Assembly: GCA_001661245.1 (NCBI GenBank) | Contig: KV454018.1 | Location: forward strand, 805,996-869,995 | From: Pachysolen tannophilus NRRL Y-2460 | Taxonomy: Eukaryota | Direction of reading: 5' to 3' | Length of the DNA: 64,000 nucleotides | Shown: one piece after another, positions 1 to 64,000 of the stretch | Layout of the letters: every line of letters begins with the position of its first letter | Numbering within the stretch: position 1 is the first letter of the stretch | Program-made: the position numbers and the translations under genes | The notes under the pieces: model-generated | What the model was told of the DNA's origin: nothing | The model's database searches: none | The model's input: the letters and a program-made list of their open reading frames with translations, nothing else

Positions 1-98
1 TTGATTATGATATAGATTATTTCAAAGTAATTCTTCTAAAATTCTAAATTTTCAAAATAAAAAAAAAAAAAAATTTTTTTTTACATATAGCAAAAAAA

Positions 99-116
99 AA
101 AATTTTTCAACTCATC
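99..116. promoter_or_regulatory. RRPE + PAC elements (ribosome-biogenesis regulon) upstream of UTP23
   Basis: AAAATTTTTCA (reverse complement of TGAAAAATTTT, RRPE) followed by CTCATC (reverse complement of GATGAG, PAC core), about 120 bp upstream of a ribosome-biogenesis gene. Confidence 0.7.
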
Positions 117-235
117 AAATAAAAGTTATTATCAAACAATTATAATTAAGTTGTTATCAAAATAAAGAAGAAGTGAAGAAGTGAAGAAGTGTTAAAGAGC
201 TATAGAGAGCCAAAGAGAGTCAAAGAGAGTTGAGG

Positions 236-1096
236 ATGAGACAGAAAAGAGCTAAAGCATATAGAAAACAGATTAATGTTTATGTTCATACTTTTAAGTT
301 TAGAGCACCTTTCCAAACCATAGTAGATGCAGAGTTAGTATTACATTGTGATAAGACTTCTTTTGATTTACAGAAAGGGTTAGATAGAACTATTCAAGCA
401 GAAGTAAAACCAATGATTACACAATGTTGTATGCAGGAATTATACAAGTCGAGGAACCAAAGAGCTATAGATTATGCCAAATCATTTGAAAGACGTCGTT
501 GTAATCATCCACCTTCGGACCCTCTTTCTAGTACCGAATGTATCAAATCGATTGTTGATATAAAAGGTGAAAATAAACATAGATATATAGTGGCAACACA
601 GCTTGATGAACTTCGAAGATATCTTAGAAAAATTCCTGGTGTTCCATTGGTGTATATGAATAGATCTGTTATGGTTATGGAACCTTTAAGTCAAGCAAGT
701 TTAAAAATTGAAAAAATTGTTGAAAAAAGGAAATTAACTAAAGGTTTAAATGATGCCAAATATGCAGGACTACCTCATAATGAAGATGAAGAAAAAATTA
801 ATATCATCAAGATGGAAGGAGAGAAACCCACAGTTTCTAAGAAAAGAAAAATTTCAAAAGAACCAAATCCATTAAGTGTGAAAAAAAAGAAACTGAATAA
901 ACCAGAACATAATCTGGAAACTAATATCAATAATAATAGTAATAACAAAGATGACAAGACAGAAGATGGTAAGACAAAGAAAAGAAAGAGACACCATGGG
1001 AAGCATAAAATTACTACTATAAATCAAGATATCGAGATTAGCGATAGGCAAGCTGAAAATTTGAGTACCCAGGACAAAGTTCAGGATAATGAATAG
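236..1096 (+). CDS. UTP23: rRNA-processing protein Utp23 (PIN-like, SSU processome)
   Basis: Begins MRQKRAKAYRKQ; has ITQCCMQELY, FERRRCNH, NKHRYIVATQ, PGVPL and the Lys-rich PNPLSVKKKK tail. First ATG is 236; the track used TTG at 230. Confidence 0.92.
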   Translation: MRQKRAKAYRKQINVYVHTFKFRAPFQTIVDAELVLHCDKTSFDLQKGLDRTIQAEVKPMITQCCMQELYKSRNQRAIDYAKSFERRRCNHPPSDPLSSTECIKSIVDIKGENKHRYIVATQLDELRRYLRKIPGVPLVYMNRSVMVMEPLSQASLKIEKIVEKRKLTKGLNDAKYAGLPHNEDEEKINIIKMEGEKPTVSKKRKISKEPNPLSVKKKKLNKPEHNLETNINNNSNNKDDKTEDGKTKKRKRHHGKHKITTINQDIEISDRQAENLSTQDKVQDNE

Positions 1097-1199
1097 ACGG
1101 TAGTGTGGGACGGTAAAGTGTGCCATTTTTAACCAAAGATCAACTGGCATTACTTACTATATATACTTTTCATAGTATATATATTTCCGAAAAGAATTA

Positions 1200-1560
1200 G
1201 ATATTGATTATCAGAATGTCTCATGATTAGCCGATAGCGAATGATTTAATTCCTAAAATTAGTGAGATTTATTTTTGTCTCTCAAGGCTTTGAACACTTA
1301 TCAGCCTCAAAGATAAAAAAATAAAAAATAAAAAAAAACCAATCATTATGTAAAAAAAAATAATAATAAAAGATTGGTACCTTATCAATGCATAATAGCA
1401 TATGTAGTTGATAGATAGCTGATATTTTTTGCATAGATAGACAATAGATGATCATAAATATATATATATACAATAGTTCAGTTTATTTTTTTTTGGCTAA
1501 GAAAAAAAAAATAAAATTAAGATAAATAGATAAAAGAAAGTAGGTCAATATATATATATA
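1200..1560. promoter_or_regulatory. Cluster of GATA (GATAA/GATAG/CTTATC) sites, likely nitrogen-catabolite-repression control of the permease
   Basis: Repeated CTTATC (~1298, ~1382), GATAAA (~1311, ~1521) and GATAG motifs upstream of a nitrogen-source permease. Confidence 0.5.
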
Positions 1561-1619
1561 TATAGAGAAAGAGAAAGAGTAATTATTATAATAGTTAATT
1601 TTGTTAATAGTAGGCAACA

Positions 1620-3341
1620 ATGGCATCATCTGTCAAGCTTTCCGGTACAACTACTTCTGCACTAGAGCCAATTACTTCGAGGCTTTCTATAATTCAGAGT
1701 AAGCTGACTGAAAAAAGAGAAATTGATCCAAGAAGAGCTAAAGATGAGGAAGAATTATTAAAAGAAATCGGTTATAAGCAAGAATTGCATAGGACTTTTT
1801 CAACTTTTCAAACTTTTGGTATAGCATTTTCTATTATGGGTCTTTTACCTTCAATTGCAACATGTATGGGTACTGGTTTATATACTGGAGCCTCTGGATT
1901 AGTATGGGGTTGGTTTGTTTCTGGAATTTTCATCTTATCGATTGGTGTTGGTATGTCAGAACTTTGTTCTTCAATTCCAACATCTGGTGGGTTATATTAT
2001 TGGACAAATTATTATTCACCAGATAGTATTAGAGTGCCATTATCATTTGTTATTGGATGTTCAAATTCTGTTGCTTTATGCGCAGGTGTTTGTTCTGTTG
2101 ATTTTGGTTTTGCAGGTGAACTTTTATCTGCAGTTTATATTAGTAAAGATGGAGATTTTGATATTACTGTATATAATAAATATGGTATATTTGCAGCATG
2201 TTTATTACTGCATGTTGCATTAGTTACATTTTCTAGAGGTAAAACTGCTCTGGTACAATCTGTATCAAGTTATGCAAATATTGGAATTTGTCTTTTATTT
2301 TTCATTGCAGTACCAATTGGTACAAAAATTAATATGGGAGGGTTTAATGATGGGAAATTTATATTTGGTGATATGGAAAATTATGGTGGATGGTCAAATA
2401 CTGGATGGGAATTTTGTAATGGGTGGATGGTTTGTATATGGACAATTGGTGGATTTGATTCATGTGTTCATATGTCTGAAGAACTGAATTCTACAGGTTT
2501 TAGTATTCCAATTGGAATAATTGGAAGTATATCTATTTGTTGGATAGTTGGATTTTTCATATGTATTACTTTAGGTGCATGTATGTCAACAGATGTTGAT
2601 AGTGTTATTGATACTGGATCTGGTGAAGCAATTGCACAAATAATTTATGATTCTTTAGGTAAAAAATGGGCAGTTGCATTTATGTCACTTATTTGTATTT
2701 GTCAATTTATGATGGGTGCTTCATTATTATTACTGGCTTCAAGACAAATATGGGCTTTTTCAAGAGATGATGGATTACCATTTGCAAAATATATTAAAGT
2801 AGTAAATAAAAAATATAGACAACCACTTAGAGCAACATATTTTGCAGGTGGTTTATCATTATTTATTTGTTGTCTTACATTAGCAGGTGATACAGCTGCA
2901 GATGCTTTATTTTCATTAGCTGTAGCTGGTAATTATTTAGCTTGGACAACTCCAATTTTTTTAAGATTAACAGTTGGTAGAGAAAAATTTAAACCAGGTG
3001 CTTTTTATTTAGGTCCAATTTTTAGTCCAATTGTTAATTGGATAGCTGTATTTTGGACTGCATTCGTTATAATATTATGCATGTTCCCATCTTCAAGTAG
3101 TGTGACTGCATCAACAATGAATTATACTGTGGTTATAAATCCCGGAGTATGGGTTTTATCAATTCTTTTTTACTTCACCTACAAATATAAATACTACCAT
3201 GGCCCAAAATCAAACTTACAAGATCCAACAGCTGAAGATATTGCTGAATTAGAAAGAATTAAACATCAAAAGACAAAAGAAGTAGCTTTAGTTAAAGTAT
3301 CTAGCCGTGATGCTTCAAGTAATTCAGACTCGGTAGTATAA
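1620..3341 (+). CDS. UGA4: APC-superfamily amino acid/GABA/polyamine permease (Uga4-like)
   Basis: Motifs IGYKQEL, AFSIMGLLPSI, ELCSSIPTSGGLYYW, SCVHMSEE and SRQIWAFSRDDGLP; about 12 hydrophobic segments. Confidence 0.8.
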   Translation: MASSVKLSGTTTSALEPITSRLSIIQSKLTEKREIDPRRAKDEEELLKEIGYKQELHRTFSTFQTFGIAFSIMGLLPSIATCMGTGLYTGASGLVWGWFVSGIFILSIGVGMSELCSSIPTSGGLYYWTNYYSPDSIRVPLSFVIGCSNSVALCAGVCSVDFGFAGELLSAVYISKDGDFDITVYNKYGIFAACLLLHVALVTFSRGKTALVQSVSSYANIGICLLFFIAVPIGTKINMGGFNDGKFIFGDMENYGGWSNTGWEFCNGWMVCIWTIGGFDSCVHMSEELNSTGFSIPIGIIGSISICWIVGFFICITLGACMSTDVDSVIDTGSGEAIAQIIYDSLGKKWAVAFMSLICICQFMMGASLLLLASRQIWAFSRDDGLPFAKYIKVVNKKYRQPLRATYFAGGLSLFICCLTLAGDTAADALFSLAVAGNYLAWTTPIFLRLTVGREKFKPGAFYLGPIFSPIVNWIAVFWTAFVIILCMFPSSSSVTASTMNYTVVINPGVWVLSILFYFTYKYKYYHGPKSNLQDPTAEDIAELERIKHQKTKEVALVKVSSRDASSNSDSVV

Positions 3342-3881
3342 AAAAAAAAGTATTATAAAAAAGTACTGTATAAGTAATATAAGTAGTGTGAAAATAACCC
3401 AATTCCACACTTGCTTATCTTATCTTTTTCTTTCTATTATGATTTTTTTGTTATGTTTTTATCTTTTTTCTCTTTTAAGCGCTGATTATTTATTTACCCG
3501 GAAATTTATCTTATTTTTTTAACTTTTTTTTATTGCTGGGGACTTGCCCTTGCCACTTTAGTTTATCTAACAAGTAATATATATATATATATATTAATTA
3601 AATATTCTTATCAATATTTTTATATATAAATATATATATATATTTAAATAAATTAAAAATTAATTCTTTATTTTAATTTTTTTTTTACAATCAATCAAGA
3701 TATTAGAGGTTCTAGTTCCGGATTGTTGTGTTTTATATTCAGAGCTAGAATAATATTCTGATTGAATTTTATTTAGTTTTATTAAAAATTTTAAAATTTT
3801 GTTTTACCTCTTTTGTTGGTTTTCTTTAGAGTTTAGTTTAGTTTATTAATTCTTTTTTTTTATTTTTCTTTTTTTTTCAAT

Positions 3882-5591
3882 ATGAAGTTAACTAATGCTT
3901 TGGCCTTGTCGATTTTATCGGCGCTTTCATCATACGCTTTGGTTATTCCTAATCTTGATGAGTTGCCATCAGTTATGAACTTGAATACTCCTCCAAACAA
4001 AGCTGCAGTTGCTAAAGATGATGCTAAGGATGCCGCTGATATCGGCGCTTCCGTTAAAGCTGGTACCGAGAGTAACAACGATAAGGCGGTTGATCCATAT
4101 TCTAAGATGAATTTATTTGATGATAACTCAAAGGCTTCAGCTCCACTTTTTTCTGCAGAAACTCAAGGTCGTAAGGTTATTCCACACTCTTATATTATTG
4201 TTTTAAAGCAAGGCTTAACACCAGAACAGATTAATTTCCATAGAGAATGGGTTAAAGAAAAACATTCTAATTTTGCAGATGATCTTTTAAATAAGGATCC
4301 AAATGATCCATTTTTCATTTCTACACAAGAACAAGGTGTTGATAAATTTGGAGGTTTGATGGATGAATTTAATATTTCAAACTTGATAAATGGTTATTCA
4401 GGTTTTTTCTTGGATCAAACTGTTGAATTGATTAGAAAAAACCCAATGGTTGCATTTGTTGAAAAAAATACAGAGGTTCATGCTAATGAATTTTCTGTTC
4501 AAAATGGAGCTCCTTGGGGATTAGCAAGAGTTTCTCATAGAGATTCTTTAAACTTGGGTAGTTTTAACAAGTATTTATTTGATGATAATGGTGGAGAAGG
4601 TGTCACTGCTTATGTTATCGATACTGGTGTTCACGTAAGTCACAAGCAATTTGGTTCAAGAGCTAAATGGGGGAAGACAATTCCAACTGGTGATGCAGAT
4701 GAAGATGATAATGGTCATGGTACCCATTGTGCTGGTACTATTGGATCTGATGATTATGGTATCGCTAAAAAGGCAAATATCGTTGCTGTTAAAGTCTTGA
4801 GATCAAATGGTTCCGGTAGTCTGTCTGATGTTATTAAAGGTATTGAATATGCTGCCAATTCTCATTTGGCTGCTGAAAAGGAAAATAAAAAAGGTTTTAA
4901 AGGTTCTACTGCCAATATGTCCTTGGGTGGTGGTAAATCTGCTGCTTTGGACCTTGCTGTTAATGCAGCAGTTAAAGCAGGTCTTCATTTTGCAGTTGCT
5001 GCAGGTAATGAAAATCAAGATGCTTGTAACACTTCTCCAGGTGGTGCAGAAAAAGTTATTACCGTTGGTGCATCTACTTTATCGGATGCAAGAGCTTATT
5101 TCTCCAACTATGGTAAATGTGTTGATATTTTTGCTCCAGGATTAAACATCTTATCAACATATATTGGTTCAGACACTGCAACTGCCACTTTATCTGGTAC
5201 ATCAATGGCTTCACCTCATATTTGTGGTTTATTATCATATTTCTTGTCATTACAACCAGGATCAGATTCTGAATTTTTCAATGGTGCTTCATCAGGTATT
5301 ACACCAGATCAATTAAAGAAAAATTTGATTGCATTTGCTTCTGAAGGTGTATTAAGTGATATTCCAGAAGATACTCCAAACTTGTTGGTCTTTAACGGTG
5401 CTGGTCAAAACTTGTCTTCATTCTGGGATTTAGATGGAAAGTCTGTTGAATCAATGGAAAAACAGCATTTAGTTGATGTTGATAGAATTGTTAAAGATGT
5501 TAAAGATTCAGTTAATTTTGAAAAAGCTGAAGAAAAAATTGTCAAGATTATGGATGAGGTTAAAGATTTAATTGATGACTTAAGAGCTTGA
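3882..5591 (+). CDS. PRB1: Vacuolar subtilisin-like proteinase B precursor
   Basis: Signal peptide, I9 propeptide and catalytic triad motifs VIDTG, GHGTHCAG, SGTSMASPH. Confidence 0.95.
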   Translation: MKLTNALALSILSALSSYALVIPNLDELPSVMNLNTPPNKAAVAKDDAKDAADIGASVKAGTESNNDKAVDPYSKMNLFDDNSKASAPLFSAETQGRKVIPHSYIIVLKQGLTPEQINFHREWVKEKHSNFADDLLNKDPNDPFFISTQEQGVDKFGGLMDEFNISNLINGYSGFFLDQTVELIRKNPMVAFVEKNTEVHANEFSVQNGAPWGLARVSHRDSLNLGSFNKYLFDDNGGEGVTAYVIDTGVHVSHKQFGSRAKWGKTIPTGDADEDDNGHGTHCAGTIGSDDYGIAKKANIVAVKVLRSNGSGSLSDVIKGIEYAANSHLAAEKENKKGFKGSTANMSLGGGKSAALDLAVNAAVKAGLHFAVAAGNENQDACNTSPGGAEKVITVGASTLSDARAYFSNYGKCVDIFAPGLNILSTYIGSDTATATLSGTSMASPHICGLLSYFLSLQPGSDSEFFNGASSGITPDQLKKNLIAFASEGVLSDIPEDTPNLLVFNGAGQNLSSFWDLDGKSVESMEKQHLVDVDRIVKDVKDSVNFEKAEEKIVKIMDEVKDLIDDLRA

Positions 5592-5800
5592 AGCATTTTA
5601 AGCATTTTTTTTTTTTTTTAATTTGATTTGACTGTAATTTGTTTTTTTTTTTCTTTATTTTTATTTTTTGTTTTTTTTTTTTATTATTACTATTACTATT
5701 ATTTTTATTTTATTTTACATTATTATGTTCTCATATATCACAAGAAACCATTCATATTATACCGTTATATTATCTAAATAAAAATTTTTTATTGTAACGT

Positions 5801-6889
5801 TTATTTCTGCTGTGCAGATATAACGCTCATACATTGAAACTTGTTAGAATAAGTAGCCTTCCATAAACGAATCTTTGCATCATCACCAGCACTGCTTAAT
5901 ATTGATCCTGTTAAATTCCATTTTACTTTCCAAACTTCACCTTTATGATCATCATGACTGGACAATAATTCCACATGTATATGATTCAAAGAATTATCAG
6001 CACCACTACCAATATTATTATTATTATTATTATGATCATTTCTAGCATTTAACAGTGATCCAGTTCCTTCGATATCTTCATCACGAGAGGTATCCATTTG
6101 ATCATCATTTGGAACAGATTTATTTCCTATTGTCTCTGTTAATTTGAATATGCGTACTAATCCATCTTTACAACCAGTGGCAATCAATTGATAATACCTA
6201 CCCATTGAAGGAGCCCATGAAACAGATCTTATTAAACCATTATGTTCTGGAAGTTGAGTTGCCAAGACAAACTTATCATTTTTATTTTTTTGATAAATAA
6301 AACCTTGATCTAAAGCACATACAACTAATTTTTCAGAAGAAAATCTAGATGGACACCAAGATAATGAAAAATCAGATTGTAATTGAGGTGCTGGTGGTGA
6401 ACTTAAAACATTTATTTCATTTGTTAAAGTCCAATGTCTAATATCTGAAGGTTCAATAGCATCATATACTCTTAAGATACCATCATTTCCTATAGTACCA
6501 ATTCTTAAACCAAGATGACTAGGAGCAAATGAAATATCATATAATGGACCATATGAATCAGATATTGTTGCCATTTTTTTCCATCTCCTACCAGAACCAT
6601 TTTGTTCATCAAAATCTTCTTCCCAAATCTTAATCGTACGATCAAAAGAAATCGATGCCAATATATGTCCAAACTCAGGTGAAGCAAATACAACTTTAAC
6701 CACCGATGAATCATGTGCTTTCCAAGAATCATTTAAAACCCAAGTAGAAGTTAAAGGATCTAAATCAAATACTTTTATATGTTGATCCGAAGAACAAGTT
6801 GCTAATTGTTTCCCATAAAAATCATAAGCAACATTATGTATCAATTCCTCATGACCAGTTGCAAACGGTTTAATAGGCTCTTTCATCAT
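5801..6889 (-). CDS. SEH1: WD40 nucleoporin/SEA complex subunit Seh1
   Basis: GHEELIHNVAYDFYG..LATCSSDQHIKVF, WKAHDSS, ASPEFG, SVSWAPSMGR and LSSAGDD..IRLWK. Confidence 0.93.
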   Translation of the reverse strand: MMKEPIKPFATGHEELIHNVAYDFYGKQLATCSSDQHIKVFDLDPLTSTWVLNDSWKAHDSSVVKVVFASPEFGHILASISFDRTIKIWEEDFDEQNGSGRRWKKMATISDSYGPLYDISFAPSHLGLRIGTIGNDGILRVYDAIEPSDIRHWTLTNEINVLSSPPAPQLQSDFSLSWCPSRFSSEKLVVCALDQGFIYQKNKNDKFVLATQLPEHNGLIRSVSWAPSMGRYYQLIATGCKDGLVRIFKLTETIGNKSVPNDDQMDTSRDEDIEGTGSLLNARNDHNNNNNNIGSGADNSLNHIHVELLSSHDDHKGEVWKVKWNLTGSILSSAGDDAKIRLWKATYSNKFQCMSVISAQQK

Positions 6890-7137
6890 TCTATCTCCTA
6901 CACCTAATACACTCTATAAACCTTCCCTATACTTATATATATATATATATATGTATGTCTTCAACATGTTTCGTCTTTCCTCCTCTTTATTTATGTCCGC
7001 TTATATTTTGAGGACATAAACATTTACTTTAGTACCGTTTGATCTCCTGTGCACTACCATGAAATTTTCACTTCTTAAAAGTAAAAGAAGAGATGGCTGG
7101 TTGAAAAGAAGTTAACATTCGGTTATTGAGAGAATGG

Positions 7138-7191
7138 GATTAGTAAGGGGTGATTAGTAAGGGGTGGTTGGTAAAGGTGGTTGGTAAGGGT
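7138..7191 (+). repeat. Degenerate 13-14 bp G-rich tandem repeat (4 units) containing two AGGGG (STRE) cores
   Basis: GATTAGTAAGGGGT x2, then GGTTGGTAAAGGT and GGTTGGTAAGGGT. Confidence 0.75.
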
Positions 7192-7368
7192 TTTTAGCTT
7201 ATTTGTGCTAGGTTTGAGTATGATTTGAGGTTATGGTTTATTTTTATTTTTTGATTTGTTTGTTCAAAGGCTTCATGTATAGCTTAAAAGATCAATACAA
7301 CTAGTTCAAGTACAAGTGTATCAACAAGAGGTGAATTTTTATTATTTAGTTATAGCGGTAACGGTATC

Positions 7369-8604
7369 ATGGGTAATCATTTTCAATCTGTTGAAGAGGC
7401 TTTTGGGTCAAATGAGAGTAGCAATATACAAAGATTAAGAGAAAAAGATGCTAGGTTTAATCTGAGAAGAAACATTAGGTCAAGAGAGGAAGTTTATGGA
7501 TCCAAAATTGGATCATATTCTCAACAAATGGATCGTAGTCAGTATTATAGTATTGAAGAGCCAATGAGGGCACCTCAAAACAGACCACAGCAACAGTATA
7601 TTATTGATAAAAGGGGGAATGCGGTTGATCCTATTGATTATATGTTTGATTCTTCTAAAGATCGAGCCAAAATTTTTAACAAAATAAGAAATAAAAATAA
7701 GAAAAAAGTTGTATTACCAAATGGAGAACATATAACGGAATTTGTATATGAGAGGAAATTGAAAGAAAGGGAAGAAAGAGCTTTTAGTGGTGATGTTATG
7801 GATGCAATGCCATCTTTTGCGTTGGACTATCGTAATTATAATGAGTATTCTCAACACCACCATCACCAGCAGCGTCAACATGTGGAAAAACCACTGGAAG
7901 AAAATAGACAACAAAACATTAAAAGTACTACTACATGTACTACATGTAGTAGATGTGCTGCATGTGTTGAAAATAATAAATCAGGTGAAACAAGTGAAAC
8001 AGGTGAAGCTACGCTGTATTCTTTATGGGATTATATTTCTTATGCAACTTCGTATTTACCGACTCTTTATTATCCTACCCAGGAAACGGTTAATGATCAC
8101 GATGATCTGACAAGTATTGTCACTACAGATTCTTATGACTTGAACTTAATGGGAAGTCATGGTTCATCTGATACTTCTGTAAGTTCAAAAGAGAGCAATA
8201 GGTTTCAAAAACAACAATTAAATGTTAAAAGTTCAAGCACATCTAGCACATCTTCTCCAACTTCACCTTCTTCTCCTTCCCCATATTATAATAAAGACTC
8301 TACTGATTTCATTTTTAATTCCAAAATTACTCAAAAAGAAGATGAAACACAAAACGCTAAAAATAGCTTCAAACTAAAATTGAAAAAAAAATTAAGAAAA
8401 GTATCAAGCTCTTTTGAAGATTCATCCATTTCACCTCAATCTCACAATTCCCCCAATTCACCTAAATCCCCCAATTTTTCAAAATCTTTAAAATCTCCAA
8501 AAAAATTATATTTTGCAGATGTTGAACCAGCTGAGTACAATCGCCAGTATCATCCTAACTATAGGATCCCTTCTTCATCTTCTAAAAACCATCTTAAATG
8601 TTAA
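7369..8604 (+). CDS. Hypothetical protein, Ser-rich, with a CxxCxxCxxC motif
   Basis: 411-codon ATG-initiated ORF in AT-rich DNA; no family recognised. Confidence 0.7.
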   Translation: MGNHFQSVEEAFGSNESSNIQRLREKDARFNLRRNIRSREEVYGSKIGSYSQQMDRSQYYSIEEPMRAPQNRPQQQYIIDKRGNAVDPIDYMFDSSKDRAKIFNKIRNKNKKKVVLPNGEHITEFVYERKLKEREERAFSGDVMDAMPSFALDYRNYNEYSQHHHHQQRQHVEKPLEENRQQNIKSTTTCTTCSRCAACVENNKSGETSETGEATLYSLWDYISYATSYLPTLYYPTQETVNDHDDLTSIVTTDSYDLNLMGSHGSSDTSVSSKESNRFQKQQLNVKSSSTSSTSSPTSPSSPSPYYNKDSTDFIFNSKITQKEDETQNAKNSFKLKLKKKLRKVSSSFEDSSISPQSHNSPNSPKSPNFSKSLKSPKKLYFADVEPAEYNRQYHPNYRIPSSSSKNHLKC

Positions 8605-8822
8605 TTTCGTATACTTTTCATAATATATCTTCATTTTCATTGTATTTTCGTTAGTTCTTCTTTAGTAGTGTGTAACTGTAAGGTGAAAAAAAAGTATTAA
8701 GAAAAAATGAATGAAAGAAAAATTTCAATAATGGTAATAAGAAAACTATTCATTCTTTCATAATAAAAGAGCTTCAAATATAGCATTGGTTAAGTGATAT
8801 TGGAAAGAGTTTGGGTATTAAA

Positions 8823-9686
8823 ATGTTTAGAAGTCGCTTGGCACTAGGTAGATCAGTTTTTGTTATTCGCAAAAATGTATGGCTGGTTAATCCTATTAGA
8901 TTGAATTCTACAGGTACATCATCATCATCATCATCATCATCATCTACTCCAGAGCCGAGGAAATTGACAGCAGCGCAGCAGAGGAAACAGAGAGACCAGT
9001 TGGCCAAGTCTTCTATTAAGGATGTTTTTGAACTTTTCATGCCTGGTCATGCTGATGAAACAGATACTATTGAAATTGATCCAACTCCAATATATGCAAA
9101 TCCTAAATTATATTTAAATTTAACTACTCCACAACAACATTATATCTTGGAAGAACTAAACAATAAATATTTAAGAAAATCATGGAAAAAAATGCCTCAA
9201 GATGTTAAAAGATTTCATTATTTTTTAGCATATGGTAATTATGGACCAAGAGAATCTTTCCCAGAAACTAATTCTGATCAATTACAATTTGATATACCGT
9301 TTAAAATACCTAGTTTTATTACAACACAAAACCCTTCACCAACTACAATTATTAAGAGACTTCCTTATAATATAAACTATAAGAAATGTGGACCAGTGAG
9401 GCTAAAACAATTTGAAAAAGATTCTCGTATGGATATTGTTTCAAAAATCATATTATTTATAACTGCTTTGTTAACAGTATTAAATTTTAAAAGAGATCGG
9501 AAAATTGTTAATACAAATAAGGTCCCAACTAATGAATATGAGAAATATATGGAAAGAATTCAAGAACAAGAAAGAATTATTTTTGAAAATGAAAAAAATC
9601 GCAAGTTAAATGAATTGAAAAATCAAAATGTAATAACCAACGAAACTACAAATGGTAGAAAATGGTATTATTTATGGATTAAATAG
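8823..9686 (+). CDS. GEP7: Mitochondrial membrane protein, Gep7/Mtc3 (COX4-like) family
   Basis: Arg-rich presequence, W..M....KR..Y..AYGNYGPRE motif, one TM helix and a C-terminal KWYYLW; adjacent to RAD6 as in S. cerevisiae. Confidence 0.7.
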   Translation: MFRSRLALGRSVFVIRKNVWLVNPIRLNSTGTSSSSSSSSSTPEPRKLTAAQQRKQRDQLAKSSIKDVFELFMPGHADETDTIEIDPTPIYANPKLYLNLTTPQQHYILEELNNKYLRKSWKKMPQDVKRFHYFLAYGNYGPRESFPETNSDQLQFDIPFKIPSFITTQNPSPTTIIKRLPYNINYKKCGPVRLKQFEKDSRMDIVSKIILFITALLTVLNFKRDRKIVNTNKVPTNEYEKYMERIQEQERIIFENEKNRKLNELKNQNVITNETTNGRKWYYLWIK

Positions 9687-10020
9687 ATATTTGTATATAA
9701 ACACCATTTATTAATAAAATTAAAACAATGTAGAGACATACTTTATAAACTGCCAAAAAAAAAAAAAAGTAAAAGAAAATCCTTTAATGCCTTATATTAG
9801 TATGAAAATGTAACTTGATTAAACTAAATAAAAAGCAAATAGAACGAAAGAAACACAAACTAACAAGTAAACGATAACAATGTCATAAAAAAGATAATAG
9901 AAAAAGAAAAAAGATTAAAAAAGTTTTAATTTACCAACATCTTTTCTTCAACGATATGCTACAAAAAAAAAAATAAAATGTCAAAAGTTGTGCCCTTGCT
10001 CGACATTTTTCCAATTCGAA

Positions 10021-10616
10021 TTACTCTTCATCTTCCACATCTTCATCTTCACTGCTTAACTCATTATCTTCCCAAGATTTTTCAACCGTCAGTCTAACTT
10101 TCTTAATATATTGTGATCTATGGTCCTTATACAAATTTGCCGCTTCAACATTGGCGGGACTTGCAATATTTGGATCATTCAATAACGATTGAATTGATGT
10201 CAATATCGAGGCCACATCATAAGTTGGAGACCATCTGTTTTGTAAAATATCCAAACATAATTCACCAGAAGCGTAAACATTTGGATGAAACATTTCACTT
10301 ATAAATTTGACTGAAGGCGGTTTATTCGGATATTGTTCATCAAATTGTAAAACCAACCTAAATGTCCCATCTTCAAAAGGGGTATCTGCCGGTCCTATGA
10401 TAACAGCGTTCCATGTCATAACATTATCTGGTAACGGAGAAGCTGACACCCCACCAGGAGCATCTGATTGCATACGCTATTTAAAGCAAAAAAAAATTAA
10501 AGAAAAAATAAAAAGTCAGTAATAAAATTCTAAAATCCAGAAATTTTCTACCAAATCATTGAGTATATACTTACTTTGAAATCACGCATAAGTCGTCTTC
10601 TAGCTGGAGTTGACAT
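10021..10616 (-). CDS. RAD6: Ubiquitin-conjugating enzyme Rad6/Ubc2; exons 10616-10575 and 10476-10021
   Basis: Exon 1 is [14 protein letters not shown]; intron 10574-10477 is GTAAGT...TACTGAC...TAG; exon 2 has [22 protein letters not shown] and an acidic tail. Confidence 0.97.
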
Positions 10617-11447
10617 CTTTTTAATATGTATCTAATCAATCTATAGTAATGATTTTCTGTGCTTGATATTTATTTTTTCAAAATATCGTAAACCTTTCTG
10701 TTTCCTTTAAAACAAAACTAATAAATCCAAATACTTCTAGATAACTTTGTTACCATATCAATTTTTTCCCAATAGACAAGAAACAAAAGCCAAAAAAGAG
10801 AAGAAAAAAGAAAAGAAAAAGAAAGAAAAAAAAGACAAGATTCCTTTTATCTTATTAACAAATTACTAATCTTAAAAACACAAGAATAAAATATATACGA
10901 TATTGGACTTTCAAACCAAATTGATTTGAACATATTGATTAAAATTAGATGGCAAAAAGATGTAACATTTTCTTCTCCTTCCAAGGAAACCAAAACGGAA
11001 ATACATTTTTGTGTTATTCTCCTATACGGAGAACGTAAAAAAGAAAAAATTACAATTTCTCCATCGGCTTTTCCGGAGAAGTAGAAGGAGAAATGAAAGG
11101 AAAAGTTTTTCCTCAAAAAGTTCTCCTTTCTATTTTCTTTTCCTTTTCCGTTTCCGTTTCCGTTTCAGCCGTCTGCTGATCTTCTCCGTTCTCCGTGAGT
11201 AGTCTCTTGATCTTTAAGCAGCAGGAGACGAAGACGCACACCGTGATGGGTTTAAGTGATTGATTTGACTTGATTTGATTAATTAATTGAGCCAAGAAGA
11301 TAAAGGTTTCAAGATAGCAAGGTGATGTTGTGAAATAGTTTCTGTGAGATTAGTATATAGTATATAGTTTATAATAGTTATGGTAATTGTTGAAATAAAA
11401 GAAAAACAATAGTTGGTTGGAAGTACTGATAAGGAAGACATTATTTA

Positions 11448-12881
11448 ATGTTGATGTATACTAGTGAAATTGAAGGTTTAATACCTCGTATTAGAGGAAT
11501 AAGTTTAAAGTTGAAGAAATTGAAAATATATAAATGTTATAGCAGTATTAGTTATCAAAAGATTAGTACACTGCAGTTGGTTGAGAATATCGAGACTTTA
11601 GCTCCTCAAATTGATAATAATTCTCAACATTTCCATCAAAATGAAATATTATTATCATATGTGAATCAATATAAAGCACATCCTGTTACTTTGAAGCAGC
11701 TAGCTGGTTTTGGTAAGAAATTGAGTGAAAGTAAAATTATTAGTTCTGCTAATTTTGTTAGGTCTGAAATTCCAATAAGGTTAGGTTTAAAATTACAAGA
11801 ATTTCAATTATTACCATTTGAAGTTATTAATAATTATCATATTTCACAAATTTATGATTCTTATTATAAATCTTTTAATCTTTTCAGGAAATATCCCAAG
11901 ATTGAAACTTTACAAGAGAATGATAAATTTGTTGAATTTTTAAAAGAACTTTTAGATGATCATTTACTGATTTTACCTCATCTTGTTATGGGTGCTTTAG
12001 AAATTAGTATATCAAAAAGTTTAAAACAAGAAAAATTGGATGAATTCATGTCTACTGTATTAAGGTCTAGAATAAGTAGAAGAGTTATTGTTGAGGAACA
12101 TATTTCATTAACACATAGTTTTCTTAAAAACCCAAATGCTACAAAATCAAATGATTATATTGGTGATGTTTTCCATCAATGTTCTGCAATGGAAACTTTA
12201 CAAAAATCTGCAAATGCAACTAGAAATTATTTACAAACTTTATATCCTGATTTACAAATGCCAGAATTAATTATAAAATCTAAGAATGAAAATGGAGCAG
12301 ATTTTAAATTCCCATTTATGTTAAGCCATTTACATTATATCTTTGGTGAAATTTTTAGAAATTCTTTTAAATCAACAATTGAATTTCACCTTAAAAAAAA
12401 TTCCAACAATAATGATGGAAAAATTATTCCACCTCCTCCAATTGTTGTTACAATGATGCAAAATAAAGACAAAATAGTATTCAGATTTAGTGATAAAGGT
12501 GGAGGAACTGATAGTACTCGTCTTTCTAAAATTTGGTCTTTTGGTAAAGATCCAATATTAGCAAGCGAATCTTTACTGAATTATCATGATTTAATTCAAA
12601 AATCAAAATTACTTGAAATTAATCATGAAAATGGTTTAGCACAGGTGCTAACACCAACTCCTTTAGAAAATAATAACTATACAAAATCAACACTTAGCGA
12701 TTTGATAAAGAGACCTTTCAGAAGTAGATTAGGTATAAGTTTACCCATTTGTAAAGTCTACGTCGATTACTGGAACGGTGATCTCAAAATGTACTCCTTA
12801 CGTGGCTCAGGAACTGATACTTATCTATCCTTAAGAAAACTAGACTCAGATCAATCAGTCCTCCAGTTGGATAGAGCATAA
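11448..12881 (+). CDS. PKP2: Mitochondrial pyruvate dehydrogenase kinase family protein
   Basis: BCDHK N-domain (LRSRISRRVIVEEH) and ATPase boxes EIFRN, RFSDKGGG, LGISLPICKVYVDYWNGDL; synteny with RAD6. Confidence 0.85.
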   Translation: MLMYTSEIEGLIPRIRGISLKLKKLKIYKCYSSISYQKISTLQLVENIETLAPQIDNNSQHFHQNEILLSYVNQYKAHPVTLKQLAGFGKKLSESKIISSANFVRSEIPIRLGLKLQEFQLLPFEVINNYHISQIYDSYYKSFNLFRKYPKIETLQENDKFVEFLKELLDDHLLILPHLVMGALEISISKSLKQEKLDEFMSTVLRSRISRRVIVEEHISLTHSFLKNPNATKSNDYIGDVFHQCSAMETLQKSANATRNYLQTLYPDLQMPELIIKSKNENGADFKFPFMLSHLHYIFGEIFRNSFKSTIEFHLKKNSNNNDGKIIPPPPIVVTMMQNKDKIVFRFSDKGGGTDSTRLSKIWSFGKDPILASESLLNYHDLIQKSKLLEINHENGLAQVLTPTPLENNNYTKSTLSDLIKRPFRSRLGISLPICKVYVDYWNGDLKMYSLRGSGTDTYLSLRKLDSDQSVLQLDRA

Positions 12882-13157
12882 ATATAAGTACATTCAATGG
12901 TATATCTTTGAACACTTTTTTTGGCTGTTTTTTGGCGTTTTTGAAAATGTTTTGATACAAAAAAATGCTGCGAAATTTTGGTCGCTGTTTTCTTCAAGTG
13001 AAAAAATTGGTAAATTAAACCAATGAAAACACTAAATTTATATACATTCATTTATATTATATATTATATACTATATTTAATAAGAATATATTTATTAATC
13101 CATTAATCGATCCATCCATTTTGGTTTGGTAATTGAAGAATCAATAGAGGATTCTTT

Positions 13158-15433
13158 ATGTCTGATCAAAAGAGTATGTATAAACTTATAATGATTTGGT
13201 TTGGTTTGATTTATTTTTTTATTTTTTTTTTTTTGTATTTAAACGTTTAGTCAAATAGTATGGTAAGGTACTAACAAAAATTGTTCAATTGGAAGATATA
13301 TCAGTAGTGTCTTTATTGACGTCTAATAACTCGAATTTGACATCAAATAATGGTCAGTCGGTCGAGGGAAATTCACAAAACCCACGTTGGAATTCGGGTA
13401 ATAATAATAGTAATGGAAATGGAAATGGAAATGGTAGTATGAGCCCAGCAACTGTTAATACTACACCATCATCAACTTATCACGGGAATTTTTATAATCC
13501 GATAAATGATACGGTGACTCCGTCACCAGCACCTATGCCTGTTTCTTTACCTCTGCCTGTCTTGGGGAGTACTGCTAATAATATTGGTGAAAGTGTTTCT
13601 GGGAGAAAACAAACAGTGGTTAAAAATAAAAATAACGAAATAGTTGTATTAGATGATGATACATCTGTCAATAGTGAAGATGATTTGATTATAGTGAGTG
13701 AAAGTGGTACTCCTAATGGTGGTAAGAGGACAATCCTGGTGCCGCTGAAGTTGAAACAAGGTACTCAATTAGATTCAACTAGTAAAAATATTGGAATTGG
13801 AAGTGAAAGCTCAGATCGAGCTATAGGAGCAAAATCTACAAGAGTTTCATTAACTTCTTTAATGAATAGTGATGAAGATGCTATAAAACATACTAATAAC
13901 AAGCCAAAAACAACTCTGACAAAAAATTCAACAACAACAAAAACTACTACAAGTACTGGTAGTACTAGTGCAGCATTAAAAAAATCTTCAACTTCAAAAG
14001 ATACAAAGGAAAAAGATCAAAAGACAACTAGAAGACCTAGAAAAAGGAAAGAAGTACAATCACAGGATCAAAACTTGAATAATACAATTATAATTGATGG
14101 TAAACCAGTGGTGGTAGGTGGTAATACCAAATCAGCACCAAATAAAATAAATGATGAAAGTATACTGCCACCACCAAAGAAGAAAACTAAAATTGATACT
14201 AAACCAAAATCAACCACTCCATTAATAAAGAAAGACCTGAAAAATATAAAAGACTCAAAGGACTCAAAGGACTCAAAAGAATTAAAAGAAAATATCACAA
14301 CATCATCGTCAACAACAGGTTCAGTACATACAACTATACCAACGCCAGTTGCACCATCTTTAACTGCATCGAAAAAAGATTATAATCTGAGTTCTAAAAA
14401 CAATACCCAACAACTGCATCCAAAGACATCTTCAGTAACCTCCTCAAAAGTCAAGAAAAATGATAGCCCTTTAAATATTCCATCAAAAGCAATTAAAAGA
14501 GGTCCTAAACCGAAAAATTCAAAACCAATAGTGGCACCTCCATTACCTCCCCCAACTCCTGAGGCCCCAGTATCAAAACCAATAATCACTCTTCCTCCTC
14601 CAAAATTATCGGATATATCTAAGTCGCCATCAAAAAAGATGAACACAGAGGAAGATTTTGAGAAAGATGAAGAAGTAGATCCATTAGATCCATTAGCTTC
14701 CAAAAAGAAAAAATCTTTAGAGCAAAAAGTTGAAGAACCTATTGTTTCCTTGAATATTCCATTAACATCTCTGGATCAACCTCCTGGTTCAGCTCAACTA
14801 GTTTTCAATGTCATGAAACTATGTGAAGATAAATACGGATGGAAAGCAATGCATCCAAACGCAAAATATGCTATGGACGATCTAAACGAAGAAGAAGAAG
14901 ATGATGATATTGAAGAGGTTGAGAATGATGATCTGGCACCAATATACGATAACAAGGAAAAGGAAAAAGAAAACGAGAAGGAAAACGAAAAAGTAAAACC
15001 TAAAAGGAAGGAGTTATCATTTGAGGCAAGAATGAACAGAAAAATTGGAAAGTACGATTACGAAGACCCTTTCATAGATGACGCTGAATTGCTTTGGGAT
15101 AAGCAAAATGTTTCCACGAAAGACGGGTTTTTTGTTTATTATGGACCATTGATTGAAGAGGGACAGAATGCAAGAATTGAAAAACTTGATAATAATAAAA
15201 GAAGTAATAATCATCAACTGAATCATAGCCATAGTTCAAGTAATAAACCGAACAGTGGTTCTTCAGTTTCAGTACAAAGAAAGAAACCGACTTCTTCCGT
15301 AAATAATAATGGTAATAATAGTAATAATAGTGGTAACAACAGACCCAAACTATTACCTTTACAACCAAAATCTAGAACTACAACACCTATTTCAAATGGT
15401 CACCAGTCGGTTAGCTCTACCCCAAAAGCTTGA
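13158..15433 (+). CDS. HPC2: HIR complex subunit Hpc2; exon 1 13158-13173, intron from 13174 to about 13295, exon 2 to 15433
   Basis: C-terminal HUN/HRD domain IGKYDYEDPFIDDAEL...DGFFVYYGPL; ATG TCT GAT CAA AAG A|GTATGT, branch TACTAAC at 13269, in-frame acceptors at 13295/13304/13307. Confidence 0.88.
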
Positions 15434-15674
15434 AATTTTTAATGCTGATTTCATGATTAAATTTTTATCGTTGTTATTATTTGTTTTCACGAATAAATAA
15501 TAGTGTTGATGAAGAAAAGAAGAGATAAAAAATACACTCATTATGAATTCTATTAATAAAAAATCAAAAGAATATAGAATTAAGTTTACATGTAGATAAC
15601 TATATTATTAATTAGTATATGATTAAAACTGAAAACAAAGGGGAAAAGAAAAAAAAAAAAAAAAAAAAAATAAC

Positions 15675-17768
15675 TTATTTCTTTTTTAATGTTTCAAGAG
15701 CAACTGGTATAAATTCTAGCTGATAGTTGGGTTTATCTTTATGATCAGCGCTCTTTTCGTATTTGGAATAATTTTCTTCTACTTTTGTGATGATCTTGTC
15801 TATTTGGTCCTGGTTTTTAATTTTAGATTTAATCACAATCAATAAATTTAAATAAGAAAGTAATATAGGAACCTGATCTTGATCAATTTTTTCATCTTTA
15901 GTAAAAGTCAAATCAATAGATTTGTCTGTTAAATTCAAAATATCAGAAGATCTTTCAGGAGTTAGTTTGATGTAAGTAGGTAATTCCCTAGACGGTAAAG
16001 ATGGAGGTTTTGAAGGCATCTCTTTATCTTCTTTGCCATTGATTTGTAGACTATTGATAGCGTTCTCCAAGCTTTTATTAGCGCTAGACGGAGGTGAGTC
16101 AAAAATTTTCTGTCTTATTAACAAATCTTTCAAAATTCCAATCAATGCTGCCTTCGCATTGTCATATGGGCATACCTCTAGTGAGTCTTTAATAAAATCA
16201 TAACTTATATCTTCTTTAGATAATGCCAAAATTTTCGTGACCAATGTATATATTATCATCCTAACAGCCGGATTATCACTCGCAGTGAGCCTTGAAATCA
16301 ACAATTGAAGATACAAGTTAGTATAAATTTTATCAACTTGAGCTATTGAAGAACTTGTTAAAGTCCTATCAAAATGCTTTTCATAGTGGATTGAATACCA
16401 TGACCAGAAAAATAAAGCATCTGAAGTGCTTTTGAAGTTTAGAGACGAATCTATGATAGCCGGAATAGATTTTCTTAAGAAAAATTTAATCATATCATGA
16501 GGCCTTATATTCAAAATTCTACTTTCATAACTTTTATCCAATGTAACTTGCAGTGTTAACAAAAGCATTATACCTTCTTTTGAAAGCGTAATAGATGCCT
16601 TTTTAGCCTTTTGAGATTTATTAAAATCACTAATGACTAGTGAATATATTTCTTCACTTAGAGGGTCTAATTCCTTCTTTTCATCTATTACAACATTATC
16701 ATTAAATAATGCTGCTGATTCACGTATATCTTCAAAAAATAATTCTTCCAAATTCAAATCTAAGGACCAAGCTAATTGTGCACATCTTAACATCAAGCCT
16801 TCATAATTATCATCAGCGCTAATGTCAAAGTGAGAGAAATTTAAATACAGTTCTGGTATTCTAAATTTTGAATTTGGTTTATGTAATTTTTGTGAATAAA
16901 AATTATAAGTCCAATTCATTGCAAATTTTGATATTAAAATTGGAATACCATTTGTCAAGAAACTAGTCAACAACACTCTTTGTAAGTATTCCTCATCTTC
17001 TTTGATTTTTATCAATTGTTCCTGGGACAATTCAGATGTGTTAGAAGAAGGAGATTTTGGAGGTGAATAATCCCTTATAAATGTATAAAATCTTCTGAAT
17101 ACAAACAAATTTGTAGCCGAAGATACAAAAGGTTGATTAACTATTAAAAAATTTGTAAAAGAAACAATTGCACTTGATAAGAATCTTGAAGGGTAATTCG
17201 TAGTAATTTTCTTTAAGGAAGAATTCAATAATTCAATTAATGCATGGAACAGTATCTTGAAAAAATACTCTTGGTCCTCATTGATAAAACCTTTCTCATC
17301 AGGTTGCAAAGTTAACTTGGAAATGAGTTCACAACTCTTCAAGAGCAATTCTTTTGAATTACCATATTCCGATAACAATTTGAAAATCTGAATGATTATT
17401 ACAATAGATTCATTTCCTTGTAACCTAATAGTCCGTTGTAAATTTCCAAATAAAAACTTTATCAACAAATCTGGTAAATCCCAACCAATCTCATATATTA
17501 TATCATGATTTTCTTCTAAAATCTTTTCAAGAGCATTCAAAATCATAAGCTTCTCTTCTTGATCAAATCTTGAAATATCTGTTAAATAAACATCTATCAA
17601 TGTCGCATAGGATAAATAATCTTTGGTCTCTTTTAATTCAACCAACGACAGGTTTAAATTCTCAACAATTGTAACAGCAGAAATACCATCTTGGCTAACC
17701 TCTGCCTCTGATCCGGCTTCCTCTATCTTGGAATTCGTCTCTAACATTATATCCTTTGTATCAGACAT
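15675..17768 (-). CDS. YBP1: Yap1-binding protein (Ybp1/Ybp2, glomulin-like)
   Basis: IYEIGWDLP, YGNSKELLLK, ITTNYPSRFL and CPYDNAKAALIGILK motifs; lies between HPC2 and ATG12 as in S. cerevisiae. Confidence 0.85.
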   Translation of the reverse strand: MSDTKDIMLETNSKIEEAGSEAEVSQDGISAVTIVENLNLSLVELKETKDYLSYATLIDVYLTDISRFDQEEKLMILNALEKILEENHDIIYEIGWDLPDLLIKFLFGNLQRTIRLQGNESIVIIIQIFKLLSEYGNSKELLLKSCELISKLTLQPDEKGFINEDQEYFFKILFHALIELLNSSLKKITTNYPSRFLSSAIVSFTNFLIVNQPFVSSATNLFVFRRFYTFIRDYSPPKSPSSNTSELSQEQLIKIKEDEEYLQRVLLTSFLTNGIPILISKFAMNWTYNFYSQKLHKPNSKFRIPELYLNFSHFDISADDNYEGLMLRCAQLAWSLDLNLEELFFEDIRESAALFNDNVVIDEKKELDPLSEEIYSLVISDFNKSQKAKKASITLSKEGIMLLLTLQVTLDKSYESRILNIRPHDMIKFFLRKSIPAIIDSSLNFKSTSDALFFWSWYSIHYEKHFDRTLTSSSIAQVDKIYTNLYLQLLISRLTASDNPAVRMIIYTLVTKILALSKEDISYDFIKDSLEVCPYDNAKAALIGILKDLLIRQKIFDSPPSSANKSLENAINSLQINGKEDKEMPSKPPSLPSRELPTYIKLTPERSSDILNLTDKSIDLTFTKDEKIDQDQVPILLSYLNLLIVIKSKIKNQDQIDKIITKVEENYSKYEKSADHKDKPNYQLEFIPVALETLKKK

Positions 17769-17917
17769 GTTTTTATTAAAAATATCAAATAATTGGTTAA
17801 AAATACCAATTTTTTGTATATTTCAATTTTTTAAATATTTTAAAAATATTTTCAATTTATAAATTTAACCATCAATTAATTGTATCAATAAATTACAACA
17901 ACAAGATAAAAACAAGA

Positions 17918-18753
17918 ATGGATCCACCTCTTTCAGATGATGATGACGATAATGAGTCTTCTTCTTCCTATTCGGAATATAGTTCATTGAACAACTCAGC
18001 TAATGTGCTGAACTTGAAACTTCAAGGAGAGGAAAGGCAACCGGAAGATGAAGGGAAGCGCGATGAGGCAAATGTGGAGGGAAACAAAGCTGATGAAGGA
18101 CACATTGTAAAGACAAAACCAAGGGAAAATATAGATGAAGGAGAAGAAGAAGTACAAGAACCGAAACTTGAAGCTGAAGCTGAAGAAGAAACAGATTCCA
18201 AACACATGTCTCCTAAACTTACATTGAACGATAATAGTAGTAAAGAGCTGGATTTAAATAGTGAACGAGATGATATAAAGTTTAAAGTCCCGCTATCCAC
18301 ATCTATTATGTTAACGAGATTAGATGCTAATACCAATGATATTGTTGAAAGAATTGCAAAACCAAGAACAGATAAAGTCACAATAAGATTCCAACCAATA
18401 GGTTCTCTGCCTCAGATGAAACCAAAAATTTTTAAGATATCAGCTTCACAACATTTCCAAACATTAATAAAGTTTTTAGATAAGAAACTAACAAAGAAAA
18501 TCACCGATGTTAATGCCAAATCAATAAATCCTTTCACTGGTGGAAGGATTTTCTGTTATATCCATAATTCGTTCAGTCCTGGGCCTGACGAGATTATTGG
18601 AAATTTATTCGATGTAAGTTATATATTTTTCTTTTATGAAAGTTATTAGGCTCTCCATATTTGTTCATACTAACAAACCTGATTCTATTATAGAATTTTG
18701 CTTCAAATAACGAATTAGTCGTTTCCTATTGTGATACAGTAGCTTTTAGATAA
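17918..18753 (+). CDS. ATG12: Ubiquitin-like autophagy protein Atg12; exons 17918-18613 and 18694-18753; ends in Arg instead of Gly
   Basis: KVTIRFQPIGS, IFCYIHNSFSPGPDEIIGNLF; intron GTAAGT...TACTAAC...TAG at 18614-18693; exon 2 reads NFASNNELVVSYCDTVAFR*. Confidence 0.92.
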
Positions 18754-19186
18754 AAAGTTTATATCAAATTCAATTCCTTACTTATACAAAACGTAGAGTT
18801 TTTCTTAACAACTATACAACATCTATATATCTATCAATCACTATAGATATTTTTTTTTTTTTTTTTTTTATTTTTTAATTTGGAAATTGGATTATTGGAT
18901 TATTTGATTAATGTTATCTTTCTTTTTTTTCTTTTTCTTTTTTTTATTTATATATATATATATATATATCTTTTCTTTTTGTCTACAATATAATTGAAAT
19001 ATTAAAAAAGAAAGGAAATAACTAAACTCCAAAGACAAGGCAAATAAACCATATGACAATTATATATTGTTTGGTTTTCAATAAGATCCTTTCCATAACA
19101 ACACCTCAAAGAAAAAAGAAAAGAAAAAAAAAAATTAATTGTAAGAACAGTAAATAAAAATATAAATAAAATGTAATTTGTTCAAA

Positions 19187-20374
19187 TCATTTATCATCTG
19201 AACTGGAGTTCCAAAACCAACCAGTACCTGATGCATCATCAGTCGACGAGGATGATTGAATGCCATTGGTTATTACTGTTGATGGTTCAGAGACCAAGTT
19301 CGAAGCAGTGGTTGATGGTTCCGAAGGTGATGGGAAATTATGAACAGTTTTTTCAATTAAAGGTTCTTCACCTTTATTACCAAAAGTTTTCTTTATTTCT
19401 GTTGTAGTGGAAGATCCATCTTTGAAAACTTTTGTATATCTTGAGAATTCTTCTTTTTTACCATTATCATTCACATAAGAATGAAATTTTGAATTAACTT
19501 CTACAACCTTACCACTACCAAAAGTGTTATCATTATCATTATCATTAAACTTTTCAAGTGTGGAACCTGTGGAACCTGCGGAACCTAAGGATCCGTCATT
19601 TTCTGGATCATGATGTCTATGACGGAATCTTGATTTCATTTCTCTTTTCATTTCTTTACAATGGTTTTTCAATTGTTTATATTTTTCTTCTCTTTCTTCT
19701 CTTTGTAATCTTCTCATATGTGCTTTCCAATCGAGGTATTTATTAAAATCTTGGAAAAATAAACCTTTTTCATTATTTTTATCTTCCAATACATCTTCTT
19801 TTGTAAGAGTTGAATTTAATTTTTCTGGAGGAATTATTGCTCTTGGGAAAAGACATCTCCAATATCCATTTTCATTCCAAACTGAAAGACCATCTTTTTT
19901 CTTACAAGCTTCATAAGTTTCTGCAGAAGGAGATGGATAAGCCCAATAACCAGTACTTTGATCACCCAATGGTTGATAATTTAAACTAAATGGGTTTGAA
20001 AAAAATTTGATTCTAATACCATTGAAAAAATCATCAAAATTAGATTCATCAGAACTGAAAAAAGATGATGGTTTTTCTCCAAAAAATTGATCATTATCTT
20101 TGAAAAAATCAAAATTTGTTTTTAAATCATTCCAAATTGAAGATGAACCTAAATCGGAAAAAGTATTAAATACATCTCTAAATGAATCAGAAAGAGCAGC
20201 TATATGTGATTCCATATCACGATGAGATTTGGCAATTGAATCTGTAAGACTTAATTCCCTACTACCATTATCATCATTATCACAATTTGACTTGACAACA
20301 ACGTCTTTAACCGATGATTCAGAATCACAAGATTTATCAGAACCTGTTGTATCAGAACCTGTAAATAACCCCAT
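19187..20374 (-). CDS. MPM1: Mitochondrial peculiar membrane protein 1 family
   Basis: YPSPS...Y..C....GLSVW...GYWRCLFP and LFF.DF..YLDWK motifs; first ATG at 20374. Confidence 0.8.
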   Translation of the reverse strand: MGLFTGSDTTGSDKSCDSESSVKDVVVKSNCDNDDNGSRELSLTDSIAKSHRDMESHIAALSDSFRDVFNTFSDLGSSSIWNDLKTNFDFFKDNDQFFGEKPSSFFSSDESNFDDFFNGIRIKFFSNPFSLNYQPLGDQSTGYWAYPSPSAETYEACKKKDGLSVWNENGYWRCLFPRAIIPPEKLNSTLTKEDVLEDKNNEKGLFFQDFNKYLDWKAHMRRLQREEREEKYKQLKNHCKEMKREMKSRFRHRHHDPENDGSLGSAGSTGSTLEKFNDNDNDNTFGSGKVVEVNSKFHSYVNDNGKKEEFSRYTKVFKDGSSTTTEIKKTFGNKGEEPLIEKTVHNFPSPSEPSTTASNLVSEPSTVITNGIQSSSSTDDASGTGWFWNSSSDDK

Positions 20375-20977
20375 TTTCAAAACCTTCAAATAATACTAAA
20401 TTTACCCTTGAGAAACTCACACTCACACACTCACACCTAGTAACAACAATTATACTCTTAAAAACAAAAATTTTAAATATAACTAATTCTAATTGTAATT
20501 ACAATAAAAAGGTCATTTCAATAAGTTTTTGCCATCATAAATTAAGAATTTATAATTTTTACTATGAGGGTTTTTTGGCCATTTAGCGCACGACCTGTGT
20601 TTTTGCTACTGTTAAGTATTAAAAGTATTAAAAACGTCATCAACAACTAGAATTTGATGGACTTTATGGGAGGAAGATCTTTTGAAAAATGAAATAAAAG
20701 AGGTGTGAGGGTAATGGGAGAGTACTCAGTGTGATTTTTGTGGTAATAAAATTGTATATTTGGGTATTTCTAAAGCTCTTTTTTTGTTTTTTGAAAAAAA
20801 ATTATTTTGGTGTTGCAAAGTTATGAAAAGAAGATATATATAAAAAATAGACAATGATATGATGGTAAGGTGAGGGCCAATTGGATAATCAAAGCTTCCT
20901 GAATCAGCTATATCTATATTTATTTGCCATTTATTTGCTTAAATTTTTTTTTTTTATTTTTATTATATTTTTTCAGT

Positions 20978-21476
20978 TCAAAATCCGAATGCGTCATCGT
21001 CATCATCATCTTCATTAAAATACCACCCAAAAGTTATAATTGTAGCATAAATTAAAAGACCTCCAATGGAACTCATTACAGTAGCTTCTAGACAAATCAA
21101 CTCTGCGTGATACAAGACCAAGGGTAATTCCAATCCACTGAGTACCAAGAAACCAGTTGAAAACATCAGAAATGTTCCTGGAGACCTAGAATCCGAATCA
21201 GACATAAAATCATCATAATGATTTTGAATAGATTTTGACAAAGAATTAGGTATAGGTGCAATCAAAAATATCACAACTGTAAAAATCGTTAGTAAAATTA
21301 ATTACAATAAATAAAAAATAAATGTATATTTGTATATGTATTTTTTCTTTTAAACACTTACCATCAAATAAAGGAGTCCAATTACTATACAACGCACACG
21401 AAAGTATAATCAATAAAAAACCTATTGCCAATACAATAGATAATCCAATTATCTTCGTGATGGGACTAACTTGCAT
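20978..21476 (-). CDS. VPS55: Vacuolar sorting protein Vps55 (OB-RGRP family); exons 21476-21362 and 21276-20978
   Basis: PITKIIGLS..LAIGFLLIILSCALY.NW.PL is joined in frame to IFLIAPIPN across a GTAAGT...TACTAAC...CAG intron; adjacent to SSC1 as in S. cerevisiae. Confidence 0.92.
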
Positions 21477-22022
21477 TATCTTATCTTATCTTATCTTATA
21501 ATCCTCATCTATACCTTTAATTATAATAATATACAATTAATTATATATATATATCTATCTTCTTCTCTATTTTATTTGATTATACAAAATTAGGGGGAAA
21601 ACTGAAAATGGGGCCGTATTCAATGAGCCCATCACATGAAACCCGAACATGTTTTAAAAATACCAAAAATTATATTTTAATTGAAATTTTTGCGTAATTC
21701 GAAAGAACAAACACACACTATATACAAAAATAAGGAAGAGATTAATAAAAATGAAATCCAGTAAAAAAAAAAAGAAAAAAAACCAAAATTAACATCAAGG
21801 GTAATATAGATATTATAAATATAAATATATATCTGTAAAAGAAGTTTGGATTAAAAAAAAAAAAAAAAAAATTAAGAAAAAAAGAAGAAAAGAGAACAAG
21901 AAGAAACAAAAATTAAAGAGGAAAGAAATTATTATTAAAATATAATCTCACAACTTTTCTCCGTCATTCAGATTCATCGGTAAACAGTTTTTAACATTCA
22001 TTTTTTTTAAAAAAAAAAATGT

Positions 22023-24105
22023 TTATTGTTTTGGTGGTTCTTCTGATGATGAGTTGTTGTTGCTGCTACCACTGTTCTCATTATTATTCTTGTACATTTG
22101 TTCGAATAATTTAAGACTGCTGTTTTGTAATTCTTCAGTCTTTGATTTGATTTCAGTAGCTTCAACTGGTTCACCACCATTGACTTTAACGATTATTTCT
22201 CTTAATTCAGAGATTAAAGTTTTTATCTTTTCACTTTCAGCAGCATCAACTTTATCCTTAAATTCATTCAAAGAATTTTCAGTATCATTACATAATTGAT
22301 CAGCTCTATTTGCGGTTTCAATAGCTTCTTTTCTCTTTTTATCTTCTTCTTTGAATTTTTCAGCATCATTAACCATCTTTTCAATTTCTGATTCAGATAA
22401 ACCTGAAGATCCAGCAACGGTAATGGAGTTATCCTTACCAGAAGCTTTATCCTTTGCAGAAACATTGATAATACCATCAGCATCAATATCAAAGGAAACT
22501 TCAATTTGAGGAACACCTTTTGGAGCTGGTGGAATACCTGATAAAGTGAAATTACCAATTAATTTATTATCACGAACTAATTCTCTTTCACCTTGGAAAA
22601 CTCTAATTTCAACAGAAGTTTGACCAGAAGCAGCAGTTGAGAAAACTTGAGATTTCTTTGTTGGAATAGTAGTATTTCTTGGAATTAATCTAGTAAAGAC
22701 ACCACCCAAAGTTTCAATACCCAAGGATAATGGAGTAACATCCAACAATAAGACATCCTTAACTTCACCTGATAAGACAGCACCTTGAATAGCAGCACCA
22801 ATGGCAACAGCTTCATCTGGGTTAACAGCTTTTGAAGGTTCCTTACCAAATAATTGTTTAACAGTTTCAATAACTTTAGGCATTCTGGTCATACCACCAA
22901 CAAGGATAACTTCAGAAACACTTGAAGTTGACAAGTTTGCATCCTTAAGAGCCTTCTTAACTGGTTCAATAGTCTTCTTAATTAATGGTTCAACTAAAGA
23001 TTCTAATTGAGCTCTACTAATTTTCATGTTGATATGTTTTGGACCAGAGGCATCAGCAGTGATAAATGGCAAGTTAATTTCAGTGGCAACAGTAGAAGAT
23101 AATTCAATCTTTGCCTTTTCAGCAGCTTCTCTAATTCTTTGAATAGCCATTCTATCATTTTGAAGATCAAGACCACTTTCTTTCTTGAAATTTTCCAAGA
23201 TATATCTAACCAAGGAAATATCAAAATCTTCACCACCTAAGTGGGTATCACCATTTGTAGATTTAACTTCAAAGACACCTCCATCAATATCTAAAATAGA
23301 AATATCAAAAGTACCACCACCTAAATCAAAGACAGCAACAACATTGGCTTCAGTTTTTTCCAAACCATAAGCTAATGCAGCAGCAGTTGGTTCGTTAACA
23401 ACACGAGCAACGTTTAAACCAACAATTGCACCTGCATCTTTTGTAGCTTGTCTTTGAGAATCGTTGAAATAAGCTGGAACAGTGACAACTGCATTAGTAA
23501 CTTTTTTACCTAAATAAGCTTCAGCAGTTTCTTTCATCTTATTTAAGACAAATCCACCAATTTGAGATGGAGAATATTTTTCACCTCTTGCTTCTAACCA
23601 AGCATCACCATTACTATGCTTGACAATCTTATAAGGAACTTGCTTAATATCTCTTTGAACCTCTGCATCCTCAAATCTTCTACCAATCAATCTCTTTGTA
23701 GCAAATAAAGTATTTTCAGGATTAACAACAGCTTGTCTCTTTGCTGGAATACCAACTAATCTTTCACCATCTTTTGTGAATGCAACTACAGAAGGTGTTG
23801 TTCTGGAACCTTCGGCATTTTCAATGATCTTAGGAGTCTTACCTTCCATAATGGCAACTGCAGAATTGGTAGTACCCAAATCAATACCAATAACAGCACC
23901 ATTTACTTTCTGGGTAGATTGGAAACGAGCCAATGTTGGCACAGAACGAATATTCTTCACAAAAAAAAAAAAAAAAAAAAAGTTAGTAATTTATTCAATG
24001 AAACAAAAAAAAAATAATTCATCATCCCCATAATAATTTCGGAAGGATGTAAAATTCCATACAACTATAAATAATACTTACTTGTCTTAAGTTTCTAGCT
24101 AACAT
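22023..24105 (-). CDS. SSC1: Mitochondrial Hsp70; exons 24105-24082 and 23954-22023
   Basis: [17 protein letters not shown] and a DnaK-like sequence; presequence [21 protein letters not shown] is restored by intron 24081-23955 (GTAAGT...TACTAAC...AAG). Confidence 0.96.
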
Positions 24106-25112
24106 ATTCTCAACTTATATATAAAGGAAATTTAATCAACAAATTTAATTTAAGAAATAACAAATAAAAAAAAACCTTTATACTCAATCTTTTTTCTCTT
24201 TCACTATATACAAAAAGGAAGAATTTTAAATTTTTTTAAAAAAAAAAATTAAATAATAATAAAAAGTATATAAAAAGTATTATATTCTATAATTTGAAAA
24301 GATGGTCAAAAATAATTTAGCAAATGAAGATGGCAAATTTTTCGTCGAAGAATCTGGAAATTTTTCAGGTGCGAAAAAAAATGAAAAAAAAAGGCAGCTT
24401 TAAAATATGCGCAATTGCGGAGAGCCACTGTGTTGCGCTTCTGCGTATAAAAATTACAATAGTGCGGTACACATATGCTATACGCTTTTTAAAACCAGTA
24501 TGTGCACTTTTTTATAAGCAGTTTAGGTGTTAAAAAGCGTATTATAGTTACCCGCATTTAGGAGTTTTGGCTTTTTCCCCCTTTTTTAAGAAAGAGTAGA
24601 CATAAAGAAAAGGGGGTTAGATATAGTTACTACTAGATGATTTATAAGTGGTATTAATGATTTAGTATACTACTAAGTTAATATTAATAAAGAATGTTCA
24701 AGCCAAAGTGTACATTTAAGATGAAATGAATCCCAGAAAATAAATAATATATAAAAAGAAAGAAAAAGAAAAAAAAAATAAGTCCAGATAAAAAATAAAA
24801 AAAACAAACAAACAATAATGCAACGGATGCTATAATTGTACATACACAGTATTTCTCTTACTGAAAAATAAAATATATAAAAATCTAAAGCGAATAGTAA
24901 TAACATAAAACAGTCATAGAACACATTGTAAATTAAAGAAAAAAGAGTAAAATGAAAAAAAAAAATATGAAAAAAGCGGAAAATTTGAATTAAAAATGGT
25001 AGTATTGGTATGGAAAGGGATGGACGGGGCTGGGGAGGAGGTAATAGTTTGTGAATTCAATTATTCGTATTTGTAGAGCAGCAGGATATGGTATATACTT
25101 ATTATTGAATTA

Positions 25113-27284
25113 TTATTTTGAAACGTCTGTTTCAGTGGATAAGGGAAAAATTGTAACATTTTTTGCACCATTTAAGATATTATTGTTTGGGGTTAATACC
25201 AGTTGTTGCTGAATAGTAGGCGAAGGTGTTGAAATTGTAGTTGATAAGTTCATACTACTAAAACTATTTGTTATTTGGGTAATGAAAAATTTATTCAACT
25301 TCAGTTCTGCATTTTTGGAATCTAATAATAATCTAGATTCAAAAATTCCTGGTCTTGAACCATCAATTTTCAATTTATTATCATAATCAATACCATTAAA
25401 CAAATTAAATAATTCAATTCTATAGTTTTGTAATAAATTATCTGATAAATATAAATGATTCAAATTAAAAGGTTTTGGTAATATTAATAATGGTTTTAAA
25501 TCTTTTAAATCGCTTAATTTATTTGATCTTAAATCCAATTTTTCTAAATTTCTTAAATTTTCTAATGATGCTAAATCTTTAATTTTATTTCCTCTTAAAT
25601 TTAAAACTGTTAATTTAGGTAATTGATTTTGTTTAAAACCTGTTGTTGAAACTATTTCATTATATGATAAATTCAATGATTTTAAATTTTTTAAATGTTT
25701 CAATGCAGACGGTATTTCGCAAAGTTGATTATATGATAAATCTAATGATGACAATGACTTTAAAAATTCAAAACTACATTCACTGATTGATGTGATTTTA
25801 TTTTCTGTAAAGGATAAATGTTTCAAGAATTTCCATTTGTCCGGGACTGTAGGTGCTGCTTGCGTGGTAAGTTGTTGTTGTTGTTGAGACAGCAGAGGAG
25901 GTGGCGAAGAAGAAGAACAAACATTATAGTTATAACTATGAGGATGATGATACGACAATGATAAATCAGAAGCATTAGAATTGGATCTTTTGGCTCTATT
26001 TTGTAAATTTTGCCTTGTTATTGATGACGAAGAACCCGGTGGAGACATGTTGCCGGAATAGTGTATTGAATTATGTGTATTTGATCGACGGTAAGGTTGG
26101 TAATGATTTGTTAATACAGTTGCTGAAGAATTTTTCCTTTTTGCTTTTTGGTCTTCAATTGTAGGTTGTCTTGATAAAGTAGCAAGTGATAATGTTGGAG
26201 AAGTGTTATTCTCTGGTAAAGATCCCAGTAATTGATGTTGGTAACCATGTAAATGTGGGTTTGAATTTGAATAAGCTGATGAAAGAGAAACATTATGATG
26301 ATGACTTATCTTATGATAATTAGAAATATAACCTGTATGATAATTATGATTTTCAGGTGATGTGAAAGGTGTGATATGTTTAGAACTTGTATTATTCAAA
26401 TCTGTAGACAAATTCTCATCATAGAGTGAACATGGTATACCTCTATTATTTAAATCATCATCAACCAATTCAACTAATATCTCAATTGGATCACAAACAT
26501 TTGTTTTTTTCAAAACTAAAAATCTTAATTGTTCAGATAGAATACTCCAACCTATTATTTCTTTTAAATCTAAATCACAAACTTCAAGTACAGATAAATT
26601 TTTAAAAATTTTTATTGGTACAGCAGTATCAAATGGATATTCTTCATGACCTTCAATTAATTTAGCTCTTTTATCTGGAGCTAATCTTAAACATGGTAAT
26701 TTAGTAAAAGCAGAATAAAGGTATTTTAAATCTGATTTTATCATTTCTTTTGAATTATTAGAAATGTTATTAATACGATAATTCCCATGGCTTGAATTAC
26801 TACTACCACTACTACTACCACCATTTTTACCGATACCATTCCATAAAGCACTTACACTTGACATTACCGACTTAACTGAACTCATTGAATGGATCGATTG
26901 AGCATCTGCTGACATTCTCTTATTACGATGATAATCCGATAAAAACGAAACATAATTCAATGAACTGTCATCGTTATGTATATTATCTAACCTAATATTC
27001 ATTGATCCAACAGATATTCCTAATTCCTGGAATCGTTCAAGCAAATAGAATAAATGATGCAAAGTAAGAGAAAGCCTAACAGGCTTGGAATTCAATTGTT
27101 GTTGGTGTTGTTGCTGTTTCTGTTGCAGCAGCTGCTGCTGCAGTTGTTGTTGTTGTTGCAGTTGTTGTTGTTTCAGCGGCTTCTTATACGCCAATAAAGC
27201 ATTGGCCAACTGTCGTTCGTGGTTCTTGACAAACACAGAAAGGTTATGCACGTACAAATCACCATCACAAGTATTCGACGACAT
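25113..27284 (-). CDS. Fungal leucine-rich-repeat protein with polyQ/A tract
   Basis: C-terminal LxxLxLxxN repeats (LSSLDLSYNQL, LKSLNLSYNEI, LTVLNLRGNKI); N-terminal LSLTLHHLFYLL and YLYSAFTKLPCLRL blocks. Confidence 0.8.
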   Translation of the reverse strand: MSSNTCDGDLYVHNLSVFVKNHERQLANALLAYKKPLKQQQLQQQQQLQQQLLQQKQQQHQQQLNSKPVRLSLTLHHLFYLLERFQELGISVGSMNIRLDNIHNDDSSLNYVSFLSDYHRNKRMSADAQSIHSMSSVKSVMSSVSALWNGIGKNGGSSSGSSNSSHGNYRINNISNNSKEMIKSDLKYLYSAFTKLPCLRLAPDKRAKLIEGHEEYPFDTAVPIKIFKNLSVLEVCDLDLKEIIGWSILSEQLRFLVLKKTNVCDPIEILVELVDDDLNNRGIPCSLYDENLSTDLNNTSSKHITPFTSPENHNYHTGYISNYHKISHHHNVSLSSAYSNSNPHLHGYQHQLLGSLPENNTSPTLSLATLSRQPTIEDQKAKRKNSSATVLTNHYQPYRRSNTHNSIHYSGNMSPPGSSSSITRQNLQNRAKRSNSNASDLSLSYHHPHSYNYNVCSSSSPPPLLSQQQQQLTTQAAPTVPDKWKFLKHLSFTENKITSISECSFEFLKSLSSLDLSYNQLCEIPSALKHLKNLKSLNLSYNEIVSTTGFKQNQLPKLTVLNLRGNKIKDLASLENLRNLEKLDLRSNKLSDLKDLKPLLILPKPFNLNHLYLSDNLLQNYRIELFNLFNGIDYDNKLKIDGSRPGIFESRLLLDSKNAELKLNKFFITQITNSFSSMNLSTTISTPSPTIQQQLVLTPNNNILNGAKNVTIFPLSTETDVSK

Positions 27285-28377
27285 GATGCAATAACCCTAT
27301 TTATAATTGTATTCCCTCTTGGCCCGCCTTTCTCGTGATGAGTAAAATGTGATTTATGAGTCTCTCTCTCTCACCAACAAAGAAAAAATAATAATAATAA
27401 AAAATTTCTCTTACCCTTACCCTTTCCTTCTTCGAAATGTCTCCCCCAACGTTTCAAAAAAAAATTTCAGATATTTTCAACCGAGATATCTGAAAAAAAA
27501 AAAAAATTGAAAAAAAATAATAATATTCGATATAAAATAATATCACTTAACGATAACAATTATAATAATAATAATAATTACGTTAACTAAAATATGTTTA
27601 GTTAGTCAATTGATTTACCGTAAATTATACGAAAATGGTAATTATGACATTGGTTTGTTTTGTTTTACCTTTTTTTTTTTCTTTTTTTCTTTTTTGATGT
27701 TTTTTGAAACCTGAAAATTTGGCGAGGTTTCACACGACTAAATTATAGGTTCACTTGCCACATTTGGTTCTTTAAGAAATAGAAAAAGGGGAAAATCTTT
27801 CAGGGGGTTCCTAATTGGGAAAGTTGTTATTTTCATTCCTATTGTTGTGGCGCATAAAGCTAATTGGTAGTGTTTTTTCTACAAGTTTTTTTATATTTTT
27901 ATTTTGCCGCTGAGATCATGTGATCTGGAAGCATGTGACCAAGGAAGTACAAGAAACTCCTGTGAAGGGCAGCGGCAGTCGCCCTTCATTAATTTTCCCC
28001 GATGATTTATTTATTTCCCCGTTGCATCCTAGAAAGATGGTTGGTGGGCTTGAAGAGGTGGCCGCCGTTGGCCGCCCGATAATAATTGTGGTGGGCGGAA
28101 CTGTAATTGCGGCGATTATGCAACTAATACTTCAAGTTATATGTAGGTTGAATGTACGTACTTGCGTATGTACGTACATAAGTACATAGATACATACTAA
28201 AACCGATGTGTGTGTATGGTTTATGGTTTTAGCACGGTGGTAAAGCTTGATTTTTCTCCGATGATAACGATTGTGATTGAATTGATATAAAGAGATGAGG
28301 ATCTAGTTAATTTCTTTTTTTTTTCCTCTCTGATTTTTGATTTTTAGATTTTTTGATTTTCCTTTGGCGCAGACAAG

Positions 28378-31300
28378 ATGACAATTACCAAACAGCTATT
28401 AATTGGAGTTGACGTTGGGGGTACTAATACTGATTCGGTATTATTGAATCCCAAGGACTTTAATACCGAAAGTAGAGGAGTGTTATCATGGCATAAATCA
28501 AATACTACAGCAGATGTTTCTGAAGGAATTGAGAATGGTATAGAGAAATTGTTTGAACAAACTCTGGAAGTTAGTAGAAATGAAGTTGTTGCTGTTACTA
28601 TTGGTACTACTCAATTTATTAACGCTGTTATTGAACAAGATAAGGCAAGGTTAGAGAAAGTTGCTGTATTGAGATTATGTGGGCCTTACTCTAGGGGTTC
28701 ACCTCCATTTTCAGATTTCCCCGAAGGTTTAAGAGATGTTACTGAAGGTTATTCAGGTTTTGTTAATGGTGGTCATAGAGTTGATGGTTGGGAAATTCAA
28801 CCTTTAAATGAACAAGAAATTCGAATGCATTGTAAAGAAATTCTTAAAAGAGGTATTAAAGCTGTAGCAATTGTTGGTATTTTTGCTATAATGAAAAAAG
28901 ATCATGAATTACGTGCAATGGAAATTGTTAAACAAGAATTACCCTTTGCTAAAATAGTTATGTCACATGAAATTTCAGGTATAGGTTTTATTGAAAGAGA
29001 AAATGCAACAATTTTAAATGCTGCAGTTATGACATTTGCTGATAAAATTGTTAATTCTTTTATTAGTGCAGTTAGAAATTTAGGATTGAATTGTCCAGTA
29101 TTACTTACTCAAAATGATGGTACAGTGTTATCGGCAAAAGATGCTATAAAGACACCAATAAAAACATTCTCCTCAGGAGCTACAAATTCAATGCGTGGTG
29201 CTGCTTTCTTATCAATGAAAGTTGAAGGAATTATGGGGAAAACTACAATTGTAGCAGATGTTGGTGGTACTACCTTAGATTGTGGAGTTTTATTACCGTC
29301 AGGGTTCCCAAGACAAAGTTCATCATATTCTTATGTTGGTGGTGTAAGAATGAATTTTTCAATGCCTCATGTTGAATCAATTGGTTTAGGTGGTGGTTCA
29401 ATTGTAAGAGGTCAAGGTGAAAATATGACTATTGGACCAGATTCTGTAGGTGCAGATATTGTTACCAAAAGTTTAACTTTTGGTGGTGATACAGTTACAA
29501 CAACCGATGTTACACTTGCAATTAACACAGAAGGTGTGGAAAATTATGATACAAGTCTTTATAAAGTTGGTGAACCTAAAAAAGTTCATGGTAAATTCTC
29601 ACAGGATTTTAAAGAATCTTTTAGTAAATTGTTAAAAAGAAAAATTGAAAGAATAATAGATAGAATGAGAACTTCACCAGAACCTTTGCCTGTTTTGTTT
29701 GTTGGTGGTGGATCATTTATTTGTCCCATCGAGTTGGAAGGTGCTTCAACTGTTTCACGTCCACCTTTTTTCTCTGTGGCAAATGCAATCGGAGCAGCTA
29801 TTGGTAAAATTAGTGCTTCTGTCCATAAGATTCAACTTGTTACTGGCGAAGATAAAGAAGCTATTGTTGAAGAATTGAAAAAACAAGCTACTGAAAGGGC
29901 AATTGAAAAAGGTGCATTAGAATCCTCGATTACTGTGGTAGATATTAAAACTGAACCAATCCCATACGTTAGTAGTACATATGAATTTGAAATTAAAGTT
30001 GTTGGTGATGTAGATTATGAAAAGATGTCAACTGCGTTTAAGCAAGCATCAGCAACAGATGGATCCACTGGGAAAATCGAAACACTGGAAGATCATATTC
30101 GTAACAGTGTTTACAAAGATTCAGTTTTCAACAAGGATAAAAAGGCTAAGGAAGAAGAAGATTTTGATCATGAAAAATATGTTCCTCTTGTCAATAGTGA
30201 AAGACAATGGATTATTTCTGAAACTGATTTGAACTATATTGCCTGTGGTAATTATATCTTAGGATGTGGAGGTGGAGGCAGTCCATATGGTATTTTTTTG
30301 GAAATCCGTGAACAAATTCGTAAAGGTCACAAGATTAGAGTCATTAATTTATTTGATGCACCAAAATATTGTGCTGAAGGAGGTTTTGGTGCATGTAGTG
30401 TTGGATTTGCTGGATCTCCTACAATTTCAAATGAACAACTTCCAGGTAAAGAATTAGTTGAGGCAATTAATTTGCTTAGTGAATGGACTCACAAGAAACC
30501 AGAACTTGTTTTCCCCTTAGAAATTGGTGGAGGTAATGGTCTTCAAGGTGTTTATTGTGGATCTTCTGCAGTGATGGATTTACCAGTTGTTGACTGTGAC
30601 TTGATGGGTAGAGCTTATCCAACTCATTGGCAAACTTTACCAGTTGTTTTCGGTAATGATAAACCTTTTTTCGCTCCTTCAGCTATATCAGATTCAAATG
30701 GTAATACTATTTTAATTACAACTTGTCAAACTGATATCCACATGGAACGTATAATGAGGGCTTCTTTGGCTGAAATTGGTGCACATGTCGGTGTTGTAAA
30801 CCCTCCTATGCATTATAAAGATTTAGTAACAAAAACTGTTCATCATTCATTATCTCTTTCTTGGAGAATTGGTAGAGCTGTTGCCATTGCTCGCCAGAAA
30901 AGTGAAATTGAAAAATTACCACAAACCATCATTGATTCTGTTGGTGGTAGCGAAACTGGAAAACAAATTTTTAGTGGTAAAATCGTTGGAGTTGAAAGAA
31001 ATTTATTTAAAGGACATAATTACGGTGAAGTTATAATTGAAGCAGAAAATGGTGATATGATGGCCATTCCTTTCAAAAATGAAAACATCTTGGCTAAAGT
31101 TCGATCACCTGGTGAAAAAGACTGGAAAATCTACGCCACAGTCCCAGATCTCATCTCAGTATGTGATGCAGACACTGGTGAAGGTGTAGGAACTCAAGAC
31201 TATAGATACGGTTTACTAGTTTTCGTTATTGCCATGGCTGCAAGTGAGTTATGGACCAACACCGAAAAGGGGATAGAAGTTGGTGGCCCTAAAGCTTTTG

Positions 31301-31398
31301 GACCACCTTTCGAAGAAGTCCCATATACTCCTATTGGGAAGTATGTTGCCCCTATCTCGGTTATTGATGAATATGGTCCTAGTCCTGCGTCGAAGTAA
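28378..31398 (+). CDS. Hydantoinase A/oxoprolinase-like ATPase domain fused to a C-terminal DUF917 domain
   Basis: N-half has GVDVGGTNTD, IGTT, ERENATILNA, SSGATNSMRGA, DVGGTT, SIGLGGGS; C-half has ILGCGGGG, EIGGGNG, DCDLMGRAYP, FKNEN, PDLI, YRYG. Confidence 0.85.
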   Translation: MTITKQLLIGVDVGGTNTDSVLLNPKDFNTESRGVLSWHKSNTTADVSEGIENGIEKLFEQTLEVSRNEVVAVTIGTTQFINAVIEQDKARLEKVAVLRLCGPYSRGSPPFSDFPEGLRDVTEGYSGFVNGGHRVDGWEIQPLNEQEIRMHCKEILKRGIKAVAIVGIFAIMKKDHELRAMEIVKQELPFAKIVMSHEISGIGFIERENATILNAAVMTFADKIVNSFISAVRNLGLNCPVLLTQNDGTVLSAKDAIKTPIKTFSSGATNSMRGAAFLSMKVEGIMGKTTIVADVGGTTLDCGVLLPSGFPRQSSSYSYVGGVRMNFSMPHVESIGLGGGSIVRGQGENMTIGPDSVGADIVTKSLTFGGDTVTTTDVTLAINTEGVENYDTSLYKVGEPKKVHGKFSQDFKESFSKLLKRKIERIIDRMRTSPEPLPVLFVGGGSFICPIELEGASTVSRPPFFSVANAIGAAIGKISASVHKIQLVTGEDKEAIVEELKKQATERAIEKGALESSITVVDIKTEPIPYVSSTYEFEIKVVGDVDYEKMSTAFKQASATDGSTGKIETLEDHIRNSVYKDSVFNKDKKAKEEEDFDHEKYVPLVNSERQWIISETDLNYIACGNYILGCGGGGSPYGIFLEIREQIRKGHKIRVINLFDAPKYCAEGGFGACSVGFAGSPTISNEQLPGKELVEAINLLSEWTHKKPELVFPLEIGGGNGLQGVYCGSSAVMDLPVVDCDLMGRAYPTHWQTLPVVFGNDKPFFAPSAISDSNGNTILITTCQTDIHMERIMRASLAEIGAHVGVVNPPMHYKDLVTKTVHHSLSLSWRIGRAVAIARQKSEIEKLPQTIIDSVGGSETGKQIFSGKIVGVERNLFKGHNYGEVIIEAENGDMMAIPFKNENILAKVRSPGEKDWKIYATVPDLISVCDADTGEGVGTQDYRYGLLVFVIAMAASELWTNTEKGIEVGGPKAFGPPFEEVPYTPIGKYVAPISVIDEYGPSPASK

Positions 31399-31874
31399 AA
31401 TTTAGTGTTTTTATTAGTCTTTGTAAAAAATTTTTTCTTTAATACTTTACTTTCTTCTTTTTTTTTTTCTTCTTATTCTTATTCTTCTTGTTCATGTTTT
31501 TCCTTCCTAGAAGCTAGATTAATAAACGATTAGATCTTTTGATAAATAACGGTAAAAGGCATTCTTCCAATCAACATGTATTGGATCTGATGTTTATTGG
31601 TTTGTTAGGTTATTTTATGTATGTGAGAAAATTCGGCGATAACAACTTCACAAGTCCGTAGCTGATTAAGACTGTAGGCTTTTTTTTTTTCAGAGTATTA
31701 TTCACTTTGAGTTGAAAGGTATATAAGAGGATCTCTTGGTCCTGTTTTTTAGTAAAGATTTTGTTATTTCTTTTATGTTCTTTAGTTTCTTGACTTTTCA
31801 ATAGTAGTTCTTGTTGTTGTTGGTTATTATTATTATTATTAAGTAAGTTGAGAGAGAAAGAAATAAGAAAAAAA

Positions 31875-34800
31875 ATGGACGGTGTTCGTATTGCTATTGA
31901 CCGTGGTGGAACTTTTACGGACGTTATTGCATTTGTACCAGGTAAAGAGAATTATGTCTTTAAATTGTTATCGGTAGATCCTTCTAATTATGATGATGCT
32001 AATATTGAAGGTATTAGAAGAGTGCTAGAACATGCAAGTGGTAAAAATATTCCAAGAGGTCAACCTTTGGATACATCACTTGTACGTTCTTTAAAATTAG
32101 GTACTACTGTTGCAACAAATGCGTTATTGGAAAGAAAAGGTGAAAGATGTGCTTTAGTAACAACAAAAGGTTTTAAAGATGCTTTAGTTATAGGTAATCA
32201 GACCAGACCTCATATTTTTGAATTAGCAATTAGACGTCCAGATGTCTTGTATGAAACAGTTGTTGAAATTGATGAAAGAGTTACATTAGAAGATTATGCT
32301 GAAGATCCAGAACAAATTTATACTGCAGTTGACTGTAATAACAAAGATAAAAATTTGGTTCAAGGTGTTTCTGGTGAAACTGTTCGTATATTGAAAAGAC
32401 CAGATTTTGAAGGTATTAAATCTACTTTAAAAATCTTGTATAATACTGGTATTCGTTCTATTGGGGTATGTTTATTGCATTCTTATACTTTTCCTGATCA
32501 TGAAAAAATAGTTGGTGATATTGCTAAAGAAATTGGATTTTCTCATATTTCATTATCATCAGATATATCTCCAATGATAAAATATGTTCCAAGAGCAAAT
32601 TCATCAATTGCTGATGCTTATTTAACTCCAGAAATTAAAAAATATTTAACCAGTTTCCAAAGAGGATTGAAAGATGGTTTACAGTCAGTGGTAGATAACA
32701 AGACCACTGGTGTCAGATGTCAATTCATGAAATCAGATGGTGGAATGGTTGACTCATCTAAATTTTCAGGATTGAAAGCTATCTTATCTGGTCCAGCTGG
32801 TGGTGTTGTTGGTTTAGCTGAAACTTCATACAACCCAAAGAATAATATTCCGTTAATCGGTTTAGATGTTGGTGGAACAAGTACTGATTGTTCAAGATTT
32901 GATGGTAAATATGCACATGTCTTTGAGACAACAACAGCAGGTATCACTGTTCAATCTCCTCAATTAGATATTAATACGATTGCTGCAGGAGGTGGTTCTA
33001 GGTTGTTTTATGAAAATGGTTTGATGAGAGTTGGACCAGAATCTGCTGGTGCTCATCCAGGTCCTGTATGTTACCGTAAAAACGGTTATTTAACTGTTAC
33101 CGATGCTAACTTATTATTAGGAAGATTAGTACCAGAATTTTTTCCAAAAATTTTTGGTCCAAATGAAAATGAAGAACTTGATCAAGAAACAACTTTTAAG
33201 GAATTTGCAAAATTGACAGAATTAATTAACAAGGAGTCACCAGATAAGAAAATGACACCTGAAGAGGTAGCTTCAGGATTTTTAAACGTTGCCAATGAAG
33301 CCATGGCAAGGCCAATTAGAACTTTGACAGAAGCAAAAGGTCATGTTTTGGAAAATCACAGATTAGTTTCTTTTGGTGGTGCTGGTGGCCAATGCTGTTG
33401 TTTTGTTGCTTTTGAAAAATTAGGTATTAACACTGTCTTGATTCACAGATACTCCTCCGTCCTCTCTGCATATGGTATGGCATTAGCTGACGTTGTTGAA
33501 GAAGTTCAAGAACCTTCATCATTAATATTGAATGAAGAAAATAAAAATGCAATCAACTCTACTTTTAAAAGTTTGACTGAAAAGGCTAGACAAGCTTTAA
33601 TGATTCAAGATTTCTCCGATTCGGACATCACTTATGAAAAATACCTTAACTTAAGATATAGAGGAACTGAGTCAGCAATAATGACATTATCGGATGATAA
33701 TATTGATTCTTATCAAAGCAATTTCTTAGATTTGCACAAGAAGGAATTTGGATTTGTTTTTACCGATAAGGATATCATCATTGATGACTTCAGAGTTAGA
33801 GCTATTGGTAAAGCACATACTATCAGTACCCCATCTGTTGATGATCAAATAGAATCTTTGAAGCTGAAGAATGAGATCAAGCGTGTTTCTTCCTCATCAG
33901 CTAAATTTACTAGAAAAACTTATTTTGAAGGTAAATGGATTCCAACAAATGTCTACCGTTTGGAAGATCTCCTGATAGGTTCTGAAATTTTAGGACCAGC
34001 TATCATTGCAGATGGTACACAAACTAATGTTATTCCGCCGGATTCTGTTGTTTTAATTTTGGAAACTCACGTAGTAGTCACTAATACTAAGGAAAAAGTT
34101 TCGAAGAGCAGCAAAATCGGAGAAGGTGTTCAAATAGAACCAGTTTTATTGTCAATTTTTGGTCACAGATTCATTGATATTGCAGAGCAAATGGGTAATT
34201 CTTTACAAAAGACTGCTGTTTCAACAAATGTTAAAGAAAGATTAGATTTCAGTTGTGCATTATTTGATGCAGATGCAAATTTAGTCTCTAGTGCGCCTCA
34301 TATTCCTGTCCATCTCGGCAGTATGGGGACTTTTGTAAAATTTCAATCAAACTTGTGGAAAGGTAAATTAAAAGAAGGTGATGTCTTAGTTGGTAACCAT
34401 CCAATTGCTGGAAACACTCATTTGCCAGATATCACAGTTTTAACTCCAGTTTTCCATGAAGGTAAGATATTTTTCTATTTAGCTTCCAGAGCGCACCATA
34501 GTGATATTGGTTCCAGCTTACCAGGTAGTATGCCACCAAACAGTAAAGAACTTTGGGAAGAAGGTGCAAGTATTTACTCTGAATTTTTGGTTAAAGATGG
34601 TGTATTTCAAGAAGAAAGAATGGAACAACTTCTTTTGGTTGAACCAGCTAAATATCCAGGTTGTTCTGGTACTAGAAAATTATCAGATAACATTAGTGAC
34701 TTGAAAGCCCAAGTTGCAGCAAATCAAAAAGGTATTGGTTTAGTCAAGCGTCTTGTATCTGAATTTAGCTTGAATGTTGTCTTGGCATACATGGAAGCTA

Positions 34801-35843
34801 TTCAGGTAAATGCCAATAATACTGTTCAAAAATTGTTGAAAAAAATTGGAACAAAAGTTTTAGAGGCTGAAGATTTTATGGATGATGGATCAAGAATTCT
34901 GCTTAGAGTTGATGTTAATGGCGACGACGGTACTGCTGTTTTAGATTTTACTGGAACAAGTGATGAAATGTATGGTAACTTGAATGCACCAGAAGCTATC
35001 ACTTATTCAGCTCTTATTTATTGTTTAAGATGCATTGTTAATGAAAGTATTCCTTTGAATCAAGGATTCTTACGTCCTTTAAAAGTCATTATTCCGAAAG
35101 GGTCACTTTTGTCTCCATCTGATGGTGCTGCTGTTGTAGCTGGAAATGTTATGACATCACAAAGAATTACAGATGTTGTTTTTAAAGCATTTAAGACAAT
35201 GGCTGGTTCTCAAGGAGACTGTAATAATTTCACATTTGGTAATGGAGGAAATTCTGAGAATGGTGATTATAAAAAAGGTTTTGGTTATTATGAGACCATT
35301 GCTGGAGGCCATGGAGCTGGACCAACTTGGGATGGTGTTTCTGCGGTCCACACTAATATGACAAATACTAAGATGACCGATGTTGAAGTTTTCGAAAAAA
35401 GATATCCTGTTATCTTGAGAGAATTTTCCATAAGACAAAACTCTGGTGGTAATGGTAAATTTAAAGGTGGTAATGGTGCAGTTCGTGATATTGAATTTAG
35501 AGTTCCATTGACACTGTCGATATTATCAGAACGTCGTGTCAACATGCCATATGGTTTACTTGGAGGTCAACCAGGTTCCAGAGGTCTTAACTCTTGGGTT
35601 AGAAGAATCTATGACAAAGATGGAAACTTTGTGGGCACAAGAACAATTAATATTGGAGGTAAGAATACAGTAAACGTTCAAGCTGGTGACAGAATTGTAT
35701 TAAAAACCCCAGGTGGTGGTGGTTATGGTAGTCCTGAAGAAGTCGCAAAAGATGAAGAGTACAATAAAACGTTGAACCCAACGTTCAAGTATGTTGGTAC
35801 TGGTTCCATTGCCATTCGTCATGAAACACAATACGGTAATTGA
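31875..35843 (+). CDS. OXP1: ATP-dependent 5-oxoprolinase
   Basis: IAIDRGGTFTD, GTTVATNALLERKG, SGPAGG, NVKERLDFSCA, HIPVHLGSM, YYETIAGG, HTNMTNT and TPGGGGYG; first ATG at 31875. Confidence 0.96.
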   Translation: MDGVRIAIDRGGTFTDVIAFVPGKENYVFKLLSVDPSNYDDANIEGIRRVLEHASGKNIPRGQPLDTSLVRSLKLGTTVATNALLERKGERCALVTTKGFKDALVIGNQTRPHIFELAIRRPDVLYETVVEIDERVTLEDYAEDPEQIYTAVDCNNKDKNLVQGVSGETVRILKRPDFEGIKSTLKILYNTGIRSIGVCLLHSYTFPDHEKIVGDIAKEIGFSHISLSSDISPMIKYVPRANSSIADAYLTPEIKKYLTSFQRGLKDGLQSVVDNKTTGVRCQFMKSDGGMVDSSKFSGLKAILSGPAGGVVGLAETSYNPKNNIPLIGLDVGGTSTDCSRFDGKYAHVFETTTAGITVQSPQLDINTIAAGGGSRLFYENGLMRVGPESAGAHPGPVCYRKNGYLTVTDANLLLGRLVPEFFPKIFGPNENEELDQETTFKEFAKLTELINKESPDKKMTPEEVASGFLNVANEAMARPIRTLTEAKGHVLENHRLVSFGGAGGQCCCFVAFEKLGINTVLIHRYSSVLSAYGMALADVVEEVQEPSSLILNEENKNAINSTFKSLTEKARQALMIQDFSDSDITYEKYLNLRYRGTESAIMTLSDDNIDSYQSNFLDLHKKEFGFVFTDKDIIIDDFRVRAIGKAHTISTPSVDDQIESLKLKNEIKRVSSSSAKFTRKTYFEGKWIPTNVYRLEDLLIGSEILGPAIIADGTQTNVIPPDSVVLILETHVVVTNTKEKVSKSSKIGEGVQIEPVLLSIFGHRFIDIAEQMGNSLQKTAVSTNVKERLDFSCALFDADANLVSSAPHIPVHLGSMGTFVKFQSNLWKGKLKEGDVLVGNHPIAGNTHLPDITVLTPVFHEGKIFFYLASRAHHSDIGSSLPGSMPPNSKELWEEGASIYSEFLVKDGVFQEERMEQLLLVEPAKYPGCSGTRKLSDNISDLKAQVAANQKGIGLVKRLVSEFSLNVVLAYMEAIQVNANNTVQKLLKKIGTKVLEAEDFMDDGSRILLRVDVNGDDGTAVLDFTGTSDEMYGNLNAPEAITYSALIYCLRCIVNESIPLNQGFLRPLKVIIPKGSLLSPSDGAAVVAGNVMTSQRITDVVFKAFKTMAGSQGDCNNFTFGNGGNSENGDYKKGFGYYETIAGGHGAGPTWDGVSAVHTNMTNTKMTDVEVFEKRYPVILREFSIRQNSGGNGKFKGGNGAVRDIEFRVPLTLSILSERRVNMPYGLLGGQPGSRGLNSWVRRIYDKDGNFVGTRTINIGGKNTVNVQAGDRIVLKTPGGGGYGSPEEVAKDEEYNKTLNPTFKYVGTGSIAIRHETQYGN

Positions 35844-36191
35844 TTAACCAAACTTTGAGAAATTTTTATATATGCATTCGTTGTTTTTTTTTCCCTGATT
35901 TTTTTTTTTTTTTTTTTATTTTATTTCTTTTACTTTTATTAATTTGATTTCACTTTTAGTTATTATAGTTTAATAGATACTCAACATCAACTTCAATATC
36001 ATACTCATCATCATTGTCATCGTTACCATTAACTTAACTAGTCATATTAACTGGTTAGGGGCTCTGATGAATTAAACCTCTTATTAATGGTAGTGTTCAT
36101 AAGATCAAAATAATAATTTGAGCTTCAAATACACTACCACTATTTTTTCATTACTTAACTAACGATAAGTTAGTTATAAGAAGGTGTCTTA

Positions 36192-36222
<31 letters not shown>

Positions 36223-36262
36223 GGTTGGTTCACTTTAATATGCCAAATGCTATTTGGAGACG

Positions 36263-37063
36263 ATGAAAAGATATCCGGATTTGTCAGTGTTGATAAAATT
36301 TTTATTTATTAGTACGCCACCGCCGCTGACTCAAAAAGATGTATCATTTGTATATAATAAGGTGATAAAAGACGTTTGTGAAAAGTTGAACAGGAAATTT
36401 GATGATGATATCTTTTTAAAACCATATCTACAAAAATATAGCTTGGAAAAGAGTCCGACCAAGATTGTCTCATATGTTCAGTCACCTGGAATAAATAGAT
36501 TGGTTAGATTCAATAGATATGTTAGTGTGACATTTGAAACACCAGTGCTTCAAAAACCAGAAGCAAAAGAAATTTTGCCTATTACAATTAAGAATGAAAT
36601 TATAAATTATAAACACTCTCAACTACTTTTAAATTTTTCTTCTATAAAAGCTGTTCTTACATCATCATTTTATGAAAAATTGTTTGAGGATAAAGTTATT
36701 GAAAATGAAGATCAAGAAGACAAATTGATACGAAGACAAGACATATATTCAAAAAGACTTGATTTCCCTTTTAGATCACAACAGTCGTTGCATTCAAAGT
36801 CTCTTCCTGAAAATTTGAGTAAGGCAGACTATAAAACACCTTATTGGTGTTATCATGATAATGATAAAAATAAAATTGACTTTACAGATATAAAAATACG
36901 AGATATTGATTTCAATAAAGCTTTTCAATTTTCGATGATAGAACATCAAAGGGGAAAAGATATTTTTACTGATGGTTTAGGCGCATATGATGAAGACAAT
37001 TTAAAAAAGGGGGAGCTCAGAAGAGACTCGTTATTATTTGGATTCAAAGGTTTTGTAAATTGA
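36263..37063 (+). CDS. Hypothetical protein
   Basis: ORF of about 266 codons from ATG 36263; no family confidently recognised; true start uncertain. Confidence 0.65.
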   Translation: MKRYPDLSVLIKFLFISTPPPLTQKDVSFVYNKVIKDVCEKLNRKFDDDIFLKPYLQKYSLEKSPTKIVSYVQSPGINRLVRFNRYVSVTFETPVLQKPEAKEILPITIKNEIINYKHSQLLLNFSSIKAVLTSSFYEKLFEDKVIENEDQEDKLIRRQDIYSKRLDFPFRSQQSLHSKSLPENLSKADYKTPYWCYHDNDKNKIDFTDIKIRDIDFNKAFQFSMIEHQRGKDIFTDGLGAYDEDNLKKGELRRDSLLFGFKGFVN

Positions 37064-37135
37064 AATTTCTATATTAATTTTTTTTTTTTTTCAAATTGAA
37101 TCCAAAACTAGATAAACTTTGTAGAAATAAAGAAT

Positions 37136-38152
37136 TCATTTCCAGTATTTGTCATTAATTGGACGTTCTTTAGGAACTTTTTCAATTCCGTTTGCTTCTT
37201 TTAATCTAAATTGAACAACTTTTAACAAATTGTAGATAACATTTAAAGTAGGAGCTGCAACGCCTAATTCGTTGGCGACTCTCAATAAATTTCCTAGAAT
37301 GACTTCCAACTCAATTGGATTACCCTTATCTGCATCAACCAACATTGACGGTCTGAAATAATCACCATCATCCGAATGGATTGCACTATTTATAGCATCA
37401 TCTGATAATTCACAACCATCAGCTTTTGCAATGGCAATAATTTCTCTCATTGCTGGAAGAACAATAGTATCTATACCACCAGAAAGTTCTAATCTACCTG
37501 TATCAACACCAGTCAATGTGCAGATGGTATTGAAAGAGGCATTGTATACTAATTTTTTGTATCTGTTCCATTTACCATCAGGGAAATATGTACAATTATT
37601 TTTTTCATTTGAATATAACAGAATAAATTCTTTTGTTTTTGCTTCATTGACTTCTTTGGAAACTGTTGAATTTTCAAAATAACTAACAAAAGATTTATCT
37701 TGCTGAGTTTGATGGATTTCACCATGAAAATTATGTGAACCTATATGTGAAACACCTGAAATAATAACATGCCCAGGATATTTTGCAATTAATGGTCTAC
37801 CGAGATCAAATCCGTTTTGGAAAAGAGCGACAGATGTATGTTCAGAGACAACAGGCTCAATTAAATCCTCCACTTTAATAATATCAGGCAAGTTTTTAGT
37901 TGCAACCACAATGAAATCAAATGGACCATAAGATGCTGCAGCTTCCACATTGGGGAAAATATTATCTGGTTTCCAATTTTTTATTTCACCATAATCACAG
38001 GAATTAATGTTATAACCATTTTCTTTGACTTTTTCGTAATCTCTCCTAACAACGATGGAAATATCTGCTTTGCCAACATAATAAATACCGTAAGCAACAA
38101 TAGTACCAACACCTCCTGGTCCAATTAACAAAATCTTAGGTTTAGTCTCCAT
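37136..38152 (-). CDS. Ketopantoate reductase (ApbA/PanE) family oxidoreductase
   Basis: Rossmann GPGGVG, ATKNLPD, FQNG, KLVYNASFN and PSMLVD...GNPIELE motifs. Confidence 0.88.
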   Translation of the reverse strand: METKPKILLIGPGGVGTIVAYGIYYVGKADISIVVRRDYEKVKENGYNINSCDYGEIKNWKPDNIFPNVEAAASYGPFDFIVVATKNLPDIIKVEDLIEPVVSEHTSVALFQNGFDLGRPLIAKYPGHVIISGVSHIGSHNFHGEIHQTQQDKSFVSYFENSTVSKEVNEAKTKEFILLYSNEKNNCTYFPDGKWNRYKKLVYNASFNTICTLTGVDTGRLELSGGIDTIVLPAMREIIAIAKADGCELSDDAINSAIHSDDGDYFRPSMLVDADKGNPIELEVILGNLLRVANELGVAAPTLNVIYNLLKVVQFRLKEANGIEKVPKERPINDKYWK

Positions 38153-38957
38153 TTAGATCTCAACTTTCTTCTTCTTTTTCTTTTTTTTTCTTCTCAACTA
38201 GTTTACCAATAATATAGTAATAAGAATTTTATTCAAGAATCCAAATAATTGGAATTCAAGTTGTTAATATAATTTGGTAGCTGGTAGCTGGCAGCTCTCG
38301 CCGCTTTCCTCTCTGGCCGCTTAAAGTACCTCGATAAGATTTTTGGGTATCATGCAGGAATACAATAAGAAAACAGTGGTAGTGTTCTTAAAATTGATCA
38401 TTTCCTGCAGAAATTTGAGTGTACAACTTTAGTTAAAGCCGCCTTCGTAAACCAATTGCTGTTATAACCTATTTAAGATGTAGAAACAATTTATGAAATT
38501 TTTCAAGACTTTACCCTTTTAAAGATTTTTCAGCTACTCAACTAGTTTTTTCTTTTAGATTGGTAATTTTCTTTTTGCTGAAAATGTTCATTCAGATCTT
38601 GAAGAAAGAAACTATGCAATTGGATGAGCCGCATGGTATGAAGTGTATATATTAATTTTTTTTTTCTATAATTAATTTTCCGTTTTAGAGAACTATTATT
38701 CAAGTCAGATATCAATATTGATATCGATCAGTAAAATTATTGTGGGGATAATTAAAGCATTAAATCTCTACAAAGAACGCACCCCAAAAGAAAAGCAAAA
38801 AAAAAAAAATAAGATATTAACAAGCATTAAGGGAAAAGTCTAAAAACGTAGAAAAACAAAAAAAAGAAAAAAAAATAAAACATTTTCTTGAAATTGAGAC
38901 AAAAGATGAAAAGATGGAAACATGGTAACCTCTTAAGAGATTAGTATTCCTCATATT

Positions 38958-40391
38958 CTATTTGGATTTAATCAATTTATCGGCTAAATCTTTATCCTTT
39001 TCCAAAGTATCATATAAAAATTGAATACCAGTTTGCTGTTTCAGTAAAACTCTACTAATTTTATTAATAACATGTTTATTATTAATACTTTCACGGTTGT
39101 TACCATTATTATTGATTTGTCCATTCATTTCATTTAACATGTTTACATTTTCTAATCTTGAAGAAAAATTGTTAGCTCTTTCTTTCAAGTTTGATAATCT
39201 TGCCCATAATTCATTAACTTTTCCTAATCCATTTGGATCTTCAACAATTTGAACCAACCTATTAAATTCAGCTGATAAATTTTCTTCTTCTGAAGATAAA
39301 GGATAACCAACAGATTTTAAAACAGATATAATTATAGCAATTTTTAATAATTTTTGTTCTAAAAGTTTATGTCTCAATTTACAAGATGTTAATCTTTTAG
39401 ATGTGACTAAATCTTGTTTATCTGATAATGTTTTCAAATTTTGATTTATTTCATTTAATAAAATTCTTATTTGTTTTATATGTTCAGTTTGAACTTGTGA
39501 TCTTTTCAATAAATCTTCAAAACCTTTTGCCTTTACCGGTATAGAATTGTACCTACTTGGTCTATCTCTCATTGCTGTTTCCCATTCTTCAGGTAATTCA
39601 TCAGGTGGTCTTTGAAAATTTAATTCATTTGTAAAAATCTTGTTATAAAAATGAGTTTTCAACAAACAACTTGAAGAATTCGGATCCCAAGAATTTTTAA
39701 TTTTTAACAACTGATCACTGATAGTTGGTGTAAAATCATCTTGAGAGAGTTGTTGAGTTTCAATTGGATAATGCTGAAATAAAGGCTGCTGTTGTTGTTG
39801 TTGTTGTAATTGTTGTTGTTGTTGCTGCTGCTGCTGATTCTGATTCTGATTTTGATTTTGATTTTGGTTCAGAAACTGATTTGACGACTGTTGGGACCAA
39901 GGAAACGTAGGTTGCTGATTCTGAAACTGATTCTGCTGTTGAGACCAGGGATATGTAGGTTGTTGTTGCTGCTGCTGCTGCTGCTGTGGCTGTTGCTGTT
40001 GTTGCTGTTGTGGTTGCTGATTTGATGAACCAAAAAGACCTCCACCGGCAGATGTATTTGCATTTGAATTTGTATTCATATTCCCAAACAAACTCCCTCC
40101 AGCATTATTGTTTGTATTTGAATTCGTATTACCAAATAAACCACCAGAACTGGTTGCATTATTTCCCATATTATTGCTACCAAACGCATTCACATTCGCA
40201 TTAGCATTCGTGTTTGTATTACTTCTATTATTGAACAATCCATTCCCAGCACTACCGCTTCCAAAACCACCAAATCCAGCACTACCGCCGCCAGCACTAC
40301 CGCCGCCGCCAGAATTATTATTATTATTATTATTATTGTTATTACCGCCAAAGGAAAACCCTGAATTACCCAAACTCAGATTTCCAAACAT
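38958..40391 (-). CDS. NUP57: FG/GLFG nucleoporin Nup57 (Nup54 family)
   Basis: N-terminal GGLFG/SLFG repeats; KIKNSWDP, HFYNK, GFEDL..R, GYPLSSEEE and G..NELWARL motifs. Confidence 0.9.
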   Translation of the reverse strand: MFGNLSLGNSGFSFGGNNNNNNNNNNSGGGGSAGGGSAGFGGFGSGSAGNGLFNNRSNTNTNANANVNAFGSNNMGNNATSSGGLFGNTNSNTNNNAGGSLFGNMNTNSNANTSAGGGLFGSSNQQPQQQQQQQPQQQQQQQQQPTYPWSQQQNQFQNQQPTFPWSQQSSNQFLNQNQNQNQNQNQQQQQQQQQLQQQQQQQPLFQHYPIETQQLSQDDFTPTISDQLLKIKNSWDPNSSSCLLKTHFYNKIFTNELNFQRPPDELPEEWETAMRDRPSRYNSIPVKAKGFEDLLKRSQVQTEHIKQIRILLNEINQNLKTLSDKQDLVTSKRLTSCKLRHKLLEQKLLKIAIIISVLKSVGYPLSSEEENLSAEFNRLVQIVEDPNGLGKVNELWARLSNLKERANNFSSRLENVNMLNEMNGQINNNGNNRESINNKHVINKISRVLLKQQTGIQFLYDTLEKDKDLADKLIKSK

Positions 40392-40807
40392 AGTAATTCC
40401 AAAATTATCTTAATCACTCAAACAAACAATTAAATTAAAAATTGGTGGTACAAACTTTTATCTTTATAAATCAAACTGTCCTCTCTATAACTCAACTTCC
40501 TAATGATTCAAGATAATACTTTTCACTTAAAACACAATCAATTCTAATATTAAACTTGTTTACTATTTAATTATATATATATATATATTATTACAAAGGA
40601 AAATTTTTGGTCACAGTTCAAAACAAAAANAAAAAAAAAACAGCAGCGATCTGCCAAAAATGTTGACCCAAAAAACGTGTCAATAGAAATGACCCTTTTG
40701 GGTCATTTCCAAATATTTAAGGGCCAACAGGCCGTATTTAAGAAGTAAAAGTTGAATATATAATTATATAAATATATGAGATTAATTGATATTTGTGATT
40801 GATCAAG

Positions 40808-41365
40808 ATGGCTTCCACGTCTCATACCAATGATTCTTTGAATACTTCGAAGCAAACTGATAGATTGAAAGAAACGCGGTATGTTTTTGAGAATGATTTA
40901 TTACCTCAAGAGATTCCTGAAGTTGATGAGATTGGAGCTACTACAGCTCCATTAGTTAGTGCATCTTTTTATATTGGTGCTAGATGTCAACCATATAATG
41001 ATGATTATATGCTTTGTAATCAGGAGGCTAAAGGTACTGGTCAAATTGATTGTTTGAAAGAAGGCCGTCGAGTCACTAGGTGTGCTGCTTCTGTTTTAAA
41101 AGATTTAAATAAAAATTGTTCAGAAGAATTTAGATTACATTGGAGATGTCTTGGTCAAAATAATTTAGAATTTAAAGGTTGTAGAAAAGCAGAATTATTA
41201 TTAAATAATTGTGTTTTCCAAAAATTAAATTTAACAAAGACAATCCCTGGAATTGAAGAAAAAGATCAAATTCATTTAAAAGAAACCCCAGTTATTAAAC
41301 CTTTATCTTTACATCAAGATTCTGATAAAGCTTATGCAAAGGCAAAGGCTGAAGGTAAAATCTAA
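40808..41365 (+). CDS. NADH:ubiquinone oxidoreductase subunit NDUFA8/NUPM (twin CX9C)
   Basis: IPEVDEIGATTAPL.SASFYIGARC..YNDDYMLC and CLKEGRRVTRCA, with four CX9C pairs. Confidence 0.92.
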   Translation: MASTSHTNDSLNTSKQTDRLKETRYVFENDLLPQEIPEVDEIGATTAPLVSASFYIGARCQPYNDDYMLCNQEAKGTGQIDCLKEGRRVTRCAASVLKDLNKNCSEEFRLHWRCLGQNNLEFKGCRKAELLLNNCVFQKLNLTKTIPGIEEKDQIHLKETPVIKPLSLHQDSDKAYAKAKAEGKI

Positions 41366-41382
41366 CCAAAACTTATTTATTT

Positions 41383-41418
<36 letters not shown>

Positions 41419-41842
41419 TTTTATTTTATTTATTTGACCAATTTATGATTTTTTTTTTTTTTTCTTCAACTCATTCACACTAGGAACCACTGTCTAGAAT
41501 CAGCGCTGATTAACTGATCAATTGGCCAATGGTCCAATGATCCAACTAGCCAACTAGCCCTCTTCTCTCTCCACTTGCTAATCTTATCTTTTACAACTCT
41601 TTTCATCCATAATGACTTATTAATTTAATTTGGTTGAAAATTTGGAGGTCGTGTAAATGCAACAGCAATTTATAGCTTTGGATTTTTCAGTTTCTCTTTT
41701 ATCTTTTAAACCGCAAAGATAACATCATGTTTAAATGATATATTAATAATATAAAAGATTAAAAAGAACTTTTTTTTGTCTTTTTTATTATCATGATTTT
41801 TGATCGTTGATAGTTATAGATTAAAGAATATTTATTTTTGAA

Positions 41843-43396
41843 ATGTCATCATTAGAGAGAAGGGTGTTTTCTCCAAGGGCTTCAAGTACATCGAGGATGT
41901 CTTCAAGATCGAATTCTCGTGGACCAAGTTCTCGTGGTCCAAGTTCTGATATTTCTTCAGATTTTGATAGTGATGACGAATTTAATTTTGAAGAATTTAA
42001 TGATATGCTTTCGTTTTATAAACAAGATCAATTAAGTGATGTTGGAATTGGAATTGGTAGTGGTAGTAGTGATGAACTGGAAAAAATTTCAAAAATTGGT
42101 AAGGAAAAAGATTCAAAAAATCCATTAACAAATTCAATATCAGAAATTTTAACTTCTTTAGATCTTCCAAGAACTACAGTTAGTACTTCATCTAGAGAAG
42201 CATTATTAGCACAATTATTTCATTTAATTATATCCAAACCATTAAAACTGCTTGATGTTCAATATGTAACGGAATTTAATACTGAACAATTAATTAATTT
42301 TTATAACAATTCAAGAAGTTTAAATGAAAGTTTATTAGCTTTAAGAACTTTAACAACTTTTGTTTGTAGTGATATTGATGAAGTATCATCATTAATTTTA
42401 TCAGAATTAATACCTAGCTTGAAAAGACAAATTTCATTGGTTGATGAAATTGAACCTAATTTACGTTCAAATTTGATTTTAAGTTTTAGTTCTCTCTTAA
42501 TGTGTATTATTGATGGTTCTGGTGCATATGGTATGGATGAACATATCGAATTTTTATTTGAATTGATTGAAGGTTTATTGATCTCGGAAAATTATCAGGA
42601 AGAGACCGATGTCTTTGTTTCAGCTTTATATGCTATTGGATTACTTTTAACTTTAATATATAATAATGGTGAAAATAATACAACTCTGTTAAATGAACTT
42701 ATTGAAGATAATTTACCAAGATTAGTTGATAATAATTTTTTGGAAAATCCAAATATTAATATAAGTAAAGCTACTGGAAAGCTAATTGCATTAATGTATG
42801 AATTATATGATTATCATGATTACGAAATTGAAGATGAAGAAGATGAGGATTATAATAATACTTATAGCCCATATTATGATGCTTCAAAGATAATAGTTGT
42901 CTTGAAGAGTTTATCAACAATATCATCTAAAAAATTAAGTAAGAAAACTAAAAAGGAAAGTCATTCAATTTTTAGAGATATATTGAAAACAGTTGAATCT
43001 TATTCGGAATCAAAGGAATCAAGACTTGAACTAACTAAAGATCCAATTGTTTTAACACATTCAAAATTATCAAAATCAAGATCAATCTCTGTAAAATCAT
43101 GGTATTCATATTTTAGATTATTTCATTTACGTTGGTTATTCGGACTGCATTTGCACGATCAATTAAATTGCAATTCCGAGTTGAGTAATTTGATTAGACC
43201 ACCTCAGAAAAATAAATTTGACAAGTTTTCTGTCGATGCAGATTATCAAGAAACAGAAGAAGTAGAAAATGAGGGATACGCGGATAATGGTGCTAAGAGA
43301 AAGATCAAAGACAAGAAAAAGACAATTCAAATTAATAACTCTAGGATGGAAAAATTTAGAAGAGAGTTTGGTGATGTAAATGTGCGAGACGAGTGA
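41843..43396 (+). CDS. Interferon-related developmental regulator (IFRD)-like helical-repeat protein
   Basis: Ser/Arg-rich N-terminus, SSREALL, K..GKLIALMYE, S.KK.SKK.KK....FRDIL and SWY...RL.HL...G...H...N patterns. Confidence 0.65.
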   Translation: MSSLERRVFSPRASSTSRMSSRSNSRGPSSRGPSSDISSDFDSDDEFNFEEFNDMLSFYKQDQLSDVGIGIGSGSSDELEKISKIGKEKDSKNPLTNSISEILTSLDLPRTTVSTSSREALLAQLFHLIISKPLKLLDVQYVTEFNTEQLINFYNNSRSLNESLLALRTLTTFVCSDIDEVSSLILSELIPSLKRQISLVDEIEPNLRSNLILSFSSLLMCIIDGSGAYGMDEHIEFLFELIEGLLISENYQEETDVFVSALYAIGLLLTLIYNNGENNTTLLNELIEDNLPRLVDNNFLENPNINISKATGKLIALMYELYDYHDYEIEDEEDEDYNNTYSPYYDASKIIVVLKSLSTISSKKLSKKTKKESHSIFRDILKTVESYSESKESRLELTKDPIVLTHSKLSKSRSISVKSWYSYFRLFHLRWLFGLHLHDQLNCNSELSNLIRPPQKNKFDKFSVDADYQETEEVENEGYADNGAKRKIKDKKKTIQINNSRMEKFRREFGDVNVRDE

Positions 43397-43858
43397 TGAG
43401 CTGTTTGTTCTTTCTATATTTTTTTTTTTATTATTTGCTCTTGGATCTTTGAGAGATTCAAAATTACCTGACAATTCTTTTTTAATATCAAAAAATTAAT
43501 TCATTTCTTTAAGAGCTTGGTTTAATTATTTATTTAATTTATTACATTACGATTATTTGATTTTGTAATTTATATCTTCCACCCTTTTGGTTTTAATAAT
43601 GTGATCATAAGTCATGAGCTAAAAATTAAAAAAAAAAAAAAAAAAAAAAGTGTAGCAAAAACCCACTGAGATTACTTCTTGATAAAAAATATTGAAAACA
43701 CCTAAATGGATAAATGAAATTAAGCAAAAAAAGAAAAAAAAAAATTCAATACAAAAATTCCCCAAAAAAATTAACCCCTCCAAAAATAAAAAGTGAAAAT
43801 AAAAAATAAATAAAAAAAAAAGAAACAAAAAAAAAAAAAACTCATTGATTTACATTAT

Positions 43859-46774
43859 TTAATTATCATTTGTTTCAATTTCAATCTCACCGCATAACTC
43901 TAGTTTTCTACTCGAAGAACCTATAAAGATTTTGTAAGTTCCCTTTTGAATTATCCATTGTTGAGAAGAAGTGTCCCAAATAGATAAATCTCTTCTTAAT
44001 AAATCGAAATGAACTCTTGATTTCCCACCAGGTTGTAATTTCACTTTATCAAAGCCACGTAATTGACGAGAAGGTGAACCAACATGTGTACAAGGAAATT
44101 CAACATATAATTGAGCAACATAGGATCCTGTAATAGCACCAGTATTGGTAACTTTTGCCTTAACTGTATATAAAATATCCCATAATGCTGGATTACCACC
44201 TAGACCACCACCTGCTAAAGGTGGATCATTAAATTGATCTGGAGTATATCCCTTTGGATACTCAAATTCATCAACTGAAACAATTTTTTCATTAAAAAGA
44301 TAAGGATAAATAAAGCCTGGTACTGGTTCCATTTCATCATGTGGGAAAAGAGCATCTTCGGGATCACAAATATCATCTTCACACATTTTATAAATACTTA
44401 AATATTTTTCAGGTCTTGGTAAAAATTCAGTTGGTGCTTGAATTTCGGAAATTTTTAAACTTGATAATGCAAATGAAGTATAAGAAAGACCATAACCAAA
44501 CTCAAATCTTGGTTTTAAATTATGTTTATCAAAAAATTTGTAGTCAAGATATATATCGTGGTTAAAATCATCTTGTGGCTCACCATCTTCTGGTAATTCA
44601 TTAACAATTTTAACGTAATGATCATCTTTCCTAGCAATTGTAAATGGAAGACGACCAGAAGGATTAACATCTCCAAATAACACTTCGGCAATTGCTTTAC
44701 CTACAAATTGACCTAAAGGTGCAGCATACAATACAGCTACAACATTTTCATGGTCAATCCATTTTTCCATATTAACAGGACCGACAGAATTAACAACAAC
44801 AACTGTTTTACGACATCTTTCTGCAACATGTTTGATAAGTTCATCACCGTTATGCCATAATGAAAGATTTTTCCTATCTCCATAATTATCATCTATTTGA
44901 ATATAACCTTCACCAGAATCAGCACTTACAAATACAATAGCCATATCTGCATAGTCTGACAGTTCATCAACCGTTTCAAAACTATATGAATCTCTGGTAA
45001 AATCAACAACCATATCAAGATCTATTGCCTTTCTTGCAACTGCTTCATAAGGAGTTATAACATATGGATTATTGACCGCTGCAGAACCCCATCCAGAAGT
45101 TATAACACCATCAACACATTTTTGATCTTTACAATTAAATCCATCAGCGCTAGCTCCTGCAGCAATACCTGCAATCAACAAACGACGAACTCCTTTATCT
45201 GGTGAAATTGGTAAATTTCGACCATCATTTTTCAATAAAACTATTGCTTCTCTTGCAACCTGAAGTGCAGTTTCTTCTGTAAACTTATCTCGAGCATCAA
45301 CATGCCAATTAACTTGAAGAATAGGACCATAGTGCAGATAAGGAAATTCTTGACCATAAGTATGATAAGTCCAAGAAGAAAAATTAGGAGGAGAATTATT
45401 GTTGAAATCTTGACATCCAACAACAAAAAATGGAGCTAAAATACGAACTGCCATATCATTTAATCTTGATTGTGGAATTGTTTGATTATAAACAGCTCTG
45501 GTTAATAATGGTCCCCAATAAGATTTCCCAGAACACCAATTGTTGAAAATTTCTCCAGGCATTGTCATATCAAGTCCAGCTAAGCATGAATAAACACCTG
45601 TATGTTGTGCACCCCAATCTGACATTACAAATCCTTGGAAGCCTAATTCATCTTTTAATAATCCATTTAATAATGCAGGATTTTCACATGCATAAGAATT
45701 ATTAACACGATTGAATGAACACATTACGGAACCTGCACCTGCATTTATAGCATCTGCAAATGGGAACAAATAAACTTCATGCATTGCACGATCACCTATA
45801 TTACTTGAAATTGAAGCTTGAAGATTATTGTCCCATTCACCAACTTGACGGAAAGTTTCTTGTTCATTTCCTATTAAATGTCTAACACATGCTATAACAC
45901 CTTCTTCTTGAATACCTTCTACTGTGACACGACCTGCAATACCTTCCAAATAAGGATCATTTCCAAAACTTTCCCAATTTCTACCACCAGCAGCTTTTAA
46001 TCCGATTGGTCCAATAGTAGGACCCAAGACAACATCAACACCTTTACGTTTATGTTCTAAAGCTATTGCCTTACCACGAAGATACATCAAGCCACGGTTA
46101 AATGTACTACCTGCAGCTAAACCTGTAGGGAAACTAGTGACAAAATCTGCAAAACGGACACCATTAGGACCATCTTGTATACAAAAAGGTGGTACAAGCT
46201 TATTACCGCCTGTATTTCCAATACATGGACCAGATCCCCATCCAGTTCCAGTTGTAAGATTCACTTTTTCAGTAATTGACATTTTTTCCACCAATTTTCT
46301 AGCCTTTTCATAGGCTTCTTGCCAAACATTAGGAATTCTTCCACCAAGAGCTATTCCATTTTAAAGTTAGTCTACTTGTGGTATAATTATTTGTATTTTT
46401 CATTTTATTTTATTTTATTTTATTTTTTATTTTTGGTAATACTGACGAGAAGGATAAAATGGTTTACTAACAAAACCCTTATTTTTCTTGTTATATTCAT
46501 CATATACTTCATATTTTAAAGGTTTATTTTGATGACCACGACGTCTTAAATCCAAAAATTGTTCAGCATCAGACTGTACGTCAGAGTGTAAATCGGATTG
46601 TACATCTGACACTAAGTCCTCAAAGCTGGTTGCTTCTTGAAAATCAGCTATTCCTTCTCCGACATAGTTGTTTGCATATTGATTAAAATCATTCCCAGTA
46701 TTTACTTCAATAGCGCTTACAACGAAAACGGTTATTAAGGAAACAAATAGAAAAAATTTTACCAAGACCACCAT
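43859..46774 (-). CDS. Secreted GH3 beta-glucosidase; exons 46774-46447 and 46350-43859
   Basis: Signal peptide; PFYPS|PLGG...WQEAYEKA is rejoined across a GTCAGT...GACTAAC...TAG intron; QDGPNGVR, GGRNWE, catalytic MSDWGA, DSGEGY and FGYGLSYT. Confidence 0.93.
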
Positions 46775-47803
46775 ATTTTTGATCCCCAATTAAAATAATA
46801 TAATGGCAATATAGTCTCAAGTCTTTGGTCTCTTTTTTTTTAAAGCTCAATTAATATAAATAATCAATAATTAAACGCCGTTGATAATCAAAATAACAAC
46901 GATATTTTGATATTTTGATATTTTGATATTTTTTTAAAAATGTTGTATTTGTGTAATCTATGACATTTTCGATGCTCTGCTTCCTGATTTGGACTATTAT
47001 TTTCAAAATGCACGACCTTGGTTTTTAAAAAATAATTAAATTTTTATTTATTCATTGCCTTAGTATATAGGCGGCAGCGGGGTTGACCGTAACATTAGAA
47101 AGCCACCGGTTACCGAGCAGGTTGCATTAAAGAACTTGCATTAATAAAATCGATTAGCGATGTACTATTTACCTCTGGTAATCAACGTACCCAAACTGCA
47201 TTTCATAATATACATATATCTATATATACAGAAGTTAAAAGAAAGATAAGAATCGTTGTTGGATAAGTAGAAAAAAAAATTAAAAAAAAAAAAAAAAGAT
47301 CAAGAATTTGAATAATTTATGTACACTGTAAAAACCCAAGAGGTTGGAAATTTTAAAAGATGAGGTAGAAAATATGAATTAATTTTTAAATTTTTGCACT
47401 TTCTAAAATGATCATCGTAATGATTCGCAAATTTACAAATTTAAGTTAAAATGAATAAAAATTGTCGCATTGATTTCAGTCGTAAATAGATCATCTTTAC
47501 TTTGAATTATCTGTATAGAAAATTGAGCCAAAAAGAAAATAATTTTTTTCTGCATCTTTCTTATCAGTAAATTTTTTCTCTTATCTTTATCGCATGGTGC
47601 CGCTAGAAATTTTTCACCTCGCATACAAAGAAAAATATGTATATATATATATATATATTTATACGTAAATTTTTTTTTTCATTTTTTTTTTTCAAGAATT
47701 TCAAAATTTTTCATCTTGAAGAGATTTCGATATACATCATACGAAATATCAAAAATTTGAGGAAATTTTTGTTTAATTGTATGGTTTAAATTTTTATAAA
47801 GAA

Positions 47804-49543
47804 ATGTCAAAAGAATCAGGTTCGAAATCATCAGCAGTTGATGTGGAAGTAAATGAAGCTGGAGAATTTTTTTATTCTAGTAGTGTTAATTCAAATTCTT
47901 CTAAAAGTTTTTTACATAGAATTGACAAAGTTTTAAGGCTTCAAGATGAGGATCAACAAATCAGACACAGTAATCCTGATCTTGATCCTCTTCCACCACA
48001 TAGAAGAACTTGGAGAGGTTGGCAACTTGCGTGTTATTGGGGGTCTGATATGTTACAAGCATCTGCATTGAGAACTGTGGTTTCATATACAGAATTGGGA
48101 TTAAATACTAGAATGTCTTTATTATCTATTGCTATAGGTTATCTTATAGTTGGTATTATATTAACATTTAATGGTAGATTTGGTGTTCAATATCATGTTC
48201 CATTTGCTGTTCAAGGGCGTGCTTCTTATGGGTATTATTTTTCTTATTTAATGGTTTTATTAAGATTAATTGTTGGTGGTATCTGGTATGCAACCAATGT
48301 TTATACTGGTGCCGAATGTGTTAGATCTATGATTTATGCATGTTGGCCATCATTTCATGATGTTCCTAATCATTTACCAACCAGTGCCAATATAGATACC
48401 CAATTAATGACAGCATATGTGATTTATTTTATAATATCATTACCTTTCCATTATATTAGGCAAGAGAAAATTCAATGGATTTTTACACTCAAGACTGTTT
48501 TAGTTCCTGGAGCATTTTTTGCAGTTTTAGGTTGGTCTTTAGCATCACTGACAGATGTTTCTGAAATATGGGAAGGTGATAATTCTGTACATGGAAGTGA
48601 ATTTAGTTGGGTTTTCATCAATTGTTTATCTTCATCTATATCATCATATGCTACATTAGCGGTGAATGTTAATGATTTTACAAGGTATACAGATGATAAA
48701 AAAGCTCCATATATTCAAATATTTGTATTACCTATTTTTGTAATTTTTACATCATGTGTTGGTCTTACAATGGCTGTTGCTTCAGAACAATTATGGGGGT
48801 CTGCATTATGGGATCCATTATTAGTTTTTGATAATTGGACTTCAAAAGGTGGTCGAGCAGCATCTTTTTTTTTATCATTAATTTTCCTATTTGCACAAAT
48901 TGGTGTTAATCTTTCAGCAAATTGTGCATCAGCTGCAAATGATTTGAACGCTCTTTTACCAAGATATATTAATATTAGACGTGGACAATTTATTATTGCA
49001 TTTGTATTTGCATGGGGTGCAACTCCATGGAATATTTTATATGGAGCTTCATCTTTTATAAATTTTATGGATGGTTATTCAATTTTTTTAGGTCCAATGG
49101 CAGCAATTGTAACTTTTGATTATTATCTTGTTCATGGATTAAAATATGATATTAGAGAATTTTATAAAACAAATGGTATATATAGATATAACAAATTTGG
49201 AATAAATTGGAGAGCTGCAATTGCTTTTCTTTGTGGATTTGCTCCACAACTTCCAGGTTTTGCAGCTTCAGTTAATTCATCAATTGTTTTAAATGAAAAT
49301 GTCTTACATTTTTATTATATTGGATATTTCTTTAATTTCCCAGTTACAGGTATAGTATATACTGTATTATCAAAACTTTTCCCAGCAAAAGAAACAATTC
49401 TTCAAGAAGCAGTGACACCTGATAATATTGATTTTAAAAGAGAAATGTCCCATTCTGAAAATCCAATTTACCCAGAAGGTTTCCCAGAAGAAGAAGATTT
49501 CCCAGAACAGTTTAACGGAGAAGAAAAAATTTTAAACGCTTAA
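47804..49543 (+). CDS. NCS1 nucleobase/allantoin/hydantoin:cation symporter (Fur4/Dal4/Thi7 family)
   Basis: NPDLDP...RRTW, RASYG, DFTRY, N.SAN...AANDL..LLPRYINIRRG, PWN and GINWRA motifs; ATG at 47804. Confidence 0.9.
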   Translation: MSKESGSKSSAVDVEVNEAGEFFYSSSVNSNSSKSFLHRIDKVLRLQDEDQQIRHSNPDLDPLPPHRRTWRGWQLACYWGSDMLQASALRTVVSYTELGLNTRMSLLSIAIGYLIVGIILTFNGRFGVQYHVPFAVQGRASYGYYFSYLMVLLRLIVGGIWYATNVYTGAECVRSMIYACWPSFHDVPNHLPTSANIDTQLMTAYVIYFIISLPFHYIRQEKIQWIFTLKTVLVPGAFFAVLGWSLASLTDVSEIWEGDNSVHGSEFSWVFINCLSSSISSYATLAVNVNDFTRYTDDKKAPYIQIFVLPIFVIFTSCVGLTMAVASEQLWGSALWDPLLVFDNWTSKGGRAASFFLSLIFLFAQIGVNLSANCASAANDLNALLPRYINIRRGQFIIAFVFAWGATPWNILYGASSFINFMDGYSIFLGPMAAIVTFDYYLVHGLKYDIREFYKTNGIYRYNKFGINWRAAIAFLCGFAPQLPGFAASVNSSIVLNENVLHFYYIGYFFNFPVTGIVYTVLSKLFPAKETILQEAVTPDNIDFKREMSHSENPIYPEGFPEEEDFPEQFNGEEKILNA

Positions 49544-49696
49544 AAAACGATTTGGAGTTTCCAATGCGGAAAAGTCAAAATTTAAAAGTTAAAAAAATAA
49601 AAAAAAAAAAATAAAAAAAATTAGCCCAAATTAAAGTTAAGCCTTATGCGTACCTATGCGTACGTATAAGTACGTAACTAGAAATAGTTAGTTACA

Positions 49697-49700
<4 letters not shown>

Positions 49701-49756
<56 letters not shown>
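49701..49756. repeat. poly(dA:dT) tract of about 56 bp
   Basis: Uninterrupted T run between the NCS1 gene and PHO4. Confidence 0.9.
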
Positions 49757-49792
49757 CTTATTTATTTTGTTACTTTGTTATTTTATTTAGAG

Positions 49793-49800
49793 CACGTGGG
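49793..49800 (+). promoter_or_regulatory. CACGTGGG E-box (Pho4-type site) upstream of PHO4
   Basis: GCACGTGGG matches the high-affinity Pho4 consensus and lies about 575 bp upstream of the ATG. Confidence 0.55.
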
Positions 49801-50371
49801 TTACAAAATGGAAATAAAAATATATTGATTTTGATTTGAACATGTACACGACCACAGAATAAATTAAATTCCTTTTAACTAAGTCACTTGAATAAAAACT
49901 TAAACTTATTCTCTCACTTACTTTACTTTACTCACTTATTCATTCATTCAATCAATCTCTTATTAGTTAAAAGTTACTGTTAATGGATTTTTTTCTTTTT
50001 TTTCTTTTTTTTTTTTTTTTCGCTTTGGAAATCTTTAGTTAGGAATAAAAATCACTTTCAATAATTTTTTCTAATATTTCTAACAGCGGTTAAATTTTAA
50101 TTATTTTTTTATAATATTTTTATTAATTTTAATACTTTTTCTTTAAAATATTCTTTTTAAAAAGAATAGGATAGAAGAAGATAAAGAGATAATTTAGTAA
50201 TAAAAATCAAAAAAAAAAATTGACTTCTTTTATTATTTGATAAAGAATCGATTTCAATTTTTTTTTTTTTTATTTTTTTTTTGGTGGAGGAAATATTTTC
50301 TTTATAGAAAATAGAAATATATATAAAAAAAAAGATAAAACAGGAAAATAGTACAATTAGACGCGCTTCAA

Positions 50372-50486
50372 ATGAATAGCGATAGTGATAGTAGAAATAC
50401 TCTGAGTTTCAATTTGTTTCTGTCCAAGAATGGTAATGGTCAAAATCAGAATTTAGAGGAATTTTTCAACGAATTTAATAATAATA

Positions 50487-50521
<35 letters not shown>

Positions 50522-52564
50522 GATAATAGTCAGGCGGCGGCGGTGGCTGCTGCTGCTGCTGCGGCCGGTAGTGGCAGTTTAAAATTTAATTCTCAGGGCG
50601 CTAATGATATGGACCCAACTTCATCTACTTCTAATGATGCTAGTAATTGGAATTTGTTTACGAATTTAAATGATCATGATTTGAACATGTTGGAGGAACA
50701 TTTACAACTCTTGACAAATAATAGTAAGGATCATGGCGATAATGGCAGTGCCGGTCCTGAAAACAGCCTTCCTGGCGCCGATGGAGTGAATGTTCATGGC
50801 AATAATCATGATGATACTAATGCCCATACCAATGTCAATGCCAATAATGAGATCAATAACGAGATTAATAACCAAAATAGTAATAGTAATAATCATAATC
50901 ATAATCATAATCCTAATCATAGTAATAATAATAATAATAATAATAAAAGCGACAGCGGTATAGGAGAAGAATTACACTCTGATTTCAAGAGGTTTTTAGG
51001 AAACGAAACGTCAAATGTAGATTTACATTTGGATGATGGAGCGAGCACAAAGGTACCCGACTATAACCGTGATTATAATCATTTCCCCTCTTCGGCATTC
51101 CCGCCTTCAATAGATACTAATGAAATAACCCATTCTTCCTCTCATCAGCATCATCATCACCACCACCACAGTGATCATGATCATGACAGTCTCCATGGTG
51201 AAGCAACTCAGGTTTTAAGAAATAGTATTGACCAGGGCTCAGATCCACAAAGTGCTGGAGTGAAACCTGAATTGTTATTTACTCCATTATTGTCCCCACT
51301 GGTTACTCCAATGTACGGACATCATGGTCAATATCATTCAAATGGTAATTCTGGTGGTGCTTATACCAATTCAAATGGTGGATTTAGTCCATTAACATCA
51401 CCTGCTCTAGAATTCCAAAATTCAAAATCTCCAATAATAAGAGTGAAAAGAAACTCCGTCACTAATTATAATAAAAGTGGTACAGCTAATAATTGTAACA
51501 ATAATGGTAGCAGTGGTAATATAAATGAGGAAGGCCGTCGGAAGTCTCTTAATGGGAAATCAAAGACACCAGGATCAACTCCCATATCAGCTCCAACAAT
51601 TCTGGGTAGAGTAGCAAAAAATTCTCCCGGTATAAAACCATCAATTTCAAGAAGAAACTCTTCTACTGCTTCAAAAGTTTTAAATGAAATGAAATTGCCC
51701 GAAAGTAGTATTGATTTTAAGACTCCTTTAAGCAAACTGAACAAAAAAATATCTTCATCAAGTAATAATAATAATAATAATATGAAACAAGAAATTGAAT
51801 ATAATGATGAAAATGAAGGTCCTAATAACCATGCCGTCACACCAGCAACATTAATGAACTTCAAAGTAAATCCTACTGGAAATCATCAAAATAGTCATAG
51901 ACACTTTTCACAATACGATCAAAGTAATATTAGTGGTCAACAGTACCAGCAACAACAACAGCAGCAACATCAACATCAACATCAACATCAGCAACAGCAA
52001 CAGCAACAGCAGCAACATCAACATCAACATCAACAGCAACAACTCATGAACACCGGAGTCATATTGAATACTAATAGGTCCCATTCAAATTCCTCCTCTC
52101 CTGTTATATTGCCTTCTTCTACTACACCAATAATGATGCCAATGTTAAGAAAGACAAGTAGTGGGGCTTCATCAAACTCTACAATAACTACAGCAAATCA
52201 ATCATCTTCAAAGAGATCAAGAAGAGACTCTTCAGCTAAGAATACACCCAACTTGGGTCCTACTGATAGATCTTCATCAGTTACTAATTTTTCTCCTATG
52301 TTAAATGGTACTGCTGATCAGAGCGATAAAAAGATTAACCATAAGTTGGCGGAACAAGGAAGGAGAAATAGAATGAACATGGCCATTCAGAATTTAGAAA
52401 AATTAATTCCAAACGAATGGAAGAAAGATATATTAGTACCTTCAAAAGCCACTACCATAGAAGTAGCGATTGAATACATAAAATCATTACAAAATAGGCT
52501 AGATTCTTCAAACGAGTTTAGCAATACTAGTGGTAGTAGCAACGCTTCTATAAGTCCTTTATAG
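50372..52564 (+). CDS. PHO4: bHLH phosphate-response transcription factor
   Basis: C-terminal bHLH HKLAEQGRRNRMN...SKATTIEVAIEYI; SP-rich blocks FTPLLSP, FSPLTSPAL, SSPVILP; N, Q and H low-complexity tracts. Confidence 0.88.
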
Positions 52565-52811
52565 TGATATGGACTCTAAAATTGGTTTATTTTTTTCTGT
52601 ATCTATTTTGTTTCGTTCATTGAATGTAAAGTTTTTTTTTTAATTTTTTGCTAGGTTCCCTTATATGTCAAATTTTTTTTAATTTACTTAAGCCCTCTCA
52701 ATACCTGAATTATGATAAACTTTTCTACGATGTGATTACTTTAATTCCATTCGCATAATAAATAACAGATTAAATTTTATTTTATTTATTTATTTTTTAT
52801 TTTTTATTTTT

Positions 52812-52847
<36 letters not shown>

Positions 52848-52863
52848 TTTTTTTTTTTTTTGG

Positions 52864-53177
52864 NNNNNNNNNNNNNNNNNNNNNNNNNNNNNNNNNNNNN
52901 NNNNNNNNNNNNNNNNNNNNNNNNNNNNNNNNNNNNNNNNNNNNNNNNNNNNNNNNNNNNNNNNNNNNNNNNNNNNNNNNNNNNNNNNNNNNNNNNNNNN
53001 NNNNNNNNNNNNNNNNNNNNNNNNNNNNNNNNNNNNNNNNNNNNNNNNNNNNNNNNNNNNNNNNNNNNNNNNNNNNNNNNNNNNNNNNNNNNNNNNNNNN
53101 NNNNNNNNNNNNNNNNNNNNNNNNNNNNNNNNNNNNNNNNNNNNNNNNNNNNNNNNNNNNNNNNNNNNNNNNNNNNN
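52864..53177. other. Assembly gap
   Basis: Run of N. Confidence 0.99.
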
Positions 53178-53489
53178 TTTTTTTTNTTTTTTTCTATAAT
53201 TTTTTTTTTTTTGCTGGAATTCAATCTGTGTTGAATATTGAACACTGATAATTGGTTAATTTATTGCCTTACTATGCAATTTAAATGGATCATAAAAGAC
53301 CCCATGCAAAAATGTTTTTTTTTTTACTTGGTATTCAACTATTTTTTTACATGGTTTTTTAGATAAAAATAAAGTAACACCAATTGACGCAAAACAGATT
53401 AATGTAGAGAAAAGATTTAAAAATTGATAAAAATCTAAAATAAGAATATTTAACCAAACTAAAATAACATAATCAAAATAAAATTAACA

Positions 53490-54767
53490 CTATTCGTATA
53501 TACTATTGTTACCCCAAGTTGTCTTTATTGAAACTCCATCTGCATTTATATTTGATAACATACTATTTCTATTAGAACCTCCATTACTACCACTAATGAC
53601 AGGTGAAGCAGGATTATTTATAGTCGATGATGAGCCTGTATTGCCTAATATGTAGTTGTTATTTGTACTGCCACTATTACTAATACTATAATTGTTACTA
53701 ATGCCAACACCGTTATTATTATTTGTTGTTCTTTCAATTATTGATGCTGGAGGAATACCCACAGTTGAAATATTTGTAGTACTATCTAAACTTCTTCTTC
53801 TTCTATTTCTTGTAGAGCTTGCCAATGTTATCACTGAAGATGCGTCAATATTATGGTGCAGACTGGAGCTATTATTGAAATAATAACCATTTGGAATAGG
53901 GTTTAAATATTGTTGAGGCCCGTAGTTGGAAACATTATTGGTATTATTATTGTTATTGTTGATGTTAAAAATATGAGCCGTAGTAAGGTTTGTCAATGTT
54001 GTTGGTGCAATCGATGTTGCCATTGTTGATTGGGATATTGAATTTGAAGTTTGGTCATCATCATCATCATCATCATCGTCATCCCCATTTGTACTTGAAA
54101 CAATGGAAACTGAGTACATAGACCTTACCTGTTGGTTATTTGTACCTTCCAATTGTAAATGTGGTGCAAGATGATGAACAGATGTTGCTGTAGTAGAAGG
54201 TGACCTAGGAACAGCACTTGCACTAGTCGTTGATGATCCAATAGCAACAGACGCAGTTTTCGACAAGTTGTTTGAGGCATTACCAGAAGCATTACAAGAG
54301 GCAATACCAGAGCCTGAAGCATTACCAGACACCGAAGCATTACCAGAGCCTGAAACAATTATAGGCAGTTGCACATTATCTCCAATATTGTGGGCCAAAG
54401 GTTGAGACCTTGAATTATTACTGTAACTGGTACTTTGATTGCTTGAAAATTTTGATGGTCTGTGACCACCATGATTATAGTTAGTGTTATGATGGCCGCC
54501 ATCATTACCACTATTACTAACGTTATTCGACCTAGCATTATTCATTAACCTTCTAACCCATGAAAATTTTCCACCTCCGCCATTATTATTATTATTATTG
54601 TTGTTGTTTATAGATGAATAATTGATATTACCTGCAGAAGGTCTTGAATTGTGATTGCCACCATTACTATTATTACCATGGCCGTTATTACTACTTGACT
54701 TCAACAAGGTTGAATCAATATTGTTTTGATTTAGTTTATGACTGCTACCGTTATTACTGGGCGACAT
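53490..54767 (-). CDS. Asn/Ser-rich disordered protein with motif DASSVITLASS.R.RRRRSLD
   Basis: ORF of about 425 codons from ATG 54767; motif recalls uncharacterised fungal proteins. Confidence 0.75.
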   Translation of the reverse strand: MSPSNNGSSHKLNQNNIDSTLLKSSSNNGHGNNSNGGNHNSRPSAGNINYSSINNNNNNNNNGGGGKFSWVRRLMNNARSNNVSNSGNDGGHHNTNYNHGGHRPSKFSSNQSTSYSNNSRSQPLAHNIGDNVQLPIIVSGSGNASVSGNASGSGIASCNASGNASNNLSKTASVAIGSSTTSASAVPRSPSTTATSVHHLAPHLQLEGTNNQQVRSMYSVSIVSSTNGDDDDDDDDDDQTSNSISQSTMATSIAPTTLTNLTTAHIFNINNNNNNTNNVSNYGPQQYLNPIPNGYYFNNSSSLHHNIDASSVITLASSTRNRRRRSLDSTTNISTVGIPPASIIERTTNNNNGVGISNNYSISNSGSTNNNYILGNTGSSSTINNPASPVISGSNGGSNRNSMLSNINADGVSIKTTWGNNSIYE

Positions 54768-54959
54768 TCTTACTATCAAACCTGTGAATTAAAAGTAATA
54801 CAAAACTTTTTTACTATTTTTTATATTACAGAAAAAATATTAAAAAAAAAATTTATTAAAAAAAAAATTTATTAAAAAATCAAAACGTTAAAATTGATCA
54901 AATATCAAGATAAAAACTATTGAAATATATAAACTAATTGCTTTATTATATGGGAAATA

Positions 54960-55622
54960 ATGGAACAAGGGGGTGAATTAGGACGTGAACAGGAACGTGA
55001 ACATGAACGTGAACATCTTGAAAGTAACGAACAAGATGAAGAAGGTACTTCATTAATGAATTCTGCTAGAAGACCACCAATTGTTAATACTTCTCAAATA
55101 TTAGGTTACACAATAGATCCTTCAGATTTAATCTTATATTTTCTTGGGTTTTTCCTTCCATTTTTTCCTGTGCTCATTAGGAAAGGATTATTTTCTAAAG
55201 AATTTTTAATTGGTTTTTTACTTTCAATTTTTTTCCATATTCCTGGTTTATTGTACAGTTTTTATATCATATATGATACCAGTTATATTACAGGTTCTAT
55301 TGATGGTGTTAACTCCAGGTACCATTGGTCACATTATAGACCTGGTAATGAGTATGATGATTTAGAGAATAATTTTGCCTCTCGAGATGAAGATGAAAGA
55401 AGACAATTGTCCGAGAACAATTCTAGTGATGATGGCGCAGGCGCTCATCAACAGAGTGATGGATTTCCCTATAACCTGGATCATGAGACGCACAATGGTC
55501 ATGATGATTTGCAGCTGCCTCCAAGGTATGAGGACATTGCTGGTGCAAGTATGGCAAGTAACGGAGCTTCAAGAAACATGGACTCTAAAGTACTTGGAGA
55601 TAATAAGGTTCAAAGACCTTAA
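54960..55622 (+). CDS. Pmp3/Sna family proteolipid with PPxY motif (Sna3-like)
   Basis: Two-TM Pmp3-like core (LGFFLPFFPVLIRKG...HIPGLLYSFYII), PPRY motif and a GDNKVQ end. Confidence 0.8.
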   Translation: MEQGGELGREQEREHEREHLESNEQDEEGTSLMNSARRPPIVNTSQILGYTIDPSDLILYFLGFFLPFFPVLIRKGLFSKEFLIGFLLSIFFHIPGLLYSFYIIYDTSYITGSIDGVNSRYHWSHYRPGNEYDDLENNFASRDEDERRQLSENNSSDDGAGAHQQSDGFPYNLDHETHNGHDDLQLPPRYEDIAGASMASNGASRNMDSKVLGDNKVQRP

Positions 55623-55737
55623 CCTTCTGAATATATATATATTTCTTTTATCACAGTGGTAAAAGGCAAGCTATTGTAAATCAAAGAATTTAGAAATGTT
55701 GAACTCAAGAGTGGAAGATTAGATTAACTAGTGGTCC

Positions 55738-55770
<33 letters not shown>

Positions 55771-55992
55771 CATTATTGGTAGATACGTATATGGGTTAAA
55801 TTTACAATTATACTGAGAAATTCTACCATAGTGGGAACACAAACTTACTTGTAATCTCGGTGACTTTGCTTTGACAATTTTACTTTGATCTCTTTAGTTA
55901 TATGTTGGAACTCATCTAAAAATAGGTATTCCTAGTAGTAGTAGTAGTAGTACTGTTTGCCTATATGCTAAAACTCTAAAAATAAGGGACAG

Positions 55993-56266
55993 GTGACACT
56001 TTTAGTGACACATTCCGAAGGTGTCAATTAGAGCGTGTCACAACAGTGTGCCATAAGTGACAAAAATGACATTTAAAAAAGTGTCACCACACAAAAGTGT
56101 CGCAAATGACATAAGTGTCAGAAGTGACAAGAGCGTGACAGAAACGTGTCAGTGGCGCTGTAGGTGACATAGGTGTCAGAGGCTAAAGAAGACATAAAGG
56201 CAAAGCAGAAGTGACATCAATTTCTTTCTTTCTTGTCACTAAAAGTGTGACACCAGGGGTGACACA
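55993..56266. repeat. Dense array of 18 TGACA/TGTCA motifs in both orientations
   Basis: Counted by eye: 18 exact pentamers in about 275 bp with variable spacers. Confidence 0.85.
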
Positions 56267-56444
56267 AAGATGAATTGAATTTTTTTTTTTCGTTTTTATT
56301 CTTTGGCTCTTAGTAATTGGATTACGTAGTAGTTTACAACTATTCAATAATTGCCAATTGTTCTTATTCATCATTCAAATTTGATTGATATATATATATA
56401 TATATATATATAAATCTGTATTTTATATATTATATACTGACAAG

Positions 56445-57575
56445 ATGAAGTTTTCTTTTTTTGCTGCTTTCAGCGTCTTTGCGGTTATTATTGATTCGGT
56501 AGTTTCATCAAATGTAATTGAAGTTACAGATAAGGATTTTGATAAAGTTGTATTAAAATCTGGCAAACATTCTTTAGTTGAATTTTATGCTGATTGGTGT
56601 GGACATTGTAAACAAATGGCGCCAACATATGATGAGCTTGCAGATTCATTTTTCAAGACTTCAAAAGATGTTCAAATTGTGAAAATAAATGCTGATAAAA
56701 ATAGAAAAATTGGTGATAGGTATGATATTCAAGGTTTTCCAACTTTAAAATTTTTTAATAAAAAAGATGTTAAAACACCTATTGAATATGAAGGTGGTAG
56801 AGATTTAGAAAGTCTACAAAATTTTGTTACTTCTCATACTGGTGCTAGACCTTTTAAAGTTGAAAAAAAGTCAAATGTAGTTAATTATGATGATAATTCA
56901 TTTGAAAAAAATGTTATTGATGATACTTCAAAATCACATTTAGTTGCATTTACAGCATCATGGTGTGGTCATTGTAAAAAATTACATCCAGTATGGGAAC
57001 AGTTGGCGGATATTTATCAATATGATAATGATACTATTATTATTTCTGAAATATTGACAAGTGATTCACCTTCGGATATTTTGAAAAAAAAATATAATAT
57101 TGGAGGTTTCCCAACTATTTTATTTTTCTCTTCTGATGATAAGCAAAATCCAATTCCATATAAAAGTGGTAGGGATTTAGATAGTTTTATCAATTATATT
57201 AATGAAAAAACTGGAGCTGAAAGAACTTCTGATGGTAAATTAACTGATAAGGCAGGATTAATTTTAGAAATTTCAAAAGATATTAAAGGTATTGTTAATT
57301 CAAATCCTGGAAGAAAACAATTAAAAAAATTAACTAGAAATTTAGAAAATTTACAAAATCCTTCAAAAAATTATTATATTAAATTAATTGATAAGATTTT
57401 AAATGATCAAGTTGAATTTTTTGAAAAAGAATCAAATAGATTAACAAAAATTTTAGGAAAAAGTAAAGATCTTGCTCAAATAAAAGTTGATTCCATCCAG
57501 AAAAGGTTGAATATTTTAAATGAATTCTTAGATAGTGGTAATGATACTGAAAAGGAATCACACGATGAATTATAA
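56445..57575 (+). CDS. ER protein disulfide isomerase, ERp38/TigA/PDIA6 type
   Basis: Signal peptide from ATG 56445, two WCGHCK thioredoxin sites, ERp29-like helical C-domain and HDEL. Confidence 0.92.
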   Translation: MKFSFFAAFSVFAVIIDSVVSSNVIEVTDKDFDKVVLKSGKHSLVEFYADWCGHCKQMAPTYDELADSFFKTSKDVQIVKINADKNRKIGDRYDIQGFPTLKFFNKKDVKTPIEYEGGRDLESLQNFVTSHTGARPFKVEKKSNVVNYDDNSFEKNVIDDTSKSHLVAFTASWCGHCKKLHPVWEQLADIYQYDNDTIIISEILTSDSPSDILKKKYNIGGFPTILFFSSDDKQNPIPYKSGRDLDSFINYINEKTGAERTSDGKLTDKAGLILEISKDIKGIVNSNPGRKQLKKLTRNLENLQNPSKNYYIKLIDKILNDQVEFFEKESNRLTKILGKSKDLAQIKVDSIQKRLNILNEFLDSGNDTEKESHDEL

Positions 57576-57674
57576 TTAAAATAATAGCAATATATATCTA
57601 TATATATATTTATTTATAAATAGCACTAAACAAAAAATAATAAATAAATAAAATAAAATTAGTTTTTTTTTTTC

Positions 57675-58589
57675 TTACCACTTTATTGGATTACATTTTT
57701 GAACATTTCTAACTAATTGAGGAAAGACTTTACCTCCACCAAGAACAGTTTCTTCAATAATTGGTTTACAATTTTGTGGTTTACATTTAGCAAACCATAC
57801 ATATTCACCATTTTTTAAATAGATTATAACGTTTGCAGCATATTTATGACCACCAACATGATTCAAGAAATATACTGCAACACCTCCAGGTCTATCATCT
57901 CCAAAATCTCTCAAGAGACCTTTATCTCTTAAATGATGATCCATTTCACGTTTCATCAATGGTGCTGTTACACCACATTTTTTATCTCTAGTTCTATGAG
58001 AACATAAAAAAATTAAAGAATTAAATTTTGAAATTTCAATAGTTGTACCATTTGCAAGTTTTTTAGGTAATCCTATATCCAGTTCCAATTTACCTTCTTC
58101 ATTTGCCTTATATAATTGAGGAATCAATTCATCCAATACATTTTCTATATCATTAACATGACATTGTTTAATCCAAACAAAATAAGGTAATATTAATACA
58201 TCACCTTTAATAAATTTTAAACAATCTGGATCTGAATCATTTATTGGAATTGAAGTAACTGAAACATTAATATTACCACCACCTACATACTGTTCTGATT
58301 TCAGTTTTTTTGACCATTTACTAATACTATTTTGTAAAGTCCCATTATCAGCTAATGCATCATGTGGCCAATCTGTTTTCCCAGTGGAAATTAATAAATG
58401 TAACGCATATGGTTTTGCTGTTTTCCAAAGTTTATCCTGACGAACTGATTCATCTAACCGTACACTATTTGGAAACGTTGTTGAACATTCAGAAACATCA
58501 CATTCTGCAGAACATTCACTTATTGGTGCAATTTTTGAAATTTCTTCAGTTGCAGTTTCTCCCCCAAACAAATTCCTAATAAATGACAT
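57675..58589 (-). CDS. APD1: Thioredoxin-like 2Fe-2S ferredoxin Apd1
   Basis: TGKTDWPHD, ILPYFVW, LCSH.TRDKKCG and HVGGHKYAAN (2Cys-2His ligands); the 5' end abuts a gap. Confidence 0.85.
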   Translation of the reverse strand: MSFIRNLFGGETATEEISKIAPISECSAECDVSECSTTFPNSVRLDESVRQDKLWKTAKPYALHLLISTGKTDWPHDALADNGTLQNSISKWSKKLKSEQYVGGGNINVSVTSIPINDSDPDCLKFIKGDVLILPYFVWIKQCHVNDIENVLDELIPQLYKANEEGKLELDIGLPKKLANGTTIEISKFNSLIFLCSHRTRDKKCGVTAPLMKREMDHHLRDKGLLRDFGDDRPGGVAVYFLNHVGGHKYAANVIIYLKNGEYVWFAKCKPQNCKPIIEETVLGGGKVFPQLVRNVQKCNPIKW

Positions 58590-58615
58590 AATTCTTTTAA
58601 CCAAAAAAAAAAAAA

Positions 58616-59195
58616 NNNNNNNNNNNNNNNNNNNNNNNNNNNNNNNNNNNNNNNNNNNNNNNNNNNNNNNNNNNNNNNNNNNNNNNNNNNNNNNNNNNNN
58701 NNNNNNNNNNNNNNNNNNNNNNNNNNNNNNNNNNNNNNNNNNNNNNNNNNNNNNNNNNNNNNNNNNNNNNNNNNNNNNNNNNNNNNNNNNNNNNNNNNNN
58801 NNNNNNNNNNNNNNNNNNNNNNNNNNNNNNNNNNNNNNNNNNNNNNNNNNNNNNNNNNNNNNNNNNNNNNNNNNNNNNNNNNNNNNNNNNNNNNNNNNNN
58901 NNNNNNNNNNNNNNNNNNNNNNNNNNNNNNNNNNNNNNNNNNNNNNNNNNNNNNNNNNNNNNNNNNNNNNNNNNNNNNNNNNNNNNNNNNNNNNNNNNNN
59001 NNNNNNNNNNNNNNNNNNNNNNNNNNNNNNNNNNNNNNNNNNNNNNNNNNNNNNNNNNNNNNNNNNNNNNNNNNNNNNNNNNNNNNNNNNNNNNNNNNNN
59101 NNNNNNNNNNNNNNNNNNNNNNNNNNNNNNNNNNNNNNNNNNNNNNNNNNNNNNNNNNNNNNNNNNNNNNNNNNNNNNNNNNNNNNNNNNNNNNN
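58616..59195. other. Assembly gap
   Basis: Run of N. Confidence 0.99.
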
Positions 59196-59205
59196 TTTGG
59201 GGGTG

Positions 59206-59236
<31 letters not shown>

Positions 59237-59270
59237 GGGGGATTTTTTCTATTTTTTAAAGTTACTGAAT

Positions 59271-60164
59271 TTAGAAACCGAATAAGAGGGTACCAACTAA
59301 ACCAGCAGCGATAGCAGCGGTGTAAGCAGCTGAACCTTGGTTGGCCATGTTTTCGTAAGTAGCAGCAACAGTTGAAGTGGAGTTCGAAGCAGATGACGAA
59401 GCATAAGCTGCGTAAGCTGAGTAGTGAGAACTTGAATGGGTTGAAGTTGTGCCTGGGGTAACAGTGGTCAAAGTAGAAGCTGAGCTAACCAGTGTTGAGT
59501 AAACGTTGGCAGTTTCTGTAGCAGAAGTGGTAACCTCTTCATAAGTGGTTGCTTCTTCAGCAGCTTCAGCAGCTGCTGCAGTTGCAGAGCTAGCAGCAGA
59601 AGTTGAAGTAGAAGCAGTCAATGGACAGTAAGTAGTGTAGACGGTAACAACACCACTAATGGTTTCAGTAACAACAGTAACAGTTTCTGAAGCTGAAGTT
59701 GCAGCAGCAGCAACGGCTGATGTGGCTGATGAAGTGGTTGAAGTAGTTGAAGGAGATGATGAAGATGAAGAAGAAGACGATGATGATGAAGCTGCTGTGG
59801 TGACCTCAGCAGCTAATTCTGTTGTTGATGAAGCTGCAGCTGAAGAAGATGATGTGGTTGAAGTAGAAGCAGTTAATGGACAGTAGGTAGTGTAAACAGT
59901 CTCAACACCGCTAATAGTTTCAGTGACAACAGTGGTTGAAGCAGCTGATGAAGAGGATGAAGCTTCCTCGGTTGCTTCAGCAGCTAATTCGGTGGTTGAA
60001 GAAGCAGCAGATGAAGTGGTTGTAGCACAAGCATTGTCCTTACAAGAAGTGATGGTCTCCACGGTTGAAGTTAAATCTGTGGTATAATCAGTTAAAGTAC
60101 TTTCCAGAGCAACAATTGAACTAGCAGCTAATAAGACTGATGATAAAACGTAAGCGTATTTCAT
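59271..60164 (-). CDS. Ser/Thr-rich GPI-anchored cell-wall protein with flocculin-type TTYCPL repeats
   Basis: Signal peptide, TITSCKDNAC, two VVTETISGV.TVYTTYCPLTASTS repeats and a TYEN..hydrophobic GPI tail. Confidence 0.9.
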   Translation of the reverse strand: MKYAYVLSSVLLAASSIVALESTLTDYTTDLTSTVETITSCKDNACATTTSSAASSTTELAAEATEEASSSSSAASTTVVTETISGVETVYTTYCPLTASTSTTSSSSAAASSTTELAAEVTTAASSSSSSSSSSSSPSTTSTTSSATSAVAAAATSASETVTVVTETISGVVTVYTTYCPLTASTSTSAASSATAAAAEAAEEATTYEEVTTSATETANVYSTLVSSASTLTTVTPGTTSTHSSSHYSAYAAYASSSASNSTSTVAATYENMANQGSAAYTAAIAAGLVGTLLFGF

Positions 60165-62150
60165 TTTCAAAAATTTATATAATATATTAATACCTTGTGT
60201 GGGGTTGTAAATTGATAAAGAGTTGAATAGTGATAACTTTCAAAATTATAAAAAAATGAAGTTTTTCAATATAAGGATATCTTGATAAACGAATGAATCA
60301 AATAGAAAAATTTCTTTGTTTGAATTGATTATTTTAAAATAAAAAAAATTAATAAGAAAGGGGATCTTTCCAAGCTTTTATATATTATTCTCCTTTTTTA
60401 AAATAGAAATAAGGATTTGGTGAATCTTGAAAGAATTTTCAATCGAATCACATAATGCGTGTTTTGGCGCAAGTCCAAAATTTCTTCCTCAAGCTTAATA
60501 AAAAAAACCCCAAAGGCTTGAAAAAAAAAATTTTTTTTTTCTTTTCTTTATTTTAGTTATACTATTATTCACTCTGAGACCGTTGCATACCACACATTCT
60601 TTAGCCTTGCTGTAAGCCTAGATTTAAACGTAACGGAATGTTGTATTCGTTACTATACTAAGAATCTCATTACAACGCTGAAAAAAAATTCCGGAAAAAT
60701 GAAAAATTGAAAAAAAGAAGTTGAAAAAACGCCAAATTATGCATGTTTTAAGATCAACTGTAAACAAAAGCTTTTCACCTTGCATTTAAATCATGTATGT
60801 ATATGTCGGCTTAGAAACGAAAAGGTAATTGCCGAATGACAGATGTCGCCAAAGGGGGCGAAGAAAACTTAAACTAACCAAGAATGTAAAAATAAAAGAA
60901 ATACTATTACTATTTACGTAATAGATTAAGATTTTGAGATTTACACAGTATCTGTGACAATATAGCGAGACGTCAAGTTTGTACATGAAGAATCAATGAA
61001 TAAGAAAGAAAAATAAAAAAAGATTACGCGTCGATCGACTCTAAACTACGAAAAGTTCGCGTTTGTTTTCATTTGAATAATGTTTTTTTTTTTTTTAAGT
61101 TGGAGTCGAGATCCCATGTTTCTTGAATCGTGAATAAAATCGTGAATGGTGATCTTGATGCTAACCTCTATTATGTTTGTAAACATGTAAACAGTTTATA
61201 AAGAGTTGGTGTATTTGATTAGAAAAAAAAAGAAGAGAAGATAAAATGAAGTATGATGACACAGAGAGAAAGTGACATTGTGACATTAATTAGGAGACAA
61301 TTAATTGGGAGACAAAAATTGTGACATTGCGCACACTGTATGACACTAAAGAATACGCTAAGCACTTGTTTCGTCAAAGTCATACAGAGCCCAAAAGGAT
61401 AGTAATCATACAAAAAAGGATACAATCGTCATAGTTATAGTTTAAGTTTTAGTTATATCTATAGTTATAATTATAGTTATAGTTATAGTCATAGTTATAG
61501 TGATCATAAACTAAGTGACCGATCAGTGGTGGTACTTTCTATTTACGTGCTTTTTTTTTTTTTTTTTTGCTTCTGTTTTCTTCTCAAAGCCAACTCCAAT
61601 TATAGAAACAAAATGAAAATTTCCAATTCTGGTTTTACTAGTGTAGTGTGATGTAGTATAGTATAGTATAGTATAGTATAGTAAAGTGAAGTAAAGTATA
61701 GTGGTGAACTTTTTTTTTTTCCTTTGTTTTCTATTTTGTGCTTAGGAACGGATTAAATTGTAACTCAACTCCAGCATAGCCAACAATAACTATAATTAAA
61801 TCTTTTAGTGCAAAGCACTAGCTTTAGCCACTAACTTCAAGGAACTGGTCCTAATACTCGGCGCTAAAAAAAGTAGTAGCGACAAACTATCAACTTACTT
61901 ATTTAGTCTTAACTCTTTCTTACTCATCCTCATCAGTTTTTGGTTTAAAAAAATTAAATAAAATGAAAAGAAATAAAGGTAGTGTACATTTAGCTCATAG
62001 TTCTGTTTTGGACGTTTTGGTTTTATAATGCACTACGATGGTTTTTGTTTTTTGTTTACCTTTTCTTAAATTGTATTAAATCTCTGAAGCTCACAACAGA
62101 TGAGTTAATAAGAGGTTATAGATATAGATAGTATTTTCAAAATATGGGCG

Positions 62151-64000
62151 ATGGAGAGTAATAAAGATAGCTCTAAAAGACGGTCTATGATGATGGTGCT
62201 GCTGCTGCCAGGAGGGAGAAAATGCGAAGATGTACTGAAGACCTGGAATTTGGGAAAGTTGCCAGTACCCACTAAAAGTGAATCGCCTTCGTCAAATACA
62301 CCAACCAGAGTATCTTCACCTAATAAGAGTTATAATATAACTCCAACAACTAGAGAGAAAATAGAGAAGTTTGAGCATGATCAGAATGCTCGCTTACAGG
62401 AATTGCGAGAGCTGGTTGATTTGAAAAGACAGGATGTAGATAGGATGAATAGTAAGATAATGTTATTAACAACAACAAAACAAGAATTGGAATTAGAACA
62501 TGAAATCATTTATAATAAATTTTATGAAACTGCGAAACTTGCTTCAGCAAAGGGAAATGAATTGGATTCTTTACAAAATGAGCAAGAAAATAGCTTACTG
62601 AATTTACAAAAAGATTTTGAATTATCTAAAAAAGATTTACAAATAAATCATGATATTCAAATTCATACAATTACTAAAAATTTTGAAGCTAAAATTGATT
62701 CTTCAATGAAGGAAAAAATTGCTAAACTTCAACATTTAAAAAATAATTTACGTAAAGAATTGGATTCAGAAACTTTATTACTTGAAAATTTAAAATCAAA
62801 TTCTGATAAAGAATTATTAAAAATTAAAGAAAAATATGAATTGAAATTAAATGAAGTTATTAATATGATAGAATCTTCCAAAAAAACTTTAGAAGAAGAA
62901 TCAAAAGCTCTGGATGATAAGATTATTGAATTGGAATTTCAAATTAATCAATTAAATCAAGAAATTAATTTATTAGAAAAGGAAAATTCAATAATTGAAA
63001 TTGAATTGGAAAATAAAAAAAAATTATTTAATGATATTGAAATGGAAAATTCAACTTTAAATTTAAAAATTTCAAATTTACAAAAAAAATCATTAACAAA
63101 AGAAAAAGAAATTAGAGAAATTCTTGGTAATATTGATTTTTTAAATAATGATTCTATTAGAATTGAAAGACAATTATCTAAGGAAAATTATTTAAGACGT
63201 AGGTTACATAATAAATTACAAGAATTAAAAGGTAATATTCGAGTTTTCTGCAGAGTTAGACCACTGTTCAAACAAGAATTATTTGATGGAAACACAATTG
63301 AAATTGAATTTCCAAATAGTTATGATTTCTATGATCAAGAATCTATCATTTTAAAAGATCCCAAAGTTATTGATAAAATTTCACACCCTACTTACAATGG
63401 AACTTGTAAAAAATATGATTTTAAATTTGATAAAGTTTTCAGCCCATCTTGTTCCAATGGTGAAATTTACGAAGAAATATCACAGTTAGTTCAAAGTGCC
63501 ATAAATGGATATAATGTATGTATATTTGCATATGGTCAAACTGGTAGTGGTAAAACTTATACAATGTCAGAACCTAAAACAGGAATGATTCCGAGATCAT
63601 TGGAGCAAATTTTTGAAAATGTTGGAAATTTGAAACAATTAAGTGATGATGAATGGGATTTCAAAATTAAAGGACAATTTTTAGAGATTTATAATGAAAA
63701 TTTGATAGATTTAATTGGAGATAATTATAATCCAAATAAAAAACATGAAATAAGACATGATCCCATACAAATGAAGACCTCGGTAACAGATTTAACAACG
63801 GTGGAATTGAAGAACCCTGAACAAGTTTATGAATTGTTAAATAAGGCAAATAAAAATAGATCTACCGCTTCCACTAAGGCAAATGAGAGGTCTTCTAGAT
63901 CTCATTCGGTTTTCATCATAAAAATTATTGGCACAAATCTTTCTACAAATGAAAGAACTGAAGGATGTCTTAATTTAATTGATTTGGCGGGCTCAGAAAG
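62151..64000 (+). CDS. KAR3: Kinesin-14 motor Kar3 (3' partial, runs off the window; absent from the ORF track)
   Basis: Coiled coil followed by RRRLHNKLQELKGNIRVFCRVRP, FKFDKVF, FAYGQTGSGKTYTM, NERSSRSH and LNLIDLAGSE in the frame starting at ATG 62151. Confidence 0.93.
   Translation, partial: MESNKDSSKRRSMMMVLLLPGGRKCEDVLKTWNLGKLPVPTKSESPSSNTPTRVSSPNKSYNITPTTREKIEKFEHDQNARLQELRELVDLKRQDVDRMNSKIMLLTTTKQELELEHEIIYNKFYETAKLASAKGNELDSLQNEQENSLLNLQKDFELSKKDLQINHDIQIHTITKNFEAKIDSSMKEKIAKLQHLKNNLRKELDSETLLLENLKSNSDKELLKIKEKYELKLNEVINMIESSKKTLEEESKALDDKIIELEFQINQLNQEINLLEKENSIIEIELENKKKLFNDIEMENSTLNLKISNLQKKSLTKEKEIREILGNIDFLNNDSIRIERQLSKENYLRRRLHNKLQELKGNIRVFCRVRPLFKQELFDGNTIEIEFPNSYDFYDQESIILKDPKVIDKISHPTYNGTCKKYDFKFDKVFSPSCSNGEIYEEISQLVQSAINGYNVCIFAYGQTGSGKTYTMSEPKTGMIPRSLEQIFENVGNLKQLSDDEWDFKIKGQFLEIYNENLIDLIGDNYNPNKKHEIRHDPIQMKTSVTDLTTVELKNPEQVYELLNKANKNRSTASTKANERSSRSHSVFIIKIIGTNLSTNERTEGCLNLIDLAGSE

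What the first reader, a model, noticed from the sequence alone, without database searches (positions are those of the whole stretch)
18614..18753. Atg12 lacks its C-terminal glycine (…VAFR*): candidate non-covalent Atg12–Atg5 system
Seen: after removing the 80-nt intron, exon 2 reads NFASNNELVVSYCDTVAFR-stop, with AGA at 18748-18750 where the family has AFG/AWG. The ORF track hides this because it reads into the intron. Known: that Gly is required for Atg7 activation, Atg10 transfer and isopeptide linkage to Atg5. Loss of the Gly together with ATG10 and a switch to non-covalent binding is described in Komagataella, Plasmodium and Toxoplasma. Inference: this yeast may be another lineage with a non-conjugating Atg12. 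The gene is otherwise intact and syntenic with HPC2-YBP1. GGA>AGA is a single base change, so a sequencing error must be excluded. I cannot tell whether this species has already been reported.
Basis: partly seen in the sequence, partly recalled or inferred. Interest (0 to 1): 0.85.

Follow-up and report, generated by a model that had tools for sequence, protein, structure and literature searches.

The report
Pachysolen Atg12 ends without its glycine
The yeast Pachysolen tannophilus encodes an otherwise well-conserved autophagy protein, Atg12, that ends in arginine instead of the glycine needed to link it chemically to Atg5, so it probably binds Atg5 without a chemical bond, as Komagataella yeast and malaria parasites do.

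Summary
The window is Pachysolen tannophilus NRRL Y-2460. ATG12 has exon 1 at 17918-18613, an 80-nt intron at 18614-18693 (GTAAGT, TACTAAC, AG) and exon 2 at 18694-18753, ending ...VAFR then TAA. AGA lies at 18748-18750. Spliced and read with table 26, it equals the deposited protein PACTADRAFT_82823 residue for residue.

The arginine sits where S. cerevisiae Atg12 has its terminal glycine. Of 114 relatives with a complete C-terminal strand, 111 end in Gly. The exceptions are this gene, Komagataella phaffii (Ser) and one unnamed protein.

The rest of the gene is intact. It keeps 27 of 28 conserved columns, folds confidently as Atg12 and has a short tree branch.

Five runs from two studies hold every sampled word of the stretch. 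That makes a sequencing error unlikely, but read laying returned nothing.

The non-covalent Atg12-Atg5 interpretation is plausible but unproven. No genome was held, so ATG10 and Atg5 could not be examined.

This is best filed as a candidate second budding-yeast lineage of a known kind. The two key papers could not be read, so prior report cannot be excluded.

The parts
17918..18613 (+). ATG12 exon 1: 232 codons. Residues 1-120 are acidic and disordered. From about residue 121 come two helices and most of the ubiquitin-like domain.
   Evidence: ORF. Pfam APG12 E 4.2e-16 on residues 153-231. Identical to P0001 under table 26. pLDDT 87-98 for residues about 121-250, apart from the 191-210 loop (61-69), and 49-65 for 1-120.
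18614..18693 (+). 80-nt spliceosomal intron, phase 0 (GTAAGT ... TACTAAC ... TATAG)
   Evidence: Sequence. The donor plus branch pattern is unique in the window, 0.04 expected. Relatives P0002, P0003, P0022 and P0160 read through into 'VS...' at the same codon, which points to an intron at the same position.
18668..18674 (+). Branch-point consensus TACTAAC, 17 nt before the 3' AG
18694..18750 (+). ATG12 exon 2: 19 codons encoding part of the last helix and the last strand and tail of the ubiquitin-like fold, ...ELVVSYCDTVAFR
   Evidence: Translation. Aligns to the C-terminal strand of S. cerevisiae, plant and human Atg12. Helix 227-234 and strand 239-245 in the model.
18748..18750 (+). AGA (Arg251) at the position of the family's terminal conjugation glycine
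   Evidence: The same codon AGA also encodes the conserved Arg157 of this gene, so AGA is read as Arg here.
18751..18753 (+). TAA stop codon directly after Arg251

Best explanation
This is the single, functional ATG12 gene of Pachysolen tannophilus, and its product cannot be conjugated. In the canonical system the C-terminal carboxylate of a terminal glycine is adenylated by Atg7, passed to Atg10 and joined to a lysine of Atg5. Here the last residue is Arg, and the nearest Gly upstream is Gly228, inside the fold, so no trimming could expose a conjugation Gly. The rest of the ubiquitin-like domain is conserved as in conjugating yeasts. The most likely mechanism is therefore the one shown for Komagataella phaffii and Apicomplexa: Atg12 binds Atg5 non-covalently, and the Atg12/Atg5(/Atg16) complex still acts as the E3-like factor for Atg8 lipidation. 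On this reading ATG10 should be absent or decaying in this genome.

Shown here: the Gly-less ending, the gene model and the conservation of the remainder. Inferred: non-covalent binding, loss of ATG10 and working autophagy. The change is most simply a single GGA>AGA transition. It arose independently of Komagataella, which belongs to a different order and ends in Ser.
For: Gene model and ending. Identity to the deposited NCBI model.

R251 aligns with the last residue of S. cerevisiae Atg12 in the solved conjugate 3w1s_C.

111 of 114 relatives end in Gly. The only named exception is Komagataella phaffii, the established non-covalent case. K. pastoris also ends in Ser.

The gene is under constraint. 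It keeps 27 of 28 columns conserved at 70% or more, and the only miss is the terminal Gly. The AlphaFold model has pLDDT 87-98 over the domain outside the 191-210 loop. The best fold matches are human and yeast Atg12, TM 0.90 and 0.87 on the target. The end branch is 0.32, below the median 0.46.

AGA also codes the conserved Arg157, and GGA is the commonest Gly codon in the gene, 6 of 10.

No second Pachysolen Atg12 appeared in three protein searches.

Independence from Komagataella. Pachysolen is in Alaninales; Komagataella, Kuraishia and Ogataea are in Pichiales (PMC11182611, passages). Kuraishia capsulata and Candida boidinii keep Gly.

Literature passages state that loss of ATG10 goes with non-covalent, functional Atg12-Atg5 (PMC6971693, PMC12005411, PMC11764061, PMC6652269).
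Against: ATG10, ATG5, ATG7 and ATG16 of this species were not examined, because no genome was held. The core prediction, ATG10 absent, is therefore untested.

There is no read-level or RNA confirmation of base 18748 or of the splice junction.

The two sequencing studies may have used the same type strain, so a strain-private mutation is not excluded.

The short branch and 27-of-28 conservation fit a very recent change equally well, including a recent null allele. Komagataella, the proven case, shows a long stem branch instead (1.07).

The consensus used comes from hits chosen by similarity to this very protein, which flatters its score.

Exon 2 of the nearest relative (P0002) could not be read, so the age of the change is unknown.
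Confidence: 0.62

Rival explanations
1. Transitional or mixed state. The Gly has been lost in the Pachysolen lineage but ATG10 is still present, either as a relic or with some other role. Atg12 works non-covalently while the rest of the conjugation machinery has not yet decayed.
For: Short Atg12 branch (0.32 against a median of 0.46) and 27 of 28 conserved columns suggest little change since the ancestor. The long acidic N-terminal region is retained, whereas K. phaffii Atg12 is only 142 aa.
Against: The charophyte comparison in PMC6652269 (passage) suggests that ATG10 is lost first and the Gly afterwards, which is the opposite order. Nothing about ATG10 was observed here.
Confidence: 0.17
2. 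Strain-private loss-of-function allele. The sequenced type strain carries a recent GGA>AGA missense mutation that kills conjugation. ATG10 and Atg5 are normal, and this strain is simply autophagy-impaired.
For: The change is a single transition. All data may derive from one strain: P0001 has 1 member sequence and 1 contig, and runs from two studies are identical in all sampled words. No other feature of the gene has changed.
Against: A private mutation hitting exactly this one codon is far less likely a priori than a substitution fixed along the long, isolated Pachysolen lineage (inference). From recall, not tested here: autophagy is needed for sporulation in S. cerevisiae, and this strain is used in sporulation genetics.
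Confidence: 0.12
3. Artefact or RNA-level correction. The true message encodes Gly because of a sequencing or assembly error, A-to-G editing or an alternative isoform.
For: It is a single-base difference. No reads could be laid and no RNA run was found.
Against: The same ending is in the deposited NCBI protein. Five runs of two studies, 2010-11 and 2023, hold 1.00 of 102 sampled 31-mers. By my own estimate, at that sampling density there is about a 97% chance that at least one sampled word spans 18748. None of 5 alternative acceptors gives a Gly ending. There is no GT donor just before the AGA codon.
Confidence: 0.04
4. Atg12 is still attached covalently by an unconventional route that uses the C-terminal Arg.
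For: None found.
Against: Every described Atg12 conjugation uses the terminal Gly (literature passages). 111 of 114 relatives keep it.
Confidence: 0.02

Closest known systems
Komagataella phaffii / K. pastoris Atg12 (P0013, P0159), the non-covalent Atg12-Atg5 system of Pang et al. 2019
   Same: Both are budding yeasts of the class Pichiomycetes. Atg12 keeps ...VAF but ends in a non-Gly residue. The ubiquitin-like domain is conserved, 25 of 28 columns in K. phaffii against 27 of 28 here. Both carry the loop insertion ...TGGRIF....
   Different: They belong to different orders, Pichiales and Alaninales. The last residue is Ser there and Arg here. Komagataella Atg12 is 142 aa with almost no N-terminal disordered region and a long stem branch (1.07). 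Pachysolen Atg12 is 251 aa with a 120-aa acidic region and a short branch (0.32). Loss of ATG10 and non-covalent binding are shown experimentally for K. phaffii (citing reviews) and are untested for Pachysolen.
Saccharomyces cerevisiae Atg12 in the Atg12-Atg5 conjugate (PDB 3w1s chain C); human ATG12 (4gdk)
   Same: Same family and fold: phmmer E 4.3e-19; Foldseek TM 0.87 and 0.90 on the target. Same C-terminal strand motif ...SYC..VAF.
   Different: These end in Gly and are isopeptide-linked to Atg5. The Pachysolen protein has Arg at that exact position and a 15-residue loop insertion relative to the yeast chain.
Apicomplexan (Plasmodium, Toxoplasma) and Chara braunii ATG12
   Same: Plasmodium and Toxoplasma lack ATG10 and the ATG12 Gly and have a shown non-covalent ATG12-ATG5 complex (PMC11764061 and PMC6971693 passages). 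Chara braunii lacks a detectable ATG10 and its ATG12 has no terminal Gly; a non-covalent complex is only proposed for it (PMC6652269 passage).
   Different: These are very distant lineages. No sequence comparison was made here.
Kuraishia capsulata Atg12 (P0005), the nearest named relative
   Same: 60% identity over 122 columns, nearest by tree path. Same loop insertion.
   Different: Ends in ...VAFG, that is, it keeps the conjugation Gly.

Membership tests
Atg12 homology family (Pfam PF04110 APG12) | Match to the APG12 profile above Pfam's gathering score | tested here: met
   59.6 bits against a cut-off of 22.8, E 4.2e-16, on exon 1 alone. PF04110 is precomputed for P0001.
Atg12 homology family (Pfam PF04110 APG12) | Ubiquitin-like beta-grasp fold resembling solved Atg12 | tested here: met
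   AlphaFold pLDDT 87-98 over residues about 121-250, apart from the 191-210 loop. Top PDB matches are 4gdk_A (TM 0.90) and 3w1s_C (TM 0.87).
Covalent Atg12 conjugation system (Atg7-Atg10-Atg12~Atg5) | C-terminal glycine on Atg12 | tested here: not met
   The protein ends ...VAFR and then TAA. R251 aligns with the last residue of S. cerevisiae Atg12. The nearest upstream Gly is G228.
Covalent Atg12 conjugation system (Atg7-Atg10-Atg12~Atg5) | E2-like Atg10 encoded in the genome | not testable with these tools
   No genome is held for the window. No Atg10 query sequence was available.
Covalent Atg12 conjugation system (Atg7-Atg10-Atg12~Atg5) | Acceptor lysine in Atg5 | not testable with these tools
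   No Atg5 sequence of this species could be obtained. There is no ATG5 among the 30 ORFs of at least 130 aa in the window.
Non-covalent Atg12-Atg5 system (Komagataella / Apicomplexa type) | Atg12 lacks the terminal Gly but is otherwise conserved | tested here: met
Non-covalent Atg12-Atg5 system (Komagataella / Apicomplexa type) | ATG10 absent from the genome | not testable with these tools
Non-covalent Atg12-Atg5 system (Komagataella / Apicomplexa type) | Stable non-covalent Atg12-Atg5 complex that supports Atg8 lipidation | not testable with these tools
   This needs Atg5 of this species and bench work. Complex prediction was not run because no partner sequence was available.

The most novel reading that the evidence does not exclude
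Pachysolen tannophilus is an independent and evolutionarily young switch from covalent to non-covalent Atg12-Atg5 within budding yeasts. It was achieved by one base change (GGA>AGA) in an otherwise unchanged Atg12, possibly with ATG10 still in the genome. That would make it a natural intermediate, in a culturable yeast, showing which step comes first when a ubiquitin-like conjugation system is abandoned.
Probability: 0.2. Interest if true: 0.6.

Novelty: new member of a known kind. Interest (0 to 1): 0.4.

Why it matters
Ubiquitin-like conjugation turning into simple binding is a rare, well-defined evolutionary transition. Among yeasts, only Komagataella is named in the papers I could read.

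A second, independent yeast case would allow a direct comparison of what must change for Atg12 and Atg5 to work without a covalent bond, and in what order Gly and ATG10 are lost. Pachysolen suits this well: it is culturable, its Atg12 has barely diverged, and it still carries the long disordered N-terminus.

The finding is incremental rather than surprising. Loss of the covalent bond is already reported to have happened at least 16 times among 94 eukaryotes (statement in PMC11764061 citing Zhang et al. 2022).

Tried and rejected
Genome search for ATG10 (PF03987) in the window's own genome: no genome held. The same family through a metagenome locus handle: record not held.

Reads. The look-up of sequencing runs listed no RNA holder. 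Read laying on X1, X2, X3 and X5 (4 of the 5 holders; X4 not sent) laid 0 contigs in every run, and the tool warns that this can be false. There is therefore no read-level view of 18748 or of the junction.

Papers. Pang et al. 2019 (DOI) and Zhang et al. 2022 (DOI and PMC9673942) are not held. Their text and supplements may already list Pachysolen. A search for 'Pachysolen' plus 'ATG12' gave 1 paper (PMC11305268), which mentions Pachysolen only for Atg14. A search for ATG10 with CUG-Ala, Nakazawaea, Peterozyma or Pachysolen found 32 papers holding at least 2 of the 5 terms; none of the 15 listed contains ATG10. Searches found no survey of Saccharomycotina.

Earlier notes of this scan. There are none on this genome, and no finding mentions Atg12 or Atg10. 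The hits were giant-virus ATG8 cases, which are irrelevant here.

Relatives' exon 2. The nearest relatives, P0002 and P0003 (unnamed), are ORF calls that run into the intron, so their true C-termini are unknown. The metagenome scan gave 5 loci. The 3 that I translated (L001, L003, L004) all end in Gly. L002 and L005 were not translated.

Gene tree (41 rows, 132 columns, quick method, terminal residue removed). The yeast backbone is unresolved, so it cannot by itself test whether the Pachysolen and Komagataella losses are independent.

Screen for residues shared by the two Gly-less yeasts but rare elsewhere. It gave D188, R210 and D246 at 2% or less. D188 also occurs in the Gly-ending P0012, and D246 in the Gly-ending P0007 and P0079. 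I take this as no signal.

Alternative acceptors and an internal donor that could give a Gly ending: none.

Complex prediction was not used, for lack of an Atg5 sequence.

Full report
**Identity of the window.** Exon 1 of the flagged gene matches one protein in the collection at 99%: PACTADRAFT_82823 of Pachysolen tannophilus NRRL Y-2460, 251 aa. The three differences are CTG codons, which this yeast reads as Ala (NCBI table 26). Spliced and read with table 26, the window's CDS is identical to that protein over all 251 residues.

**Observation.**
- Exon 1 is 17918-18613 (232 codons).
- The intron is 18614-18693, exactly 80 nt. It starts GTAAGT, has TACTAAC at 18668-18674 and ends TATAG.
- Exon 2, 18694-18753, reads NFASNNELVVSYCDTVAFR then stop. 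AGA is at 18748-18750 and TAA at 18751-18753.
- The donor plus branch-point pattern occurs once in 64 kb, against 0.04 expected.
- None of the five other AG acceptors downstream of the branch point gives an Atg12-like or Gly-ending product. No GT donor precedes the AGA codon.
- Unspliced ORF calls from several relatives (P0002, P0003, P0022, and P0160 of Wickerhamomyces ciferrii) run on into 'VS...' at the same codon. The intron position is therefore old.

**What the gene is.** Exon 1 alone hits Pfam APG12 at 59.6 bits, against a cut-off of 22.8. phmmer against PDB sequences finds S. cerevisiae Atg12 from the Atg12-Atg5 conjugate (3w1s_C, E 4.3e-19), then plant and human ATG12. Query residues 151-250 align to chain residues 6-90 of a 91-residue chain, so R251 stands exactly where that chain has its last residue.

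An AlphaFold model built on 114 relatives gives pLDDT 87-98 over residues about 121-250. A lower-confidence loop lies at about 191-210, and residues 1-120 are disordered. Its best PDB matches are human and yeast Atg12, TM 0.90 and 0.87 on the target.

Upstream lie a YBP1-like gene (15675-17768, minus strand, Kinetochor_Ybp2, E 7.5e-112) and an HPC2-like gene (13439-15433, HUN domain, E 1.6e-6). Downstream is MPM1. That this order matches S. cerevisiae is my recollection, not a tool result.

**How unusual the ending is.** An exhaustive HMMER search of 1.84 billion cluster representatives gave 508 hits at E of 0.001 or better, of which the best 150 are listed.
- I examined 151 proteins: those 150 plus P0003.
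- 37 lacked a complete C-terminal strand, through intron read-through or truncation, and were set aside.
- Of the remaining 114, 111 end in Gly, 2 in Ser and 1 in Arg, which is this gene.
- One Ser case is Komagataella phaffii (P0013). Its cluster mate K. pastoris (P0159) also ends in Ser. The other Ser case (P0100) is an unnamed JGI protein.
- Named yeasts near Pachysolen keep Gly: Kuraishia capsulata, Candida boidinii, Cyberlindnera fabianii and Ascoidea rubescens.
- So do all 14 of the 18 further proteins from a profile search that have a complete end, and the 3 metagenome loci I translated.

**Is the gene decaying?** No. Of 28 alignment columns conserved at 70% or more, Pachysolen keeps 27, and the single miss is the terminal Gly. 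K. phaffii keeps 25 and the median relative keeps 24. One caveat applies: the hits were selected by similarity to this protein, which biases the consensus towards it.

In a tree of 41 rows with the terminal residue removed, the Pachysolen end branch is 0.32 (median 0.46), while the Komagataella stem is 1.07. The yeast backbone is unresolved.

AGA is an ordinary Arg codon here and also encodes the conserved Arg157. GGA is the commonest Gly codon in the gene, 6 of 10, so a single GGA>AGA transition is the simplest origin. One relative, L003, uses GGA for its terminal Gly.

**Error or real?**
- The deposited protein has the same ending.
- Five runs from two studies (2010-11 and 2023) hold 1.00 of 102 sampled 31-mers of 17850-18840. 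One of them may be the source of the window.
- By my own estimate, at that sampling density about 97% of positions are spanned by at least one sampled word.
- Laying contigs returned nothing for all four runs sent, and no RNA run was listed. The base and the junction therefore remain unconfirmed at read level.
- Both studies may have sequenced the same type strain.

**Mechanism.** Passages in PMC6971693 and PMC6652269 restate that Atg12 is joined through its C-terminal Gly to a lysine of Atg5 by Atg7 and Atg10. PMC6971693 gives the lysine as Lys149.

Passages in PMC12005411, PMC11764061 and PMC6971693 say that Plasmodium, Toxoplasma and K. phaffii lack ATG10 and use a functional non-covalent Atg12-Atg5 complex; PMC6971693 adds that they lack the Gly.

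An Atg12 that ends in Arg, has no Gly nearer than G228 and is otherwise conserved is best explained the same way. I put this at about 0.62, plus about 0.17 for a variant in which ATG10 still exists.

The key prediction, no ATG10, could not be tested. No genome is held, the window holds no other ATG gene among its 30 ORFs of at least 130 aa, and no Atg5 or Atg10 sequence could be obtained.

The main rival is a strain-private null allele (0.12). The short branch is compatible with it. I rate it lower because a substitution fixed along the long, isolated Pachysolen lineage is a priori far more likely than a private hit on exactly this codon.

**Independence from Komagataella.** Pachysolen belongs to Alaninales. 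Komagataella, Kuraishia and Ogataea belong to Pichiales (PMC11182611, passages). Pichiales members Kuraishia capsulata and C. boidinii keep Gly, and the replacing residues differ (Arg against Ser). Two separate losses is the parsimonious reading. The gene tree cannot confirm it.

**Novelty.** In the searchable library no paper links Pachysolen to the Atg12 Gly or to ATG10. Every paper I read names only K. phaffii among yeasts. The two primary surveys, Pang 2019 and Zhang 2022, are not held. As I recall its abstract, Pang et al. say 'some yeast species such as' K. phaffii, so Pachysolen may already be listed there.

I file this as a candidate new member of a known kind. Interest is moderate, because such losses are said to have occurred at least 16 times among 94 eukaryotes (PMC11764061).

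Noticed in passing
window 18008-18010, 18248-18250, 18407-18409: The three CTG codons of ATG12 are read as Ala in the deposited protein (table 26). At residue 164 several relatives, including Cyberlindnera, Wickerhamomyces mucosus and K. phaffii, also have Ala, which fits CUG=Ala decoding.
   Followed up: partly
protein P0100 (unnamed JGI/IMG, 136 aa): Another Atg12 whose complete C-terminal strand ends in Ser (...TPAWS) instead of Gly. It keeps only 19 of 28 conserved columns and could be a further Gly-less lineage in an unnamed eukaryote.
   Followed up: no
proteins P0013/P0159 against window 17918-18280: Komagataella Atg12 is 142 aa with almost no N-terminal disordered region and a long stem branch (1.07). 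Pachysolen keeps a roughly 120-aa acidic disordered N-terminus. A 2026 paper (PMC13434597; I saw only the search listing, title and start of the abstract) says this region restrains Atg7-Atg12 conjugation, so its retention here is worth a look.
   Followed up: no
window 18494-18547 (residues 193-210): A 15-residue loop insertion relative to S. cerevisiae Atg12 (...INPFTGGRIF...). It is shared with Kuraishia, C. boidinii, K. phaffii and P0002, so it is a lineage feature and not tied to loss of the Gly. Its model confidence is lower, pLDDT 61-69.
   Followed up: partly
window 28378-31398 and 31875-35843: Two adjacent large hydantoinase/oxoprolinase-type genes on the plus strand. The first (1006 aa) fuses Hydant_A_N and Hydantoinase_A with S-Me-THD N- and C-terminal domains.
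   Followed up: no
window 10021-10473 (minus strand): The ubiquitin-conjugating enzyme ORF starts at profile position 10 of UQ_con, so its first codons probably lie in an upstream exon.
   Followed up: no
window 18846-18975: A long T run and a (TA)n tract in the ATG12-MPM1 intergenic region. I kept them out of the stretch sent to the read tools.
   Followed up: no
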